From a virus (Duplodnaviria; Caudoviricetes), in the IMG/VR virus record IMGVR_UViG_3300020180_000003, positions 14 through 64,013 of that record: a stretch of 64,000 nt of DNA. One strand, given 5' to 3'. Positions 1 to 64,000 of the stretch are shown here, in pieces (positions within the stretch are counted from its first letter, which is position 1; every line of letters starts with the position of its first letter). A program made the translations under genes and the position numbers. The notes below the pieces were generated by a model. It saw nothing but the letters and a program-made list of their open reading frames with translations, was not told the DNA's origin and ran no database searches.

Positions 1-521
1 GACACACGCTAATTGCTGGCGTGGACTGGGGCAAGCAGAATGATTTTACAACAGTCAGTATCGGTTGCACGCGATGCAAGGCTGAAGTGGTGCGCGATAG
101 ATTCAATCAGATTGATTATGTGTTTCAGCGCGACAGACTGAAGATTCTTTTCGCCATGTGGCAACCAGCAATAATTTTGGCTGAATCCAATAGCATTGGG
201 CAGCCTAACCTGGAAATGTTACAGCGTGATGGCCTGCCCGTGATTGCATTTGAGACAACAGCCACCACCAAGCCGCCACTAATTGAAAACCTGGCATTGG
301 CTTTTGAGCGTACGGAGTGGCAGTTTCAAGATGATCCAGTTTGGACAGGTGAAATTGAGGCATACGAACGAATCATGTCGCACCACACTGGACGCAGCCG
401 GTATTCAGCGCCGGTTGGTATGCATGACGATACGGTTATAGCGAGAGCACTAATGCTATGGCAAGCGCAACGATCAGTGATGGCAACGCCACTCGTTCAA
501 GGCAAAGCAAGAGGATGGTGA
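1..521 (+). CDS. terL: Terminase large subunit, C-terminal nuclease part
   Basis: IAGVDWG...ESNSIG...HDDTVIA RNase H-like terminase motifs; lies directly before the portal gene. Confidence 0.92.
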   Translation, partial: HTLIAGVDWGKQNDFTTVSIGCTRCKAEVVRDRFNQIDYVFQRDRLKILFAMWQPAIILAESNSIGQPNLEMLQRDGLPVIAFETTATTKPPLIENLALAFERTEWQFQDDPVWTGEIEAYERIMSHHTGRSRYSAPVGMHDDTVIARALMLWQAQRSVMATPLVQGKARGW

Positions 522-524
522 TTT

Positions 525-2036
525 ATGGCCTGGTATGACTTTTTTCGGCGTTTCCTACCAAAACGTACAGCGCCGCCGATAGCAATGCGTGCATTACCAA
601 GTGGGCGCGCTTCGGTGGATGACATGAACAGTTACGCCGCCGCTAATTGGGTGGTGATGCCGCCGAACAATTACGAAAGTAACTGGCAACTGCTCAACTT
701 TTCGTCTAAGGATTTTGATGGCATTGCGCCAACGAAGTTACTCGAAATTTTGGTGGATCTGTCGCCGGAAGTCAGCCGCGCGCACTATGATTTTCTACGC
801 ATGTGCAATCCTGGCTTTGAGGTAAAAGTCACACGGCTGGGCAGCGACACGCCAGACAAGCGCGGGCAGGCGGCGACTGATGAGTTTGTCAATCGCCTTA
901 ACGATAGATACGGCACGCTCGATGTCGTAATCGGGCGCATTTTTACCGGCGCATTTATGCGTGGCGCATTGTGTGCAGAACTCGTATTAGACAAGCGCGG
1001 TCGGATGCCGCTAGATTTGGCAACACCCGATCCGGCGTCGATTCGTTTCCGGCGACGCAGTAGCCCCGATGGTAGCGGCGACGAATGGCAACCCGGGCAA
1101 TGGCAGGCGTATGAGTTCAAGGCGCTAGACATTCCGACATTTCGCTATATCCCGATTGACCCGATGCCAAGCACGCCCTATGGCAGACCGCTGGCCGCAC
1201 CCGCACTGTTCACGTCGCTGTTTCTGCTCGGCATCATGCACGATCTAAGGCGCGTCATTCAGCAGCAAGGCTATCCGCGGATCGACTTGAGTATCGATGT
1301 TGACAAGCTGCTAGCAGCAGCGCCACATCTAGCGCAGAATCCCGAGTCGTTTAACGCATTGGTTAGCGACTTGGTTGATCAGGTAAGCACGGCTTACGCA
1401 CAATTGCAGCCCGACGATGCATACATTCATACCAGCAATGTCAACGTCAACCGTCCTGTTGGTGCAGTGGATTCCAGCAGCTTGGCCGGTATTGACAGCA
1501 TTATCACGGCACTAGAACGAATGTCGGCACGGGCACTAAAAACCATGCCGCTAATGCTGGGTATCACTGAGGCAACCGGCGACGTGCAGTCGAATCGTCA
1601 ATTCGAGATATTCGCGGCTGGCATCAAGAGCATCCAACACTATGCAGAAACCATGCTGAATCGCCTGTTTACGTTGGCCCTAGAAGCGCAGGGTATCCAG
1701 GCGAAAGTCAGCTTTGTGTTTGCAGAATTGCGTGCCGCTGAAATGCTGCGTGATGCGCAAACTGAAACCATGAAAATCAACAACGAACGCGAGAAACGCA
1801 ATCAGGGCTGGATTACGCAGGACGAGGCATCGATTGCAATCACCGGCAGCCCAGCCGTGGAAGAAGCGCCGACGATGCAAGCACCAGCGCCGCCAGGGAT
1901 TCAGCAGGGAGATGGTGAGGGCATGGAAGTTGTGCGCAGCGCTGAAGCGTTCCTGGCAGAATTACGTACCGGACGTGCCGAAGTAGCGGAAGCGCTGGGA
2001 GTTGTGCGGACAAATGGCTATCACAAAAACGATTGA
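525..2036 (+). CDS. Portal protein
   Basis: 503 aa, follows terL, PYGRP motif typical of portals. Confidence 0.8.
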   Translation: MAWYDFFRRFLPKRTAPPIAMRALPSGRASVDDMNSYAAANWVVMPPNNYESNWQLLNFSSKDFDGIAPTKLLEILVDLSPEVSRAHYDFLRMCNPGFEVKVTRLGSDTPDKRGQAATDEFVNRLNDRYGTLDVVIGRIFTGAFMRGALCAELVLDKRGRMPLDLATPDPASIRFRRRSSPDGSGDEWQPGQWQAYEFKALDIPTFRYIPIDPMPSTPYGRPLAAPALFTSLFLLGIMHDLRRVIQQQGYPRIDLSIDVDKLLAAAPHLAQNPESFNALVSDLVDQVSTAYAQLQPDDAYIHTSNVNVNRPVGAVDSSSLAGIDSIITALERMSARALKTMPLMLGITEATGDVQSNRQFEIFAAGIKSIQHYAETMLNRLFTLALEAQGIQAKVSFVFAELRAAEMLRDAQTETMKINNEREKRNQGWITQDEASIAITGSPAVEEAPTMQAPAPPGIQQGDGEGMEVVRSAEAFLAELRTGRAEVAEALGVVRTNGYHKND

Positions 2037-2847
2037 TGCGCAGCTTGAATCTGGATTGCGCAAGATGCTACGTGCCTATGAGGGTCTGCTCTCGTTGCGC
2101 GAACAAGTTTTACCAGAAGAGATCGCGCTGGGCGATCAATGGCAATCCGAGTTAGAGCCGGCGTTGCGTGACCTGTATTGGTATCCATTCCGCAACGGAT
2201 TCGCGCAAGTGCCCGATACGGCGGGTAAGCTGCGCGCATGGCTAAAACGTCGATACAAAGAGGCAGACGCTACACAGCCGATACGTGAGGTGTTGCGCCG
2301 CTACGGACGTAGAGCCGCCAATCTAGGTGGCAGCATTGCATTGTCTGATCTGGGCATTGCCGGTATGTTTCGCCTGACCAATCCTGGCTATTTGGACGCG
2401 CTAGACGAACACGCCGCCATGATGACAAAACAAGGCACCGAACTGAGCCTGATTGACACGACCATCGATGATCTGGTGACGGGCATCATTCAGGCGAACA
2501 CAAGCTCAACTAGGAGCCTGGCCGATGGCGTATCTGGCGTGGTGGGTGTGCTGATTCGTGGCTGGTCATTTGTGCGCAGTGGAATGATTGCTATCACAGA
2601 AACAACGCGGCGCGTTTCTAACATGATTGGCGAGGCGTTTTGGCGGAACAGTGTGTCGTATCAGTTTTTTGTCACACGCGAAGATCGGGCCGTTTGCAAA
2701 CTGTGCGCGCCGCTTCACGGCGAACGGATGGTGGTAAATGATGTCCCGTCCTATTTGCAAATACCCATCCATGTGAATTGTCGCTGCACCTACCGACCCG
2801 ATCTGACTGACTGGATAATACCTAACACGATATGGATAGGAGATTGA
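2014..2847 (+). CDS. Minor head morphogenesis protein (Mu gpF/SPP1 gp7-like)
   Basis: C-terminal DRAVCKLCAPLHG...PIHVNCRC motif; follows portal. Confidence 0.85.
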   Translation: MAITKTIDAQLESGLRKMLRAYEGLLSLREQVLPEEIALGDQWQSELEPALRDLYWYPFRNGFAQVPDTAGKLRAWLKRRYKEADATQPIREVLRRYGRRAANLGGSIALSDLGIAGMFRLTNPGYLDALDEHAAMMTKQGTELSLIDTTIDDLVTGIIQANTSSTRSLADGVSGVVGVLIRGWSFVRSGMIAITETTRRVSNMIGEAFWRNSVSYQFFVTREDRAVCKLCAPLHGERMVVNDVPSYLQIPIHVNCRCTYRPDLTDWIIPNTIWIGD

Positions 2848-2848
2848 C

Positions 2849-3049
2849 ATGGAAAAAAGTCGGATGACAAAGCTGGAATATGTCGATCACGCAATATCTG
2901 CTGAGGAAATGCGAGCATTGCACAATGCTATGGTGGATGTGATTAATGCCATGAGCGAACGCTTAGAGATTATTGAATCTACCTTGCCCAGAGAACGAGA
3001 CGCACGCCAGGCGCATGTCGTGGATTACCGGCAAGCGAAGCCATTGTAA
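2849..3049 (+). CDS. Hypothetical protein
   Basis: GGAGA RBS, fits operon. Confidence 0.5.
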   Translation: MEKSRMTKLEYVDHAISAEEMRALHNAMVDVINAMSERLEIIESTLPRERDARQAHVVDYRQAKPL

Positions 3050-3068
3050 GGGTAGCGGAGAGGTGGAC

Positions 3069-3272
3069 ATGTCACTTTTAACAGATCGAGAGACAGAGGT
3101 TGTCACTCTATTGGCTCAGGGTAAAAGTCAGATCATCATAGCGCGGCAGTTGATTATCAGCCGCCATACCGTCTATAGCCATGTTCGCAACATCAGAGAG
3201 AAAACCGGCGCGGCGTCGGCGTTTGAATTAGCCCTGAGCGCTGCAATGCAGATGAAATCAGGGCATCCCTAA
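3069..3272 (+). CDS. Stand-alone LuxR/GerE-family HTH regulator
   Basis: LTDRETEVVTLLAQGKSQIIIARQLIISRHTVYSHVRNIREK; GGAGAGG RBS. Confidence 0.9.
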   Translation: MSLLTDRETEVVTLLAQGKSQIIIARQLIISRHTVYSHVRNIREKTGAASAFELALSAAMQMKSGHP

Positions 3273-3293
3273 AAGTAATGACTTTTAGGGATG
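3264..3293. promoter_or_regulatory. Perfect 13-bp inverted repeat (operator or terminator) upstream of the capsid operon
   Basis: CATCCCTAAAAGT-aatg-ACTTTTAGGGATG; TACAAT at 3315-3320. Confidence 0.55.
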
Positions 3294-3356
3294 GAATAAT
3301 TGTTTTGAACTCGTTACAATCATCGTAATGAGTTATTTTTATTTACGGGAAAACAC

Positions 3357-4568
3357 ATGAGCGAACTAGACGTAACCGGCTTAACTTTCACAATTCCAGC
3401 GCGTATTTTGCGTCCATCCGAACAACGGCAGATGGATTTGCTGGCAATCATCAAAGAGCGCCACGCGTTAGATCCGGCAATCCTTGAGGAAAAAACGCCA
3501 TTCTTTTGGGATGCCGAAATCTCATCGGACCTGATCGACGCCTACTCATCTCACATGGCGCTGAGTACCCTGTCCAATTTCCGTGATGATGCCCGGGCCG
3601 GTGTATCTTTTCTGCCGGGGCACAAACATCACGAACTGCCATTTGGCCGGTCGTTTGAGGCCACGCTGCAAGACACACAAGAGCCGCCACGCACACGCGT
3701 TGTGGCTAGCTTCTACACAATCCCTGGCTTGCGCCTCAACGACATCACGACAGACGACCTGATTGGCGGCTTGCGTAGTGGCATCCTCAAAGACACCTCT
3801 GTTGGTTTTCACGGCGGTGAGCAAACTTGTGATTTGTGCAACCGCAGCATCTGGGATTGGGATTGTGTACACGTCCCGGGCCTGCGCTACGAGGTCAAAG
3901 AGGGCAACCTTGTCAGCGCAAAACTTGCAACATACGCCGTGCATAATGCGCGCCTTTCCGAGGTTAGTAGCGTATTCGACGGCGCTACACCTAGAGCAGA
4001 AGTAATCAAAGCAGAGCGCGAGGCAAGCGAAGGGCGCATGAAGCCCGACGCTGTACGCATGATCGAAGAACGCTATCGGGTAAAACTACCGACTAGGCGT
4101 CAGTTTGCTGTAAGCCAGCAGAAAGACAAAGCAATGGATTTTGAACAAGTAATTAACCAAATTCGCGAGGTGCGCGGGCTTGACGCTTCAGCGGACATTA
4201 TCACGGCGCTACAAAGCGAAGGTGCCGAACTTGGCCGGCTCCGTGCGATTGAGCCAAAATTAGCCGATGCCAGTGCTAAACTCATCGAGCTTGAACCGCT
4301 GGCCGCTGATGGGCGTGCCTATCGTGCTGATCTTGTCGCCGCGGCACTTGAGGAAGGTGTACGCGCCCACGGTGACAAGTTCGACCAAGCCACCTATGAG
4401 ACGGTGCTGCGCAGTTCACCAATCGCCATCATTAAACGGATGCGCGATGACTGGATGGCGACCGGCGATCAACGTCTCTCTGGCGGCCGTCAAAGCACCG
4501 ATGAAGGCGAACCGGCAGGTAAGCCCAAGCAGCGCACAACCGTGCCGCAGAAAGCGTACGCGGTCTAA
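3357..4568 (+). CDS. Prohead protease / scaffold
   Basis: HK97-like protease features (PGHKH, TSVGF, LSEVSSV) with a helical C-terminus; position before MCP. Confidence 0.8.
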   Translation: MSELDVTGLTFTIPARILRPSEQRQMDLLAIIKERHALDPAILEEKTPFFWDAEISSDLIDAYSSHMALSTLSNFRDDARAGVSFLPGHKHHELPFGRSFEATLQDTQEPPRTRVVASFYTIPGLRLNDITTDDLIGGLRSGILKDTSVGFHGGEQTCDLCNRSIWDWDCVHVPGLRYEVKEGNLVSAKLATYAVHNARLSEVSSVFDGATPRAEVIKAEREASEGRMKPDAVRMIEERYRVKLPTRRQFAVSQQKDKAMDFEQVINQIREVRGLDASADIITALQSEGAELGRLRAIEPKLADASAKLIELEPLAADGRAYRADLVAAALEEGVRAHGDKFDQATYETVLRSSPIAIIKRMRDDWMATGDQRLSGGRQSTDEGEPAGKPKQRTTVPQKAYAV

Positions 4569-4570
4569 TC

Positions 4571-5011
4571 ATGCGAAAAACATTCCTTTCAGGACTGATT
4601 GCCGCATTGCTTCTGGTGGCGCTACTCAATATACCAGCGCTTGCACAGGGGATCAGCAACTTTTCTAGCCTTGTGTTGAGTGGCGATCTGGTTGTCGGTG
4701 ATGACGTGACGATTGTTGGCGACGTGGTGACACAGCCGACTACTGCCATCGTTGTTACTAGTGGCAGCACGATCACGCCGTTGGGTGCATACGTGCCGAT
4801 TACCGGCAGTACGGGCGTTGGTACATCAAGCATTGCAGCACCCACAGCAGGGCGACTTATCTACATCACAAATCTGGCAAATGCCACGATCACACTAACT
4901 GACACCGGTACGCTCAAGTTATCAGCCAATTTCGCAATGGGGCAATACGACAGTATCACGCTCCGTGGCGATGGCACCAACTGGATTGAAGCCGGACGAA
5001 GCAACAACTAG
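4571..5011 (+). CDS. Hypothetical beta-rich protein with N-terminal signal peptide
   Basis: MRKTFLSGLIAALLLVALLNIPALAQ. Confidence 0.6.
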   Translation: MRKTFLSGLIAALLLVALLNIPALAQGISNFSSLVLSGDLVVGDDVTIVGDVVTQPTTAIVVTSGSTITPLGAYVPITGSTGVGTSSIAAPTAGRLIYITNLANATITLTDTGTLKLSANFAMGQYDSITLRGDGTNWIEAGRSNN

Positions 5012-5023
5012 GAGGATTTTACA

Positions 5024-5449
5024 ATGGCAGATCCACGCAACGCCGTCGCCTTCGAGGGCATCGGCTACTCAGCACAAACGTTCTGGATTGACGACAGCAC
5101 CATTACCTATAGCGCAACCGCCACCAACGGCAGCGCGGGAGTCGGCTTGGCCGTCGCCTTTTCGGCAAGTGAAACGGTCGAACTCGCCGGTGATGGCGAG
5201 GAGATTGTCGGCAAGTTGATCTCCGTCGAATCCGACAACAAAGCCGTGGTGCAGACAGGCGGCTACATGACATTGCCAGCCGGGACGGGCGCAACGCTTA
5301 CGCCTGGCAAAAAGATTGTCGGTGACTTGCTGGTATCGGCAGAAGGCTATATCCGCGAAGTTGCCACCGCAACCGCCGCCGAATTAGGCGTCGCACGCGG
5401 GATGATTGTTGACGCAGGCACGACCACAGCCGTGGTTGTCAAACTCTAA
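5024..5449 (+). CDS. Head decoration/cement protein
   Basis: 141 aa, Gly/Ala/Thr-rich, directly before MCP, AGGAGG RBS. Confidence 0.6.
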   Translation: MADPRNAVAFEGIGYSAQTFWIDDSTITYSATATNGSAGVGLAVAFSASETVELAGDGEEIVGKLISVESDNKAVVQTGGYMTLPAGTGATLTPGKKIVGDLLVSAEGYIREVATATAAELGVARGMIVDAGTTTAVVVKL

Positions 5450-5460
5450 AGGAGTGATTT

Positions 5461-6705
5461 ATGACTATCGAATTTAAGGAGTTGGGCACCCGCGAATTGT
5501 GGGAACAGTTCCAGAGAAAACCGATTGACATCTACAACACGGTTGCCAACCGTATGTTGGAGTCAGGTATCGAAGACACGCCGACATTAAGCCGCGCGCT
5601 TGAGGAAATCAGCCCCAGCCAAAAAGGCGACCAGTTGGATACCTTCGAGCGCCTTATGTTGGAAGCCGGTATTCGCACGCAATCAGATGCCACGGCAGGC
5701 TATTGGGCTAGTAACGCCAGTGCCTTCACACGCAACGCCGGGACCAAGGCGCTGTTGACCGAATTCGTGGCACGCAACTGGCGCAAAGTTAGTTACGGCA
5801 TGAGTCAGCATCGTGCCACCTTTCTGAGCAATGATGGCGTGACCGGCTCATGGGAGCGGCCCTATTCCGACGCAATGGGTATTCGGCCTAGCGAACGGAT
5901 TGCGCCCGCTATTCCGTTGAACGAACTGATCAGCATGACCACGGCCATCGACAGCGATACCTATCGCAGCTATTTCCTGACCTACGATGCCGAGGCGCTG
6001 CGCAAATATCGCGTTGGTGAAACTGCCGACATTCCGATTGCCAAACTGACCGGCGGGGACACTTCGATCCGCCTGCACAAATACGGGCGTGGCATTCAGG
6101 CATCCTACGAGGATTTGCGCCGAATGCGTGTCGATAAACTCGCCTTCTATATCCAATGGATGGCGCTACAAAGTGAAATCGACAAAGTTTCGGCCGCCAT
6201 GACTGTGCTGATTAATGGTGACGGAAATGCAAGCACCGTGCCGACCACACACAATCTGACTACACTGGACACCGCCGCGACGGCTGGCACGCTCACCCTA
6301 AAAGGCTGGCAGGCCTTCAAATTTAAGTTTGTCAATCCGTACATTGTGACCACGGCCCTCATGCAAGAGGCGGTTGCGCTGCAATTGGCACTGCTGAATA
6401 CCGGATCGGCCAACATTCCACTGGCGACCGTGCCGGTTGGGCAAGGTGGGCTGGGCACTGGCCTAACACCAATCAATCAATTTGCTGATACCGTGCGCTA
6501 CGGCTGGACCAGTGACGCACCGGCGTTGAAGATCGTCGCCTTTGACAGTCGTTTCGCCTTGGAACGTGTCACAGAAATCGGCAGCGAGATCAGTGAGTTC
6601 GAAAGATTTATCACGAATCAGACGCAGATTATGACAATGACTGAGGTAGAGGGATACGCAGTAAGTGACGGCGCTGCAACTAAAATTCTCAATGTGAACG
6701 GCTAA
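5461..6705 (+). CDS. Major capsid protein
   Basis: 414 aa, position, KYGRGIQASYE segment typical of HK97-fold MCPs, strong RBS. Confidence 0.8.
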   Translation: MTIEFKELGTRELWEQFQRKPIDIYNTVANRMLESGIEDTPTLSRALEEISPSQKGDQLDTFERLMLEAGIRTQSDATAGYWASNASAFTRNAGTKALLTEFVARNWRKVSYGMSQHRATFLSNDGVTGSWERPYSDAMGIRPSERIAPAIPLNELISMTTAIDSDTYRSYFLTYDAEALRKYRVGETADIPIAKLTGGDTSIRLHKYGRGIQASYEDLRRMRVDKLAFYIQWMALQSEIDKVSAAMTVLINGDGNASTVPTTHNLTTLDTAATAGTLTLKGWQAFKFKFVNPYIVTTALMQEAVALQLALLNTGSANIPLATVPVGQGGLGTGLTPINQFADTVRYGWTSDAPALKIVAFDSRFALERVTEIGSEISEFERFITNQTQIMTMTEVEGYAVSDGAATKILNVNG

Positions 6706-6717
6706 GGAGGCTTTCTG

Positions 6718-7035
6718 ATGGCTGAAACAATCAAAGTCAAGGCAGCGAAGAAAGACGGGAAGGTCGTGATCTGGGAAACACATCCAGATCACCCAGCCGG
6801 CGAAATCTTCATCAGCGGTGACGACAATACGCACGATGCAGCGGAGACAGCCGAGGTGCTACTGCGAATCAAGGCGGGCACGTTGGTCAAGGTATTCGAT
6901 CCATCAGCGACTAAACCGGCAGCACCTGAGCCGGACAACGATACAGCGTCTGTACCATGGGGCGATAATCCCGCTGATGTATCTGATGCTGCCACGCTCT
7001 CCGTGATTACTACCAACACGAAGGCACGCAAGTAA
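6718..7035 (+). CDS. Hypothetical virion-region protein
   Basis: AAGGAGG RBS, follows MCP. Confidence 0.6.
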   Translation: MAETIKVKAAKKDGKVVIWETHPDHPAGEIFISGDDNTHDAAETAEVLLRIKAGTLVKVFDPSATKPAAPEPDNDTASVPWGDNPADVSDAATLSVITTNTKARK

Positions 7036-7455
7036 ATGGCTGTCACGCTGACGATTGCCGACCTAGAGCAGCCGACAGGGGAACTAACTACCGAGTTATT
7101 CCCCGGCAGTGTGCTTGCTGTGCTGCTCTCTGGTTGGTTGGAACAGGCTGAAACGAAGGTTGAAGCCGACCCCGGCATCGCTACGGCTAGCCAGAATGCT
7201 GCTGCTGCGGCCTGGGTTTATCACCGCGCCTACAGCTACAAAGCGAACATGCAAGCCAGTACACCGAATCAGGTGAACTTTAGCAATCAGCCTGGCGTGT
7301 CGAAAACCATGTCATCTGATCAGCGTGAGTATTTTGTGAATCTCGCCAATCTAAAACTGGCGGAATACGAAGGCCATGCCGCGGTTGGCAGTACGACAGG
7401 CACGGCCCCGGCTTTCTTTGGACGTATCAGCGCACGGCGCGGGATTCGGTACTAG
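7036..7455 (+). CDS. Putative head-tail adaptor
   Basis: Size and synteny. Confidence 0.5.
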   Translation: MAVTLTIADLEQPTGELTTELFPGSVLAVLLSGWLEQAETKVEADPGIATASQNAAAAAWVYHRAYSYKANMQASTPNQVNFSNQPGVSKTMSSDQREYFVNLANLKLAEYEGHAAVGSTTGTAPAFFGRISARRGIRY

Positions 7456-7968
7456 ATGGCTGACGTGTTCTGGAATGCGCTAGACACCTACATGGTGAAT
7501 ATGTACACGACCGCGATGGGCGCGGGCAGTGCCTATACCACCATGAAAGCGAAGACGATTAACAAAGAGTATTACGCCGACGCCTTCGTGTGGTCTACGT
7601 GGACATTGCCAGCTATCGCGGTTGCTTGTTACCGCATTGACTATACGCTTGACGGCCACACCGGTGGCGACAGCACGCTGTACCGCAAAACCTACCGCTG
7701 CGCTGCATGGGGCATTGTTGGCGGCGTACTCAGTCCGACAGCTAATTCAACAATCGGCACGCTGGCCGAAGAGACGAAAGAATTCTACGAGCGCATGGAA
7801 GCACCTTTGCGCACCGATAAGTTTGCGATGGTTGCCGCGGGATTCAGAGCGCGTAAAGTCACCATAACCAGCGGTGATTGCGATGTGATCAGATTTGCTG
7901 ACGATGGCATCGAGAGCACTAAGCGGCTAGGCATTGCAATGATCCTATTCGACATACAAGCGAGCTAA
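7456..7968 (+). CDS. Putative tail terminator/completion protein
   Basis: Synteny, LPAIAV motif. Confidence 0.45.
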   Translation: MADVFWNALDTYMVNMYTTAMGAGSAYTTMKAKTINKEYYADAFVWSTWTLPAIAVACYRIDYTLDGHTGGDSTLYRKTYRCAAWGIVGGVLSPTANSTIGTLAEETKEFYERMEAPLRTDKFAMVAAGFRARKVTITSGDCDVIRFADDGIESTKRLGIAMILFDIQAS

Positions 7969-7974
7969 AAAATT

Positions 7975-8253
7975 ATGACAAGAGACAAGCTACTCGAATA
8001 TATCACCGACAAACACAAAGCGGCGCTAAAGAAGGTCGGCCTTGAATCAACCGACGCGCAAGAAACGCTGTTCCACATTCTCAATGATGCAATGAACGGC
8101 GTAGATGCTGCGGCGCAAAAAACCATTGCCGATCGCGAGGTGGGAATCCTGATCCGCGACCGCAAGGCGATGGCGAAAGCGGAAGTGGAAGTGGAAGTGG
8201 AAGTGGCGGAAACGCAGAAGGAAGTGACAGATGTCAGCAACGTCGGAAGCTAA
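7975..8253 (+). CDS. Hypothetical protein with EVEVEV tract
   Basis: ORF filling the operon gap. Confidence 0.5.
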   Translation: MTRDKLLEYITDKHKAALKKVGLESTDAQETLFHILNDAMNGVDAAAQKTIADREVGILIRDRKAMAKAEVEVEVEVAETQKEVTDVSNVGS

Positions 8254-9262
8254 TTCCCAATCAGCGTTCTTGGCCATCGGCAAACAGACGGCAAAGGGGA
8301 CGCCAGCTACTACGCTATTTAGGGCGCTGGCGACCGTCAGCGAACTAGCGCCAGAGTTTGAGTACCAGGAGGGGCGCATTGAACACCCGTCCTCTGTGCC
8401 AGATACAAGCTGGCTGCTAGCCGCGCCACAGGTGCCTACTGGCTACCTCGCCGGTGCGGCCGTGACGTTCGCACTGCGTCCTAATTTTATCGTGCCCGTC
8501 CTGATGGCGGCGGGTTACAAAGTGGTTACGGCTGCTTCAACCGGCTACTATACGCACACGATCACGCAAGATACGGACGTCAATCACAAATGGTTTACCA
8601 TTGCATGGAGCGTGCCGGAAAGCGACGGAACTTTTGTTACACGCGGCGTCGATATGCGCTGCACGTCATTTTCCTTCGAGATCTCACCCGAGGAAATCAT
8701 AGTGACGGCAGAGTTCCGCGGCCTGACCGTTCAACCAATGTCGGGATCGCCTACCTATACCGCGGAAGTGTTGGATGAAATCGTGCCGTGGCTGGGTACA
8801 CGCACGACCTTGACCATCGGCGGCTATTCCTGTGTAGAGCGTGTCCGTTCGATCAGCATCGAAGGCACGAACGAATTACGCGAGGATGACAAAGCGATTT
8901 GGGAGGCGGTGCGCACGGGCCTTGGTCGCACCAGATTCGGGCTAGACATCGGGATAAGTGAAGCCAATATCAGCGATGATATGTACGAGGCGCTTTCCTA
9001 TGGAGCGACGGGCGGCACAACCGTAGCCACCGGTGCGGTAATGGGCGCTGTCGATATCCAATGGCTAAGTGCTGCCGTGATTCCGACAACGATAGTGCCG
9101 TACAAATTCCAGACAGCCATGCCGTCAGTGCAGTGGAAAATGGACGGGCGTCCACAGGCGAATGGTGATGACCTGATGACGATTGCCGCCACCGGCAGTG
9201 TTATCGCAAATGTTGCGGTGCCAAACACTATCACGGTTGTGAATGGGGTAGTAGCCTACTGA
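8231..9262 (+). CDS. Major tail tube protein
   Basis: 343 aa, N-terminal LAIGKQTAKGTPAT motif common in tail tube proteins, precedes chaperone and TMP. Confidence 0.75.
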   Translation: MSATSEANSQSAFLAIGKQTAKGTPATTLFRALATVSELAPEFEYQEGRIEHPSSVPDTSWLLAAPQVPTGYLAGAAVTFALRPNFIVPVLMAAGYKVVTAASTGYYTHTITQDTDVNHKWFTIAWSVPESDGTFVTRGVDMRCTSFSFEISPEEIIVTAEFRGLTVQPMSGSPTYTAEVLDEIVPWLGTRTTLTIGGYSCVERVRSISIEGTNELREDDKAIWEAVRTGLGRTRFGLDIGISEANISDDMYEALSYGATGGTTVATGAVMGAVDIQWLSAAVIPTTIVPYKFQTAMPSVQWKMDGRPQANGDDLMTIAATGSVIANVAVPNTITVVNGVVAY

Positions 9263-9801
9263 TGACCGATATTCTAAAAAAAATCGACACGCTGGAATTT
9301 GTCGTTGACGATGGCGATGCTGAGGTCGAATACCGGCTCACCTTTGGCGCTTGCAACGGATACCAAAAGAGCCTGTTCGACCGTTACCGCGAACGGGCCT
9401 TTGGCATCATTGCCGATGAATACGCGCCACCGGTGAAAGACGGAAAAAAGGCCGACGCGGTGCCGCTTGCGCGCGTACGCTATGCCGAAACCGTAAAATC
9501 ACTTTCGACATTCGAGCGTGACGCCGCCGAAAGCAAACTGAATGCCATGATCCTACACGCAGCCAATCTTGCATCGCTGCGTAAAGTGGAAGCGAAGGAC
9601 GGCGAAACATGGAAAGAAGCCAAGCTGCCGGAATTCTGGTATGACATGAGCGCAGCGGTGGAACAGATCTCATCCGATTTGGCCGACGCTCTTTTGGTAA
9701 AAACCTTTACTGTCAACCCGCCGCGCCTGTTTGGTTTTCTGACAGATAACGACGATGAAAAAAAAATGCTACGGCTGATCGTGCCGAAATCCGTGAGCTA
9801 G
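9262..9801 (+). CDS. Tail assembly chaperone (G)
   Basis: Between tail tube and TMP; slippery A9 run near its 3' end. Confidence 0.75.
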   Translation: MTDILKKIDTLEFVVDDGDAEVEYRLTFGACNGYQKSLFDRYRERAFGIIADEYAPPVKDGKKADAVPLARVRYAETVKSLSTFERDAAESKLNAMILHAANLASLRKVEAKDGETWKEAKLPEFWYDMSAAVEQISSDLADALLVKTFTVNPPRLFGFLTDNDDEKKMLRLIVPKSVS

Positions 9802-10109
9802 CCCGGGCGATTGTCCGTGTTGAGGAAGACGGCAAATCGGATAAGCCGAAGAAGCCGCCAACCGCTGCTGAGTTACGGCAGAAACAGAAAGACGGCGAAC
9901 TAGATGGCCTATGTGATTCAACGTCACTGGACGAGTTTATTAAATGGCGCGCATTCGGCGGTGAGCAACGAGGCATGTCCTATCAGGAAGTTAGCGAGAT
10001 GCCGGCAGTGCGTCAAGCTGACTTTCTTTTTATTTTATCGGTAATCGGTGAGGAACGGGACGCCGTACCGAAGACGCCAAGGGCACCAGGCAGACGGGGG
10101 AAACGATGA
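9262..10109 (+). CDS. Tail assembly chaperone GT fusion by -1 frameshift at 9758-9766
   Basis: GAA AAA AAA ATG; the -1 frame stays open from 9765 (NATADRAEIRELAR...) to TGA at 10109. Confidence 0.75.
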
Positions 10110-10585
10110 TCACACTTACGACAAACAGTCGTTTCGATGATTTAGAAAAACTGATTGACCGTATCAATCGCCCTGGCTCCGGCAACACGCGCAAAATCGC
10201 GGACGCCATTACGCAGGGTTTTCAGGACAATTTCACGCGCCAATCATCGGGCGCTGGGCCGTGGGCACGGCTGGCAGCGGCAACGATTACCGACCGGCGA
10301 CGGAAGGGCTTTGGCGCTGGACCAATACTTGTGCGTACGGGCGGGTTACGTGCTGGCTATGTCAGCCGTGGCGCACCGAACCACCATGAGCGCATTTGGC
10401 AGAGCGCAATTGGCCTAACGATTGAGGGAGGCAGCGCAGATGAACGGGTTGCACTATTCCACGAGCGCGGCACTTCCAGGATGCCGGCACGCCCCATCAG
10501 CCTACTGGGTGAGTCGTCTGAGGCGCGGATCATCGATACGATAGAATACGTGCTTGGGCAAGTTGACAGAGAGTTTACGCGCTAA
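10106..10585 (+). CDS. Virion morphogenesis/neck protein (Mu gpG/P2 gpS-like)
   Basis: PWARLAAAT...ILVRTGGLR...FHERGTSRMPARP motifs. Confidence 0.8.
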   Translation: MITLTTNSRFDDLEKLIDRINRPGSGNTRKIADAITQGFQDNFTRQSSGAGPWARLAAATITDRRRKGFGAGPILVRTGGLRAGYVSRGAPNHHERIWQSAIGLTIEGGSADERVALFHERGTSRMPARPISLLGESSEARIIDTIEYVLGQVDREFTR

Positions 10586-13500
10586 ATGGCTAGAGAACTG
10601 ATATACCGCGTATCTATAAACACATCCGACGCCAAACGGCAGGCGGCGAATATTCGCGCCACGTTTGAATCAGAGTTGCGTAAGATCACGGTTGGCAAAC
10701 TTGACACATCCTCACTGAAAGCTGCCACCAACCAAGCCAAGCTATACGGCGATGAACTGAAAAAAGCGGCACAGGTGAAAGCTGGCGAGATAGACACATC
10801 GCACTTGCAGCGGGCCACAGGCGAAGCGCAGCGACTGCGTGCGGAGATGGAACGAGCGGGTGCCGCGGCTAGTGATATCAAGGTGGCACCCATCAGTAAC
10901 GCAGGCGGCGCGGGCATTGGCGGCGCGGGCATTGGCGGCGGTGCGTTGGCTGGCCTGGGCGGTGCGTTGGCTGGTGGCCTTGCGGTGGGCGGGGCAGTTA
11001 CAGCACTCAAGACGCTAGGCGGTGCCATTGATGGCGTGGCGCGGCGTGGCGCGATTCTTACGCAATTGAACGATGTGCTTGATAGCTATACCAAGAGCAT
11101 TGGAAGTAACTCCGAAGCATTTATATCAGCAGCGCGCAAGGCGTCCGCCGGTACGATTTCAAATTTCGATCTGATCCTTAACGCAAACCGGGCGATCCAA
11201 TTCGAGGTCGCTCAAACGGCTGAACAATATGCGCAACTAATCGAGCTATCCACGGCGCTGGGGCGTGCACAGGGGATCAGCGACACGCAGGCTCTGGAAT
11301 TCCTTACCACTGGGTTAGCGCGTGAATCGAGATTGATTCTTGATAACCTTGGGCTGATTATCAATGTGTCCAAGGCGAACGCGGATTACGCTGACTCAAT
11401 CGGGAAAACGTCTGACCAACTTACTACAGCGGAACGTAAGCAAGCGCTGTTGGCAGAGGCGGTCCGGCAGGGCGCTGTAGCGATTGAGGCAAATCGGAAT
11501 GCGTTTGATAGTGCAGCAACGCAGTACGAACGGTTTGATGCAAACGCCCAAAATCTAAAAGACTCCCTTGGCAAATTGGCTGCACGTATTTTGTCTATGC
11601 CTTTCGCCAAGGCGGCTGGTGCGCTCGAGGAGTATAACGAAAAGTATTTCCAGGGCGGTGTATCGGACGATACGCTTTTGCGACGCCGAGCCGAACTGCA
11701 AGCCGAAATAAACAAGATCGAGGCAGATGGGGGAAAATCGAATGTTCTAGGCATACAATTTGACGATGAAATGATTGGACGTGCCGAGACATACCGGGAT
11801 ACCATTGCTGAAATAGATATCCTGATCAGAAATATGAAATCGGCTGATCCGAATCCCATCACCGGGCCTAGCTTGGAAGATTTTCAACAGGGGTTTTCAA
11901 CTAAGAAGCTAACCTTTAGCGCGTCTGAAAACGCGGCCACCAATATTATTGCGCAGGAGAGCGAACAGATAGAGGCGGCACTAATTGCACGCGCCAAGCA
12001 AGCAGTCGCCAACCTGGGTGCGGAAGGCATAGCGTCTGTCACGGCGCAAATGCAATCTGTGCGAACACAGATGAATGCCGCCATTGACGAAATGATCGCA
12101 CGCGGACTCAGCGACCCGCAGCAGATATCTTTCGAGAGTACGGCACTAACTGAATCGCTGCTTGCCACATTCGATCAGCTTGAAGCCGCCGCCAGCATTG
12201 CCCCCACGCTTAATCTAGGCAATCTTGTTGCCGAATTTGACGCACTCGGTGCAGCGTCTGCCAACTTCGGCGCTGGCTTTGTGGATTTCCTGCCAGCAGT
12301 TGCGGCGGCGCGTGACGAGCTTTTTGAGCTTGGCAACGAGCTACTGACGACCGGCACACTCACCGACGAACAGGCGGCACGCCTTGAATATCTCTCGGCT
12401 GTGGCCTACAGCGTTAGCGATGGTACGTCGCATCTCGGGCAAGTCGTCAATGAACTTGGCAGCGCTTTCCTAGAAAGCAACGATCACGCGGCGGCGCTTG
12501 TAGGCAAGATGTTTGAGGTAGAAGCATCGTTTCGTGCTGGGCTTATTTCGGCTGATATTTATGCCGGTGTCACGGCGGCGCTAGGTGGCGATCTGCTGCT
12601 TCTGGCAAGTAACGCCGGTGTCGCTACGTCCGCGATTTGGGCATTGACACAGGCGCAATCTAATATGGCAAGCGCTGGCGCAATGCAGATTGGCGCGGGT
12701 ATTTCCGGTGGCATTCAGACACAGCAGGCTGCTAGCGCACGCGAGAATAACCGCAGAGAGTTAGATCGTGTTGCCAAAGCGGAAGCCGCCCAAGCGAAGC
12801 AGATCGCACGCCACCAGGAAAGCGCTGCGCGGTCAGCTGCGAGGACGACCGAGGGCTCGGCGCGGAAGGCAGGCAAGGAGCTAGAAAAGGGCGCAAAGAA
12901 AGCCTCGCAGGAACTAATCAGCGCGCTCAAGGGCGTTGAAGGCTTATTCAGCGCTAGCCAAGTCACCGAAGACGACATGAAGCTGGGCAGTGACTACACC
13001 GATAAGGCCGACGAATATCTACGCCGGTTACGGGACGAAGTAATCAACGGCGTCGATTGGGCGGATGTGTCTATTGAGGAGGCTAAGGCCGCAATCGAGG
13101 GCATCGGCGTCAACGCTGCTCAAACAAAAGAGGGCATCCTTGCCCAGTTTGAGCAACTGTGGAATAACCAAGCGCTGTTTTCCGACGCCGCAAACATTGA
13201 CAAATTTATCAATGATGAAGCGGTGCAACAGGCGTTGGATTTGCAGGAGAAGTCGGCGCAAGGCGAAAAGAACATTCTTGCTCATTTCGGCGTGGTTGTC
13301 GATGAGGCCGTCGATGCAGTGATAGCAGGCGCAAGCGGCGGTGGTGGTGGTGGCGGCGTTAGCTTTGCACCATTACAGCTAGATCCGATTGAACCGGCAA
13401 AGCTGATTGACGTAGATCTGCTTACTGATGGCGTGCAGGACGGACTAACCGACTACGTGGGCCGTGCGGCGTCCAGTATACGAAAAGTTTTCACGGACGC

Positions 13501-15049
13501 CAAAGAGCCTGTGCTTGATACCAATCGATTATTTGGTGGCATTGGTGGGAAGATCGGCAGCACGCTGCAAGAGCGAAAGGCGCAAGCAGAAGTCGTGATC
13601 ACGGCCTCGCCTGCTGCTGCACAGATCGGCGCATATCTGGCAAAAGAGGACAGCGCAGCCGGAATCAACCTCACGCCAACATTCGACGCCGTGGCTGCAC
13701 AGGCTGAACTCGATAAGCTAGAACTTACCCTAGCGATAAAGCCGACCTTGGCTGTCGATTCGGGTGAGGCACTGGCGCGAGAACTAGGCGACCAACTATC
13801 GAAACAGTCCGCCACGCTGGTGTCGCACGGCACGAACATTGGCGGCAATCTCAAGACGGGCCTGATTGCAGCGTTAGGGCTGGGCAAAGACGACGAAGCT
13901 GTAAAAGTCGATATTGCTGGATTGATTGGCGGCAACCTACAGGCGCAACAAGCGCGCTTTAGTGGGCAAGGCGAAACTATCGGCGGGCTACTGAAAGCGG
14001 GCATCGCAAAAGCCTTTGCCAACACAGACACGGCAGGCTTGCAGGACGAACTCGACAAGCTGGATTTGAAAGCAGAAATCAAGGCCAGCCTCAGTGCGGA
14101 AAATCTATTGACGATTAACGGCTTGATCACTGCGCTGACGCCTACGATTAAAGCAAAGGTAAGCCTCAGTGCGGAAAATCTATTGACGATTAACGGCATC
14201 GTCACTGCGTTGACGCCTACGATTAAAGCAAAAATCAAATTGGATGCCGAAAACATAATTGGCACCAACGGTTTGATTGCAGGGTTGACGCCGGGGATCG
14301 TTCCGTCCATTACCGCGTTTACGATAGCCGAGGGCGTGCGCCCTGCTGATGTCGGCGTGTTGGGGGTGCTAAACCAGTTCGCTATTGATGAAACGGCATT
14401 ACGCAGTGCGGAACTGACTGTACCCGTGAAAATCAAACTAGAGGAACCGAAAGCCGAACCAGGCGTCGATCCGGCGAATGCGCCGAATGCAATTACACCA
14501 CTCATTACAGGCATCAACACGCAGATCCGCGCTAGTACGGAAGGCCTCAAGCGCGAGGGTGCTACGGTGGCACAAATCATTATCGCTGGCATCATTGCTC
14601 ACTGGCAGGCTGGAGCCGGTGCGGAAGGTGACGGGGTTGGCGCGATTGCGGCGGCGCTGATGACGAATGTAGCCACGCAGTTCACCACCTCGCAGAATAT
14701 GTTTTATGCGCTGGGTTTCATTCCGGCGGGCAGTGTAGAAAGCGGCTTCAAAGCATACGTGTACACCGGCATGGATAGCGGTATTCTGGATAGCATCACC
14801 AATGGTATTCGCACCAATGCGGAGAATTATCAGCAGCGCGGCGCAACGATTGGCAACTACGTGCAGCGCGGCTTGAACGATTCATTCAGCGGCGAAGTTG
14901 GCTTGTCGTTGGCCGTGGCCGCGGGTACCGCATGGGGCAGCGCTTTCCAGAGAGGCGTGTTAAACCAACTCGCCGCGGGCAGTGGCCTAGTGACGGCAAT
15001 CACTGATAAGGTACTGGAAGGCATCGCTACGGAAATGGAGCAGCCCTGA
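10586..15049 (+). CDS. Tape measure protein
   Basis: 1487 aa, Ala/Gly-rich and helical, TGLARESRLILDNLG motif. Confidence 0.9.
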   Translation: MARELIYRVSINTSDAKRQAANIRATFESELRKITVGKLDTSSLKAATNQAKLYGDELKKAAQVKAGEIDTSHLQRATGEAQRLRAEMERAGAAASDIKVAPISNAGGAGIGGAGIGGGALAGLGGALAGGLAVGGAVTALKTLGGAIDGVARRGAILTQLNDVLDSYTKSIGSNSEAFISAARKASAGTISNFDLILNANRAIQFEVAQTAEQYAQLIELSTALGRAQGISDTQALEFLTTGLARESRLILDNLGLIINVSKANADYADSIGKTSDQLTTAERKQALLAEAVRQGAVAIEANRNAFDSAATQYERFDANAQNLKDSLGKLAARILSMPFAKAAGALEEYNEKYFQGGVSDDTLLRRRAELQAEINKIEADGGKSNVLGIQFDDEMIGRAETYRDTIAEIDILIRNMKSADPNPITGPSLEDFQQGFSTKKLTFSASENAATNIIAQESEQIEAALIARAKQAVANLGAEGIASVTAQMQSVRTQMNAAIDEMIARGLSDPQQISFESTALTESLLATFDQLEAAASIAPTLNLGNLVAEFDALGAASANFGAGFVDFLPAVAAARDELFELGNELLTTGTLTDEQAARLEYLSAVAYSVSDGTSHLGQVVNELGSAFLESNDHAAALVGKMFEVEASFRAGLISADIYAGVTAALGGDLLLLASNAGVATSAIWALTQAQSNMASAGAMQIGAGISGGIQTQQAASARENNRRELDRVAKAEAAQAKQIARHQESAARSAARTTEGSARKAGKELEKGAKKASQELISALKGVEGLFSASQVTEDDMKLGSDYTDKADEYLRRLRDEVINGVDWADVSIEEAKAAIEGIGVNAAQTKEGILAQFEQLWNNQALFSDAANIDKFINDEAVQQALDLQEKSAQGEKNILAHFGVVVDEAVDAVIAGASGGGGGGGVSFAPLQLDPIEPAKLIDVDLLTDGVQDGLTDYVGRAASSIRKVFTDAKEPVLDTNRLFGGIGGKIGSTLQERKAQAEVVITASPAAAQIGAYLAKEDSAAGINLTPTFDAVAAQAELDKLELTLAIKPTLAVDSGEALARELGDQLSKQSATLVSHGTNIGGNLKTGLIAALGLGKDDEAVKVDIAGLIGGNLQAQQARFSGQGETIGGLLKAGIAKAFANTDTAGLQDELDKLDLKAEIKASLSAENLLTINGLITALTPTIKAKVSLSAENLLTINGIVTALTPTIKAKIKLDAENIIGTNGLIAGLTPGIVPSITAFTIAEGVRPADVGVLGVLNQFAIDETALRSAELTVPVKIKLEEPKAEPGVDPANAPNAITPLITGINTQIRASTEGLKREGATVAQIIIAGIIAHWQAGAGAEGDGVGAIAAALMTNVATQFTTSQNMFYALGFIPAGSVESGFKAYVYTGMDSGILDSITNGIRTNAENYQQRGATIGNYVQRGLNDSFSGEVGLSLAVAAGTAWGSAFQRGVLNQLAAGSGLVTAITDKVLEGIATEMEQP

Positions 15050-15390
15050 TGCACTTAGGTGGAACGACAATACCAGATAGTATTGGCAAGAGCGGGCGCT
15101 ATCTCATTAATAGAGAAGTTCTGCGCTACAACGGTGATGGTGAAGCGGTGACGGCCAACTATTCCATATTAGTATGGACATTCCCGCTGATGACCATCGT
15201 TGATTTTACTTGGATTGCTACCACGCTCCTCAGTGGCAATTACAGCGTGAAATACACGAGCGCCAGCCTAAAAAGTGATCTAGGCGCCGACACCAGCTAC
15301 ACCAACGCCGTCGCCTACCGGCCTACCTATGGCGTTGCCACTGGTGGCTGGCTGGCTGATGTCACATGGGAGATCAAGCGCATCCGCTGA
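15049..15390 (+). CDS. Putative distal tail protein
   Basis: Small ORF directly after TMP. Confidence 0.5.
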   Translation: MHLGGTTIPDSIGKSGRYLINREVLRYNGDGEAVTANYSILVWTFPLMTIVDFTWIATTLLSGNYSVKYTSASLKSDLGADTSYTNAVAYRPTYGVATGGWLADVTWEIKRIR

Positions 15391-18056
15391 TGGCTACACT
15401 TACCGAAGCTAATTTTCGCATGTGGATTGGCCCACATCATACACATATCAACTGGTCAACGCTCAATCTTGGCGCGTCTTTCGTGCCTACCACCACGACC
15501 ACCACCGGCCAAATTAGTGGCGCAACATCACTGGTGTTGGCGTCTGCCACCGGCGTCACCGTACCAGGTGGCGCATGGGTGGGGCCAAACGGCAGTGGGC
15601 AGGGTTGGGAATATGAGCAGATCTTGTCTGGCGCGGGCAATACGAAAACAGTCGTTCGAGAATCAATTACCGACCGCGAGCATAACGGCATCCATACGAA
15701 CGGTGCCGCCGTGCATCAATGGTATCCCGGCACCACGAATGACGGCGTGCTGAGCGCTACTGACGAATGTGACGACACGGTGACGACCATCACCTATCGC
15801 GCTACTGTGTCCGGTGTGCGTGCCCCGCAGCACGTCTTACGCAACGGGCATGTCGTTGTAATTACCACATCCACTGATGGCGGCGCGTACACAATCGCGC
15901 TACTTGGCTTTGTGGACTCACCGACGATCACCGACGACATGTACAACAACGCCGAATGGACGCTGAACATTATTTCAGCGGCAGGGCTGGCGGCAGAAAT
16001 AGAAGCGAATGGTGTGCGGGTTGGTGATGCTGATTTGGCTGATGCCGGTAACGCGTCATCCTCGCAGGAACTCGTGCTAGCCTTTGACGAGCGCGCCAGT
16101 GGCGACTACACAGCCGCTGCGCCAGATTTTAGCGCCGCCAGTGCTGTCGATAATGACCTATCGACACTCTGGATTGCTGAGCACTACACTGGCACAGACA
16201 TTTGGAGCACCACAGCGAACAGCGATCCGGAAAATGGCTACCCGCTGCGCTTCTCACAAATCTACATCAATCCACCAGCTAGCGCGCCACCTGGAGCGAA
16301 GTTTATTGAGTTGGCAGTCGTGTCATCGTTAAATGTCGTTGGCTATAACATTTATAGTGCCAACGGGGCGCTACCTTTGGCCGCGTGGTATTTCAAGGGG
16401 CCGGGCGATCTAGAGCCGCGTGCGCGGATTATTCTAGCGGAGGATGCGGCCGTATTCAGTCAGATGAATCCACTAGCCGAGACAGCAGCCATCTACGAGA
16501 ATAAAATATTCTTCGCAGGCATCCAATCGAGTGGCGGTGAATTTTGGTTGCGCTTTGGGCCAACAAATTCGTGGCAAGCGCGCGTGCGCTGGGGCGATGG
16601 CAACGGGCTTGTCGATCATGAGGACTCGCCGTCTAGATCATGGACAGGTTCTACGCTGACTGTACCAGCGTTAGGCCAGACGATGCGTTATCTATTCAAC
16701 CACACAACAGGCACCGCATCAGCCTACTGGCAGACAGGCATGGTGCGTCACGCTGGCTATGATGTGGATGACGACGATCCGATTTGGATACTAAACACGC
16801 TGCCGGGATTGGGCTTGACGCTAGCGCAGGACATTTCATCTGCTCTGACGGGTGCCGGGAAAATCTACATCAACGGCCCCGATGATAAATACAGCACGGA
16901 CGGATTGCCGCCATCTGGCAATGTGATGATTGGTGATGAAATTATTTTCTATGGAGCGAAAACCACCGAATATCTCACCACCCTCACGCGTGCTAATTCG
17001 AGTACAACAGCAGCCGCGCACAAGGCCAAAGATGAGGTATTCGTCCTTGACGGCAGCACACCGACTGACGCCTATCTGATTAAAGAGATCGGGTGGGAGC
17101 GTTCCAACGGCACGATCTACCCAAAGAATTTCGTTGTACGTGCTTCAAATCTGATCAACACACCACGCACGCCGGACCAGGACAATTACACAGACGATTA
17201 TCATCTTGGCTATAGCGGAACTGACAACACTGCCGCAAGCTGGTCAGTACCGCTCTATGGGCAGCGCGTCAAGCATGTATTGATTGAGATCCTCAGCATG
17301 ACGACGAACCCAGCGCGCCCGCGGCTGAATGAGATCAACGCGATTGTCGATCCGGCATTGCACAATCCAGATTTGTGGTTAGCGTCCGGTACGACTGCCG
17401 GCGCATTGATTCAGAAGGTTCTAGAAATGGCAGGAATTCCCTCCGGTGCCATCTCGCACAGTGGCACGCCCGCGATTGCAAATACCGTCACCGCCGATGA
17501 GAACACATGGACCGTCGTTACAGATCTGGCTGAGTATAGCGGGTGTCGCATTACGGTGACACGCGATAGCAAATTCGTCATCACCGCCGATACCTTCTGG
17601 ACGGGCACGCCGTCCATTCTCACAACCTGGAATCGCACCAGCGCGGTCAGCGTAATGCAATCATTCAGCAAAGGCACGCCGGTATCGCAGGTGATATTAC
17701 CGTGGAAAACGCCTAGCGGTGAAGCTGATGGCAAAATTTACTATCCAGAAATGCCGGGGCGCGGTACCAAGCTAGAACAGCCGGAAACACTATACGCGTC
17801 CGAAGCAGCGGCCACGAGTGCCGCGCGGCGTCTCTATTTTATGCGTCTCTACCCGTTTGAGTCAATGGTAACGGCCTCCGGCAGCGTACCAGACAAGCGC
17901 GCTGGCGAGGCACATCAGCTTGTCTGGCAGTTTGCCGATGATATGCAGTCGCTAGATAGGCTGTGTGTTTGTATGTCGGCAGAACACAGACTAGAAAAAG
18001 GCAGTTGGAGCAGCACTTTTAGATTGCGCCAGTACGGGCACGAAAGCAACTTATGA
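15390..18056 (+). CDS. Tail tip/baseplate hub protein
   Basis: About 888 aa beta-rich protein after the distal tail gene; coupled TGATG start. Confidence 0.6.
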   Translation: MATLTEANFRMWIGPHHTHINWSTLNLGASFVPTTTTTTGQISGATSLVLASATGVTVPGGAWVGPNGSGQGWEYEQILSGAGNTKTVVRESITDREHNGIHTNGAAVHQWYPGTTNDGVLSATDECDDTVTTITYRATVSGVRAPQHVLRNGHVVVITTSTDGGAYTIALLGFVDSPTITDDMYNNAEWTLNIISAAGLAAEIEANGVRVGDADLADAGNASSSQELVLAFDERASGDYTAAAPDFSAASAVDNDLSTLWIAEHYTGTDIWSTTANSDPENGYPLRFSQIYINPPASAPPGAKFIELAVVSSLNVVGYNIYSANGALPLAAWYFKGPGDLEPRARIILAEDAAVFSQMNPLAETAAIYENKIFFAGIQSSGGEFWLRFGPTNSWQARVRWGDGNGLVDHEDSPSRSWTGSTLTVPALGQTMRYLFNHTTGTASAYWQTGMVRHAGYDVDDDDPIWILNTLPGLGLTLAQDISSALTGAGKIYINGPDDKYSTDGLPPSGNVMIGDEIIFYGAKTTEYLTTLTRANSSTTAAAHKAKDEVFVLDGSTPTDAYLIKEIGWERSNGTIYPKNFVVRASNLINTPRTPDQDNYTDDYHLGYSGTDNTAASWSVPLYGQRVKHVLIEILSMTTNPARPRLNEINAIVDPALHNPDLWLASGTTAGALIQKVLEMAGIPSGAISHSGTPAIANTVTADENTWTVVTDLAEYSGCRITVTRDSKFVITADTFWTGTPSILTTWNRTSAVSVMQSFSKGTPVSQVILPWKTPSGEADGKIYYPEMPGRGTKLEQPETLYASEAAATSAARRLYFMRLYPFESMVTASGSVPDKRAGEAHQLVWQFADDMQSLDRLCVCMSAEHRLEKGSWSSTFRLRQYGHESNL

Positions 18057-21000
18057 CCTCAGCGACATTCAAGCGCAACGCGAAACGAATCAAAGACGCC
18101 ATCGCTGCCAAGACTGAGCCGAAGCAGACCACATCCATAGCGGGTGCAGTCGGTGGAACAAAACTGTTCATCGGCGGGCAAATATTCCCAGGCTCTATCA
18201 CAGGCACGCAGGAAGTTGTCAACGCAGGCCGTCCAGCGGCGGCGTCCTATGTGGCAAAAAATGGTGGCGGTGGCGGCAGTGTTTCCGTAAGTAGCGGTGG
18301 CGGAGCAGCATCTGTTTTGCCAACCACCGTGTATCTGCCGCGTGACGGCTCATTGTCCATGACTGGCAGTCTGGACATGGGCGAAAATAGTATTATCAAT
18401 GTTCAACGCGTAGACGGGCGCGACTTGCAGGCTGATGGCGTTATCCTGGACGGCATGAAAAACGCCGATGTGTTGGTGCTGACCGCCAACGCCGATTACA
18501 CGAATGAGCGCGTGTTGACTTTCAGCGCAGCTTTTACGACCGTGGATTCAGGCGCAAATAACGCATACACTGTTAGCATTGTGACGCCGCCAACATTGTC
18601 AGTTTCCTCAACCAACAACGGCACCACACGGTCCCATGCGATTACTACGTCAAGTAACCCGGGGGCGGCGGCTAGTATCCTGGCATCCAGTGCCGCGGGC
18701 ATGTTGACGCTACCAACATTCACGGCCAGCACGAAAGTGCGCACGCCACTACTGGATACGGCGTCAGGCAATATGACGATACAGCCAGCCGGTAATTTGA
18801 TTATCCGTGCTGGCGTCGGTGTTAGTCCGATTGCGCTTATTCCGTTTGAGCGTGATGCCGTATCCGAAACACGCATTGGATCGGATGACTATGCTAGCCA
18901 AACGACAGGCTGGGCAATCGAGCATTACGGCGGGGGTGACTTCCGCTATCTCTACACTGACGAAATGCACGCGAAGGTATTCATTGCCGATTTGGAGCAA
19001 GCGCTAGCCGGTGGGCAGATCATTGCCAAGTCGGTGACGTTGCTGTTCCTTGTGTTTACGGCTCCGGCAGCGGGTGGCACTACAACATTGACGGTTCGCG
19101 ATTTGCCTAGCGCCACGGGGATGGCCGTCTTTCAAAATGGCGATATGATTCGCCTGCGCAACTTTAGCCGTGCTGGTGGTAGCCTGGACATTTCCGATTG
19201 TTGGGGTATTGCCACGCTCGATACTAGCTATGGGACAGGCGGTTTCGACTCTACCACCAAATCGCAACGATACACCTTTGTGCGATCTAGCGGTAGCTAT
19301 GCGGGCCACATGACGACGGGGACTACAGTGCAGCCGGAAAGTATTGTACTGGACTACGGCATCAGTGGCAATGGCTACTATGAAGTCAATGCGATTGATG
19401 GTTACTACGCTGCCAACTCACCTTACGCGCAAATCGTAACCTGGACGGTTCATCCCGCAGCTACGGCACCAGGAACCGGGCTAAAGATAAAGGCGCGTCT
19501 TGGCAACCTAGTAGGCATTACCGATGTTAACCTAAACCCTACGGGCTACGGGTTGTATTCTGAGAATACCTATTTAAAGGGCGACTTTCTCACCGGCGAT
19601 GGTGTGATTCGCATGTACAACGCGACCGGCATCAATATTCTACAAGACGTGTGGAGCAGTTGGGACAACAAGCGCGCTGTGCAATGGTGGCCTGATATTA
19701 CGAGCGTGTCCGGCGATCCATCGTTGAGTATCTACACCGGCAAGGTTGTCGGCGGCTTTACAGCCAATCAGAATTTCAGTTATATCGACGCTAATCCAAC
19801 GGGCAATGTTTTGGCTGGGCTATCACTCTCGGCGTTCGGACAAGGTACGGCATCGGATGCCATTGTCTACATTGAAGGCGGGAGTCAGTCGCTTGGCACG
19901 ACACCGACAATTACACTGACGGCGACGACTATCGAAGCGGTTGGCACACTCGCCATCACCGGCAACATCACCGTCACGGGCACTGTTGACGGCGTGGACA
20001 TATCCGCATTTAAGGCAACTTACGATAGTCACACCCATGACAGCACGTATCTAAAATTGATTGGTGGCACGCTGACCGGCACCTTGACCAGTCGTACGGT
20101 GGCACCATCAGCGAACAATACCTATGATATTGGTACAACCGGCAACTACTTTAATTATGCCTATATCCGTAATCTCGTAGTCGATACGGTGGTCGGCACG
20201 CCTACCTATAGCCATACCCATGCAGCCGGTGACATTACCAGTGGCACGCTGGCATCTGCAAGAATCCCCGACCTCTACGTTTTGACGGCGGGCGACACAA
20301 TGAGCGGCGCTCTGGTCATCGATGCAGACACCGGCACCACATCCAATTATGTGCGCTGGCTGACACAGACATCAACTGGCAAAGCCTGGGACATGATCGG
20401 GCGCGCTCACGACTACGCCACTAGCGCACAGCAGAACGACCTACTACTGACCTACTACGATGGCGCAACCATTTACGTTGCGCTGCAATTCGACAGCGGT
20501 ACGCGGGTGGCTGATTTCCTCAATACGCCAACGGTTGCAGGCACGGCGGTCAGTCTGTCCACGCATAATCACGACGCGGCTTATGTGCCGGTAGCGCGCA
20601 CTGTCACTGCTGGAGCGGGATTGACTGGCGGCGGCTCTCTCTCTGCTAATATCACCATCAGCCATAACGACACAAGCACTCAGGCATCCGTCACAAACAC
20701 CACTTCGCTTATTCGGGATGTCACGCTCGATACATACGGACACGTCACCGCGCTTGTCTCCGCGACTGTCCTATCAATCGCTCCCGAATTGCATCTTGGT
20801 GCTAGTTCCACAGCCGGAACATTGGACTGGAATGACGTGTCCAACACAAAGCCCAATAGCGGAAGCACCCTTCTGAGGGGGACTGCGGCTAACGCGATGG
20901 GCGGATTGGGTTATTATCACCCTATCAACTTTGAGTATGCCACAAAGAACGGCACGGGCAACGTCACGCAATGGGCAGTGCCCTACAGTAATGATTCATT

Positions 21001-23581
21001 AAATTCTGGATTTTATTACCGAGGTCGGTTTTCGGGAACGTGGTCGAGTTGGTACAAAATGTGGTCCGAGACAAACGATGGTCACGGTAGCGGATTAGAC
21101 GCCGATACCGTTGACACCATTCAGGGCGCGAGTATTGTCCAGATCACACGTCTCGTGTCTGCGGGAAGTGGCTTGACGGGTGGCGGCGCACTGTCTGCTG
21201 ATATTACACTGAGCCTCGCCACGCCTGGTTCATTGACTGTTTCTACAACGAACAGTGCAGCAGCGCATACACACGCGATCACATCGTCGGCGGCACCTGG
21301 TGCAGCGGCGTCCCTGCTTGCCTCGTCTGGCGCTGGCATGTTGACACTACCGACATTTACGGCTACAACCAAAGTTACGACGCCGCTAATAGACACAGCA
21401 AGTGGGAACTTGACACTGACCCCCGCGGGCGGCACCGTAACCGTAACAGGCGCGGGCACGTTCACGACCAAAGTCACATCGCCACTAATTGACACAGCGA
21501 GCGGTGATCTGCAACTACTTCCAGCAGGGGGCAGGGTGGGCATCAACCGCGTGCCCAGTGGCGCTGCGCTCGATGTGATTGCCGACAACAACGCCGATCA
21601 TACGCAACGCATAAAGCAAAAAAGTGGACAGACGGGCCGATTATGGCGTATTGAGGACACGACCAGCAATGAGTTGATTGTCCTCGATAGTGTTGGCAAT
21701 CTACAGAGTGGCAGCCCCGGCTTTGCGTCCGGTCTCACTGGTTGGCAAATTACGCCGTGGGGGAAGGCGGAATTCAACGACGTGTGGGTGCGTGGCGAAT
21801 TGCACGCGTCCATATTCGTCATGGATGAGTTCCACGCTTCGGGCGGCACGCTATTTGTGTCACCGGCGGGCAAGCTGGAAAACGACGCGATTATCAACGT
21901 CACCACCGGCATAGAATCCATAATGGATATCCGCACCACATCGGCATCAGGTAGCGGCACACAAGTCACGATTCGCACCACATCGGCATCGGGTAGCGGC
22001 ACGCAGATTACAGCGCGCTGGATTGGAAACTATTTCGACATAACCGATCCTCCATCGGGGCACGCGATGATTTTCCAGCCCGGAGATGTGATCCGCTGCA
22101 AGGCGCTCGGTATGGGTGTAGGGATTGACCTGTGGGACATCTGGGGAACGATCACCGCAATCGAGGACGTGACGGACTATTATCGTTATTTCTTCACACG
22201 TGAAAACGGCGGTAGCCAGGGTGTGGTGATTCCGTCCGGCACCGCCATCGTGAGTTATGGAGCGGAGGGTGATGGGCGCATTTTGATTACCGCTGACCAG
22301 AACTATGCGCCATATATTGATATTTTCACCAGCGGCAAGAAACCGTGGATTGGTGAGATTGTCCCACATGTGCGCCAGGGTCGTTTGGATGGGGTGGGCC
22401 TACCTGGGGTGAGCGGCGTCGAGCAGTATGGCATGGTAGGCAGTACGAATTTAGCCAATGCGAACTCGCCTTACTTCATTATGTCGAATCTTCAAATGGC
22501 GATGTACAAAATCAATAGCCGCTGGAATGATGGAGCAAACGACACGGTACAGATTGAAGCGAATGGACGCGTTCGCTTTGGCACGAACATCGGGCAGTCT
22601 GCAACGACCGGCTTTGATTTTGAGCCAAGTACCGGCGACCTGACGATCGGGTCTCCGTCCTATGCAGGTAACGTCACGATATACGGTCAGATATTCCTGC
22701 CGGACGGCTCACCGGCGGGCGTCGTGTGGCGCGGCGCATGGGCTGCTACCACAAACTACGAGAAAAATGATACAGTCAGTAATGGCGGCAAAAGTTACAT
22801 TTGTATTCTAGCCCATACGAGCGGTGGCAGCTTCCCCGGCATTGGCGCAAATTGGGATCTGATTGCCGACCAGGGCACGACAGGCTCAACGGGATCGACA
22901 GGCGCTACAGGATCACCAGGCGCTACAGGGGCGACGGGGCCAGCCGGTGCGGACAATCAGGATTTCCCCTTCCTTGAGGCGAACTCAGCCGCGATGGTGG
23001 GCAAGGCAGCGGGCCTGTATATGATAAACACGCACCTGGGCTACTGGAATGGCACATCCTTCAACGCCTATATCGACAATGGCGGAAATTTCCGTTTCGG
23101 GCAATCAGGCAGCGCGTACGTGGGCTTTGATGCATCCACGGGTCTATTGCTAGGCAAAGACAGCAGTAGCGTTACACAGTGGTATGCTAGTAGTACCGAT
23201 GGTAAATTTCGAGCCGGGGCGGGGGCTATCGTTATCGACAGGGGTGGTATCCATGTCGCCAATAGTGGCGTATCCAACGGTATCGTTATGTACAACATTG
23301 ACACTTTCACCAATGCAAACAAGGCAGGGCGACTGTGGGCACTGAGTGACCTAGGCCGACAAGTTTATCTGACGGCTGGACGTAGCACAGGCGACAGCGA
23401 CGCCACGAATGCCACAGGCATTCTCAGTCTATTTGCCTACAACGGCAGCGGAAACCCTGGGGCGGGGTTGGTGTTGACAGGTGGCACAGGGATAATTTCA
23501 GTTACTGGCGACCTCGATATAAACGGATACGACATAATCGAAGCGAATAACATGGTAGGAGTAAGAACAACAGCATGGTAA
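18053..23581 (+). CDS. Large tail fibre / host-specificity protein
   Basis: 1842 aa, Thr/Gly-rich, HTH/HNH metal-binding motifs, collagen-like GXT stretch, internal duplications. Confidence 0.8.
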   Translation: MTSATFKRNAKRIKDAIAAKTEPKQTTSIAGAVGGTKLFIGGQIFPGSITGTQEVVNAGRPAAASYVAKNGGGGGSVSVSSGGGAASVLPTTVYLPRDGSLSMTGSLDMGENSIINVQRVDGRDLQADGVILDGMKNADVLVLTANADYTNERVLTFSAAFTTVDSGANNAYTVSIVTPPTLSVSSTNNGTTRSHAITTSSNPGAAASILASSAAGMLTLPTFTASTKVRTPLLDTASGNMTIQPAGNLIIRAGVGVSPIALIPFERDAVSETRIGSDDYASQTTGWAIEHYGGGDFRYLYTDEMHAKVFIADLEQALAGGQIIAKSVTLLFLVFTAPAAGGTTTLTVRDLPSATGMAVFQNGDMIRLRNFSRAGGSLDISDCWGIATLDTSYGTGGFDSTTKSQRYTFVRSSGSYAGHMTTGTTVQPESIVLDYGISGNGYYEVNAIDGYYAANSPYAQIVTWTVHPAATAPGTGLKIKARLGNLVGITDVNLNPTGYGLYSENTYLKGDFLTGDGVIRMYNATGINILQDVWSSWDNKRAVQWWPDITSVSGDPSLSIYTGKVVGGFTANQNFSYIDANPTGNVLAGLSLSAFGQGTASDAIVYIEGGSQSLGTTPTITLTATTIEAVGTLAITGNITVTGTVDGVDISAFKATYDSHTHDSTYLKLIGGTLTGTLTSRTVAPSANNTYDIGTTGNYFNYAYIRNLVVDTVVGTPTYSHTHAAGDITSGTLASARIPDLYVLTAGDTMSGALVIDADTGTTSNYVRWLTQTSTGKAWDMIGRAHDYATSAQQNDLLLTYYDGATIYVALQFDSGTRVADFLNTPTVAGTAVSLSTHNHDAAYVPVARTVTAGAGLTGGGSLSANITISHNDTSTQASVTNTTSLIRDVTLDTYGHVTALVSATVLSIAPELHLGASSTAGTLDWNDVSNTKPNSGSTLLRGTAANAMGGLGYYHPINFEYATKNGTGNVTQWAVPYSNDSLNSGFYYRGRFSGTWSSWYKMWSETNDGHGSGLDADTVDTIQGASIVQITRLVSAGSGLTGGGALSADITLSLATPGSLTVSTTNSAAAHTHAITSSAAPGAAASLLASSGAGMLTLPTFTATTKVTTPLIDTASGNLTLTPAGGTVTVTGAGTFTTKVTSPLIDTASGDLQLLPAGGRVGINRVPSGAALDVIADNNADHTQRIKQKSGQTGRLWRIEDTTSNELIVLDSVGNLQSGSPGFASGLTGWQITPWGKAEFNDVWVRGELHASIFVMDEFHASGGTLFVSPAGKLENDAIINVTTGIESIMDIRTTSASGSGTQVTIRTTSASGSGTQITARWIGNYFDITDPPSGHAMIFQPGDVIRCKALGMGVGIDLWDIWGTITAIEDVTDYYRYFFTRENGGSQGVVIPSGTAIVSYGAEGDGRILITADQNYAPYIDIFTSGKKPWIGEIVPHVRQGRLDGVGLPGVSGVEQYGMVGSTNLANANSPYFIMSNLQMAMYKINSRWNDGANDTVQIEANGRVRFGTNIGQSATTGFDFEPSTGDLTIGSPSYAGNVTIYGQIFLPDGSPAGVVWRGAWAATTNYEKNDTVSNGGKSYICILAHTSGGSFPGIGANWDLIADQGTTGSTGSTGATGSPGATGATGPAGADNQDFPFLEANSAAMVGKAAGLYMINTHLGYWNGTSFNAYIDNGGNFRFGQSGSAYVGFDASTGLLLGKDSSSVTQWYASSTDGKFRAGAGAIVIDRGGIHVANSGVSNGIVMYNIDTFTNANKAGRLWALSDLGRQVYLTAGRSTGDSDATNATGILSLFAYNGSGNPGAGLVLTGGTGIISVTGDLDINGYDIIEANNMVGVRTTAW

Positions 23582-23766
23582 AATCGTTGACACTCAGCCA
23601 GCAACAGCACCTGTTGGCATTGATTGAACGGCAACGGGCGGCACAGGTGGCCGTGGCTACATTTATCGAGTATCTACGCGACGAACACAGCGCACCGGAA
23701 CAGATGGGCTGGCAGATTCAGGATATACAAACGGGATTTGTGCAGCCGGAGGAGGAAACGAAATGA
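23575..23766 (+). CDS. Hypothetical protein
   Basis: Overlapping-operon ORF. Confidence 0.5.
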   Translation: MVKSLTLSQQQHLLALIERQRAAQVAVATFIEYLRDEHSAPEQMGWQIQDIQTGFVQPEEETK

Positions 23767-24569
23767 CACGATATGTTGAACAATTTAACGAATGCACCGA
23801 TCCAGTAACGGGTGATTTCCTCTGGATTGTAGATGCCAGCGCAGGAGCCACCGATAAAGATCGCAAGGTGAATATCAGCCGGTTCGCCATCCTCGCGAAC
23901 GCGCAGACATTCACGACAACGCAGACGATTGCGCCGACTGCGACTGGCGTGGCGGCACTAAATGTTACGTCACCATCGGGGTCGAGTGTGCCGATTTTGA
24001 ACATAAATTATGCGGCGAGCAGACGGATCTCTGTTGTCGAAACCGCAACGAGTTCATCGGTTCAGTTGGATTCGGCAGATTTAGGCAATGGTGCAGTTGG
24101 CCCATACATCCGAATCCTCGGCAACACAAACGCGACCCAATCGTCTAGTGGATCGCTGATCCTTGATGATCGGGCTGGATCTCCGCGTTCACTCTGGATC
24201 GACGCCGCCAATAATCTGCGCACGCATTCAACCAGCCCGACGAATTTTGCCACGGATACCAGCGGCACGGTTGTCGGCACGCAAACAAGCTCGCTGGATA
24301 GTAAAAATGTACTAGGCGAGTTTACCGACTATGACGCAGCGCTGCAATCCATCGTGAACGCACCGCTGTATGATTTTACGTATAAATCGGGCGCTTTCAA
24401 CGGTGAACGATTCACCGGCGTTATCACCGACTATGCACCTCTGTTCGGTATGGATAGAGACGAGGCACATCCAGCGGGCAAGTCGCTAAATGAGGTAACG
24501 GCACACGGTTACACGATGGCAGCAATCAAGGCATTGGCGAAACGAATTGAACAATTGGAGGCAAGATGA
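23763..24569 (+). CDS. Tail fibre protein with C-terminal intramolecular chaperone (peptidase S74-like) domain
   Basis: TSSLDSKN...LYDFTYK...GVI...AAIKALAKRIEQLE pattern. Confidence 0.7.
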   Translation: MTRYVEQFNECTDPVTGDFLWIVDASAGATDKDRKVNISRFAILANAQTFTTTQTIAPTATGVAALNVTSPSGSSVPILNINYAASRRISVVETATSSSVQLDSADLGNGAVGPYIRILGNTNATQSSSGSLILDDRAGSPRSLWIDAANNLRTHSTSPTNFATDTSGTVVGTQTSSLDSKNVLGEFTDYDAALQSIVNAPLYDFTYKSGAFNGERFTGVITDYAPLFGMDRDEAHPAGKSLNEVTAHGYTMAAIKALAKRIEQLEAR

Positions 24570-24985
24570 TTACTAGAAATTTATCGAGTCAGATAGAAGG
24601 CTATTGGCAACAATCGGACTCGCCAGAACTAACCCCAGCGGCACGGCTTGAGTTGAAGCTCGTTAGCTTCCAGATGCTGATGACTGCCGTTATTAGCGGC
24701 GTTGACGGTGTACAGCGCTTCTGGGATAGCACGGCGTTACTAGTGGCATTACTGGCAGCGGCAGAGGGTGCGGCACTGGATAGCGGCGGCGCCGTAACAA
24801 AGGAGGCATGGGTGAAGTATCAGACATTGTTTATATCGTTTCGCACCTGGTTGAACACACCAGTAAGCGCAAATCTGCCCACGGGCACGCTCGACGCAAA
24901 CGGTGTGATGATTGCTTTTCTGTCTGAGTTAGAAGAGACTCCGGCAATGCTGATCATGCGTCAACCGGAGAAAGTGACGCCTTGA
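24566..24985 (+). CDS. Hypothetical protein
   Basis: Coupled ORF with GGAGG RBS. Confidence 0.55.
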   Translation: MITRNLSSQIEGYWQQSDSPELTPAARLELKLVSFQMLMTAVISGVDGVQRFWDSTALLVALLAAAEGAALDSGGAVTKEAWVKYQTLFISFRTWLNTPVSANLPTGTLDANGVMIAFLSELEETPAMLIMRQPEKVTP

Positions 24986-25182
24986 TGAATCTCAAACAAC
25001 GCCGCGCCGAACTGACCACAGTGTTGGCCGAACAACGTGACATTCAACGCCAAGCGCAGCAGGCAATCGACAGTGCCCGCGCCGCCGAGCATCAGGTTCT
25101 GGGGGCGATTGCCATGATCGACGAAATAGAATCGTCTACGAAAACAAAGAAGGCCCGCGAGGAGGAAGTGGTTCAGGAATGA
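24982..25182 (+). CDS. Small coiled-coil protein
   Basis: Coupled ORF. Confidence 0.5.
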   Translation: MMNLKQRRAELTTVLAEQRDIQRQAQQAIDSARAAEHQVLGAIAMIDEIESSTKTKKAREEEVVQE

Positions 25183-25228
25183 TGATGCCTAGTACCCACA
25201 CAGTGGATTGGACGCTCAGAGAGGCGCC

Positions 25229-25738
25229 GTGACCAATATCTATTTGCCCATCGCGGGCAACGGCATCGCTGACCCCGCGGCCACCATTTTCGACAACCCG
25301 TTCGCGCTGGCATTCTACCGGATCTTGATCACCGATCCGCGCCAGAAGCGCGCCATGCTCGACCCCTGCCCGACCCTGGTCGCCGCGGCACGCCATCGGG
25401 CGGCGATGCTGTCCACCATGCCCAACATCGCGCACGTTGACCCAGACGGCACAACGCCCAATGAAATCGCTCGACGATTCGGCTGTGCGTTGCCGCCAGA
25501 CTATCCAGAGAGCGGCAATGGCATAGAATCGCTCGTCGCGGGCACCGGTGACCCACAGGCGGCGTTTACTGCGCTGGCGAACAGTCCTAGCCATGCCAAG
25601 CACTTGTTTGCGCTAGCTGGTGATGGGCGGGCTGACGCATATTATGGCCGACAGAATGCGTGTGGGATTGCGATGCTGGACGCTCCGGGCAGCCGATGGG
25701 GCTGGTATTGGGTGGTGTTGCTCTCTTCGTGTGGGTAA
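25229..25738 (+). CDS. CAP/SCP-domain protein
   Basis: LVAAARHRAAML..IAH, GIESL, NSPSHAKHL, CGIA, YWVV motifs; GTG start after GAGAGG. Confidence 0.8.
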   Translation: MTNIYLPIAGNGIADPAATIFDNPFALAFYRILITDPRQKRAMLDPCPTLVAAARHRAAMLSTMPNIAHVDPDGTTPNEIARRFGCALPPDYPESGNGIESLVAGTGDPQAAFTALANSPSHAKHLFALAGDGRADAYYGRQNACGIAMLDAPGSRWGWYWVVLLSSCG

Positions 25739-25739
25739 C

Positions 25740-25767
25740 AAAAAAGCGCACCGGCTAGGGTGCGCTT
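25740..25767 (-). terminator. Intrinsic terminator between convergent blocks
   Basis: AAGCGCACC-ggctag-GGTGCGCTT hairpin with an A-run on its left (U-tract on the minus strand). Confidence 0.7.
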
Positions 25768-25784
25768 GGTTGTGGGACTAGGAG

Positions 25785-26036
25785 CTACGGCTGAAATTTA
25801 GCCGTGATGCCATTCTCGCTGGCGATTGACTCGGCGGCGTTGCGAGCGCCCGCCTGAGACCAGTAGGAGGTGGTTTCCTCCTGGTTGTCTCCGTCTTGGT
25901 TGGTAAACCACACAATCACCATGTAAACGGGGCAGTCCTCGCCGTTCTTGGGCTGGGTGCCGCGTTGTCCGGTGTAGTACACTTCTGCTTCTACTTCTAC
26001 TTCTACTTCTACTTCTACTTCTACTTCGTTACGCAT
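25785..26036 (-). CDS. Hypothetical protein with (EV)n microsatellite
   Basis: GGAGA RBS; (acttct)n at about 25981-26026. Confidence 0.55.
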   Translation of the reverse strand: MRNEVEVEVEVEVEVEAEVYYTGQRGTQPKNGEDCPVYMVIVWFTNQDGDNQEETTSYWSQAGARNAAESIASENGITAKFQP

Positions 26037-26086
26037 GATTGTTTCTTTCTCCCGCGCTATAGCCGGCGCGGGTCGGCTTCACTTTA

Positions 26087-26458
26087 TTAGCCTGTGTTAG
26101 GAATCCACGGGGTACGCTTGAATGTCGAGCCACTCCAAAATCCTGGGGAGCCGATGCGCCGCAGTGATATGGGCACCCCCTTGCTGTACAGGAATAACTC
26201 AACTGGGTTAGACCCGAGTATCTCAAATGTGATGGCCCACACTTTTTGGGCCATCGGCGGGGATTTGCGAATTTTTTCCGCTATCTCCCGTCTAGCAGCG
26301 TAGACTGCCGACAGGCCATCTTCGCTTGGCTTGTCTATCTCTATCTCGTGGTCATCAATTAGGAGATAGTATGCAGCGAAGTCGCTCGGTGGGCGGTAGT
26401 CGCCCCCGACTTGTCGCCCGCGTAAATGTCGATCTTGTTTCTCTATGCTGATTGGCAT
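26087..26458 (-). CDS. Hypothetical protein
   Basis: MPISIEKQ start with AAGGA RBS. Confidence 0.5.
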   Translation of the reverse strand: MPISIEKQDRHLRGRQVGGDYRPPSDFAAYYLLIDDHEIEIDKPSEDGLSAVYAARREIAEKIRKSPPMAQKVWAITFEILGSNPVELFLYSKGVPISLRRIGSPGFWSGSTFKRTPWIPNTG

Positions 26459-26766
26459 AGTTTTCCTTCTCCCGCACATTGCCGGTGCGGGGCGGCGTTA
26501 CTCAACATGATTGTCAACAGTGTGTCCGCCGCTTCGGACATGCTCGTGTCCATTACTACGGCGTAGGCGATCAGCTTCGATTTGGTTCCGGGTTCCAGGC
26601 TTATCGTCACCCGTACTTTCCGCTCCTCCTCCGGCATCGGCTTGGGGCCGGTACCGCGCCGTGCGCCGCCGTTGTTGCGCCGCCCGTCGCGCTTGGGCTG
26701 AGGCTCGTACATCTCAGGCGGCTCCGCTGCCATGTCGGCCAGCGCTTTGGTGTAGGTGTCAGTCAT
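26443..26766 (-). CDS. Ribbon-helix-helix-type DNA-binding protein
   Basis: GGARRGTGPKP followed by RVTISLEPGTKSKL...SMSEAAD. Confidence 0.65.
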   Translation of the reverse strand: MTDTYTKALADMAAEPPEMYEPQPKRDGRRNNGGARRGTGPKPMPEEERKVRVTISLEPGTKSKLIAYAVVMDTSMSEAADTLLTIMLSNAAPHRQCAGEGKLCQSA

Positions 26767-26950
26767 ACCGCGCCTGCTCCGCCTCGAATTGCGCGATCTC
26801 GATCAGGTGTGCCCGCATTCGATCAAACATGTCCTCTGGCGTGGTGTTGGTCGTCCACATGTCACGTTTGGGGTACATGGTGGCCGGGCTATTTACCCCG
26901 GCGTCACGCAGTTCCTTCAGTAGTTTTTCGCGTTCTTGTTCAGTAGTCAT
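26759..26950 (-). CDS. Hypothetical protein (cassette 3)
   Basis: MTTEQEREKLL start after the repeated leader. Confidence 0.6.
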   Translation of the reverse strand: MTTEQEREKLLKELRDAGVNSPATMYPKRDMWTTNTTPEDMFDRMRAHLIEIAQFEAEQARYD

Positions 26951-26991
26951 TTTTTGTTTTCTCTGTTGATTGATTGTGGCCCAGTGGCCCA

Positions 26992-27044
26992 GTTGGTTGA
27001 TTGTTGGTGTATGCCCCGGCATTTCACGCCGGGGCTTGGGACTA
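26992..27044 (-). repeat. 53-bp intergenic leader repeat, copy 1
   Basis: gttggttgattgttggtgtatgccccggcatttcacgccggggcttgggacta. Confidence 0.95.
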
Positions 27045-27296
27045 CGCTGCCTGCTTCAAATACGCTTTGACGTAATCAAAAACAGATAGCTCGCAGCCGT
27101 CGTAGTCAACCCATGTGGCCCCGCTTTCTGCGAACAGATCGCTGATGGCGTAGGCGGCAATCACAACTGAACCATAGGCAGCGACTGCTTCGGCAACCGA
27201 CATGTCGCCGGAACCGGCCCACATATCCTCACCAATGCTGGCTGGTGTGTCCGTTCGAGTATCAACTTCTGTCTGACCAAATTCGTTTGTGCGCAT
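27042..27296 (-). CDS. Hypothetical protein (cassette 2)
   Basis: MRTNEFGQ start with CAGGAGA RBS. Confidence 0.65.
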   Translation of the reverse strand: MRTNEFGQTEVDTRTDTPASIGEDMWAGSGDMSVAEAVAAYGSVVIAAYAISDLFAESGATWVDYDGCELSVFDYVKAYLKQAA

Positions 27297-27326
27297 GATG
27301 TTTCTCCTGTTGATTGTTGGTTGAAT

Positions 27327-27379
27327 GTTGGTTGATTGTTGGTGTATGCCCCGGCATTTCACGCCGGGGCTTGGGACTA
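27327..27379 (-). repeat. 53-bp intergenic leader repeat, copy 2
   Basis: Identical to copy 1. Confidence 0.95.
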
Positions 27380-27380
27380 G

Positions 27381-27614
27381 TTAGCGATTGTTTAGCTCCC
27401 GTTCGATTTCTGGCCGCCAGTCATCCGCAGACAGAACTTTACCGTCATAGTCTGTGATGGACACTGCTGCGTCTATGTACTTTATCGTTTCATAGTAATC
27501 AAACGCTTCTATTTTTTCTAACTGCTGTCCGCATACGTCCGACAGCAGTCCTTGCACGAAATCGAGTTGGTTGTAATCGCGGGTATCTACGTTGTATGTT
27601 GGTAAGCTACGCAT
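27381..27614 (-). CDS. Hypothetical protein (cassette 1)
   Basis: MRSLPTY start with CAGGAGA RBS. Confidence 0.65.
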   Translation of the reverse strand: MRSLPTYNVDTRDYNQLDFVQGLLSDVCGQQLEKIEAFDYYETIKYIDAAVSITDYDGKVLSADDWRPEIERELNNR

Positions 27615-27632
27615 TTCATTCTCCTGTTGATT

Positions 27633-27685
27633 GTTGGTTGATTGTTGGTGTATGCCCCGACATTTCACGCCGGGGCTTGGGACTA
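27633..27685 (-). repeat. 53-bp intergenic leader repeat, copy 3
   Basis: One mismatch (27660) relative to copies 1 and 2. Confidence 0.95.
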
Positions 27686-27940
27686 GCGAAGTGATTCTGC
27701 CACATAGGTAGTGACGGCGTGGCGTAAGAGGTCGATGGTGAACCCTTTCACCCCGTCCCTCGTTCGCTGGATGTTTTTTGTCCAGCGAACATTGTCTGGA
27801 TTCACTTGCTGAAAAACAGCAGCGCATTCGTCAATCGTCAGATGCTTACACACCTGCACAATAGCGCCGGCCATTTTCGTTCCCATTTGTTCGGCCTGGA
27901 TTTTTTTTGCATTGTTGGCTAGTTTTTCGATTGTAATCAT
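27683..27940 (-). CDS. Hypothetical protein
   Basis: CAGGAGA RBS, downstream of a sigma70-like promoter. Confidence 0.65.
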   Translation of the reverse strand: MITIEKLANNAKKIQAEQMGTKMAGAIVQVCKHLTIDECAAVFQQVNPDNVRWTKNIQRTRDGVKGFTIDLLRHAVTTYVAESLR

Positions 27941-27996
27941 AATTTTGATTCTCCTGTTGCTTATCGGCCCGGTCTCGTTTGCCTTGCCTTGATTGA

Positions 27997-28025
27997 ATCA
28001 TACCATACTCTATTCAATAATTCAA
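27997..28025 (-). promoter_or_regulatory. Sigma70-like promoter
   Basis: TTGAAT-N17-TATGAT with TG extension. Confidence 0.6.
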
Positions 28026-28139
28026 TAGGCAAAACACACCAATATCGCCAAAATCCACCCGAAAATGCGGTCACGCCTTACGATTGTACACACAATCATC
28101 AAACGCACCGGTCACGGTGCGCGTTGTTGGTGGTGGTGA

Positions 28140-28571
28140 TCAGGCTGGTTGCCCTTGCGGATCGTAGCCTTTTTGCCGTAGGAATTCGTCGATGACGATG
28201 CAGGCATTCGCTGGCGTTGGTTCGATGTTGTAAAATTTGGGATCTATTTTCTCCCAGTTCCATTGATAAAACAGTGCCTTGGTTTCGGCTTCGGTCATGC
28301 CTGTGACTTTCCGCGTGCAACCTACCCAATCGTCATCCCAATCGGATAGGTTGCCCGGGTATACGTCGCCATGTTCATCCACGTGGATGCCGAAGTACCG
28401 GATCGTTATGGAGCCGCCTATACAGAACACCGTACCACAATCGATCTGTTTAATTACCTCGTTCAGTTCCCGGTCGTCCGTGATGAGCACGAAGTTAGCC
28501 ATGTTGAATAACTCAGCGTGCGCCATGATGTCGGCCTTCGCTTCGACTAGTGGGGTGGGGTTGAATTTCAT
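28140..28571 (-). CDS. Hypothetical protein
   Basis: AAGGAGA RBS; CGTVFCIGG motif seen in small phage proteins. Confidence 0.65.
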   Translation of the reverse strand: MKFNPTPLVEAKADIMAHAELFNMANFVLITDDRELNEVIKQIDCGTVFCIGGSITIRYFGIHVDEHGDVYPGNLSDWDDDWVGCTRKVTGMTEAETKALFYQWNWEKIDPKFYNIEPTPANACIVIDEFLRQKGYDPQGQPA

Positions 28572-28630
28572 TTTGTTTCTCCTTGTTGGTGGTGGTGGTG
28601 ATTAGTGAGTGACTCCTTGCTATGCACGCA

Positions 28631-29551
28631 CTAGGTCGCCAAGTATTCCTCGTGGCGACCATTGACTGTTACGACTTTGCGCCGACCTTCCTTGACAGCA
28701 TCAAAAACGCCAATGCCAACAAGTGTTGAAATCTCCTTAGACACTGCCGGAACTGACCATCCTACATGCATCGCTGCGTCCTCGAATTTGGCACCAGGAT
28801 TTGCCTTATAGTACATCACTAACTTTTTGCCCAAGCTTTCGCCAGATACTTTCTCAACACTTTCTGGAAAGTTTCCGCCAGATAGTTCACCACCTGTAGA
28901 TAAGTTTTTTGTATCTTTATCAGAAAGTTTCACTGCTGCTTTTTTCTCTTTGATTCGTAACTCAGCAAGTGCGCGCTCGCGATCTAATTCGACATCCTGT
29001 GTAAGCTTTGCCTTGTACGCGTCAAGATCAACTTGTTGACGCTGGCGCTTTAATTCACGGTCTGATTGAGTATCTAACTCTTGATCGGCGCGTGCCGTAT
29101 CTTTTTCATACTGTGTATCAATTTGTATTTCCTTCAAATATTCATGGAAGGCATATAGCCCAGCGCCCGCCAGTGTGAAGAATGGATAAAGCATAGGCAC
29201 GCTAGATCGGATCGCATCAGCCCATAGGAAGTCACCTGTCCAAGCCGGAATAACTTTGTAGCCCAACATTAGCCCTTCGATGATTATGGCATACACAATC
29301 AGCGGAATCATAGCCTGTCTCATCGGCAATACTTTTCGGCGCACTGCTTCAACCATTTTATCTCCGATGGCATAGCCAACCATCTCAATCGTAACGACTG
29401 TGAACCACGCGAAAGCCGAGTAATTCGACACCTCTAAAATTACCGCAATCGATGGGATGGGCGCAATCACTGGCGCAAAGCGCACGGTAGCATACCCCAA
29501 GCTATCAACGATCAAATCAACTCCCTTTTCCCAACCATTTTTCATTTTCAT
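28631..29551 (-). CDS. Multi-pass membrane protein with coiled coil and C-terminal wHTH
   Basis: About 4 hydrophobic segments, charged coiled coil, NPGAKFEDAAMHVGWSVPAVSKEISTL HTH. Confidence 0.7.
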   Translation of the reverse strand: MKMKNGWEKGVDLIVDSLGYATVRFAPVIAPIPSIAVILEVSNYSAFAWFTVVTIEMVGYAIGDKMVEAVRRKVLPMRQAMIPLIVYAIIIEGLMLGYKVIPAWTGDFLWADAIRSSVPMLYPFFTLAGAGLYAFHEYLKEIQIDTQYEKDTARADQELDTQSDRELKRQRQQVDLDAYKAKLTQDVELDRERALAELRIKEKKAAVKLSDKDTKNLSTGGELSGGNFPESVEKVSGESLGKKLVMYYKANPGAKFEDAAMHVGWSVPAVSKEISTLVGIGVFDAVKEGRRKVVTVNGRHEEYLAT

Positions 29552-29580
29552 AATCTCATCCCCTTTTTTCTATACAAAAC

Positions 29581-30027
29581 CTATCGTTGCCAAAACAGCA
29601 TTCTGTCCAGCCGCAGATGGTCCAGATCCTGCAATCCCTGCCCCACCAACACCAGCGCCCAGAGTAGTGCCGCTTCGGGCATCCAGAGTAGCGTAGCTGC
29701 AATGGGCAGCCAGAACAGGTACAGGAAGCGCTCAACCGTGCCGCGTAGCGTGTGGCTGCGTCCACGGTGCGGATTCAGTTTCGCGTAGGGCCACCAGAAG
29801 GCCACCCACAGCCAACCGAACAGCTTGAAACGGCGCAACATCCGACGTTCTTCTATCGTGATCCGGTGATGATCAATGTCGGGCGTCAGGCAATGCCCAA
29901 CCCATGCACCCACGGCAATCGCCAGCGGCCACGTTTTGCCGGCTACTACGAACCAACCCACGCACAGGCAGGTGATGATAATGCCGTTCCGCAACGTGCT
30001 GGATGAGTGTAGTTTGCCAGAGGACAT
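29581..30027 (-). CDS. Membrane metal-binding protein (DUF2227-like)
   Basis: MSSGKLH, LTPDID, WWPY..L.PHRGRSH, DH motifs. Confidence 0.75.
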   Translation of the reverse strand: MSSGKLHSSSTLRNGIIITCLCVGWFVVAGKTWPLAIAVGAWVGHCLTPDIDHHRITIEERRMLRRFKLFGWLWVAFWWPYAKLNPHRGRSHTLRGTVERFLYLFWLPIAATLLWMPEAALLWALVLVGQGLQDLDHLRLDRMLFWQR

Positions 30028-30305
30028 TAGGCCATCACCACGCGCTGCACACCGAACTGCATTCGATACGCGCTATGACTGTCGGCGTGCATCGCTGGTT
30101 GACGGCGAAACACCGTGAATGGCACCGGCCCCAGCGCCATGCCTAGGATATTGTGCAGCGCATAGCCAGCGATGCACGCCGACAGGAGCCGCATGGTGAC
30201 CGGTAGCAGCCGCCCGGCATCGGTTGACGTGATGTGCGTCTCTCTGGCAAGCAGAACAGCGACAACGCCGATGATAATAGTCAAAACGTACTGGATGATT
30301 GTCAT
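30027..30305 (-). CDS. Small membrane protein
   Basis: Two hydrophobic segments; coupled ORF. Confidence 0.55.
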   Translation of the reverse strand: MTIIQYVLTIIIGVVAVLLARETHITSTDAGRLLPVTMRLLSACIAGYALHNILGMALGPVPFTVFRRQPAMHADSHSAYRMQFGVQRVVMA

Positions 30306-30745
30306 TTCTGTTTACCCTTCTTCGCGTTTCGCCAGGCATTCTTGCCTTCGCTGCAACTTGATTCCAACCACGGCTGGCCTGCCTTCCACGCTGGTGGCAT
30401 CTGTCCGGCGTGACGTGCTGCCCAGGCCTGATTGCGCTTGTCGATGTACGGGCCATAGACGCGAAACGTACCCGTTCGTAGGATCAGGTATTCAGCCCAT
30501 GACGCCGCCTTTGCGGATACTGTGACCTCGGCCACTTGCAACGCCGGAACCATGCGCCCTAGGTGGTCAACTTGCTCGGTATACTCCTTGAATCCGTGAA
30601 TCACCACCCCATACGGCTGTAATGCGCCTGTGATTTGGTCACGTGCCGGGCAACAATATGGCTTGGCGACAATGATTGTGCGCGTAGCGCTGCCACCGAA
30701 CGCTGATTTAATTTCCGTGACCAATTCACCAAACATCAGCGCCAC
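30302..30745 (-). CDS. Hypothetical protein
   Basis: Coupled ORF. Confidence 0.55.
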   Translation of the reverse strand: MALMFGELVTEIKSAFGGSATRTIIVAKPYCCPARDQITGALQPYGVVIHGFKEYTEQVDHLGRMVPALQVAEVTVSAKAASWAEYLILRTGTFRVYGPYIDKRNQAWAARHAGQMPPAWKAGQPWLESSCSEGKNAWRNAKKGKQK

Positions 30746-31203
30746 TCCGTGAAAGTCTGATCTTCGGCGTCATCGTCATCACTATCCATGTCCCACAGAG
30801 CAGCCGTTGCGGGTTGCGCCAATCTGCTCTGGGCGTCCGTCAACAGCTTTGCCTGCTGTGTGGCTAGACTATTGACGCGGCGTGCATCCAGCACGGTCAG
30901 TTGTGCCGCTGCACGATTCATGGCTGATTCACCCTGACTCATAGCCTTGAAGGATTGCAAACGGTATTTGTCGATCTGTGCGTCATTCGCATTGAATTTG
31001 GTTATGGCGTCCAGTGTCATTTTTTGATTCATGTGGGCGAACATGGCACCACCCGCAAACACAATCACGCCGACCAGTGCGAAAATCACCAGCACGGTAT
31101 AGTCTTTGCCGATTGCCCCGTCTAGCCACCACACGGCTAGCCCGATGAAACCCAGCACGGCTGCTAATTTTAGAAAGTCCCACGTCCCATCATGGTTGTG
31201 CAT
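30736..31203 (-). CDS. Two-TM membrane protein
   Basis: MHNHDGTW start with GGAGG RBS; two hydrophobic helices. Confidence 0.6.
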   Translation of the reverse strand: MHNHDGTWDFLKLAAVLGFIGLAVWWLDGAIGKDYTVLVIFALVGVIVFAGGAMFAHMNQKMTLDAITKFNANDAQIDKYRLQSFKAMSQGESAMNRAAAQLTVLDARRVNSLATQQAKLLTDAQSRLAQPATAALWDMDSDDDDAEDQTFTEWR

Positions 31204-31327
31204 TGCTATCCCCTCCCCATTCTCTGATGGGCAAACAACAACCCGATGAATGTTATCGACAGAACAAGCAGCAACCCCGCCTGCCCAGCCGATAAACTCA
31301 CGACCTGATTTACCCAGAGGTCGATCA

Positions 31328-32698
31328 TCAGTCACCCCCAGCCGCGCGGCGTGGCAGACGAATAATTTTGGTATCGACAACGGGCTCGATCCGATCCAAT
31401 GCCTGATTGATTTTTGCCGTCCAGGTATTCCCCGCAAATGGCTTGCCAAACGCTGCTTGTGACGCCGCGCTTTTGCTCATGCCAGGAACCCACACGCTGC
31501 GCAATCTAGCCACCATTCTGCTGATCTCATCCTCTACTGACGGCTCTACTGACGGCTCTACTGACGGCTCTACTGACGGCTCTACTGACGGCTCTACTGG
31601 TGGCTCTACCGCACTGCTCACACGAGTGAAAACAGGAAATTCCTGTGCAGTAGAGAAAGCAGTAGAGGTCACACCACGCCACTTGCGCCCAATGCGCGTA
31701 ATCAATGATTCGCTGGCTACTTCATCCAACAGGTACGACTGGTAGCGGATGCAATCCAGGCCCGTGACATACAAAAACGCACCTTTGCCGGGCAACAGTT
31801 CGGCGTGCGTGCCCGGCCGGCCGGCTGCACAACTGGCGGCGCTTGCATCAGCGACCAACCCAACACACCGCGCTGAGAAATTATTTTTGATGGTTGAATC
31901 GCCCATCGCTTTGCCGGTCGGATGCTGGGTTGCAACCAACAGATTGATGTTGGCAGCTCGTCCCTTGCATACCAGTTCACCAACCAAACGCATACAATCA
32001 GCGTCGGCGGTCAGGTCGGCGTACTCGTCGATCACAATCAACAGGCGGGGCATGGCGACACGTTTAGCCTGTCGGCGTGCCATTTCATTGACGGCATCGG
32101 CAAGCACGGTTGAGGCACGGCTAATGGTTGTCGCCAGTACAGTGGCATGGGGCAATCTAGCCAGTGGCACAAGGTCAGTATTCTTCATATCGATCAACAG
32201 AATCCGCAGATCGTCGGGCGACGTATTCCAGCACAATGGCAATAACATATTCAGCATTGCCACACTCTTGCCCGCGCCGGTTGTGCCTGCTATCAGGACA
32301 TGCGGCGCATCGCTGAAACTGTGCCATAGGTCACGCGCCGCGCCGTCGTATGTGCGTCCCAGTAGCATCGAATGTGGTTCGCCGGTCAACGCTTCGGCAT
32401 TCCATAGCAGCGGCTTGCGGTGTGGATGTGTCACCTCCAACCGCAACGGGTGACGCAACAGGCGCACCAGGGTTTTCGTCCGGCGCTTGTTGCTGATAGA
32501 TTCGCTAATCTCCGGTAGGCGGCGCTCGATGTCGCTAATCGCCTGCCCTGCGACGGCACGCAGGCCGTAGATGACAAGCTGATCGCCGCCGACCACGGCC
32601 CAGGCTGGTTTCGTTCCGGCTTTCAGTTTGAAAGCTCGGAGCGTGGCGTTGATTGCCGAAATTTCCGACAGCAGATGTTGGCGTAGTTTGTCGTTCAT
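31328..32698 (-). CDS. FtsK/SpoIIIE-family ATPase (DNA translocase)
   Basis: APHVLIAGTTGAGKS, LIDMK, LLIVIDEYADL, GRAANINLLVATQHP. Confidence 0.92.
   Translation of the reverse strand: MNDKLRQHLLSEISAINATLRAFKLKAGTKPAWAVVGGDQLVIYGLRAVAGQAISDIERRLPEISESISNKRRTKTLVRLLRHPLRLEVTHPHRKPLLWNAEALTGEPHSMLLGRTYDGAARDLWHSFSDAPHVLIAGTTGAGKSVAMLNMLLPLCWNTSPDDLRILLIDMKNTDLVPLARLPHATVLATTISRASTVLADAVNEMARRQAKRVAMPRLLIVIDEYADLTADADCMRLVGELVCKGRAANINLLVATQHPTGKAMGDSTIKNNFSARCVGLVADASAASCAAGRPGTHAELLPGKGAFLYVTGLDCIRYQSYLLDEVASESLITRIGRKWRGVTSTAFSTAQEFPVFTRVSSAVEPPVEPSVEPSVEPSVEPSVEPSVEDEISRMVARLRSVWVPGMSKSAASQAAFGKPFAGNTWTAKINQALDRIEPVVDTKIIRLPRRAAGGD
31531..31609. repeat. 12-bp tandem repeat (VEPS)n in the FtsK linker
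   Basis: (ctctactgacgg) x about 6. Confidence 0.9.
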
Positions 32699-33219
32699 GC
32701 TCCGGCCTCCTCTGACTTGCTGCGTGGCTTGCGCTTGCGCCGGTTAGCCTGTTGCTCTTTGGCCGTGGCCCATCGGCAATTACCCGGGCTGTACCCTTTG
32801 TCATTGTCGATACGATCTATGCTCTTACCTGGTGGCCGTTCCCCCATGTCTGCGTAGAAATTCGCAAAGCTAGTCCAGCGTTCGCAAACGGCTATGCCGC
32901 GTCCCCCGTAGTCGGCATATTGTTTGTGGTTTGAGTTAGTGCAGCGCTGGATCACATGTGCCCATGTCACGTAAGTGCTGGTGCCGGTCAGCCCGTGCGT
33001 GGTGCTGCGCTCGGTGCTGCTCTCGATACGGCGCTCGGCATTAAGACAGCCACATCTGCGCGTAGCCCCGCCTTGCAGGTTGTCACCCCTCACTGTGGTC
33101 TCCTGTCCGCACTCACATCGACACACCCAGCGGGCATTGCCGCTACTGGCATTCGCCGCCCTGCTGATGACGGTCAACCGGCCGTGGTTTTGGCCGGATA
33201 TATCAATTAGCTTTGTCAT
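32695..33219 (-). CDS. HNH homing endonuclease-like protein
   Basis: GRLTV..WVCRCECG, YGGRGIAVCERW, SIDRIDNDKGYSPGNCRWAT..Q..N. Confidence 0.9.
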   Translation of the reverse strand: MTKLIDISGQNHGRLTVISRAANASSGNARWVCRCECGQETTVRGDNLQGGATRRCGCLNAERRIESSTERSTTHGLTGTSTYVTWAHVIQRCTNSNHKQYADYGGRGIAVCERWTSFANFYADMGERPPGKSIDRIDNDKGYSPGNCRWATAKEQQANRRKRKPRSKSEEAGA

Positions 33220-33434
33220 AGTGTCACCTTGCGCGGGAACGTAGCCACCGCGAACACGGCTGTAAGCGCCAGGCCAACCCATAAAGTCGTTGGGATAGCC
33301 ATAATGGACACCGCGACGGCCACCACGGCCACGATAAGCAGAGTGACAAGCAGCAGGGCTTGCAGCAACGTAGCCTGCCATGCTGTGGCGTCACGTACAA
33401 CGTGGGACGTTCCAAATACGATAGTCGATAGCAT
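33216..33434 (-). CDS. Small hydrophobic membrane protein
   Basis: MLSTIVFG start with GGAGG RBS. Confidence 0.55.
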   Translation of the reverse strand: MLSTIVFGTSHVVRDATAWQATLLQALLLVTLLIVAVVAVAVSIMAIPTTLWVGLALTAVFAVATFPRKVTL

Positions 33435-33512
33435 ATTGCCTCCGGTAAATGGATTATGGAGGGCAAACAAATGCCCACCAAAACGATAGAAGATTACCGT
33501 TAGATGGGCATG

Positions 33513-33600
33513 TGCTATACTTGGTATAGCCTGCCCGTTAGGTCTGCTCTAACGGTTATGGGTTACAGGGTGGATAGGTGTTTGCGCACCTGCTACCCTG
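33513..33600 (+). ncRNA. Putative antisense regulatory RNA (extended -10 promoter plus two hairpins)
   Basis: TGcTATACT at 33513-33521, then CCGTTAG/CTAACGG and CAGGGT..AGGTG/CACCT..ACCCTG stems. Confidence 0.4.
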
Positions 33601-33746
33601 GTACAATCTAGATACTGAGTCGAACGCTGCCAGACTTAACATCGGGTAGGCTGCGCAGTCGTGACATTTCTGCCTTAGCATCGGCCTCGTTCACGAGTTT
33701 TGAATGCTTCGTGCCCCGCATTGATTCCCACACGATTTTGATTTTT

Positions 33747-34001
33747 CTATTCGCCATGATTTCCCCCCCGACTATAGCGCTGCTTGATATGGCTAGCTAT
33801 CCCTAGCAGGCGCAACGATTCAGTATATTCATTGCCGGTGAACTTGGTTGCCAGTGCCCCGGCATTCAGCGACGTAATGTCTCCATCTTTGCCGACAATT
33901 GCACGTAACTTGTGGCCGACTCTAGTCGATAGCCGCACAGCGCAATGCGCCTGTATGCGCCGGTACACTTTTTGGCACTGCGTAGGCTCCGGTCGGTTCA
34001 T
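33747..34001 (-). CDS. Hypothetical protein
   Basis: Coupled (ATGA) to the upstream ORF. Confidence 0.5.
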   Translation of the reverse strand: MNRPEPTQCQKVYRRIQAHCAVRLSTRVGHKLRAIVGKDGDITSLNAGALATKFTGNEYTESLRLLGIASHIKQRYSRGGNHGE

Positions 34002-34258
34002 AACTGTTTTGCCTTATCCGCAGTCAGTGCCGCCATCTGTGCATGTAACCGCATTAGCTCACCCTCTAGGCTTTTCAGTCGCCCCCCTAGTCCTTGTACC
34101 ATCAGGCGCAATGACTCAACGTCCAGGCCCGTTACATCCTGCCCGGCGTCAATCGAGCGTAGCAGATTAGACAGGTAGTCGCCCCTTTTGCGCTCACCTC
34201 TGGCCAACTTGTTGAGTAACTCCCCGATCCCATCGTCTACCGACAGGTTTAGACGTTC
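33998..34258 (-). pseudogene. RHH (CopG-like) gene apparently lacking its start, abutting the last CRISPR repeat
   Basis: Frame reads ERLNLSVDDGIGELLNKLARGERKRGDYLSNLLR from the first base after the repeat; in-frame TAG inside the repeat. Confidence 0.55.
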
Positions 34259-34470
34259 CCCCTAACCCCTGCGCGTGTGGGGCGACCGTTTGCCCCGGCC
34301 AATGACAATTCCTGTGCAGCCCCTAACCCCTGCGCGTGTGGGGCGACCCTCGATACGTTGTTCGTGGTTCTGCAACGTTGCCCCTAACCCCTGCGCGTGT
34401 GGGGCGACCTGTTTCCAGGTCAACGAGTTTGGCAGACGCATCCCCTAACCCCTGCGCGTGTGGGGCGACC
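34259..34470 (-). CRISPR. Mini CRISPR array: 4 identical 29-bp repeats, 3 spacers of 32 bp
   Basis: Repeat (minus strand) GGTCGCCCCACACGCGCAGGGGTTAGGGG at 34259-34287, 34320-34348, 34381-34409, 34442-34470; unique spacers; 61-bp period as in type I-E. Confidence 0.97.
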
Positions 34471-34597
34471 CCTATTACGGCAGTCACCCGCAAGGTTATC
34501 CACGCTTACAGGGTTCCTAGTTCATCGGCGCACTATCGTGCTGTCCTCCCTAGGCCATTTTAACGACCACGGTGTAGGTACTCCCGCAGTCGGCGCA
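34471..34597 (-). ncRNA. omegaRNA/tracrRNA-like scaffold with anti-repeat
   Basis: Stems CGACUGCGG/CCGUGGUCG, CCUAG/CUAGG, GCAC/GUGC; segments AACCCUG..GCGUG and GGGUGACU complementary to the repeat. Confidence 0.75.
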
Positions 34598-35770
34598 TTA
34601 GGCTGCGCTTGCCAATCTAACGGCCTCATTGCGAATATTGATTGCAGCGTTGCCGTCTCGTTCGTGTTCAGCCCCACAATCAGGACAAGCCCAGGTTCGT
34701 ATTGACAATGGCAGTTCCTTGACCTTTTCACCACAATTAGAACAGGTCTTGCTGCTGGCGAACCAGCGATCTACAGCGATGACCTTGCCGCCAACAGAAA
34801 TAGACTTGTATTGCAACTGTAGGCGCACTTGATACATGCCTGCATCGCTGACGGCTTTGGCTAATCGGCGATTCTTGACCATGCCTTTGATATTCAGGTC
34901 TTCCACTCCAATCAATCCATATTCGCCAACGATTTCCGTTGTCATCTTATGGGCATTATCCCTGCGAACGTCAGCAATGCTTGCATGTAGCTTGGCAATT
35001 TCCAGTTTTCGCTTTTGGTAGTTTCTCCCCTTCACGTCTGCATCACGCATTCGCTGAAACGACCGTTGCAGTTTTGCGAGCTTGCGTTGATGTTGTTTTA
35101 GCGCCTTGGGGTTGCGATAAACCACCCCGTCGCTAGTGACGGCCCGATACCTGATTCCCATATCAATCCCGACCGTCTTCGATATGTCGGCGGTCTGTTC
35201 AAGGTCGGCGACTTCGGACTGTACGGCAAGATACCAGTACCCGCCCGTGTAGCTGACGCGTCCGCCCAATACTTTCCCTTCAAAGCGCAAAGGTTCGGCC
35301 ATATTAACGGCCCCGTCTGGGCAGCGTGAAATCATGACGCCGTGACCGTCAAACTTCATTCCGCCATTGTTAGCAAGTCCAAAGGACGGCGTTACCTTGT
35401 CGCGTGACTTGAAGCGCGGCCAACCAAACGGCTTCCCGTCCTTGCGCGGTTTCCAGCCTACTGGTGCCTTCAAGGTGCCTTTTTTCCTTAGATCAAAGTA
35501 TCGGCTGATCGAAGATTGTAAATCTTGAAAGGCGTACTGATTGGCGTAGGTTTGTACTTCTGCCACAAAAGGTGCAAATTCTTCCTGATTGCGCCGACGA
35601 TTAAACTCCTTCTTTAATTCTAGAATTTTGGGCTTCTCGCCACGTGTTAACCCGTTGTTGTATTCAGCCAACGCCCAGTTCCATGTAAAGCGGGCGATTC
35701 CTGCGCACTGCCAAAAGTAGCGAGCCTGTTCGTCAGTTGGGTTCAATCGTATTCTGTGCGCCCGAATCAT
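34598..35770 (-). CDS. tnpB: TnpB-family RNA-guided endonuclease (Cas12-like, CRISPR-associated)
   Basis: N-terminal HTH (IRLNPTDEQ), RuvC-I GIDMG, RuvC-II VEDL, Zn finger CSNCG/CPDCG, RuvC-III RDGNAAINI; catalytic D-E-D intact. Confidence 0.95.
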   Translation of the reverse strand: MIRAHRIRLNPTDEQARYFWQCAGIARFTWNWALAEYNNGLTRGEKPKILELKKEFNRRRNQEEFAPFVAEVQTYANQYAFQDLQSSISRYFDLRKKGTLKAPVGWKPRKDGKPFGWPRFKSRDKVTPSFGLANNGGMKFDGHGVMISRCPDGAVNMAEPLRFEGKVLGGRVSYTGGYWYLAVQSEVADLEQTADISKTVGIDMGIRYRAVTSDGVVYRNPKALKQHQRKLAKLQRSFQRMRDADVKGRNYQKRKLEIAKLHASIADVRRDNAHKMTTEIVGEYGLIGVEDLNIKGMVKNRRLAKAVSDAGMYQVRLQLQYKSISVGGKVIAVDRWFASSKTCSNCGEKVKELPLSIRTWACPDCGAEHERDGNAAINIRNEAVRLASAA

Positions 35771-35831
35771 CTAGAACTCCTATCCACAATATCGCCAGAA
35801 TGACTGTATGCCACCTAGATTTGATTTTATA

Positions 35832-36050
35832 CTATATTGCCGTGTATTCCGGTGTTGCGCTTGTTTCTAGCGCCTCTATGCGCTGTTCATGATTATCTAG
35901 TCGTTTCGCAATTGAGTCGTGGTGTCGATAATCACGAACAAACATTTCCACCAACGCGGCGCGTCCTTTGGTGCCTTCCACTTTACAAATCTTATCCATT
36001 GCATCTATCGTCTGTTGAGATAATCGCAATGACAAAGGTTTATTTGCCAC
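35832..36050 (-). CDS. RHH-type DNA-binding protein
   Basis: GTG start with GGAGG RBS; KPLSLRLSQQTIDAMDKIC...RAALVEMFV. Confidence 0.7.
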   Translation of the reverse strand: MANKPLSLRLSQQTIDAMDKICKVEGTKGRAALVEMFVRDYRHHDSIAKRLDNHEQRIEALETSATPEYTAI

Positions 36051-36089
36051 ATCGCCTCCGTAGTCCGTTCGTATCACCATTTGGGCTAC

Positions 36090-36119
36090 ATTCTAACACG
36101 ACTCCATCCCCCGTGTCAA
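36090..36119 (-). promoter_or_regulatory. Sigma70-like promoter for the RHH-tnpB-scaffold-array unit
   Basis: TTGACA-N18-TAGAAT with TG extension. Confidence 0.65.
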
Positions 36120-36529
36120 GCACCAGTTTTCAATGGTGTCCGTTCTGTGCGGTTGTAGCATTCGTTGATGCGCGCCCGCAATGTTTCGCGCTCGGCATCG
36201 CTCAGTCGGAGCCAGGGTCGCACGCTTTGAGCGATGGTCGTTTCGATACGCGGTGCGGGGCGTTTCTCTGGGCGTGGCGACGCTCTGGCTTTTTTGCGCA
36301 GTGGCGGCTGGCGCGGCGTCCCGGCAATCTCCTGCTGTGTGCGGCGTTTCACGCAACCGCAACTCCGCACTTTGCCTTTAACAATGTCGGCGGCGGCCAC
36401 GTTGCGCGTACCGCCACAATCGCAGAGGCATTCCCAGAGGATGCCGCCGCTTTTGTTTTTGCCGACCACGCGCACGGCTACCAGTTTCGTCGATCTCATC
36501 CCTGCTACGTTCAATGACTGCCTGATCAT
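36116..36529 (-). CDS. Protein with HNH-endonuclease-type N-terminal Cys domain
   Basis: LWECLCDCG...VRSCGC resembles the N-terminus of 32695..33219. Confidence 0.55.
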   Translation of the reverse strand: MIRQSLNVAGMRSTKLVAVRVVGKNKSGGILWECLCDCGGTRNVAAADIVKGKVRSCGCVKRRTQQEIAGTPRQPPLRKKARASPRPEKRPAPRIETTIAQSVRPWLRLSDAERETLRARINECYNRTERTPLKTGA

Positions 36530-37137
36530 TTCGTTTGCCCCTTTCGATACAATTTGAAACAATTACTACACATCGTTGTCAGCGGCCACGCCCGTCGATC
36601 CCTGGCCGTCTGCGCTGTCACCCACTGCGCTTGCACCGACCGACCGCAAAGGCCCACGGTGCCCATATCGCGGCTGATGTGGATACGTGCCCCATTTCGC
36701 CCGATTAGCGCCCATTGCGGAGGCGCCGGAGGACAGACGCAGCCGTTGATGCACCCGCAGTCAGAACACACGATATCGGCGGCGGGTAGCTGTTCGCCGT
36801 AGACGTACCACGGCGCCGCAGCTAGTGTTTCGATATCGGCCAACACTGGCGCAAACTCCATGGAGCGGCCCACATTGTTGGCCGCGAATAGGCCGCATAA
36901 CATTTCGGCATAATGCCGGCTCGCGATCGGATCGGGCCCAACCGGGATGACTGGCACACACCGGCCTGGATGTTGGGCATTGGTGTAGCGTCGGCCCTCC
37001 TTCTCCAGCGACGTACCGCCACTAATTGCCGACAGAGGCCAGCGAATTTCGACAATCCAGAACAGCCGGTGCAATTCGTTCTGACGAGATGCCCCGGCGA
37101 TGACTTTGCGCTGGAAGGTGTTAGTCTGGGTTGACAT
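36526..37137 (-). CDS. Hypothetical Cys-rich protein
   Basis: Coupled ORF. Confidence 0.55.
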   Translation of the reverse strand: MSTQTNTFQRKVIAGASRQNELHRLFWIVEIRWPLSAISGGTSLEKEGRRYTNAQHPGRCVPVIPVGPDPIASRHYAEMLCGLFAANNVGRSMEFAPVLADIETLAAAPWYVYGEQLPAADIVCSDCGCINGCVCPPAPPQWALIGRNGARIHISRDMGTVGLCGRSVQAQWVTAQTARDRRAWPLTTMCSNCFKLYRKGQTK

Positions 37138-37895
37138 CAGTTATACGCTCCGTCCCCGGCATCCTGTAGCATGTCGGCGTTTGGTGTGCAGCGCTCTGTT
37201 TGCGCCGTCGCCTTCGCTGCGAGTGCCGCTTTGATTGCCTCCAACTCGGCAACCTCGGCTTTGCGTTCGGCGGCCAGCGTTGCTAGCGCTGCTTCTAGTA
37301 TGGCGATCTGTGAGTCCTTCGCTGCGAGGGCTGCTTCGTACTCTTTTCGCATTTCAAACACTGGTGTAAGTAGATCGTAAATCTGGTTATCGCTCCATAG
37401 TGTTTCAGTCATTTTGCAATTCCCCTTTTTATGGTGACAAGCATGTAAATCGTTCGCGTCCGTGACGTGGGCTAGCGAATCAACAATCTGCTGCAAGTAC
37501 TGAGCCGTCGCGAATCCTGTCGGTATGCGGAACACACGGTATCCGAGTAGCGTGGCGGTGTTGTATTTTACGCAATCCTCGACAAATCCTTTTCCCCGTG
37601 TGTGCCTTCCGCCTGTCCATACTCCGCCCTCGAGTTCAATCAGCCATTTGCCTGTCGCTGTTTCACAGTAATAATCCGCGTGCCACTTTCGCCACTCACA
37701 GAAGCGAAACTCCGGCGTAAGCGCTGGCCCGCCCAATGTGCGCCACACCGCCTCGAACTGCATAGCGAAGTTGCGGCGCTGCTCCGCCTCTAACCGCTTG
37801 CGGGCCTGCGTCTTGTCTTCCTTCGGCGGCGCGGCTAGGTGTTTGTTGGCGGCGTATACTTCGTCGCTGACCTCAACTCCGAATAGATGGGGCAT
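37137..37895 (-). CDS. PD-(D/E)XK endonuclease-like protein (DUF559/Vsr-like) with coiled-coil tail
   Basis: EFRF..RKWHADY...IELEGGVWTGGRHTRGKGF.ED..KYN.A...GY. Confidence 0.75.
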   Translation of the reverse strand: MPHLFGVEVSDEVYAANKHLAAPPKEDKTQARKRLEAEQRRNFAMQFEAVWRTLGGPALTPEFRFCEWRKWHADYYCETATGKWLIELEGGVWTGGRHTRGKGFVEDCVKYNTATLLGYRVFRIPTGFATAQYLQQIVDSLAHVTDANDLHACHHKKGNCKMTETLWSDNQIYDLLTPVFEMRKEYEAALAAKDSQIAILEAALATLAAERKAEVAELEAIKAALAAKATAQTERCTPNADMLQDAGDGAYN

Positions 37896-37918
37896 GGGTT
37901 GGCACCTTCTTTCGCTGA

Positions 37919-39322
37919 TTATCGATTTAGGCTAGTCACGTCAAACCCAGCCGGCAAGTCACCAACACGGTAGCATTCACCACGAAACACTTGGTGGAAT
38001 GTTTTCGTAGCACCTCGGTTTTGCTTGTCAATGCGCAGCGTAGCGATAGGCGAATAGTCGCCTTCTTCGGCAATCTTGGTGGGACCGTCCCACTGCCCGC
38101 CGACGCCGACAATCTGGCGCGTGAGAATCATCACAAGCTGCGCCCGTTGCGACTTTTTGCCACTGCCATCAATCGATTGGCGAGTCTGGATCTTGCCCTG
38201 CTCCTGCATAGACTTGTTGCCTTGCGTGGCTGTGAAGATCGGAATACCGGCTTTCTCGGCAAAGTTCTTAAGCATGTTCATGTTGTCGCCTTCGCGCAGA
38301 TACTGATTATTGCCGTACAATTGTAGCTGTCGGCGATCCGGTTCGCATTTGTCGATGTAGTCCAGTACGACTGATTCGCATTCACCTTCGTCTGCCAACT
38401 TCTGCAACTCACGAATCACCTCGGACATTGACCAGCCCGGAGCGTGCGTGTAATGCAGATTATCTGCCCAATCACTCATTTGCCGTTCCGCTTCCAACAT
38501 AGCTGCAATCTGCTGTTGCGTTAGGTTGCCATCTTCGATAGCAGCTAGTGGCACGCTTGAATGTCGAGCCATGCGCCGGTCCAGCTTATACTGGTGATCA
38601 TCTTCCAAGTGGACCATCACAACCTTGTTGTTGCGTTTGGCCCAATGTTCGGCAATCCATTCCAGATAGGTTGATTTGCCTACGCCGTCCGGCGCTGCGA
38701 GCACGGCCACCAGTCCAGACCGTAATGGACGAACGTAATCATTCCATGACTTCCACGGCCAGTTAAAGCGCTGAGACAATCCCGACTCGGCCTCTAGTCT
38801 GCGATCCTTGACTGACTCACGGTGACTGTCGATTGTCTGCCAACCGTACAGCGTTGCACCACGATCCGTCTTAGGGGCCAGCGTCTGCAATCGTTCCTGC
38901 GCGGCCGTAAATAATTCATCAGGTGCCGGATTCGACTTGAGTTCGTCTACCATCCAGTAAGCGAAGTCTCCGGCGCTACGGAGCCAAGCCAGGCGCTTGA
39001 CAGTACCAGCGTAGGCCACGGCGCGCCGTGCATCGCCAGACAATCCAGCCACAAAATCTGCGCTAACGATTGTTGCGATCTTGTGTTCACGCGCCATGTT
39101 ACTGCACTCGGTAGCGATAGCCTGTGCGTCAATCGCCTCTACGCTGTTGAGTAAACTTTTAATCGCCAAAAAAATCAGCTTGTGCTTATCGTTGGCAAAA
39201 TCGGCAGAGTCCAGCATTTCAGCCAACTGTGTTGCTTGATCGACGTTGTCACGCATAGCTGCCAGTGTAGTTGATTCGGCTGTCGGGTGAATCAGGTTTT
39301 CAAAAACAGGTTTTGTTTTCAT
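37919..39322 (-). CDS. dnaB: Replicative DNA helicase
   Basis: DnaB N-terminal domain, APDGVGKST Walker A, VVLDY, ATQ, KQNRG. Confidence 0.9.
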   Translation of the reverse strand: MKTKPVFENLIHPTAESTTLAAMRDNVDQATQLAEMLDSADFANDKHKLIFLAIKSLLNSVEAIDAQAIATECSNMAREHKIATIVSADFVAGLSGDARRAVAYAGTVKRLAWLRSAGDFAYWMVDELKSNPAPDELFTAAQERLQTLAPKTDRGATLYGWQTIDSHRESVKDRRLEAESGLSQRFNWPWKSWNDYVRPLRSGLVAVLAAPDGVGKSTYLEWIAEHWAKRNNKVVMVHLEDDHQYKLDRRMARHSSVPLAAIEDGNLTQQQIAAMLEAERQMSDWADNLHYTHAPGWSMSEVIRELQKLADEGECESVVLDYIDKCEPDRRQLQLYGNNQYLREGDNMNMLKNFAEKAGIPIFTATQGNKSMQEQGKIQTRQSIDGSGKKSQRAQLVMILTRQIVGVGGQWDGPTKIAEEGDYSPIATLRIDKQNRGATKTFHQVFRGECYRVGDLPAGFDVTSLNR

Positions 39323-39334
39323 TTCGCCTATCTC

Positions 39335-40258
39335 CTAAATCGTTGCCATGTTGATACCAGTAACGTCCGTAACCGGCTTGCGATTAATCAATTCCTGAGA
39401 ATCACGCCAGCCATGCAAATACACGTCCAGCACGTTCGGATAGGATCGGAATGCCTTAATCGAACAATCTGCCGTCACCTGTCGCCACTTGTCCAAGTCC
39501 GTCGCCTTTTCGTTCATGTCCCGGATTTGCGCGGCTGTCGGTACCCAGGCGAACGACTCTTTCCAAATCTCAATCTGTGTTTTGCCTGTGCCTTTCGGTA
39601 ACAACCCTGCTTGAACCTGTCTAGGATCAAAAAGCGTTACCGTGCCTCTGATTTTTTCCGGTTTATGATTTGGTTGAGGAGCGCTTGGCGGCGTTTCCGT
39701 TGGCGGCGGCACTTCGCCGCTATTACCTTCTACTTCTACTTCCCTTAAACTTCTACTTACCTTAGGCTGGACTTTATCCGGAGTTAGTCCGGAGTTAGTC
39801 CGGAGTTTGTTTGGATTAGGTTCGGCACTTGTCCGCTGCTTGATTTCTTGTTCGTTTTTTACCTGCGCCGTAGGTGTATGACCAGTCAGTAGAAGTCCGG
39901 ACGGTGAGCGCGTGTAGCCTGGTGGTGGGCCGAAGCCACTAGGTGCCTCGCGGTCGTAGCGCATTCCTTGCTGATTTTTGGCAAAGCCTACGAAAAACAG
40001 AACAACATCATCTTTATCTTCGTAGGAGACAACAAGACCTGCTGCAACTAATTCATCAATTAAGCCAGATATTTTAGGCATCAGTTCGGATCGGCGTGGA
40101 CATGTCTGGGCCCACAAAAGCATTGGATCACCAAAGATTAAGCCGTCTCTGTCTAGGTGGGGAATCGTCTTTAGATAGACAAGCTCTGCTTCCAAGCTGA
40201 GTCCATTTAGCTTTTTGTCGGTTGCTACTGACTGACTTAACATTCTACCGCGTGCCAT
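39335..40258 (-). CDS. Replication initiator protein
   Basis: MARGRML...DRDG wHTH N-terminus, upstream of dnaB, internal iteron-like repeats. Confidence 0.75.
   Translation of the reverse strand: MARGRMLSQSVATDKKLNGLSLEAELVYLKTIPHLDRDGLIFGDPMLLWAQTCPRRSELMPKISGLIDELVAAGLVVSYEDKDDVVLFFVGFAKNQQGMRYDREAPSGFGPPPGYTRSPSGLLLTGHTPTAQVKNEQEIKQRTSAEPNPNKLRTNSGLTPDKVQPKVSRSLREVEVEGNSGEVPPPTETPPSAPQPNHKPEKIRGTVTLFDPRQVQAGLLPKGTGKTQIEIWKESFAWVPTAAQIRDMNEKATDLDKWRQVTADCSIKAFRSYPNVLDVYLHGWRDSQELINRKPVTDVTGINMATI
39777..39809. repeat. Three 11-bp iteron-like repeats (putative origin)
   Basis: TCCGGAGTTAG x2 plus TCCGGAGTTTG inside the initiator gene. Confidence 0.6.
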
Positions 40259-40260
40259 AA

Positions 40261-40509
40261 TTATGCCTCTCTCGCGCTTATAATCACGTCTATCCAGGCA
40301 CGTTCTAGCGCTGCCTGTTCTGCAACTTCGTCTAGCGCTGGCGGTTCGGTAGGCAGTCGTGCAACGTCTTCATCGGTGGCCGAACCTAACGACTTTCCGC
40401 AATCATCGCATTGATACAGGTTGAGTGACAAATGCTCCGGGCCTGTATCAATGCCTAGATCGTAAATTCCTTCATAGGTGACAATCGTTGTGTGTTTATG
40501 TTTGCACAT
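40261..40509 (-). CDS. Small Zn-binding protein
   Basis: CKH...CDDCG. Confidence 0.55.
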   Translation of the reverse strand: MCKHKHTTIVTYEGIYDLGIDTGPEHLSLNLYQCDDCGKSLGSATDEDVARLPTEPPALDEVAEQAALERAWIDVIISAREA

Positions 40510-41156
40510 GGTTTTCTACTTCTCTCAGGAATGCGTCATAGCATTCTAGCATCCATTCAGTGTCAACGTGTTTAGCTAGATAGCGGCCAGCAGCGGCGGG
40601 GTCTGTGGGTAGCTGATAGCGCCGCGTCTTGTCTGGGTCAATGATCCCGGCTGCAATGGCGGCGGCTCTTGCGCTGCGATATTCGCCCCGCTTCATTCCT
40701 TCCAAGAATGTCCGGATTATCGCGGGCTATGCGGGCGGTCAGGTATTTGGCGTTATCACCTCTTTGTTTAATCGAATCAAGGTGATAATCATTACCTTGA
40801 TTATTGCATTCATCCAACTGTCTGTCGCCACCATTTACCGCTAATGGCTGCGCAGTCTCGGCCAGCGTCTGCGTTGTCTTGCGCTGAGTGACTTCAATGT
40901 TTATGGATATCTTAGTCTTGCCCAGCCCGCTAGGCGGCGGCGCTGCACAGAATTCATCGAAGGAAGAAAAGCCAAGTGCTTGGTAGCCAGACTTTTCTTC
41001 CATCAGCTTGATCATGCCTTCGAGGTGATCCGCGCTACTTTCCACATTGTGAAGGGCAGACAAGATTTCTCCTTTTACTGCCACTGCCCAAGATCGGCTA
41101 CCTGGCTTTGCAGCTAGGTCGCCAACCTCATCCATTGTGATTGTTCTGTTGGACAT
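40496..41156 (-). pseudogene. Single gene split by a +1 frameshift near 40705
   Basis: ...YLTARIARDNPDIL continues as EGMKRGEYRSARAAAIAAGI in the next frame. Confidence 0.6.
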
Positions 41157-41221
41157 TGACCGGGTACCTTTTCTGCAAATACGCCCACACCGCACCGAGT
41201 TCACTTTCGGTCATAACGTTC

Positions 41222-41731
41222 CTATCCGCCCTTGCGCCGCTTTTCCATTTCGTCCAACTTGCCCCACTCCGCCATCATGATTTCGCAATAGTTACGTCCC
41301 TTGCGTCGCCAAAATGCCCGTGCAACTTTGGATGGATCAGTGGTTTCCACACCGCTGGCGCTGTTGGCAAATTCAAACCATTGCTTGACAAGCCAGCGCA
41401 ACTTTTCGATATCTGCGTCTTCATAGAGAATATCCTTAAATGGGGTATATAGATGAATGGTTTCGATCTCTTTGTCGCTACCCCAAATGATCATTACCGT
41501 ATGCCCATCGTCAACCAGGCTCATCATCGTCATCATTTGCCCTATCGGGACGGGCGCTCCTGGTTGCTTTGTTTCCAAAAATAATTTACGCCCGCGTCGC
41601 TCGACGCAACCATCAATGTCTGTTGGGCTGATCTTGGTTGTACCAAAGCAGCCTTCCAAGATGCTCCAATCCCACACGCCGCGATCATAAGATGCCATAT
41701 TTCGGATTTGACCGCGCTTAATTTGCGCCAA
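41222..41731 (-). CDS. PD-(D/E)XK-fold protein
   Basis: PTDIDG...LFLETK. Confidence 0.55.
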   Translation of the reverse strand: MAQIKRGQIRNMASYDRGVWDWSILEGCFGTTKISPTDIDGCVERRGRKLFLETKQPGAPVPIGQMMTMMSLVDDGHTVMIIWGSDKEIETIHLYTPFKDILYEDADIEKLRWLVKQWFEFANSASGVETTDPSKVARAFWRRKGRNYCEIMMAEWGKLDEMEKRRKGG

Positions 41732-41734
41732 GAT

Positions 41735-43006
41735 TCACCCCCGAATCACCCCTACGAAACCGAACGATCTAAATTCATCCGAAAAGTCACTTTTCTTTGT
41801 GCCAAAATATAGAATTGCTTGCCCTTGCAGAGGTGCGCCTGTTTCACCATCTGGTCGCCAGAATCTCACTCGGCTTTTTGGGAAACAAACGCAAGTTGCC
41901 ATGCGCGCCATGCGCTGAAACCAGGCTGTCTCAGTAGCGTTATTGACTAACACGATAGCCTCTGTCACGTCGCCAGCCTGATAGTGATTACACAGCTTTT
42001 TAGAAAATCGCCCAACGAGATCGGAAGAATAGGGCGGGTTCATCCACACCTTGCCTGTCCATTCTTGCGTTAGCCCATCGTCATCTACCGTGTAAAATTC
42101 GCCAGCCTGTACAATTGTGTTGGCAATCTCTGACGTTGCTGGATCTAAGTCAATTCTCCCCAACACGCGGCGCGCAGATTCGACATATTCCCTCGGCGTG
42201 TACCATTCATTATTGCCGGAGTTATTCGCGACGTGTGGCTTGGATGACTCGTGTGCCCTGACATCTGGTGATATGTTGCAATAAGGACAATAGGGAAGAT
42301 CCGCTATCCATAGCTTACTGCAAACTCCGCACTGCTTCGTATCACCACGCTGCTTGTAATTGCCGGATACCCCCACTATTACCGGAGAGAACGCCCAGGG
42401 ATCATCGTTATATTCGCCGCCATCATAGTTGCCGCCATCCTCGGCTAATGCTTCGGCTTCCTGATCGTATGTATCGCCGCTGTCGTGCGTGCCGTTGGTG
42501 CGCGGCGCATTGCGTTCTGGATTGTCGAATTGTGGTTCGACGGTGGTGTCTTCAACTGGCTGTATCTGCTTGAGGTTGGCTTCGTACTCACGAGCGGACT
42601 CAAGTAGATCACGGCTACTTAGGTTGTGATCAATGGCGTAGCTAAGTAAAGAGCGTTGGGTATCTTCATCAAATTTTGCAACATGCCAATGGTGTGTCCA
42701 TGATAGTTTCTCTGTGCGCACAGAGAAATGTACGTTGCGAGAGGTGTATGAATAATTCATCAAATTTTGCAACGTATTGCCCGTGACCTCAATCGCTTGG
42801 GTATACTTGTCGCCCCAGCGATTTTCCCCCTCGTTTATCCAATCGCCAAGCCACCAGTTTTTTGCACTGTCAATGTACCTGAATCTTTCTCCAACATCTG
42901 TCCACTGATCGTAAGTCATGTTGGCTGGGGGTTGCCACGATACAGCGTCAATGACGCCGTAATTAGAAAGTAATTCGTCTAGATTCGATTTAGCTAGGTG
43001 CTTCAC
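41735..43006 (-). CDS. Phage N6-adenine DNA methyltransferase with N-terminal extension
   Basis: NEWYTP, IDLDPA, DDGL, WMNPPY, TETAWFQ. Confidence 0.9.
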   Translation of the reverse strand: MKHLAKSNLDELLSNYGVIDAVSWQPPANMTYDQWTDVGERFRYIDSAKNWWLGDWINEGENRWGDKYTQAIEVTGNTLQNLMNYSYTSRNVHFSVRTEKLSWTHHWHVAKFDEDTQRSLLSYAIDHNLSSRDLLESAREYEANLKQIQPVEDTTVEPQFDNPERNAPRTNGTHDSGDTYDQEAEALAEDGGNYDGGEYNDDPWAFSPVIVGVSGNYKQRGDTKQCGVCSKLWIADLPYCPYCNISPDVRAHESSKPHVANNSGNNEWYTPREYVESARRVLGRIDLDPATSEIANTIVQAGEFYTVDDDGLTQEWTGKVWMNPPYSSDLVGRFSKKLCNHYQAGDVTEAIVLVNNATETAWFQRMARMATCVCFPKSRVRFWRPDGETGAPLQGQAILYFGTKKSDFSDEFRSFGFVGVIRG

Positions 43007-43015
43007 TGTTGATCC

Positions 43016-43192
43016 TTATTCCTCTACCGGCTTGCAATCGGCAGCGTTCTGAATGCTACGAATGCGATTAATTTCGGCGGACAGCAGGCGATCAACAATA
43101 TCAAGCATTCTTTCGCCTGTCTCAGCATGAATGCGTCGCAAATTTTGCAACGCGTCCGTATAAATTCGCGTATGTGTTGATTCTTTTATCAT
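43016..43192 (-). CDS. Small RHH-like protein, probably leaderless mRNA
   Basis: MIKESTHTRIY; ATG lies 6 nt after the -10 box. Confidence 0.55.
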   Translation of the reverse strand: MIKESTHTRIYTDALQNLRRIHAETGERMLDIVDRLLSAEINRIRSIQNAADCKPVEE

Positions 43193-43198
43193 GAGTAC

Positions 43199-43227
43199 AG
43201 TATACCTCGATATACTTGTTATGTCAA
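43199..43227 (-). promoter_or_regulatory. Sigma70 promoter
   Basis: TTGACA-N17-TATACT. Confidence 0.75.
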
Positions 43228-43230
43228 AAT

Positions 43231-43260
43231 GAAAGAAAGCCGCGAATCGATTCGCGGCTT
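43231..43260 (-). terminator. Terminator after ssb
   Basis: Palindrome AAGCCGCGAATCGATTCGCGGCTT followed by a T-rich tract on the minus strand. Confidence 0.7.
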
Positions 43261-43281
43261 CCACCTATACACTTGCGCTAC

Positions 43282-43662
43282 TCAGAACTGAACTTCTGCC
43301 GAAGTCTCTACACTGACGTTGTCTGTGGTGTCATTGCGTCCACTGAGGAATCGCACATTCTGCGCCTTGATTTCCAGGCCAGCGCGTGCCTCGCCAGCCT
43401 TATCCGTATAGACGTTCGGATCCTCTACTTCACCAGTCACTAACACCTTGCTGCCTTTGTGTAGGTACTGGCTCACGGTCTCGGCTTGTTTGCCCCACAC
43501 AGAGACGCGAAACCACGTCGTCTTCTCTTGCCGCTCTCCGTTGGCATTGCTCCATGTACGGCTGGTTGCCATACGAAACGACGCCACTGCTACACCACTC
43601 GGCGTGTAGCGCATTTCTGGATCGTTGCCCAGGTGCCCGATCAACGTAATCTGTTGATACAT
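43282..43662 (-). CDS. ssb: Single-stranded DNA-binding protein
   Basis: LIGHLGNDPEMRYTPSG...TTWFRVSVWGKQAE...KGSKVLVTG. Confidence 0.97.
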   Translation of the reverse strand: MYQQITLIGHLGNDPEMRYTPSGVAVASFRMATSRTWSNANGERQEKTTWFRVSVWGKQAETVSQYLHKGSKVLVTGEVEDPNVYTDKAGEARAGLEIKAQNVRFLSGRNDTTDNVSVETSAEVQF

Positions 43663-43674
43663 GTGTTATTCTCC

Positions 43675-44514
43675 TTAAGCCGTTTCAGGCTGTGCTTCGA
43701 TTTGCACCTTCGGCTTGCTGAGACAATCCTCAACGAATGCGGCAATGACAGCTTTCAGATTCGCCGGTGTGACTCTGTTGCTGAACTTGGCTTTTGCGAG
43801 TTGCGCCCAGCGATTCTGTGCGTGGTGTGTGTTGCTGCACCATTTACCGTCGATAGCCCACAGTTGCGCTGCTTGTGGTGAACTCAACCCGGCTGCAATG
43901 GTGACGGCTTCGGTGGCGATTGCGTTATCGGATTCGGTGGCATTGGGTATCGCCTCAAAAGACTCAGCGGCGGGCGCTGGCAACGCCTTCGGTTGTTCCG
44001 GCTGACGGTGCGTAGCGTTGACGGCAGGCGGCGCTTGGCGCACTGGCTGCTGTGGACGTTGCGCTTGCTGGCGATTGCTTGCCAGTTCCACCGGTGCGCT
44101 TTCACCGTCTGGATCTTCACCACCGGCACCGACAACGAATAGCTTGATCAGAAATGTCTTAGTGGCATAGGTGATTGCTTTCGTCAACGCCTTGTCTGCG
44201 TTGCCGTAGTCGATACCTTCAGCGATCCAACGACTGGTAAACGTGTCGCCATCAGCGCAGCAAATGTGCATATCGAATTCGACTTTACACCGTGTCATTT
44301 TGCCTTCTGTTACAGTTTCGTAGTTCGCTATTGACGGGATAACACAGACGCCGAACTCAGCCATTGCTTTGCCGATAGCCTCTAGCGCCGTGTCACTAGT
44401 GATGTATCGGTAGTCGCTTTGCTTGTTGTGTCCATCCTTGGGCAGGCTGCGAACCTTGCCCATCACCTGGGCAATGCGTCCGAACAATTTGCCGTTGTTA
44501 ACTTCCTCTGTCAT
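43675..44514 (-). CDS. erf: ERF-family single-strand annealing recombinase
   Basis: KDGHN..YRY...DKALTKAITYATK.FL...DPD. Confidence 0.85.
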   Translation of the reverse strand: MTEEVNNGKLFGRIAQVMGKVRSLPKDGHNKQSDYRYITSDTALEAIGKAMAEFGVCVIPSIANYETVTEGKMTRCKVEFDMHICCADGDTFTSRWIAEGIDYGNADKALTKAITYATKTFLIKLFVVGAGGEDPDGESAPVELASNRQQAQRPQQPVRQAPPAVNATHRQPEQPKALPAPAAESFEAIPNATESDNAIATEAVTIAAGLSSPQAAQLWAIDGKWCSNTHHAQNRWAQLAKAKFSNRVTPANLKAVIAAFVEDCLSKPKVQIEAQPETA

Positions 44515-44638
44515 AACTGTTCCTTCTGCCGGTTACGGTGACGGCGCACCAGGTTGTAACGTGCTGCGTTTTGCAGCAATGCACCGGCTGCGCTTCGAGT
44601 CGCACTGTGGGCAGGCCATACTGCCACCGGTGTTTTGT

Positions 44639-45016
44639 TTACCACTGCTCGATATCTGCGTGATCGTACTGACCTTCGTATGATCTGCCGCGCTGGTGGC
44701 CCGTCAGGACATATCCATGCTGCGCTAGGTTGGATTGAATAAACACTGTCGGCGCAACAGCGAATTCGCTAGTAATATGGCGATCTAGGTGCTGGATGAT
44801 CACCTCGTTCGTGTGGTCGCCACCCGTGACATTCGGGTAGAATTCCAACAATATCGTTGTCGTTTTCGGGTACTGCTGGATGGAAATATCCAGCGCCCCG
44901 CCTTCTACTTCCAGGTTGTTAACCTGTGTATGGACATAAGGTACGCCGTGCTGACTCTCACACCGGCGTATCGTGGACTGGTAGTTGCGTTTGTATAGCG
45001 AGATCGTGTTACTCAT
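44639..45016 (-). CDS. Hypothetical protein
   Basis: Coupled ORF. Confidence 0.5.
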   Translation of the reverse strand: MSNTISLYKRNYQSTIRRCESQHGVPYVHTQVNNLEVEGGALDISIQQYPKTTTILLEFYPNVTGGDHTNEVIIQHLDRHITSEFAVAPTVFIQSNLAQHGYVLTGHQRGRSYEGQYDHADIEQW

Positions 45017-45420
45017 TTGCGAATCCTGCCAAACAGGGCGAGTTGCAGGAATATGTCGGCCTCTTCTGCGTCGGCTTCCCCACTGAGAACGGCATCAAGG
45101 TGCTCCGGGTAATTCGCCGCCAGCAGTTGGAAGCCATTGATACAGGCGGTACGATCCAGAGAAAGCCAATTTCCTCCGACTTTCTTAAACGTGATCGAGC
45201 CGCCCTTGACAGCTGCCCATAATAGGCGATCCCATTCGTTGACTGCTTGTGGTACAATTGCCGGTGCCGTTTGCTTCATGCCGTAGTACAAAAACCCAGT
45301 CGCCTCATCCTCAAATGCGCTGGACAACAATGCCAGTAGGATGTCATCGCTCACCTCCAACGACAGTCGGACGTCAAAGTCAGTTTCGATTTCAACAATG
45401 CATGGCGTTAGATCGTTCAT
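45013..45420 (-). CDS. Hypothetical protein
   Basis: MNDLTPC start; DAEEADIFLQLALFG motif. Confidence 0.6.
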   Translation of the reverse strand: MNDLTPCIVEIETDFDVRLSLEVSDDILLALLSSAFEDEATGFLYYGMKQTAPAIVPQAVNEWDRLLWAAVKGGSITFKKVGGNWLSLDRTACINGFQLLAANYPEHLDAVLSGEADAEEADIFLQLALFGRIRK

Positions 45421-45698
45421 GATCCTCTCCGTTCCTCCTGGCGCTCTGCTATTCCTGCGTCCATCGTGTACCGCTCCCAATCGCCATCGTCAATCAAGCT
45501 GCGTATCGCCTTCGCCATCAAGTCATATTCGTTCGGTGCGCAGATCGCTGCGACTTCTGCCTCTGTGGGCCAGTCGGCTGGCGGCGTTATGACACGGAAG
45601 CTACTGCCATTGACACAGCGCCCGATTGCAATCACACGACGATTGTCGGTTGGTGTGCCTAGTCCACGGAAGGTTAAATCTGTGAATCGGTGGCTCAT
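45417..45698 (-). CDS. Hypothetical protein
   Basis: Coupled ORF. Confidence 0.55.
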   Translation of the reverse strand: MSHRFTDLTFRGLGTPTDNRRVIAIGRCVNGSSFRVITPPADWPTEAEVAAICAPNEYDLMAKAIRSLIDDGDWERYTMDAGIAERQEERRGS

Positions 45699-45834
45699 TT
45701 TTTCTTGTCCTTTCGTTCCTGTGCGGCTTCACGTAGGAGTATTGCGGCTTCGGCGTCTTTCTCGGCTTGATCGACTTCGTCTTGCATCGGCGGTATTGAC
45801 GCCTTCTCATCTTCGGTTAGTGCTGGTGTCTTTC

Positions 45835-46038
45835 TCATTCGCCTGCCTCCCACATCGCAGTACGGTACGCCCGCTGTCCAGCGAATTCCCAACCGGCCAG
45901 TTGGCGAGGTGTCCAATCCTTACTAGGTATGAACCCTAGACGATGGCACTCTTTGCCTAGCGCAAAATCGTCAACGGGTGCGACATAATTCTTGTGGCTT
46001 GACTCACGTTTGATGTTTTGCAGAGTTGCTTCTGTCAT
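45835..46038 (-). CDS. Hypothetical protein
   Basis: CAGGAGA RBS, downstream of promoter 46125-46153. Confidence 0.6.
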   Translation of the reverse strand: MTEATLQNIKRESSHKNYVAPVDDFALGKECHRLGFIPSKDWTPRQLAGWEFAGQRAYRTAMWEAGE

Positions 46039-46124
46039 GTTATAATCTCCTGTGTGTGTGGTTGTAACGAGCGCCCGTCTGTTTGTAGCAGATTGGGCGC
46101 TTTACGTTTTTGTGGTAGATACCT

Positions 46125-46153
46125 AGTTTACCATACGTCTTGCCATTTGTCAA
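46125..46153 (-). promoter_or_regulatory. Sigma70 promoter with operator-like motif
   Basis: TTGACA-aatggcaagacgtatgg-TAAACT. Confidence 0.7.
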
Positions 46154-46204
46154 GTAGCAATGTAGAAGTCACCCCACATCCGCAAACAGAGGCGTATGTT
46201 AATC

Positions 46205-46465
46205 TCATCGCGCCAGCAGCATCACCGCGCAAAGAGAACCCACCGTCATAATGAATAAACAGGCAGTCATCAGCTTCCACCGGTGTGCCTCAGCAGCGTG
46301 TCGGCCAGCCGCTTGGCACAGGCGCAAGTCACGCGCCATGAGTTCACGGACGCGTGACTTTAATCGTGTGTTCTCTAGTAGCGCGTCGTTCAACTCTCTC
46401 ATCGCATTGCTAGATTCTGCGCAGATGTGCGCTGGCGTGCGTGTGCCTACCCACAATTCTCGCAT
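46205..46465 (-). CDS. Hypothetical protein with C-terminal TM
   Basis: GGAGG RBS. Confidence 0.5.
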   Translation of the reverse strand: MRELWVGTRTPAHICAESSNAMRELNDALLENTRLKSRVRELMARDLRLCQAAGRHAAEAHRWKLMTACLFIMTVGSLCAVMLLAR

Positions 46466-46689
46466 TGTGCCTCCGCTTCTTTGACGCGCACTGCCGGTTG
46501 GATACTCATGCCGGTAGCGCAGATTATCCGATAGAGCGCCGGTCCTGATGGCCTGCGATCCTGGCTGATGTAGCGACTAACAGCGCTTTCTGATAGTCTG
46601 CACCGCTTCGCTAATTCCGCAGCTGTTATCTCGTGTTCTTCCAGGTAGGCCACGAGGTGCGCCGATACCTGTTGTCCAATGTCTGTCAT
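46447..46689 (-). CDS. XRE/Cro-family HTH regulator
   Basis: ITAAELAKRCRLSESAVSRYISQDRRPS. Confidence 0.9.
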   Translation of the reverse strand: MTDIGQQVSAHLVAYLEEHEITAAELAKRCRLSESAVSRYISQDRRPSGPALYRIICATGMSIQPAVRVKEAEAQCENCG

Positions 46690-46952
46690 TATTCGCCTGC
46701 CTCCAATTCGATTTCAAACTCAAAGGGTTCTACCTTTTTGGAGTTGTCGAAATTCTCCAAAAAGGTACCGACGATCTTTGGCGTCGGTACTGATACTCCA
46801 ATACATTCGCCAATCGGAAAAACATCAATAGACACAATGTCTACAGTGACATCCCCGCCAACAGCATCGCGTATGGCTCTGTTGATAGGACACCACTTTA
46901 TGTTCATTTTGCAACCAGCGTCAATATGATCCTGCGTCACTTTGATAATCAT
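46689..46952 (-). CDS. Hypothetical protein
   Basis: AAGGAGA RBS; first gene of the leftward operon. Confidence 0.7.
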   Translation of the reverse strand: MIIKVTQDHIDAGCKMNIKWCPINRAIRDAVGGDVTVDIVSIDVFPIGECIGVSVPTPKIVGTFLENFDNSKKVEPFEFEIELEAGE

Positions 46953-46990
46953 TGAAAATCTCCTTTTTGTTTTATATATGTGTCATCCGC

Positions 46991-47067
46991 ATATTAGCAT
47001 GGATATTGCCGAATGTCAAGCATTATCCATTTTGGTACTTGACAAATGGCAACGGATGTGATAGACT
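46991..47067. promoter_or_regulatory. Back-to-back divergent sigma70 promoters
   Basis: Minus: TTGACA(47019)-N17-TAATAT; plus: TTGACA(47039)-N17-TAGACT. Confidence 0.75.
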
Positions 47068-47116
47068 AGATACATCGAACAAAATTGTATAATTCAGAGG
47101 AAGGGACATAATTACT

Positions 47117-47347
47117 ATGTTTATTGAAACTTTTGACGGGGAACTAGTGAATCTGGATCGTGTTGGGATTATCCGTGTCAGCCCCCGCGGCACCGAGTCG
47201 GAGGTAATGGCGTGTATGGGGGCGCTCGACCGCGACGGTGATGAGATAAGTTATCAATTGTTCCGGGGCACAGGAGAGGCGTGTAAGGCATACATGACGG
47301 CTCTCAAAGAGCGCCTGCGTGGCTGGGATCGCTGGATGAAGTTGTAA
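47117..47347 (+). CDS. Hypothetical protein
   Basis: First rightward gene after the promoter. Confidence 0.65.
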   Translation: MFIETFDGELVNLDRVGIIRVSPRGTESEVMACMGALDRDGDEISYQLFRGTGEACKAYMTALKERLRGWDRWMKL

Positions 47348-47556
47348 TGGCAATTACCACATGCGGATATGACCCCACAAAGATGGCAGACCATTTTACC
47401 ATCACTCAGTTGGAGGAAATGCTCCATAGACGGCGTGACGACCCAGATAACCGGGCAAAAAAGCCTGGTATCTATTTGTTCGACAAAAAAACCAATAAGC
47501 GGATCGACAACATTACTTGGGCAATCTACTACAAAACGAAAACGAAGGGGACATAA
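47347..47556 (+). CDS. Hypothetical protein
   Basis: Coupled ORF. Confidence 0.55.
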   Translation: MAITTCGYDPTKMADHFTITQLEEMLHRRRDDPDNRAKKPGIYLFDKKTNKRIDNITWAIYYKTKTKGT

Positions 47557-47558
47557 AC

Positions 47559-47819
47559 ATGGCAAAGAAAAAAGCACCGCCACTGAATAAGCCATTTGGT
47601 AGAACTGCTCGACAGGAGCTAGTGGCCGCTGCACAATTGAAGCTGCTTATTTGGCGGCGAGACGGGCAAACTGCCACACCGGGAGACGCAATAGAGTCTG
47701 TTGTCGACGGCAGTCAACCCAACACGTTGGGCGGTATGATGAAAATCTATGTCTTGGGATTAAACGCCACCGGTTGGCGTAGAATCGAATGTGAAATAGA
47801 GAGAGAGGCGGCAAAATGA
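47559..47819 (+). CDS. Hypothetical protein
   Basis: MAKKKAPP start. Confidence 0.5.
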   Translation: MAKKKAPPLNKPFGRTARQELVAAAQLKLLIWRRDGQTATPGDAIESVVDGSQPNTLGGMMKIYVLGLNATGWRRIECEIEREAAK

Positions 47820-48328
47820 TCGAAAAATACCCATACTTTGAGATGCACAGGATCTCCGTTGGATTAGTGCAACGGCTGCTCCCCGCCTGTGTACGTATCG
47901 AAGTCGTGGGCAGTATTCGCCGCAGGGAGGCGGAGATTGGCGACATCAAGATTATCGTCATCCCACACACCCCGCTAGATGCGCTACTTGCATCCCTGCA
48001 AGTATCGTTCCTAAAAAACGATGCTCAGCACAAACAATTTCTGTTTTCTGAAAATAGGCGTCGGCGTGGACAGGTGTACCAGGCCGAAATACTCCTGCAA
48101 CGTGACCCGGCGACGTGGGGCATCAATATGCTGTTGCACACCGGTGCCGCCGATTTCAACCATCAGATGATGATACCGAAGCGAAGCGGCGGACTGATGC
48201 CGAATGATTTCCAAATACGCGAGCGTCGCGTATGGTTTGGAGGGTTGGCGCTGGACACGCCGACAGAGGAAAGTATTTTCGAGTTATGGGGGATGGAATG
48301 GATCGCTCCAGAGGATCGCCATGATTGA
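47816..48328 (+). CDS. Minimal DNA polymerase X-family protein (palm and thumb), catalytic motif altered
   Basis: VVGSIRR...GDIKI, LLHTG...FN, TPTEESIFELWGMEWIAPEDR. Confidence 0.85.
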   Translation: MIEKYPYFEMHRISVGLVQRLLPACVRIEVVGSIRRREAEIGDIKIIVIPHTPLDALLASLQVSFLKNDAQHKQFLFSENRRRRGQVYQAEILLQRDPATWGINMLLHTGAADFNHQMMIPKRSGGLMPNDFQIRERRVWFGGLALDTPTEESIFELWGMEWIAPEDRHD

Positions 48329-48479
48329 CTTAACCGAACTTTTGCGCCACCTAGCGCAATCGTCACAGCCCGTCAAGATGCAATGCGCAGGCTGTGACGG
48401 CTGGTTTCATTCGCGGATCATGGGCAGAGACGGGATTGGTCGGTGCAAAAAGTGTAACGAGAATCAGGAGGTGCTATGA
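48321..48479 (+). CDS. Small Zn-finger protein (paralog of 51625..51822)
   Basis: MIDLTELLR...CAGC...CKKC. Confidence 0.65.
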   Translation: MIDLTELLRHLAQSSQPVKMQCAGCDGWFHSRIMGRDGIGRCKKCNENQEVL

Positions 48480-48811
48480 CCATGACTGAATCAGTAATCA
48501 GAATCAGCGACATGCCAGCAACGCCGATGGATGAAGAGGGCGACTTCATCCACGAGTATACGACCGCTGGTATATTCGTCAAGCCCGATCCGCCTGACGA
48601 GGGCTGGGGGTGTTCGTTTGGGGCGTGGTACGAGAATCCAGTCTACCTTAAAGGGTTTGACTCCTCGTTCGACGCTTGGGCTTTTGTTGTGGCAGCTACC
48701 GGAATCAATCCAACTGCCGGCAGTCCAGATAAATTTAATCAATGGACAAAGAGGCCGCAACCAGACACGGCGGGAATGGTGGCCGAGCCGGAACAAATGA
48801 GGCTGATGTGA
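48476..48811 (+). CDS. Hypothetical protein
   Basis: AGGAGGT RBS. Confidence 0.6.
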   Translation: MTMTESVIRISDMPATPMDEEGDFIHEYTTAGIFVKPDPPDEGWGCSFGAWYENPVYLKGFDSSFDAWAFVVAATGINPTAGSPDKFNQWTKRPQPDTAGMVAEPEQMRLM

Positions 48812-48993
48812 GAACTCGCGACAAACGTCCAACCGGCTGCGAGTCCACCAGCCACGACCACGACGATTGCCGCGGCGAACTGTGGCAGTGTGAGAAGTGC
48901 GGCAAACAGGTGTGCTACGCCGATGGCACCGACAACGACCCGGAAATATGCGACGCGTGTTGGAATGAGAAACACAAAGGGGACATAAAATGA
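48808..48993 (+). CDS. Small Cys-rich protein
   Basis: CEKCGKQVC...CDAC. Confidence 0.5.
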   Translation: MRTRDKRPTGCESTSHDHDDCRGELWQCEKCGKQVCYADGTDNDPEICDACWNEKHKGDIK

Positions 48994-49310
48994 ACAATGT
49001 CAAAATAGCAATCGCCGCTGTCGGCCTAGTAGTCCTGCTGATATGGCTTGCTGTTGAAGCACAGGCCCAGGCAGTCTGCGCAACCCAGCCGGACGGTAGC
49101 GTGTTGTGTTGCGTAACCCAGCCGGATGGCTCTCAACTATGCATGAGCAGTATCAGCAGCACACTGACGCCGTTCGTGCCAACCAGCACGCCGGTGCCGA
49201 CAGCGCAGCCCACACTGACGCCCACGCCGGTGCCAACAGTGGTGATACGTCCGTGGAAGAGATTCGTTTATTTGCCAATAGTCAATCGTCAAGAATTGAG
49301 TCGCGATTAA
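48990..49310 (+). CDS. Secreted Pro/Thr-rich protein with C-terminal YLPIV motif
   Basis: Signal peptide, PT repeats, FVYLPIVNR. Confidence 0.7.
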   Translation: MNNVKIAIAAVGLVVLLIWLAVEAQAQAVCATQPDGSVLCCVTQPDGSQLCMSSISSTLTPFVPTSTPVPTAQPTLTPTPVPTVVIRPWKRFVYLPIVNRQELSRD

Positions 49311-49347
49311 GCCGCGGACGTGCTGCACTGAGAGCGAGGATCGAGAG

Positions 49348-49596
49348 ATGAATGGAAAATTGCCACCACCAGTTTGGGAAGATGGCTACCCAGCCAATCT
49401 GTCCGCCACAATCGAGGATTCTCTGATGTGGATGAGGGCGCACCGAGACTACATCGCCACTATCTGTCGAATCAACCGCAGTGCTAAGGCGAGCATCGCT
49501 GATAATCTGCAGCGCATAGAGCAATGCATCGAGTTCATGGAGTCCTACCTACCAGACGCGGAAAGCCACATCGAGAAAATCATCGAATCAGCCTAG
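49348..49596 (+). CDS. Hypothetical protein
   Basis: GAGGA RBS. Confidence 0.5.
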   Translation: MNGKLPPPVWEDGYPANLSATIEDSLMWMRAHRDYIATICRINRSAKASIADNLQRIEQCIEFMESYLPDAESHIEKIIESA

Positions 49597-49742
49597 TCGC
49601 TTCACGGTCGCCGCCGCCTGCAACATGCTGCAACGTCGCACCCCGCAGGCTATCGACCATCAATCCACCGGCGAAGGCGGGCAGTCGGGTAGCTCACACT
49701 CTTATTTGGAACGAGCCTGTTCTGGTCCAATCAAGGAAAATC

Positions 49743-50567
49743 ATGAACAACAAAACCAATGGTATGCGCGCAAACCTAGCTGGCGCAAACCTATGGGGTA
49801 AAAACCTAGTTGGCGCTAACCTAGTCGGTGCGAAACTGCGGGGCGCTGATCTAGGGAGCGCTTTGCTGGATGGCGCGAATCTGCGGGATGCGGATCTAGG
49901 GGGCGCTTCTCTGTGGAATTCTCGCCTAGAGGGTGCCGATCTAAAAGGTGCCAATCTAGTCGGTACCGATCTAGTCGGTACCATTCTGACGGGTGCAAAT
50001 CTAGAGGGTGCCAATCTGTCGGGTGCCAATCTGGAAGGTTCGGATCTGACGGGTGCCAATCTGGTCGGTGCCAAGCTAGTTGGCGCTAACCTAGTCGGTG
50101 CGAAACTACGGGGCACCAATCTGGAGTGTGCCAATCTGTTCGGTGCCAATCTGGAGGGTGCCAATCTGGAGTGTGCCAATCTGTTCGGTGCCAATCTGGA
50201 GGGTGCCAATCTGGAGTGTGCCAATCTGGAGGGTGCCAATCTAGTCGGTGCCAATCTGTCGGGTGCGGATATGTCGGGCGCGGCTCTAGAAGGTTCGGAT
50301 CTGACGGGCACTGTTCTAGAAAATGTCAAAAATATTATTATAGCGGGTACCGATCCCCGCGGGCATCTATTCTATGGCTCCATTGACAAGAACGGATGCC
50401 TGATCGTAAAAGCCGGTTGCCGGAAATTCGCTGGCGTGGATGCTGCGAATATGCACTGGCGGGTTCGACATCATGACGATCCAGTACTCCACGCGGCTTG
50501 CCTGGATCTGGTTAGTGAGATCGAAGAAAAAGCTGCTCGCAATGGGTGGCAGCTTAACCCCAATTAG
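49743..50567 (+). CDS. Pentapeptide repeat protein
   Basis: Long A(N/D)LxG tract (15-bp repeats); C-terminal VKAGC domain. Confidence 0.95.
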   Translation: MNNKTNGMRANLAGANLWGKNLVGANLVGAKLRGADLGSALLDGANLRDADLGGASLWNSRLEGADLKGANLVGTDLVGTILTGANLEGANLSGANLEGSDLTGANLVGAKLVGANLVGAKLRGTNLECANLFGANLEGANLECANLFGANLEGANLECANLEGANLVGANLSGADMSGAALEGSDLTGTVLENVKNIIIAGTDPRGHLFYGSIDKNGCLIVKAGCRKFAGVDAANMHWRVRHHDDPVLHAACLDLVSEIEEKAARNGWQLNPN

Positions 50568-50628
50568 ATGACGTCATCGGTCATTGGTCTCACTCATAGT
50601 ATACTAGCTCACATAGAGAAAGGCATTT

Positions 50629-50844
50629 ATGGCATACACAAGCAAGCAATACGCGGCTCAAGCCGCTGTGCAACAACTGATTTGCAGGGCCGAGGCAGAC
50701 GGACTATGTGCAGTCTGCCACCAAAAAAAGCGCGCCCGATGGCGTGATACAGGCGAGATGCGCATGACATGTGGTAGCGACAAGTGTTTCATAGACTGGC
50801 TTCCGGTGAAAGGATTACATCAAGCCCGAAAGGAAAAGTTATGA
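50629..50844 (+). CDS. Small Zn-finger protein
   Basis: CAVC...TCGSDKC. Confidence 0.55.
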
Positions 50845-51404
50845 TATGGAATGATACCAAGATACGCGAATGGGGCGCATCTGGTGGACTCACACCATTT
50901 GAACCTAATCAGGTACGCATGGTTGATGACAAGAAAATCATCAGCTATGGGTGTGGCAGCTACGGCTACGATATTCGACTAGAAGATGAATTCCAGGTTT
51001 TTGCCGTCCCACTAGATCGGCAAGGCATTATCGATCCGTTGAATTTCGATCCCCAAAACTTGCGTGAGCATAGAGGCGATGTTTGTATCATTCCACCTAA
51101 TAGCTTTACGTTGGCACGCAGTTTGGAGTATTTCCGTATGCCCCGCAATGTAACGGGTCTAGCTGTAGGTAAATCAACCTACGCACGCTGTGGCATTATC
51201 GTCAATATAACGCCACTAGAAGCAGCATGGGAAGGCATTTTGACAATCGAGATTAGCAACACTACGCCGTTACCATGCAAGATTTATGCACACATGGGGA
51301 TTGCTCAAATCTTATTCTTCGAGGGCGACGCACCTTCTGTCAGTTACGCTGACCGACAAGGAAAATACCAGGGGCAGCGAGGGATCACTCTAGCTAAAGT
51401 GTGA
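50841..51404 (+). CDS. dcd: dCTP deaminase
   Basis: [41 protein letters not shown]. Confidence 0.95.
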
Positions 51405-51416
51405 GGAGATTGTCGG

Positions 51417-51632
51417 ATGACTGAAGAGTCGCAACGCTACTCAAGGCGAACGGTCCGTTGGCAAGTCCATTTTTTCGAGAATGGTGAATGGTGGAATGAC
51501 ACCGCTGCCGGTGATCACATGTCTCTGGAGACGGCTGCATTGACAATGCGGGTTCGAATGCGAAAGCCGGGCGTGACACATGGGCGTATTATGGAAGTCA
51601 TCAAAACTGAAACCGAGGTGACGAATGATTGA
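51417..51632 (+). CDS. Hypothetical protein
   Basis: GAGGAG RBS. Confidence 0.55.
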   Translation: MTEESQRYSRRTVRWQVHFFENGEWWNDTAAGDHMSLETAALTMRVRMRKPGVTHGRIMEVIKTETEVTND

Positions 51633-51822
51633 CTTAACCGAACTTTTGCGCCGTCTAACGCAATCGTCACAGCCCGTCACGTTGCAATGCGCAGAATGCG
51701 AGGACATGTTCGTGTCGCTGATCGTTGGCGGTGACGGCTGGGGCCGGTGTGTGAAATGTAACGAAAATCAGGAGAAAAAAACAGGAGAAAAAAATGAGAT
51801 ACACAGCAACCCCCAGCGATGA
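51625..51822 (+). CDS. Small Zn-finger protein (paralog of 48321..48479)
   Basis: MIDLTELLR...CAEC...CVKC. Confidence 0.65.
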   Translation: MIDLTELLRRLTQSSQPVTLQCAECEDMFVSLIVGGDGWGRCVKCNENQEKKTGEKNEIHSNPQR

Positions 51823-51994
51823 CGGAATCGCCTGGGGAGTGACAGACGGACTGGGAGCGATAAGCTACCAGCCCGATATGACAGAAATGCAGGCCCGAAT
51901 TGTGGCTATGTTCCACAACAATGAATTTGCGCAGGAGTTTGATAAAATCTGCGCAATCCTAGAAGATGCCGGCATTGATTTCGAGGCACTGTGA
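51794..51994 (+). CDS. Hypothetical protein
   Basis: CAGGAGA RBS. Confidence 0.6.
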   Translation: MRYTATPSDDGIAWGVTDGLGAISYQPDMTEMQARIVAMFHNNEFAQEFDKICAILEDAGIDFEAL

Positions 51995-52086
51995 TCTGCC
52001 CAAGGCTAAAGCGCTTAGGCTTCCAAGTCGGTGACTTGGCCCGTTGGCGTCAAGCCCTGTATGATACTAGCTACACCTCGAAGGGT

Positions 52087-52314
52087 GTGGGCGAATAGTG
52101 TGTGGATTGCGCCGGGTGTCCACACACCTCGTGCCCGCGTGGGCAAACATGAAAAGGATCAAAATGATACTTTTCAACCGACCTTCACACCATACCCACG
52201 TGGGGCCAACATGTCGGTAAATGAGGATCAAAATGACCCTCATATTCAGCCCATGCCCACGTGGGCAATTAGTGTGTGGATTGCGTCGGGTGTCCACACA
52301 CCTCGCGCCCGCGT
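52087..52314. repeat. Non-coding array of degenerate CCC(A/G)CGTGGG palindromes separated by hairpin units (A-B-B'-A')
   Basis: GTGGG cores at 52087, 52139, 52200, 52261; unit A repeated at 52097-52140 and 52271-52314; GGATCAAAATGA at 52156 and 52225. Confidence 0.8.
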
Positions 52315-52614
52315 ATTGCCTCACCTACGCAACGCATTCTCGTCCAGCCTATTGCGTTCCCCAACAACTGTGATATACTGATTGTGGCTTTCCTGTAAAA
52401 TATTTACCTGACGCCAACCAGGACAGACGCGGCGGCGTGCAGACGTCGAGAAACTTTTCCCTGGTGCCACCCTGCCGAATCCGCGCCCAAAGGGTGGCCG
52501 CGGCAACTTTGATTCTCCTTTGTGACTGGGGCGGCGTTTCATGGCGCTGCTCCAGGAGAGGGAAAACATGGACACAGTGAGTGCAATTATCGGGCACACG
52601 GGGGCGCTTGAATA

Positions 52615-53220
52615 GTGCTCAACCGTGACGAGTTGCGCCGCCTAGTAATCCCTAATGAGCCTCTTCTTAACACCGCGCTTTATTCCCGCGTTGAGCGCGC
52701 CACGGCACCGACTGCGTGGCGCGCTATCCTCGTCTACCACCTGCTGCCCCACGAAAACGGCAATCAACATAATATTTTCATTGACTGCCTAGACACTGGC
52801 GGCAGATGGGCCAGAGCGGACGAGATGCAGGTGGGCTGGACGTGGGAGGGCAGACGAGAACACGAACCGGCACCAGCGCGACCCTTTGAGAAGCGGCCAC
52901 CCGAGCCGCGCGCCCAGGTGGATTTGTACGCGCGTCAGGTGACGAGTGTGTGGATACAGGATAATATGGGCGTGCCGTCTGACCGCGTGCATGGGTTGCG
53001 TTCTGACGTTGAGGACGTGCCGGGGAACAACCTATTTCACAATAGTTTTTTTTGTATATTCCAGCTAATGACGCGCGAAGTCGCACCGCCCCCGGTCGTG
53101 ATTGCGCCCGGGCCCGACGAACCACAGCAGCCTACATTGACGCTAGAACAGAGAGTTGCAGCAACCGAACGTGCTATCGCTGAATTGGCAGCGTGGCGGC
53201 GATCAATGGAAGGCGATTAA
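52615..53220 (+). CDS. Hypothetical protein
   Basis: 201-aa ORF coupled to the CHAT gene. Confidence 0.6.
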   Translation: MLNRDELRRLVIPNEPLLNTALYSRVERATAPTAWRAILVYHLLPHENGNQHNIFIDCLDTGGRWARADEMQVGWTWEGRREHEPAPARPFEKRPPEPRAQVDLYARQVTSVWIQDNMGVPSDRVHGLRSDVEDVPGNNLFHNSFFCIFQLMTREVAPPPVVIAPGPDEPQQPTLTLEQRVAATERAIAELAAWRRSMEGD

Positions 53221-54024
53221 ATGCGTGTATTGTTTGTGGCACCGCTAACAGACCTCATGTTCGCGGATGAGGAAGCGCAGGACGTGTCAAATAGTGGTTT
53301 GGATATTACGTCACTACGCGGCACGGTTACACAGGCCGAATTGCTACGGGCTATAACAGGCGGCGAGCATGATTTACTGTGGTTGGCCACGCACGGCAAT
53401 AAAGACGGCGTATTGCTGAGTGACGGTATTCTGTCCGCTTCGCTGCTGACCTCTCTGGTGCGTGGGCGATTCGATACCGTGTTCCTGAATACCTGTGAAA
53501 GTTTCGAGGCTGCACGTATGCTACAGAACGAGACGCAGGCTTCCGTTATCGCGACAATTCAAGCGGTGCCAGACAAAGAGGCTTACCAGACTGGCGCGCT
53601 GTTCGCCTACTGGCTACAAAAAACAGATGACGTAGCTGAGGCATATCAGCACAGCAAACCTGGCGGAAATCGCACCTACGTGCATCTGGCCGGTAGTAAA
53701 AAAAAAATGAGCGCTGACAAAAATCAGAATTTCCCGGCATCTTCATTGAGTGAGCAATTGTTGCTGGCTTATATCAAAGAGGATCGAGAATGGAAGCGCA
53801 GCATCGAGCAACGCCTAGGGGATGTCGAAAGCAGTCGCCCAATAGCCATCACGCCGCAAACAATGTGGCTATTGTTGATCATCATGGGACTAGTGATTTC
53901 ATTTGTGGTTTTCGGCCTCGAGTATGTACGTAGCTCAGGATATGGTTTCGGAGGGAGCATCACGTTTCCACTACCGTGCGCTGAAGTGGTGCGACAATAT
54001 TGTCAGGAAAAACAATGGATCTAA
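53221..54024 (+). CDS. CHAT (caspase-like) domain protein with C-terminal TM helix
   Basis: LLWLATHG and VFLNTCES (His/Cys dyad); hydrophobic C-terminal segment. Confidence 0.8.
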   Translation: MRVLFVAPLTDLMFADEEAQDVSNSGLDITSLRGTVTQAELLRAITGGEHDLLWLATHGNKDGVLLSDGILSASLLTSLVRGRFDTVFLNTCESFEAARMLQNETQASVIATIQAVPDKEAYQTGALFAYWLQKTDDVAEAYQHSKPGGNRTYVHLAGSKKKMSADKNQNFPASSLSEQLLLAYIKEDREWKRSIEQRLGDVESSRPIAITPQTMWLLLIIMGLVISFVVFGLEYVRSSGYGFGGSITFPLPCAEVVRQYCQEKQWI

Positions 54025-54359
54025 CGATTGCGTATCTCCTGACGTGTATATTGGGGATATCGAAAACGATTCGACACCTATTTGACTACTATTGGGGGCC
54101 ATACGTACCGAATAACGGTTGGTATTTCACGATTGGTGTGACATCTAGCCTATTTCTGGCCGCGTGCGGCGCGTTGCTCTGGATAGGTGTTGGCGATCAT
54201 CCCATGTTTGCTGCTGCTTCAATCCGTTATTATGTGCGTATAAGTTTTTTGGGATTTGTATTATTCGGTATCCCGTTTGAGGCAATCTACTGGATTGATA
54301 GATTATTCGTCCATCAGGTGCCGGGCAAACTAGAAGTGACGGAATCGAAAACCGATTAA
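54015..54359 (+). CDS. Three-TM membrane protein
   Basis: Hydrophobic segments; AGGA RBS. Confidence 0.6.
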   Translation: MDLTIAYLLTCILGISKTIRHLFDYYWGPYVPNNGWYFTIGVTSSLFLAACGALLWIGVGDHPMFAAASIRYYVRISFLGFVLFGIPFEAIYWIDRLFVHQVPGKLEVTESKTD

Positions 54360-54374
54360 TAGGAGAAAACATCG

Positions 54375-56258
54375 ATGTCAATTTGGATTTCAAAAGAAGA
54401 GATTGCCGCGTTGCCCACAAGCGGCACTGCATGGAATAGTGTTCTAAGTGCAGCGAATAGCAGCTGGGGCAGCGCGGACCTGTCCGACAACAACAGTTCG
54501 CACGATGTCGCCACACTAGCCGGGGCACTGGTGGCGGTGCGCAATGCAGACAATGCCATGCGCGAGAAAACGATTGCAGGCCTCAAGTCTGCAATGGCGT
54601 CGAAGTTTGCGCGGGCGCTTGAACTGAGCCGTGGGCTGCAAACGTATATCATAGTTGCCGACATCATCGGCTACCGTGATGCAGCTTTTCTGACGTGGGT
54701 AGAGAAAGCTACCACGGCCACCGTGCAAGGCCATTCTGGTGGCGACGGCGTTATCGGCACAGCCGAGCAATCCGCCAACAACTGGGGCGGTCATGCCCGG
54801 GCATCACTAGCCGCCGCCGCTGTATTCCTGAACCGTACCGATTGGAAGGCATTGATCATCACCGCTCACCGTGCCTTCATCGGGGCAAGCGCACCGGGAA
54901 ACAAGATGCGCTATGGCAGTACCGGCTGGCACGCTGGCACACCACAGTCGGGTATCAACCGGCCTGATGCAAAAAGAGGTGCAGTCAGTCTGTCCGGCGT
55001 GCTTGCCGAAGACTGGCGGCGTGGTGCTGATTTCAAGTGGCCCCCGTCTGCTAGCGGCTATATGTGGGAGGGTATGCAGGGGCTGGTTGTGACCGCGGTC
55101 ATCCTACACCGTGCTGGCTGGGTAGCGTTCAATGAGTCTGACAATGCGATTGTGCGCGCTATGGATGTGCTCTATGGTACCGGCGCGGCGGCTGGCAATA
55201 GTCCAGTATTCAAAAACCCCGCAGCCAGTGATGACACATGGATCCCCTGGATAGTCAACGCTGTTGCTGGGACAAGTTACCCGACGACCGCCGCTTCGTC
55301 TGGTAAAAATATGGGATACACCGACTGGACGCACGCCAAAGCGGGCACAGCGCCACCAGTGGAACCACCCGTGGACCCGCCACCCGTCGATCCGCCACCG
55401 ACTGGTACATCGCCAATGGATTTTCTGGATTCATCAAGCTGGTATCTCACGCTCCCGACAAAAATCAAGGCTACGCCTGACACGGTGAAAATACCAGAGT
55501 TGCGAACCTACGCTAGCGAATGGTTTCGTTTGAATAGTGCCAAGGACGGCGTTGTTTTCAAAGCGCCCACAGACGGGGCAACGACAACGAACTCAAAGAA
55601 CCCACGTTCTGAATTGCGCGAGATGTCACCCGATGGCAAGACGCAAGCCGCCTGGTCATCGACCACGGGCACGCATTCGATGGATATTGAGCAGATGGTC
55701 AGTGCCGTGCCGATTGGCAGCAAGCCCGTCGTGGTGGTGGGGCAAATTCACGACGAAGACGACGATGTAACCGTATTCCGATTCGAGGGCAATACCAGCG
55801 GCGACCGCAATGTCGGGGAACTCTGGATCACCGATGGCAACACATCGCATGGTCATCTCGTAGATGACAACCTGGCGTTAGGCACCAAGTTCAGCGTAGG
55901 GTTCCAGGTGGCTGATGGCAAAATAACCTACACCTACAACGGCCAGACGGTGGATTATACACAATCCAAGAAACTCAGCGGCTGTTATTTCAAGGCTGGC
56001 TCCTACAACCAAGCCGGTGGCATTGTTACTAAGCTGCCCGATGGTAAAGCCGACTATGCCGAGGTCACGATCTACGCGCTTCAGGTATGCCATGATGGAA
56101 AATGCACCGGACGCAAGCCAGGCGTTATCGTGCCACCTGTTGACCCACCCGTAGACCCGCCCATCACATACAGCCTGACGGTTACGGGCGCCGCGACATC
56201 TATCGCTGCGTTAAAGGCTTTCATCAAGGCTGACACGTCTTCGCTGAAAGTCAGCTAG
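54375..56258 (+). CDS. Two-domain polysaccharide (alginate-type) lyase
   Basis: C-terminal PL7 motifs PRSELRE, QIH, YFKAGSYNQ; N-terminal helical domain with ANNWG; Pro-rich linkers. Confidence 0.8.
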   Translation: MSIWISKEEIAALPTSGTAWNSVLSAANSSWGSADLSDNNSSHDVATLAGALVAVRNADNAMREKTIAGLKSAMASKFARALELSRGLQTYIIVADIIGYRDAAFLTWVEKATTATVQGHSGGDGVIGTAEQSANNWGGHARASLAAAAVFLNRTDWKALIITAHRAFIGASAPGNKMRYGSTGWHAGTPQSGINRPDAKRGAVSLSGVLAEDWRRGADFKWPPSASGYMWEGMQGLVVTAVILHRAGWVAFNESDNAIVRAMDVLYGTGAAAGNSPVFKNPAASDDTWIPWIVNAVAGTSYPTTAASSGKNMGYTDWTHAKAGTAPPVEPPVDPPPVDPPPTGTSPMDFLDSSSWYLTLPTKIKATPDTVKIPELRTYASEWFRLNSAKDGVVFKAPTDGATTTNSKNPRSELREMSPDGKTQAAWSSTTGTHSMDIEQMVSAVPIGSKPVVVVGQIHDEDDDVTVFRFEGNTSGDRNVGELWITDGNTSHGHLVDDNLALGTKFSVGFQVADGKITYTYNGQTVDYTQSKKLSGCYFKAGSYNQAGGIVTKLPDGKADYAEVTIYALQVCHDGKCTGRKPGVIVPPVDPPVDPPITYSLTVTGAATSIAALKAFIKADTSSLKVS

Positions 56259-56270
56259 GGGCGGCGTCGC

Positions 56271-56561
56271 ATGATCGCGAAACGCAAAGCCCAGCCTAAC
56301 CGCAGAATTCTGATGGAGACGGACCAAGGCCACGGGTTGAGTTTATCGCCAACCGAAGAACGGGTTGTCCGTGCTGTGTTGGCTGGGCATGTGACTGGTA
56401 AGGAATTAGGCAAGTATCTCGGCATGACGCAACGGGCACTGATATGGCACCAGCACAGAGTTTATATCAAAACCGGAGCGCGCAATCTAGTCGATTTGGT
56501 GTTAATGATAACTGGACGCATAGAGCGCCCGGGGAATCTGGATGACATAGAAAAGGAATAA
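56271..56561 (+). CDS. LuxR-family HTH protein
   Basis: LSPTEERVVRAVLAG...ELGKYLGM...HRVYIKTGARN. Confidence 0.75.
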   Translation: MIAKRKAQPNRRILMETDQGHGLSLSPTEERVVRAVLAGHVTGKELGKYLGMTQRALIWHQHRVYIKTGARNLVDLVLMITGRIERPGNLDDIEKE

Positions 56562-56562
56562 C

Positions 56563-56820
56563 ATGACAAAAGGCATTCTTGTACCTGGTGTAATTTATAG
56601 TTTGGTTTTGGCCGTCGCGACCTGGGCAATCGATTATTTTAGCGTGGGCGCGGGCGGCGGCATTCCGTGGGCACCGATTCTCATCGCAACAATTCCGGTG
56701 CTACTAAAACTCATAACCGTACAGGCACCAGAACCGGTGCAGCCTGCGTCTACTACGCGCGGCTTTGACGATGAGCCGGCAGAACAGCCGACTAAAGTGC
56801 AGCGCTTTCTGTTAGGATAA
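56563..56820 (+). CDS. Putative holin (two TM)
   Basis: 85 aa, two hydrophobic helices, charged tail. Confidence 0.5.
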   Translation: MTKGILVPGVIYSLVLAVATWAIDYFSVGAGGGIPWAPILIATIPVLLKLITVQAPEPVQPASTTRGFDDEPAEQPTKVQRFLLG

Positions 56821-56827
56821 CCAACCA

Positions 56828-58921
56828 ATGACCGTCGCACGCATTATCCCGAAACGCATACGTGACCAACAGGATGCCAACCTAACACTAGGAGCGGGCA
56901 CCAATGGCTATGCCGTCATCTACAGCCATACCACCGGCTTATTCGAGTTGGCGGCGCTTGAGGCCGTAGGCGTGGCGGCTGGGCTGATTACCGCGCACGT
57001 TGGATTGTCGAATCCACACACCCAATACACTCTTGCATCGTCATTCACCACGCACCAAGCGCTGACCACGGCGCATGGTATCAGCGCGTATGGCGCAACG
57101 CTGGTTGATGACGCCGACGCTACAACAGCGCGTGGTACGCTGGGACTGGGCACAATGGCGACGCAGGACAGCACTGCGTATCTGTTGGCAAGCGGCTACA
57201 CGGCAGCAGATGTACTCAGCAAACTATTGACTGTAGACGGCAGCGGTAGCGGTCTGGACGCTGATTTACTGGACGGGTTGAGTAGCGCCGCGTTTGAGGC
57301 TGTGGGTGTGGCGGCCACACATGCGGCTCTTACCGCGGCGCATGGCGCAACCGGTGCGGTGGTCGGTACCACGAACACGCAGACCCTGACTGGCAAAACC
57401 ATCGCGGGCGGGGCTGCTGCTACAGAGTCGGCCAATCTTGTCGTCAATGGCACATTTGACACTGATACCAGTTGGACGAAAGGCACCAACTGGACGATTG
57501 CGGCAGGGGTAGCAACAAAAACGGCGGGGAGCGCAGCGGATCTCACACAGAATCTAGGCGAGGCGGCGGGAAAAATGTACAGTGTGCGCTTCGGCTACAC
57601 ACGCACGGCGGGCACGTTGTCGGTCTCCATCGGCGGGGTCACGCACGCAACGACATTTAGTGCGGCCAGTGGTAGCGGCGATTTGTATATGCTGGCAATC
57701 AGCACAGCAGATTTGTCATTCATAGCAGATGCTACGTTCGCCGGTACGATTGACAATGTAATTGTTGGTGAGATTGTGGCGACCACTACCGTGATGTCAC
57801 TCAGTAATGCTGCTGGCACTGTCGTACGTCCGGTGCGTCTGGCGACTGGCTCCATCGGCATAGATGGCGGTGGGACATTCAACACGACAGGCAACTACTG
57901 GAATGCCCTTGGGCAACAAGCAGGCTACAGTAACACGACAGGCGGCTACTGGAACGCCTTCGGCTATCAGGCAGGCTACTTTAACACGACAGGCGGCTAC
58001 TGGAATGCCCTTGGGCAACAAGCAGGCTACAGTAACACGACAGGCACCTACTGGAACGCCTTCGGGCGGGAGGCAGGCTACAGTAACACGACTGGCAGCC
58101 AATGGAACGCCTTTGGCTTACAGGCAGGCTACTTTAACACGACAGGCGGCTTCTGGAACGCCTTCGGCTATCAGGCAGGCTACTTTAACACGACAGGCGG
58201 CTACTGGAACGCCTTCGGGCGGGAGGCAGGCTACAGTAACACGACTGGCAGCCAATGGAACGCCTTTGGGCGGCAGGCGGGCTACTTTAACACGACAGGC
58301 AGCTTCTGGAACGCCTTCGGCTATCGAGCGCTCTATCTAGCGACCGGATCCGGCAACCAGGGATTTGGCTTCCAGGCTGGCGACAATATCACGACCGGCC
58401 AATATAATCTCGTACTGGGCTACGACCTGGATGCACCATCTGCCACCGCCGATTACCAACTAGCCATCGGTGGCTATATCGTTGGCGATGGTAGCCGTAT
58501 TTGGCTTGAACCACGCACCGACTCGACGACGGGAGTCCAGTTTCGCGCAGCGAACGGCACGACTGTGCTGTTTAATGTGGACACGACATCTGGGCTGACG
58601 ACGCTCACCGGCACCAGTACGGCGACTCATGCCGCTTTCCAAATGATGAGCAGCACAACGCCTGGGCGAGATGCCGGTCGACTGGCATGGGACTGGCCTA
58701 CGCCAACCGATGCCGTACGAGCTAGTCGTGGCAAACTGACGGCCTATTTTACGTCAACCGAACAGGAAGCAATCCGCTGGACTGGCGACACGGGCGGGAT
58801 TCTGCTTGGCTTTTACGGGCAGGCGGGGGCAGCACGGCAACTACTCGCCACCGGAGCAGCACGCACGGTTGACGATGTGATCACGTTCTTGCAAAATTTA
58901 GGATTAGCAAAGCAGTCATAG
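56828..58921 (+). CDS. Fibre-like virion protein with carbohydrate-binding-like domain and 14-aa beta-roll repeats
   Basis: GSGLDADLLDG fibre motif, LVVNGTFDTDTSW, (GYxNTTGxxWNAFG)n. Confidence 0.7.
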   Translation: MTVARIIPKRIRDQQDANLTLGAGTNGYAVIYSHTTGLFELAALEAVGVAAGLITAHVGLSNPHTQYTLASSFTTHQALTTAHGISAYGATLVDDADATTARGTLGLGTMATQDSTAYLLASGYTAADVLSKLLTVDGSGSGLDADLLDGLSSAAFEAVGVAATHAALTAAHGATGAVVGTTNTQTLTGKTIAGGAAATESANLVVNGTFDTDTSWTKGTNWTIAAGVATKTAGSAADLTQNLGEAAGKMYSVRFGYTRTAGTLSVSIGGVTHATTFSAASGSGDLYMLAISTADLSFIADATFAGTIDNVIVGEIVATTTVMSLSNAAGTVVRPVRLATGSIGIDGGGTFNTTGNYWNALGQQAGYSNTTGGYWNAFGYQAGYFNTTGGYWNALGQQAGYSNTTGTYWNAFGREAGYSNTTGSQWNAFGLQAGYFNTTGGFWNAFGYQAGYFNTTGGYWNAFGREAGYSNTTGSQWNAFGRQAGYFNTTGSFWNAFGYRALYLATGSGNQGFGFQAGDNITTGQYNLVLGYDLDAPSATADYQLAIGGYIVGDGSRIWLEPRTDSTTGVQFRAANGTTVLFNVDTTSGLTTLTGTSTATHAAFQMMSSTTPGRDAGRLAWDWPTPTDAVRASRGKLTAYFTSTEQEAIRWTGDTGGILLGFYGQAGAARQLLATGAARTVDDVITFLQNLGLAKQS
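57878..58325 (+). repeat. 42-bp tandem repeat, about 10.5 copies
   Basis: aacacgacaggc..ctggaacgccttcgg...caggctac recurring. Confidence 0.9.
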
Positions 58922-58930
58922 GAGACAATC

Positions 58931-59206
58931 ATGGCAGTTGACCAGACATCAAAACAACGCAATTTGGCGACCAATCTTATCCAGCAGGCGGTCGCGCTGG
59001 AGGCGATTCTGACGCAGGCGGAGGCGCTCGTAGCGCAACACCCGCTCGCCGGGGAGTATAAGGTGTTAACGTTCGAGGGAACCGACTTGCAACATATTGA
59101 CGGCGCTGATTTGAGTACGCTGATCGCTGGCTTCGACGCGCTACTGGCATGGATCAACGAGTCTGGGCAATTCCGGCGTGACATTTTCCGCAAGGTGCTG
59201 CCGTGA
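58931..59206 (+). CDS. Hypothetical protein
   Basis: AGGAGA RBS. Confidence 0.65.
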   Translation: MAVDQTSKQRNLATNLIQQAVALEAILTQAEALVAQHPLAGEYKVLTFEGTDLQHIDGADLSTLIAGFDALLAWINESGQFRRDIFRKVLP

Positions 59207-59421
59207 CCGAACAATCAGAAGCGCCACTGACCATTGAGCAGCACCGCGCCCACATTGCCAAATATCTAGCTGACAACGGGCTGAAAATCATCATCATCGC
59301 GGTGGGCATTCGTAGCGGCCAGCCGTCGAATATTAGTGATTTTCTCGGGCACAATCACTTTGCTGATTGCATGATCATGGAGGCGGGAACCAATGCCACA
59401 AACAACAGCAGTAGCGGCTGA
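59203..59421 (+). CDS. Hypothetical protein
   Basis: Coupled ORF. Confidence 0.5.
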   Translation: MTEQSEAPLTIEQHRAHIAKYLADNGLKIIIIAVGIRSGQPSNISDFLGHNHFADCMIMEAGTNATNNSSSG

Positions 59422-61072
59422 TCTGGGGCTACTTCACACGGCTAAAGCTATCGGATATCGCGTCCTCAATTTGGACGCAACTATCTACAGCGCATTCAGC
59501 ACAACCGGCGTTGCAGAAACGAACGTGCTTGGTTTCTACCGCAAAGACAATGGAGCGGTTGTACCCGACGCTGGCGGCTATATCGTTTGGGGCGTGAGCG
59601 GCACGGATTACGCCGCGGATACTATACCGCCAGCCGCGCCGACTGCCGCGCAGATTAACGCTGAGGTAGACACGGCATTGGCTGATTATGACGGCCCAAC
59701 CAAAGCGGAACTCGATAGCGCCGTCGCACCCCTGGCGAGTGCGACGAATCTGGCGACTCTTGCGGGCTACGTCGATACGGAGGTAGCGGCAATCAAAACC
59801 AAAACCGACGCATTGCCGGCTGATCCGGCTGATGCCAGCGACATTGCCGCGGCAATTAGCGGACTGAATAATCTAAGTAGTGCTCAGGCCCAAACCGCAG
59901 CCGAAGCCGCATTGGCATCCGCTGGCGTAACAACCACGGTTACCGGACGCATTGACGCTGCAATTACAAGCCGATCAACCCTGACTGCGCAACAGGTGTG
60001 GGAGTACAGCACGCGCACGCTGTCCAGTTTCGGCACGCTGATTGCAGACATTTGGTCGAACGCAATCCGCACGATCACGGGTGGTAGCTTGACCACAGCA
60101 CCTCCAACCGCCGCACAGATTGACACGCAACTGAGCGGCACACACGGCGCGGGCGCATGGTCTACGGCGACAGGGTTCGCAACACCGACCAATATCACGG
60201 CTGGCACGATTACCACCGTCACGAATCTAACAAACGCACCGACTGCCGGCGACTTGACCGCCACCATGAAAACCAGCGTAACCACGGCTGCAACAGCGGC
60301 GACACCGACCGTCGCAGCCGTCACCGGTAACGTGGGCGGCAATGTTGTTGGCAGCGTTGGTAGTGCCACGATTGTCAATGGATTAGCTGCCAACGTTATC
60401 ACGGCTGCGAGCATCGCCACAGACGCCATTACCGCCGCAAAGGTGGCCGCCGATGCAGTGACGAAGATCCAGCTTGGACTAGCAACGCCAACCAACATCA
60501 CGGCTGGCACGATTACCACCGTCACGAATCTAACAAACGCACCGACTGCCGGTGACCTAACCGCCACCATGAAAACATCAGTTGCTACAGCGGTGTGGGC
60601 AGCGGCTACGCGCACGCTCACAGGTTACGGGACACTGGTGGCAGACGTATGGGCCGCTGTTTCGCGTACCATCACTGGCGGCACGATTGCAACTGTGTCA
60701 GATAAGACCGGCTACAGCTTGAGTGTTACCCCTCCAACCGCCGCACAGATTGATACGCAACTGAGTGGCACACACGGCGCGGGTGCATGGGCGACAGCGA
60801 CAGGGTTCGCAACACCGGCAAACGTCACCGCCGCGCAGGCGGCAATCATTGCGGCCCAGCCGAGCGCCGCAGCGGTCGTGGCTGCAATCATGGCGTACGC
60901 GGTGGCAACCGGCCTGACGTTTGAACAGGCCATGTTGAACATCTGGTCGGTAACGGCTGGCGATTCCACCGCCAATGATGCGCAGAATCCAACCAGCATT
61001 GTGTACGATGATCCGGACGGTACAACCAACGTGACGCACACACTGACCGATACAACCCGGGTGAACGTGTGA
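59393..61072 (+). CDS. Ala/Thr-rich repetitive protein (fibre-like)
   Basis: VW..TRTL repeats and duplicated blocks. Confidence 0.7.
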   Translation: MPQTTAVAADLGLLHTAKAIGYRVLNLDATIYSAFSTTGVAETNVLGFYRKDNGAVVPDAGGYIVWGVSGTDYAADTIPPAAPTAAQINAEVDTALADYDGPTKAELDSAVAPLASATNLATLAGYVDTEVAAIKTKTDALPADPADASDIAAAISGLNNLSSAQAQTAAEAALASAGVTTTVTGRIDAAITSRSTLTAQQVWEYSTRTLSSFGTLIADIWSNAIRTITGGSLTTAPPTAAQIDTQLSGTHGAGAWSTATGFATPTNITAGTITTVTNLTNAPTAGDLTATMKTSVTTAATAATPTVAAVTGNVGGNVVGSVGSATIVNGLAANVITAASIATDAITAAKVAADAVTKIQLGLATPTNITAGTITTVTNLTNAPTAGDLTATMKTSVATAVWAAATRTLTGYGTLVADVWAAVSRTITGGTIATVSDKTGYSLSVTPPTAAQIDTQLSGTHGAGAWATATGFATPANVTAAQAAIIAAQPSAAAVVAAIMAYAVATGLTFEQAMLNIWSVTAGDSTANDAQNPTSIVYDDPDGTTNVTHTLTDTTRVNV

Positions 61073-61266
61073 GCCGATTCAAGCGGATAGCTAGCCGCGG
61101 CTGGCTAGGCAATGCGCTATCCGTGTTGACATACGGATACTTTCCGTACCGCGACGTTGCCATCGGTACAATTTGCATCGGTGCAATTCTCATGACAACA
61201 CCGTCCGCGTCTGTGTCTATGGCGATACCGAATACACTAATTGAATTCGAGGATTGCGAAGAATGA
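61069..61266 (+). CDS. Hypothetical protein
   Basis: Coupled ORF. Confidence 0.45.
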   Translation: MSRFKRIASRGWLGNALSVLTYGYFPYRDVAIGTICIGAILMTTPSASVSMAIPNTLIEFEDCEE

Positions 61267-61604
61267 TTGACATCAGTGTTACGCCAGCGGAAAAAGGCAC
61301 AGCAAAAGTCACCGTTGGCCCGTTTGCGGATGAAGACGGCACCGTGATCACACCGCTGACCATAACATGGATGCTAACCGACCGGCGCGGCACCGTGATC
61401 AATAATCGCACCGCCGTAGTGGTGACACCCGCGGATACGGTGATGTTTGCGCTGACAGGCGACGATTTGGCGATTGCCGGAAACGCGCTACAGCGTGTGA
61501 TTACGGTTAGCTGGACATACAACAGCACGCTGGGCAGCGGCTTGACGGGTAGAGCACAAGCTCGATTTAGTATCGAACAGATGGCAGGGATTGCAGATGG
61601 CTAA
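61263..61604 (+). CDS. Hypothetical beta-sandwich protein
   Basis: Coupled ORF. Confidence 0.55.
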   Translation: MIDISVTPAEKGTAKVTVGPFADEDGTVITPLTITWMLTDRRGTVINNRTAVVVTPADTVMFALTGDDLAIAGNALQRVITVSWTYNSTLGSGLTGRAQARFSIEQMAGIADG

Positions 61605-62826
61605 GTCAATCACCTGGACGAACGAAAAGCGCAAACTCCGCGACCTCAAACCGTGGGCACGCAATCCGCGCGTTATCAAAAACAAGCAAGCCGAACGCTT
61701 GGTTGAATCGGTCAACGACTTCGGTCAGGTGGAAACGCTAGCGATTGGGCCGAACGATGGCGAACTCTACAACGGGCATCAGCGATTGTCTGTGCTAGCC
61801 GGTGCATACGGCCTTGACTATGAGGTTGACGTGCGTGTGGCAAGCCGCCCACTGTCTGAGAAAGAACGCGAACGGCTCACCGTATATCTCCATCGCGGCG
61901 CGACCGGCGATTTCGACATGGATCTGCTGGCGAATGAGTTTGAGGTAGACGATCTGCTTTCCTGGGGCTTTGACGCATTTGAGTTGGGCATAGAGGAACC
62001 AGAGGCAGACGCAGGCAGCGATACAGAGCCACAGATAGACAAAGCTGAGGAGTTGCGCACAAAGTGGGATGTGGAGTTGGGGCAGACGTGGCAGCTTGGT
62101 GATCACCGGCTCATCTGTGGCGATTGCACGGACGCTGCGACGGTGGCGCGGTTGATGGGTGGAGAGAAGGCGGAAGTCGTGGTCACCGATCCACCTTATG
62201 GAATTATGGCGCTGGGCGGACGCCGACAAACTCACGCAGCAAAGGGGATTCAGCTAATTGAGAATGACGATCTTACTGGGGATACTCTGATAAGGTTTTT
62301 GGCTGATTTTATAAACTTGTGTCCAGTTAAGAATGAATCATCCTTCTATGTCTGCTATGGGTGGAAGTCTCAATCAGAATTTACTCAGGCAATGAGAGAC
62401 AATAGCTTAACATTGCGCGCAACTATTACATGGGTGAAAAACGTATTTGGATTGAGCGCAAAAAACAGCGTTGGCTACAGGCCGCAAACAGAATTTATGT
62501 ACTTTGCAACGAAGTCGCAGGACTATAATTGGAAATGGAACGGTGGCGGTACACAATCGGACGCGTGGTTTATTGACCGCCCCACTGAGCGCGAAGGTAA
62601 TCACCCAACCAACAAGCCCATAGAGTTGCCGGTGAAATGTATTGAAAACTCTAGTGATATTGGCGACATTGTTTATGACCCATTTTTGGGCAGCGGCACA
62701 ACACTGATCGCCTGCGAGAATCTTGGGCGCAAATGTCGTGCTGTGGAACTTTCGCCCGCGTACGTTGCGGTAGCACTTCAGAGATTCGCAGACCATACCG
62801 GCATCGAGCCTGTGTTAGTGAAGTAG
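61597..62826 (+). CDS. ParB-like domain fused to DNA methyltransferase (N4/N6)
   Basis: LKPWARNPR, NGHQRL; TDPPYG, HPTNKP, DPFLGSGTT. Confidence 0.92.
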   Translation: MAKSITWTNEKRKLRDLKPWARNPRVIKNKQAERLVESVNDFGQVETLAIGPNDGELYNGHQRLSVLAGAYGLDYEVDVRVASRPLSEKERERLTVYLHRGATGDFDMDLLANEFEVDDLLSWGFDAFELGIEEPEADAGSDTEPQIDKAEELRTKWDVELGQTWQLGDHRLICGDCTDAATVARLMGGEKAEVVVTDPPYGIMALGGRRQTHAAKGIQLIENDDLTGDTLIRFLADFINLCPVKNESSFYVCYGWKSQSEFTQAMRDNSLTLRATITWVKNVFGLSAKNSVGYRPQTEFMYFATKSQDYNWKWNGGGTQSDAWFIDRPTEREGNHPTNKPIELPVKCIENSSDIGDIVYDPFLGSGTTLIACENLGRKCRAVELSPAYVAVALQRFADHTGIEPVLVK

Positions 62827-62852
62827 TTATACAAGTTGAAACAAGCTGAAAC

Positions 62853-63188
62853 ATGGCAAATCCAACCGGCAAAGGTGGCTTCGGGGAAAACAGGCAGCGC
62901 ATAAATCGCAAAGGGCGACCGAAGACGTTCGACGCGCTGCGCACCCTGGCCCAAGAGATCAGCCATGAGACCATTCCCGGCAAAGACGGCAATCCTTACA
63001 CCGTAGCCGAGGCCATCTTACGCAAGTGGGCGACCAGTCCCAACCCAGCGCTACAAATGAAGTTTGTTGAGGTGGCCTTCGGCAAAGTGCCCGAGGAGGT
63101 GAAATTGTCCGGCGATGTGAGCGGCGAGGTCGTTATAAGGATTATCTACGGCAACGATGGAAGTAATGACGAACGAATTAATAGTTAA
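62853..63188 (+). CDS. terS: Terminase small subunit (putative)
   Basis: NRKGRPK motif; directly before terL. Confidence 0.65.
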   Translation: MANPTGKGGFGENRQRINRKGRPKTFDALRTLAQEISHETIPGKDGNPYTVAEAILRKWATSPNPALQMKFVEVAFGKVPEEVKLSGDVSGEVVIRIIYGNDGSNDERINS

Positions 63189-64000
63189 CCTACCATTGCC
63201 GCACGAGAAGCAGCTTAGCTTTATGCGCAGTCCCGCAAAGCGCAAAGTTGTCTGTGCTGGGCGACGCGGCGGCAAAACTACCGGCATGGTGTCGCTGGCG
63301 GTTGAGTCCATGCTGAGCGGCAAACGTGTATTAGAAGCTGCTCCAACATCTGATCAGACAAATGTTTTTTGGACTGGTTGCAAGCGCGCTTTGGTGGACT
63401 TGGTCTCTGCTGGTGTTGTCTACAAAAACGAAACCGAACGCGTATTGGAAATCAAAAACGGTGGACGCATTCGCACAAAAACGGCATGGGATGCCGATTC
63501 TCTACGTGGTGATCATGCTGATTTATTAATACTGGACGAGTACAGTATTATGAATCCAGACACATGGACAGAGGTTGGCGCTCCAATGTTGCTCGATAAC
63601 GATGGCGATGCCGTATTCATATTTACGCCAAAGCGTAAAAATCATGCACACAAGATCTATCATCAGGCCATGGGCGACACAACAGGCCGCTGGGCGGCGT
63701 TTCATTTTACAAGCCACGACAATCCGTATTTGAGCAAAGACGCGTTGGAGGAAATTACCTCTGATATGACAGAGGAAACCTATCGACAAGAAGTCCTTGC
63801 TGAGTTTCTCGAAGGCGAAGGTGCTGTTTTTCGCAATATTGCGGCTTGTATGAGTGCGCCAGTCACAACGCCTAGCGCACACGTTGGACACACGCTAATT
63901 GCTGGCGTGGACTGGGGCAAGCAGAATGATTTTACAACAGTCAGTATCGGTTGCACGCGATGCAAGGCTGAAGTGGTGCGCGATAGATTCAATCAGATTG
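63166..64000 (+). CDS. terL: Terminase large subunit, N-terminal ATPase part (continues across the circular junction into 1..521; about 413 aa in total)
   Basis: Not in the ORF track. Reads MTNELIVNLPLPHEKQ...CAGRRGGKT (Walker A)...LLILDEYS (Walker B). In frame with 21..521 through the 114-bp end overlap. Confidence 0.93.
   Translation, partial: MTNELIVNLPLPHEKQLSFMRSPAKRKVVCAGRRGGKTTGMVSLAVESMLSGKRVLEAAPTSDQTNVFWTGCKRALVDLVSAGVVYKNETERVLEIKNGGRIRTKTAWDADSLRGDHADLLILDEYSIMNPDTWTEVGAPMLLDNDGDAVFIFTPKRKNHAHKIYHQAMGDTTGRWAAFHFTSHDNPYLSKDALEEITSDMTEETYRQEVLAEFLEGEGAVFRNIAACMSAPVTTPSAHVGHTLIAGVDWGKQNDFTTVSIGCTRCKAEVVRDRFNQI
63887..64000. repeat. 114-bp direct repeat of positions 1-114 (circular assembly overlap)
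   Basis: Identical sequence gacacacgct...tcagattg at both ends. Confidence 0.97.

Follow-up and report, generated by a model that had tools for sequence, protein, structure and literature searches.

A cas-less mini-CRISPR array of type I-E geometry in a tailed-phage genome and the resemblance of its middle spacer to a neighbouring RHH-like gene

On the minus strand of the tailed-phage genome studied here, an RHH-like gene (35832..36080), a tnpB gene of the IS200/IS605 OrfB type (34598..35770), the 3' part of an omega-RNA scaffold (34479..34597) and a mini-CRISPR array devoid of cas genes (34259..34470) follow one another, and the other genes around the array lie on the same strand. The window, by which we mean the whole 64,000-nt stretch analysed, covers, except for 13 bases, a virus record of 64,013 bp that has direct terminal repeats and is rated complete. 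According to Pfam and PHROG matches, this 64-kb genome codes for portal, major head/capsid, tail and replication proteins, and a Pfam scan of 70 ORFs of the window detected no Cas families. The stretch is contained in one public run, which comes from a microbial mat metagenome and is probably its source. Contigs of that run break at the array repeats, and none of them showed a variant or an empty array site.

The array consists of four identical 29-nt repeats (34259-34287, 34320-34348, 34381-34409 and 34442-34470; four matches where none is expected) and three different spacers, all of exactly 32 nt (34288-34319, 34349-34380 and 34410-34441), which gives a period of 61. On the plus strand the repeat reads CCCCTAACCCCTGCGCGTGTGGGGCGACC. 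CRISPR arrays are generically defined by at least three near-identical repeats of 23-50 nt with unique spacers of similar length, and 34259..34470 is such an array; as a cas-less array in a viral genome, it is also one of the virus-borne mini-arrays. Its geometry, a 29-nt repeat with 32-nt spacers, is that of type I-E, and, by its repeat sequence, the array has its type I-E sense orientation on the minus strand. Using a two-copy core pattern, we found at least 120 bacterial loci with period-61 arrays, many of them labelled Chloroflexota. The minus-strand phage repeat is identical to their common repeat at 20/29 positions, and its best Hamming distance to the repeats of the period-61 arrays listed is 9. 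The phage array thus shares repeat length, spacer length and a CCCC...GGGG core with these bacterial type I-E arrays. Unlike them, it is not accompanied by cas genes, and its repeat deviates from the common I-E one in two stem pairs, which are broken, and in the 3' handle, the 3' repeat end being GGGG in the phage whereas type I-E arrays usually have ...ACCG. The hairpin of the phage repeat is no stabler than those of shuffled sequences. Rfam searches at E<=10 returned no CRISPR-DR family for the repeat and no family of any kind in 33500-36500.

Searches for the same repeat elsewhere were likewise negative. The exact 29-nt repeat gave no match in genome_contigs, and its 21-nt core gave none in viral_contigs. 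When up to three mismatches were allowed, the repeat was absent from all 401 genomes sampled from the phylum to which the genome with locus L005 belongs, and from three other genomes. The whole array gave only matches with E>=0.7 against phage records and none against plasmids.

The tnpB gene encodes a protein of 390 aa with Pfam matches above cut-off to HTH_OrfB_IS605, OrfB_IS605 and Cas12f1-like_TNB, and with a match to phrog_506 at 8e-100. It carries the RuvC-like motifs GIDMG, GVEDLN and RDGNAAINI, which we take to contribute the catalytic D-E-D triad. With its predicted HTH, OrfB (RuvC) and zinc-ribbon domains and these motifs, the protein is to be classed with the IS200/IS605 family. Downstream of the gene, 34479..34597 is homologous to the 3' flanks of 15 TnpB relatives: the window sequence ATGAACTAGGAACCC ... 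GGGTGACTGCC aligns with TTGAATCAGGAAGCC ... CTGGTAGTTCAC of the relatives, which diverge beyond it. This homology points to an omega-RNA that overlaps the 3' end of tnpB and terminates at the right end of the element. The end of the scaffold is placed by homology at ~34479-34480, 8-9 nt before repeat 1, and therefore the array lies outside the tnpB element. Because the element ends so close to repeat 1, no normal leader is left to the array. Given this scaffold end, the natural guide of the tnpB element would be made up of the junction (window 34471-34480) and the first bases of the repeat.

The original prediction had spoken of a TnpB-CRISPR module. TnpB-derived systems of the TranC and type V kind are reportedly those of Jin et al. 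2025. To such systems the phage locus could be related as a functional module, a transposon-CRISPR intermediate or a type V-like system, with TnpB guided by the array RNAs; tnpB is intact, and the array starts 127 nt further on along the same strand. What the phage locus has in common with TranC and type V (reviewed in PMC13565253) is an array that directly follows a TnpB-family gene on the same strand, and the points of difference are an unsplit omega-RNA, the lack of an anti-repeat, an I-E-like repeat and the absence of the array in relatives. The homology of the omega-RNA scaffold to those of ordinary relatives extends to a point 8-9 nt short of repeat 1. A candidate pairing of the repeat with an anti-repeat upstream reached -32.4 kcal/mol, compared with -28.8 +/- 2.75 kcal/mol for shuffled sequences, 10% of which pair as well, and the repeat shows no similarity to the scaffold. 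Both the 29/32 geometry and the sequence of the array are I-E-like and not type V-like. Even with up to nine mismatches, the array repeat occurs in 0/136 loci of TnpB relatives. The closest of these relatives, L085 (53% identity), follows a portal gene, without an RHH gene, in a locus whose downstream side is covered for 42-51 nt.

A periodic repeat of some kind was seen in the fetched flanks of eight of the 136 TnpB-relative loci; among the four of these that were inspected, only L122 has an array adjoining the gene. In this viral contig (L122:1-1150), a TnpB-like ORF that is cut by the contig start and is 39% identical to residues 163-380 of the window TnpB is followed after ~140 nt by 37-nt repeats, three of them full and one partial, with spacers of 36-37 nt, and an anti-repeat is located just upstream of the array. 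Used as a positive control, the L122 anti-repeat duplex reached -25.4 kcal/mol, compared with -16.6 +/- 2.5 kcal/mol for shuffles, only 2/500 of which were as good. L122 looks like a TnpB-derived CRISPR module (TranC or type V-like) in a phage, and as such it indicates that modules of this kind exist among phage TnpB relatives. Another viral contig with a TnpB relative, L090 (6591-6932), contains six copies of a 39-nt palindromic repeat with a period of 51-66 nt, 2.5 kb downstream of that relative. For the array studied here, we consider guidance of TnpB by its RNAs to be close to negligible in probability. What had been called a TnpB-CRISPR module is to be described instead as an array lying outside an ordinary inserted element that has an omega-RNA of its own, and the adjacency of the two is most likely a juxtaposition and not a functional TnpB-CRISPR module.

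It is conceivable, though in our estimate very improbable, that the 8-9-nt junction is a snapshot of a TnpB element freshly landed on the leader side of the array. If so, read-through would produce chimeric omega-RNA-repeat-spacer transcripts, which could be raw material for TnpB-derived CRISPR effectors or could give TnpB or host Cas proteins access to a common guide store within the phage.

The RHH-like gene on the other side of tnpB encodes a protein of 82 aa whose C-terminal helix bears the motif matched by the middle spacer; around this motif the ORF 35832-36080(-) contains ...KRLDNHEQRIEALE.... Its match to Pfam RHH_1 (E=0.007, 16.7 bits) is under the cut-off of 20.5, and no PHROG match was found. 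An AF2 monomer model built from four sequences shows helices at 16-35 and 37-74, no strand and a pLDDT of 69. Since the Pfam score is below cut-off and the model contains only helices at this pLDDT, the assignment of an RHH fold is tentative. The family is small, with three cluster representatives among 5.8 billion proteins. The cluster of the window protein has four further members, and three distant homologs (P0088, P0090 and P0092) were found among 1.84 billion representatives. Searching viral_contigs with the RHH-like protein alone gave no relative, and searching phage records with the family member P0002 gave nothing.

The gene is nevertheless present, at 91-94% nucleotide identity, in two related phages, L141 and L142. 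There it is followed by the start of an FtsK-like gene (L141) or directly by small ORFs and an FtsK-like gene (L142), and both tnpB and the array repeat are absent. As the gene is present in these two phages in the absence of tnpB and array, it belongs to the phage backbone, and the stretch from the RHH-like gene to the FtsK-like gene is a variable region that holds the array. In this respect the proposal that spacer 2 is aimed at a regulator beside a rival's TnpB-CRISPR module finds no support: in both relatives the gene stands without either component. A sequence downstream of the RHH-like gene in L141, GGGGTGAACCG, was considered as the remnant of a solitary repeat and rejected, being FtsK-like coding sequence that is also found in L142. 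Similarity to L141 and L142 ends at 35863-35865, within the last codons of the RHH-like gene, and the C-terminal tails differ, with TSATPEYTAI in the window and ARKD and THQSAQG in relatives. This point may mark a boundary left by recombination or insertion.

Upstream of the RHH-like gene, a promoter-like site at 36090..36119 (minus strand; TTGACA-18-TAGAAT, 11/12, with TG) could drive RHH, tnpB and array as a single minus-strand transcript; the site is a consensus match only, and the number of such sites in the region equals the expectation from shuffled sequence. The RHH-tnpB-array region is flanked by two HNH-endonuclease-like genes (phrog_374) at 32695-33381 and 36116-36562, the profile match of the latter being limited to the non-catalytic part of phrog_374. 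Elsewhere in the genome, a sequence of ~50-70 nt, perhaps a regulatory element that is repeated between small genes, is present in three copies (26994-27044, 27320-27379 and 27612-27685) and recurs twice in L142 (15194-15250 and 15509-15582) at 88-92% identity. The window also encodes a 347-aa pentapeptide-repeat protein (49524-50567), a 627-aa protein with an alginate-lyase domain (54375-56258) and an FtsK-like protein with a VEPS tandem repeat (31328-32698), genes that are possible hints to the host and its capsule type.

The middle spacer, spacer 2 (34349..34380), reads CA ACG TTG CAG AAC CAC GAA CAA CGT ATC GAG on the minus strand, that is, x-TLQNHEQRIE, and is unique in the window at up to three mismatches. 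The equivalent segment of the phage's own RHH-like gene (35874..35905, minus strand) reads KRLDNHEQRIE. The two agree at 8/10 amino acids and 19/32 nucleotides, with a longest identical run of 5 nt. Within the heptapeptide NHEQRIE there are five synonymous third-position differences (in the codons for N, H, Q, R and I), and the Leu codon adds another synonymous difference (CTA vs TTG), so that six of the eight shared codons differ in this way. The description in the original prediction, which had set TLQNHEQRIE beside RLDNHEQRIE and had counted 19/32 identical nucleotides and the five synonymous differences, was correct in every detail. Regulation of the phage's own RHH-like gene by a crRNA of this spacer was rejected, the longest identical run being 5 nt.

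Taken as DNA, the match is background: another site in the window matches spacer 2 at 20/32. An exact run of seven residues in a comparison of six frames with six frames is reached by 0.5-0.9% of random 32-mers (114/20000 32-mers from other loci, 105/20000 spacer shuffles and 179/~20000 32-mers from the reversed window). When the comparison is confined to real phage reading frames, that is, to the annotated proteome, a BLOSUM62 score of 41 or more was obtained by 3/4000, 11/11996 and 9/12000 random 32-mers (~0.08-0.09%), which corresponds to a probability of about 0.001 per spacer and about 0.003 over the three spacers. We conclude that the resemblance between spacer 2 and the gene is real and is statistically unusual at the protein level.

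The reading that we favour, tentatively and at a little under an even chance, is that spacer 2 comes from a diverged homolog of this neighbouring gene and serves interviral exclusion through the Cas proteins of the host. No backbone gene lies closer upstream of the array than the matched one, and conservation within the RHH-like family is highest in the matched segment: P0002, which is only 67% identical overall, retains 8/10 of it. The close members (the window protein, P0001-P0003 and P0084-P0087) all read KR[LI]DNHE[QR]RIE. Two observations count against a diverged homolog as the source. Spacer 2 has T and Q where the close members have R and D, and the reading TLQ is absent from these members as well as from the three distant homologs. 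The synonymous sites, moreover, are randomised between spacer and gene, and a chance similarity would give the same picture.

Chance is a serious rival to that reading, and one that we regard as doubtful but entirely possible. It would mean that the array is a real mini-array whose spacer 2 derives from an unrelated gene, from non-coding sequence or from another reading frame, and that the NHEQRIE match is a coincidence helped by a recurrent motif of helical or metal-binding kind. The match was noticed post hoc, and the nucleotide identity and the six-frame frequencies given above count in favour of this explanation. The motif is indeed recurrent. As the original prediction had cautioned, HEQRI-like heptads are common in coiled coils, and units of the type LDNHE[QR]RI..LE were found in the unrelated coiled-coil proteins P0094, P0096 and P0097 (in P0097 as a RLDNHERRI..LE-like unit) and in the unrelated contigs L143 and L144. 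The caution also holds for another protein family. The pattern L-x-NHEQRIE occurs in at least 120 viral contigs (L145-L264), and among the matches listed 120/120 loci read LGNHEQRIE, 70 of them TLGNHEQRIE, which agrees with the spacer peptide at 9/10 amino acids and at up to 25/32 nucleotides. The carrier is a widespread phage metallophosphoesterase, mostly of 250-270 aa (phrog_221 at 2.5e-50; Pfam Metallophos), in which GNHE is presumably the metal-binding motif. This phrog_221 protein with its invariant LGNHEQRIER is the main carrier of NHEQRIE among viral contigs.

The phosphoesterase was, however, rejected as the main source of the spacer, and we take it to illustrate how such a motif can recur. 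Such a source requires Q (CAG in the spacer) at a position where 120/120 of the listed loci have Gly, LQNHEQRIE as a DNA pattern has no match in viral_contigs, and the window contains no homolog of the phrog_221-type enzyme. The only match to LQNHEQRIE in genome_contigs, which falls in an open frame of 41 codons in the bacterial MAG L265 and is identical to the spacer at 19/32 nt, was rejected as well. Chance has further to account for a match in real reading frames that fewer than one in a thousand random 32-mers attain, and for its falling in a gene that adjoins the array, as is predicted by the pattern in the literature.

The two outer spacers bear on chance as well. For spacer 1, the proteome of the phage itself gave no match. 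Spacer 3 (34410-34441; minus strand x-ASAKLVDLET) resembles the in-frame segment DASAKLIELEP (4267-4298) of the gene at 3357-4568 at 22/32 nucleotides, with a score of 34 that 1.4-2% of random 32-mers reach. The resemblance lies on a variable segment and places T in the spacer where nearly all of 79 homologs have P. We did not count it as support, and the outcome for both spacers is in line with coincidence.

Targets were sought for all three spacers, and no protospacer for any of them was found in the collections searched, which counts against the reading that we favour. Exact spacer 2 gave no match in viral_contigs or in metagenome_contigs, exact spacer 1 gave none in viral_contigs, and a pattern back-translated from the spacer 3 peptide, which covers the exact spacer, gave none in viral_contigs. 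In L141 and L142 the best agreement with spacer 2 is 20/32 and 19/32, respectively. Conversely, the spacers of the listed bacterial period-61 arrays (at least 120 loci) had no match to the phage beyond 16-18 nt. The proposal that spacer 2 targets the equivalent locus in a relative is thereby only partly borne out. In its favour are the unusual resemblance at the protein level, the position of the matched gene as the nearest backbone gene and the fit to a published pattern; the relative itself is missing, no family member reads TLQ, and the check that had been suggested, a search of phage contigs with the exact spacer, returned 0 matches and so no protospacer gene.

The failure to find a target for any spacer is what one expects if the array does not target at all. 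It could be a decaying passenger from a host array, or it could give rise to an RNA decoy or regulator by which host Cas proteins are tied up or redirected, the content of the spacers being then irrelevant or aimed at host cas promoters. The state of the repeat agrees with this: nine mismatches from the common I-E repeat, the two broken stem pairs, the different 3' handle and a fold like that of shuffles, besides the loss of the leader side to the tnpB element. Phage RNA anti-CRISPRs that mimic repeats have been described (PMC10651486), as have regulatory phage mini-arrays (10.1101/2023.03.03.530964). Decay is at odds with four identical repeats and three spacers of exactly 32 nt, and a decoy with the described ones being mostly solitary repeats. 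A non-targeting array would also leave the non-random peptide match of spacer 2 unexplained. We consider this explanation unlikely.

Under the favoured reading of exclusion through host Cas proteins, read-through from the RHH/tnpB unit would yield a minus-strand transcript of the array. The transcript would be cut and loaded by type I-E-like Cas proteins of the host, which would then be aimed at competing phages and bring about superinfection exclusion. Spacer 2 would have been acquired from a distantly related phage with a diverged RHH-like homolog. The copy in the carrier itself would escape targeting because it differs at 13/32 positions and offers no seed match. The position of the array outside tnpB, the homology of the omega-RNA to those of relatives and the minus-strand orientation of the neighbours were counted in favour of this reading.

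Cas-less mini-arrays of viruses have been reported to target related viruses, often at sites near the array, the carrier's orthologous site being mutated (PMC6858448, 2019), and 1,132 mini-arrays in 1,005 viral genomes are given in a later survey (bioRxiv 10.1101/2023.03.03.530964). Since spacers there target array-near genes of which the carrier has a mutated copy, the phage array and its resemblance to a neighbouring gene fit that pattern. We regard the array as an unverified instance of a known phenomenon. The likeness to the arrays of PMC6858448 comprises a short cas-less array, an array-near gene related to a spacer, a mismatched copy in the carrier and the proposal that superinfection exclusion works through host Cas proteins. 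The cases also differ. The spacers described there match the rival at or near 100%, the rival being ~92% identical, and the carrier locus is a few mutations off the spacer, whereas the own locus of the present phage differs at 13/32 positions. Those arrays have host-like leaders, whereas here the tnpB element abuts repeat 1, and their carrier is an archaeal virus, whereas ours is a bacterial-type tailed phage.

With the phage and prophage mini-arrays and solitary units covered by the survey in PMC6858448 and by Shmakov et al. (10.1101/2023.03.03.530964), the array shares the possession of at least three repeats without cas genes. The surveyed mini-arrays are often leaderless as well, and their spacers mostly target other viruses. 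They were found by means of similarity to known host repeats, whereas the phage repeat has no matching host array in the genomes searched. RNA anti-CRISPRs (Racrs; PMC10651486) are likewise phage-encoded repeat mimics without cas genes; they are described as solitary repeat units, whereas the phage array has four perfect repeats and three unique 32-nt spacers.

If spacer 2 truly derives from a diverged homolog, CRISPR-based conflict between viruses, so far a matter of archaeal viruses and well-studied prophages, would extend to an uncultured tailed phage of a microbial mat, and to rivals whose divergence has left only the protein sequence recognisable. Set beside L122, the locus also offers a clean contrast between a chance juxtaposition of an insertion sequence with an array and a true TnpB-derived CRISPR module.
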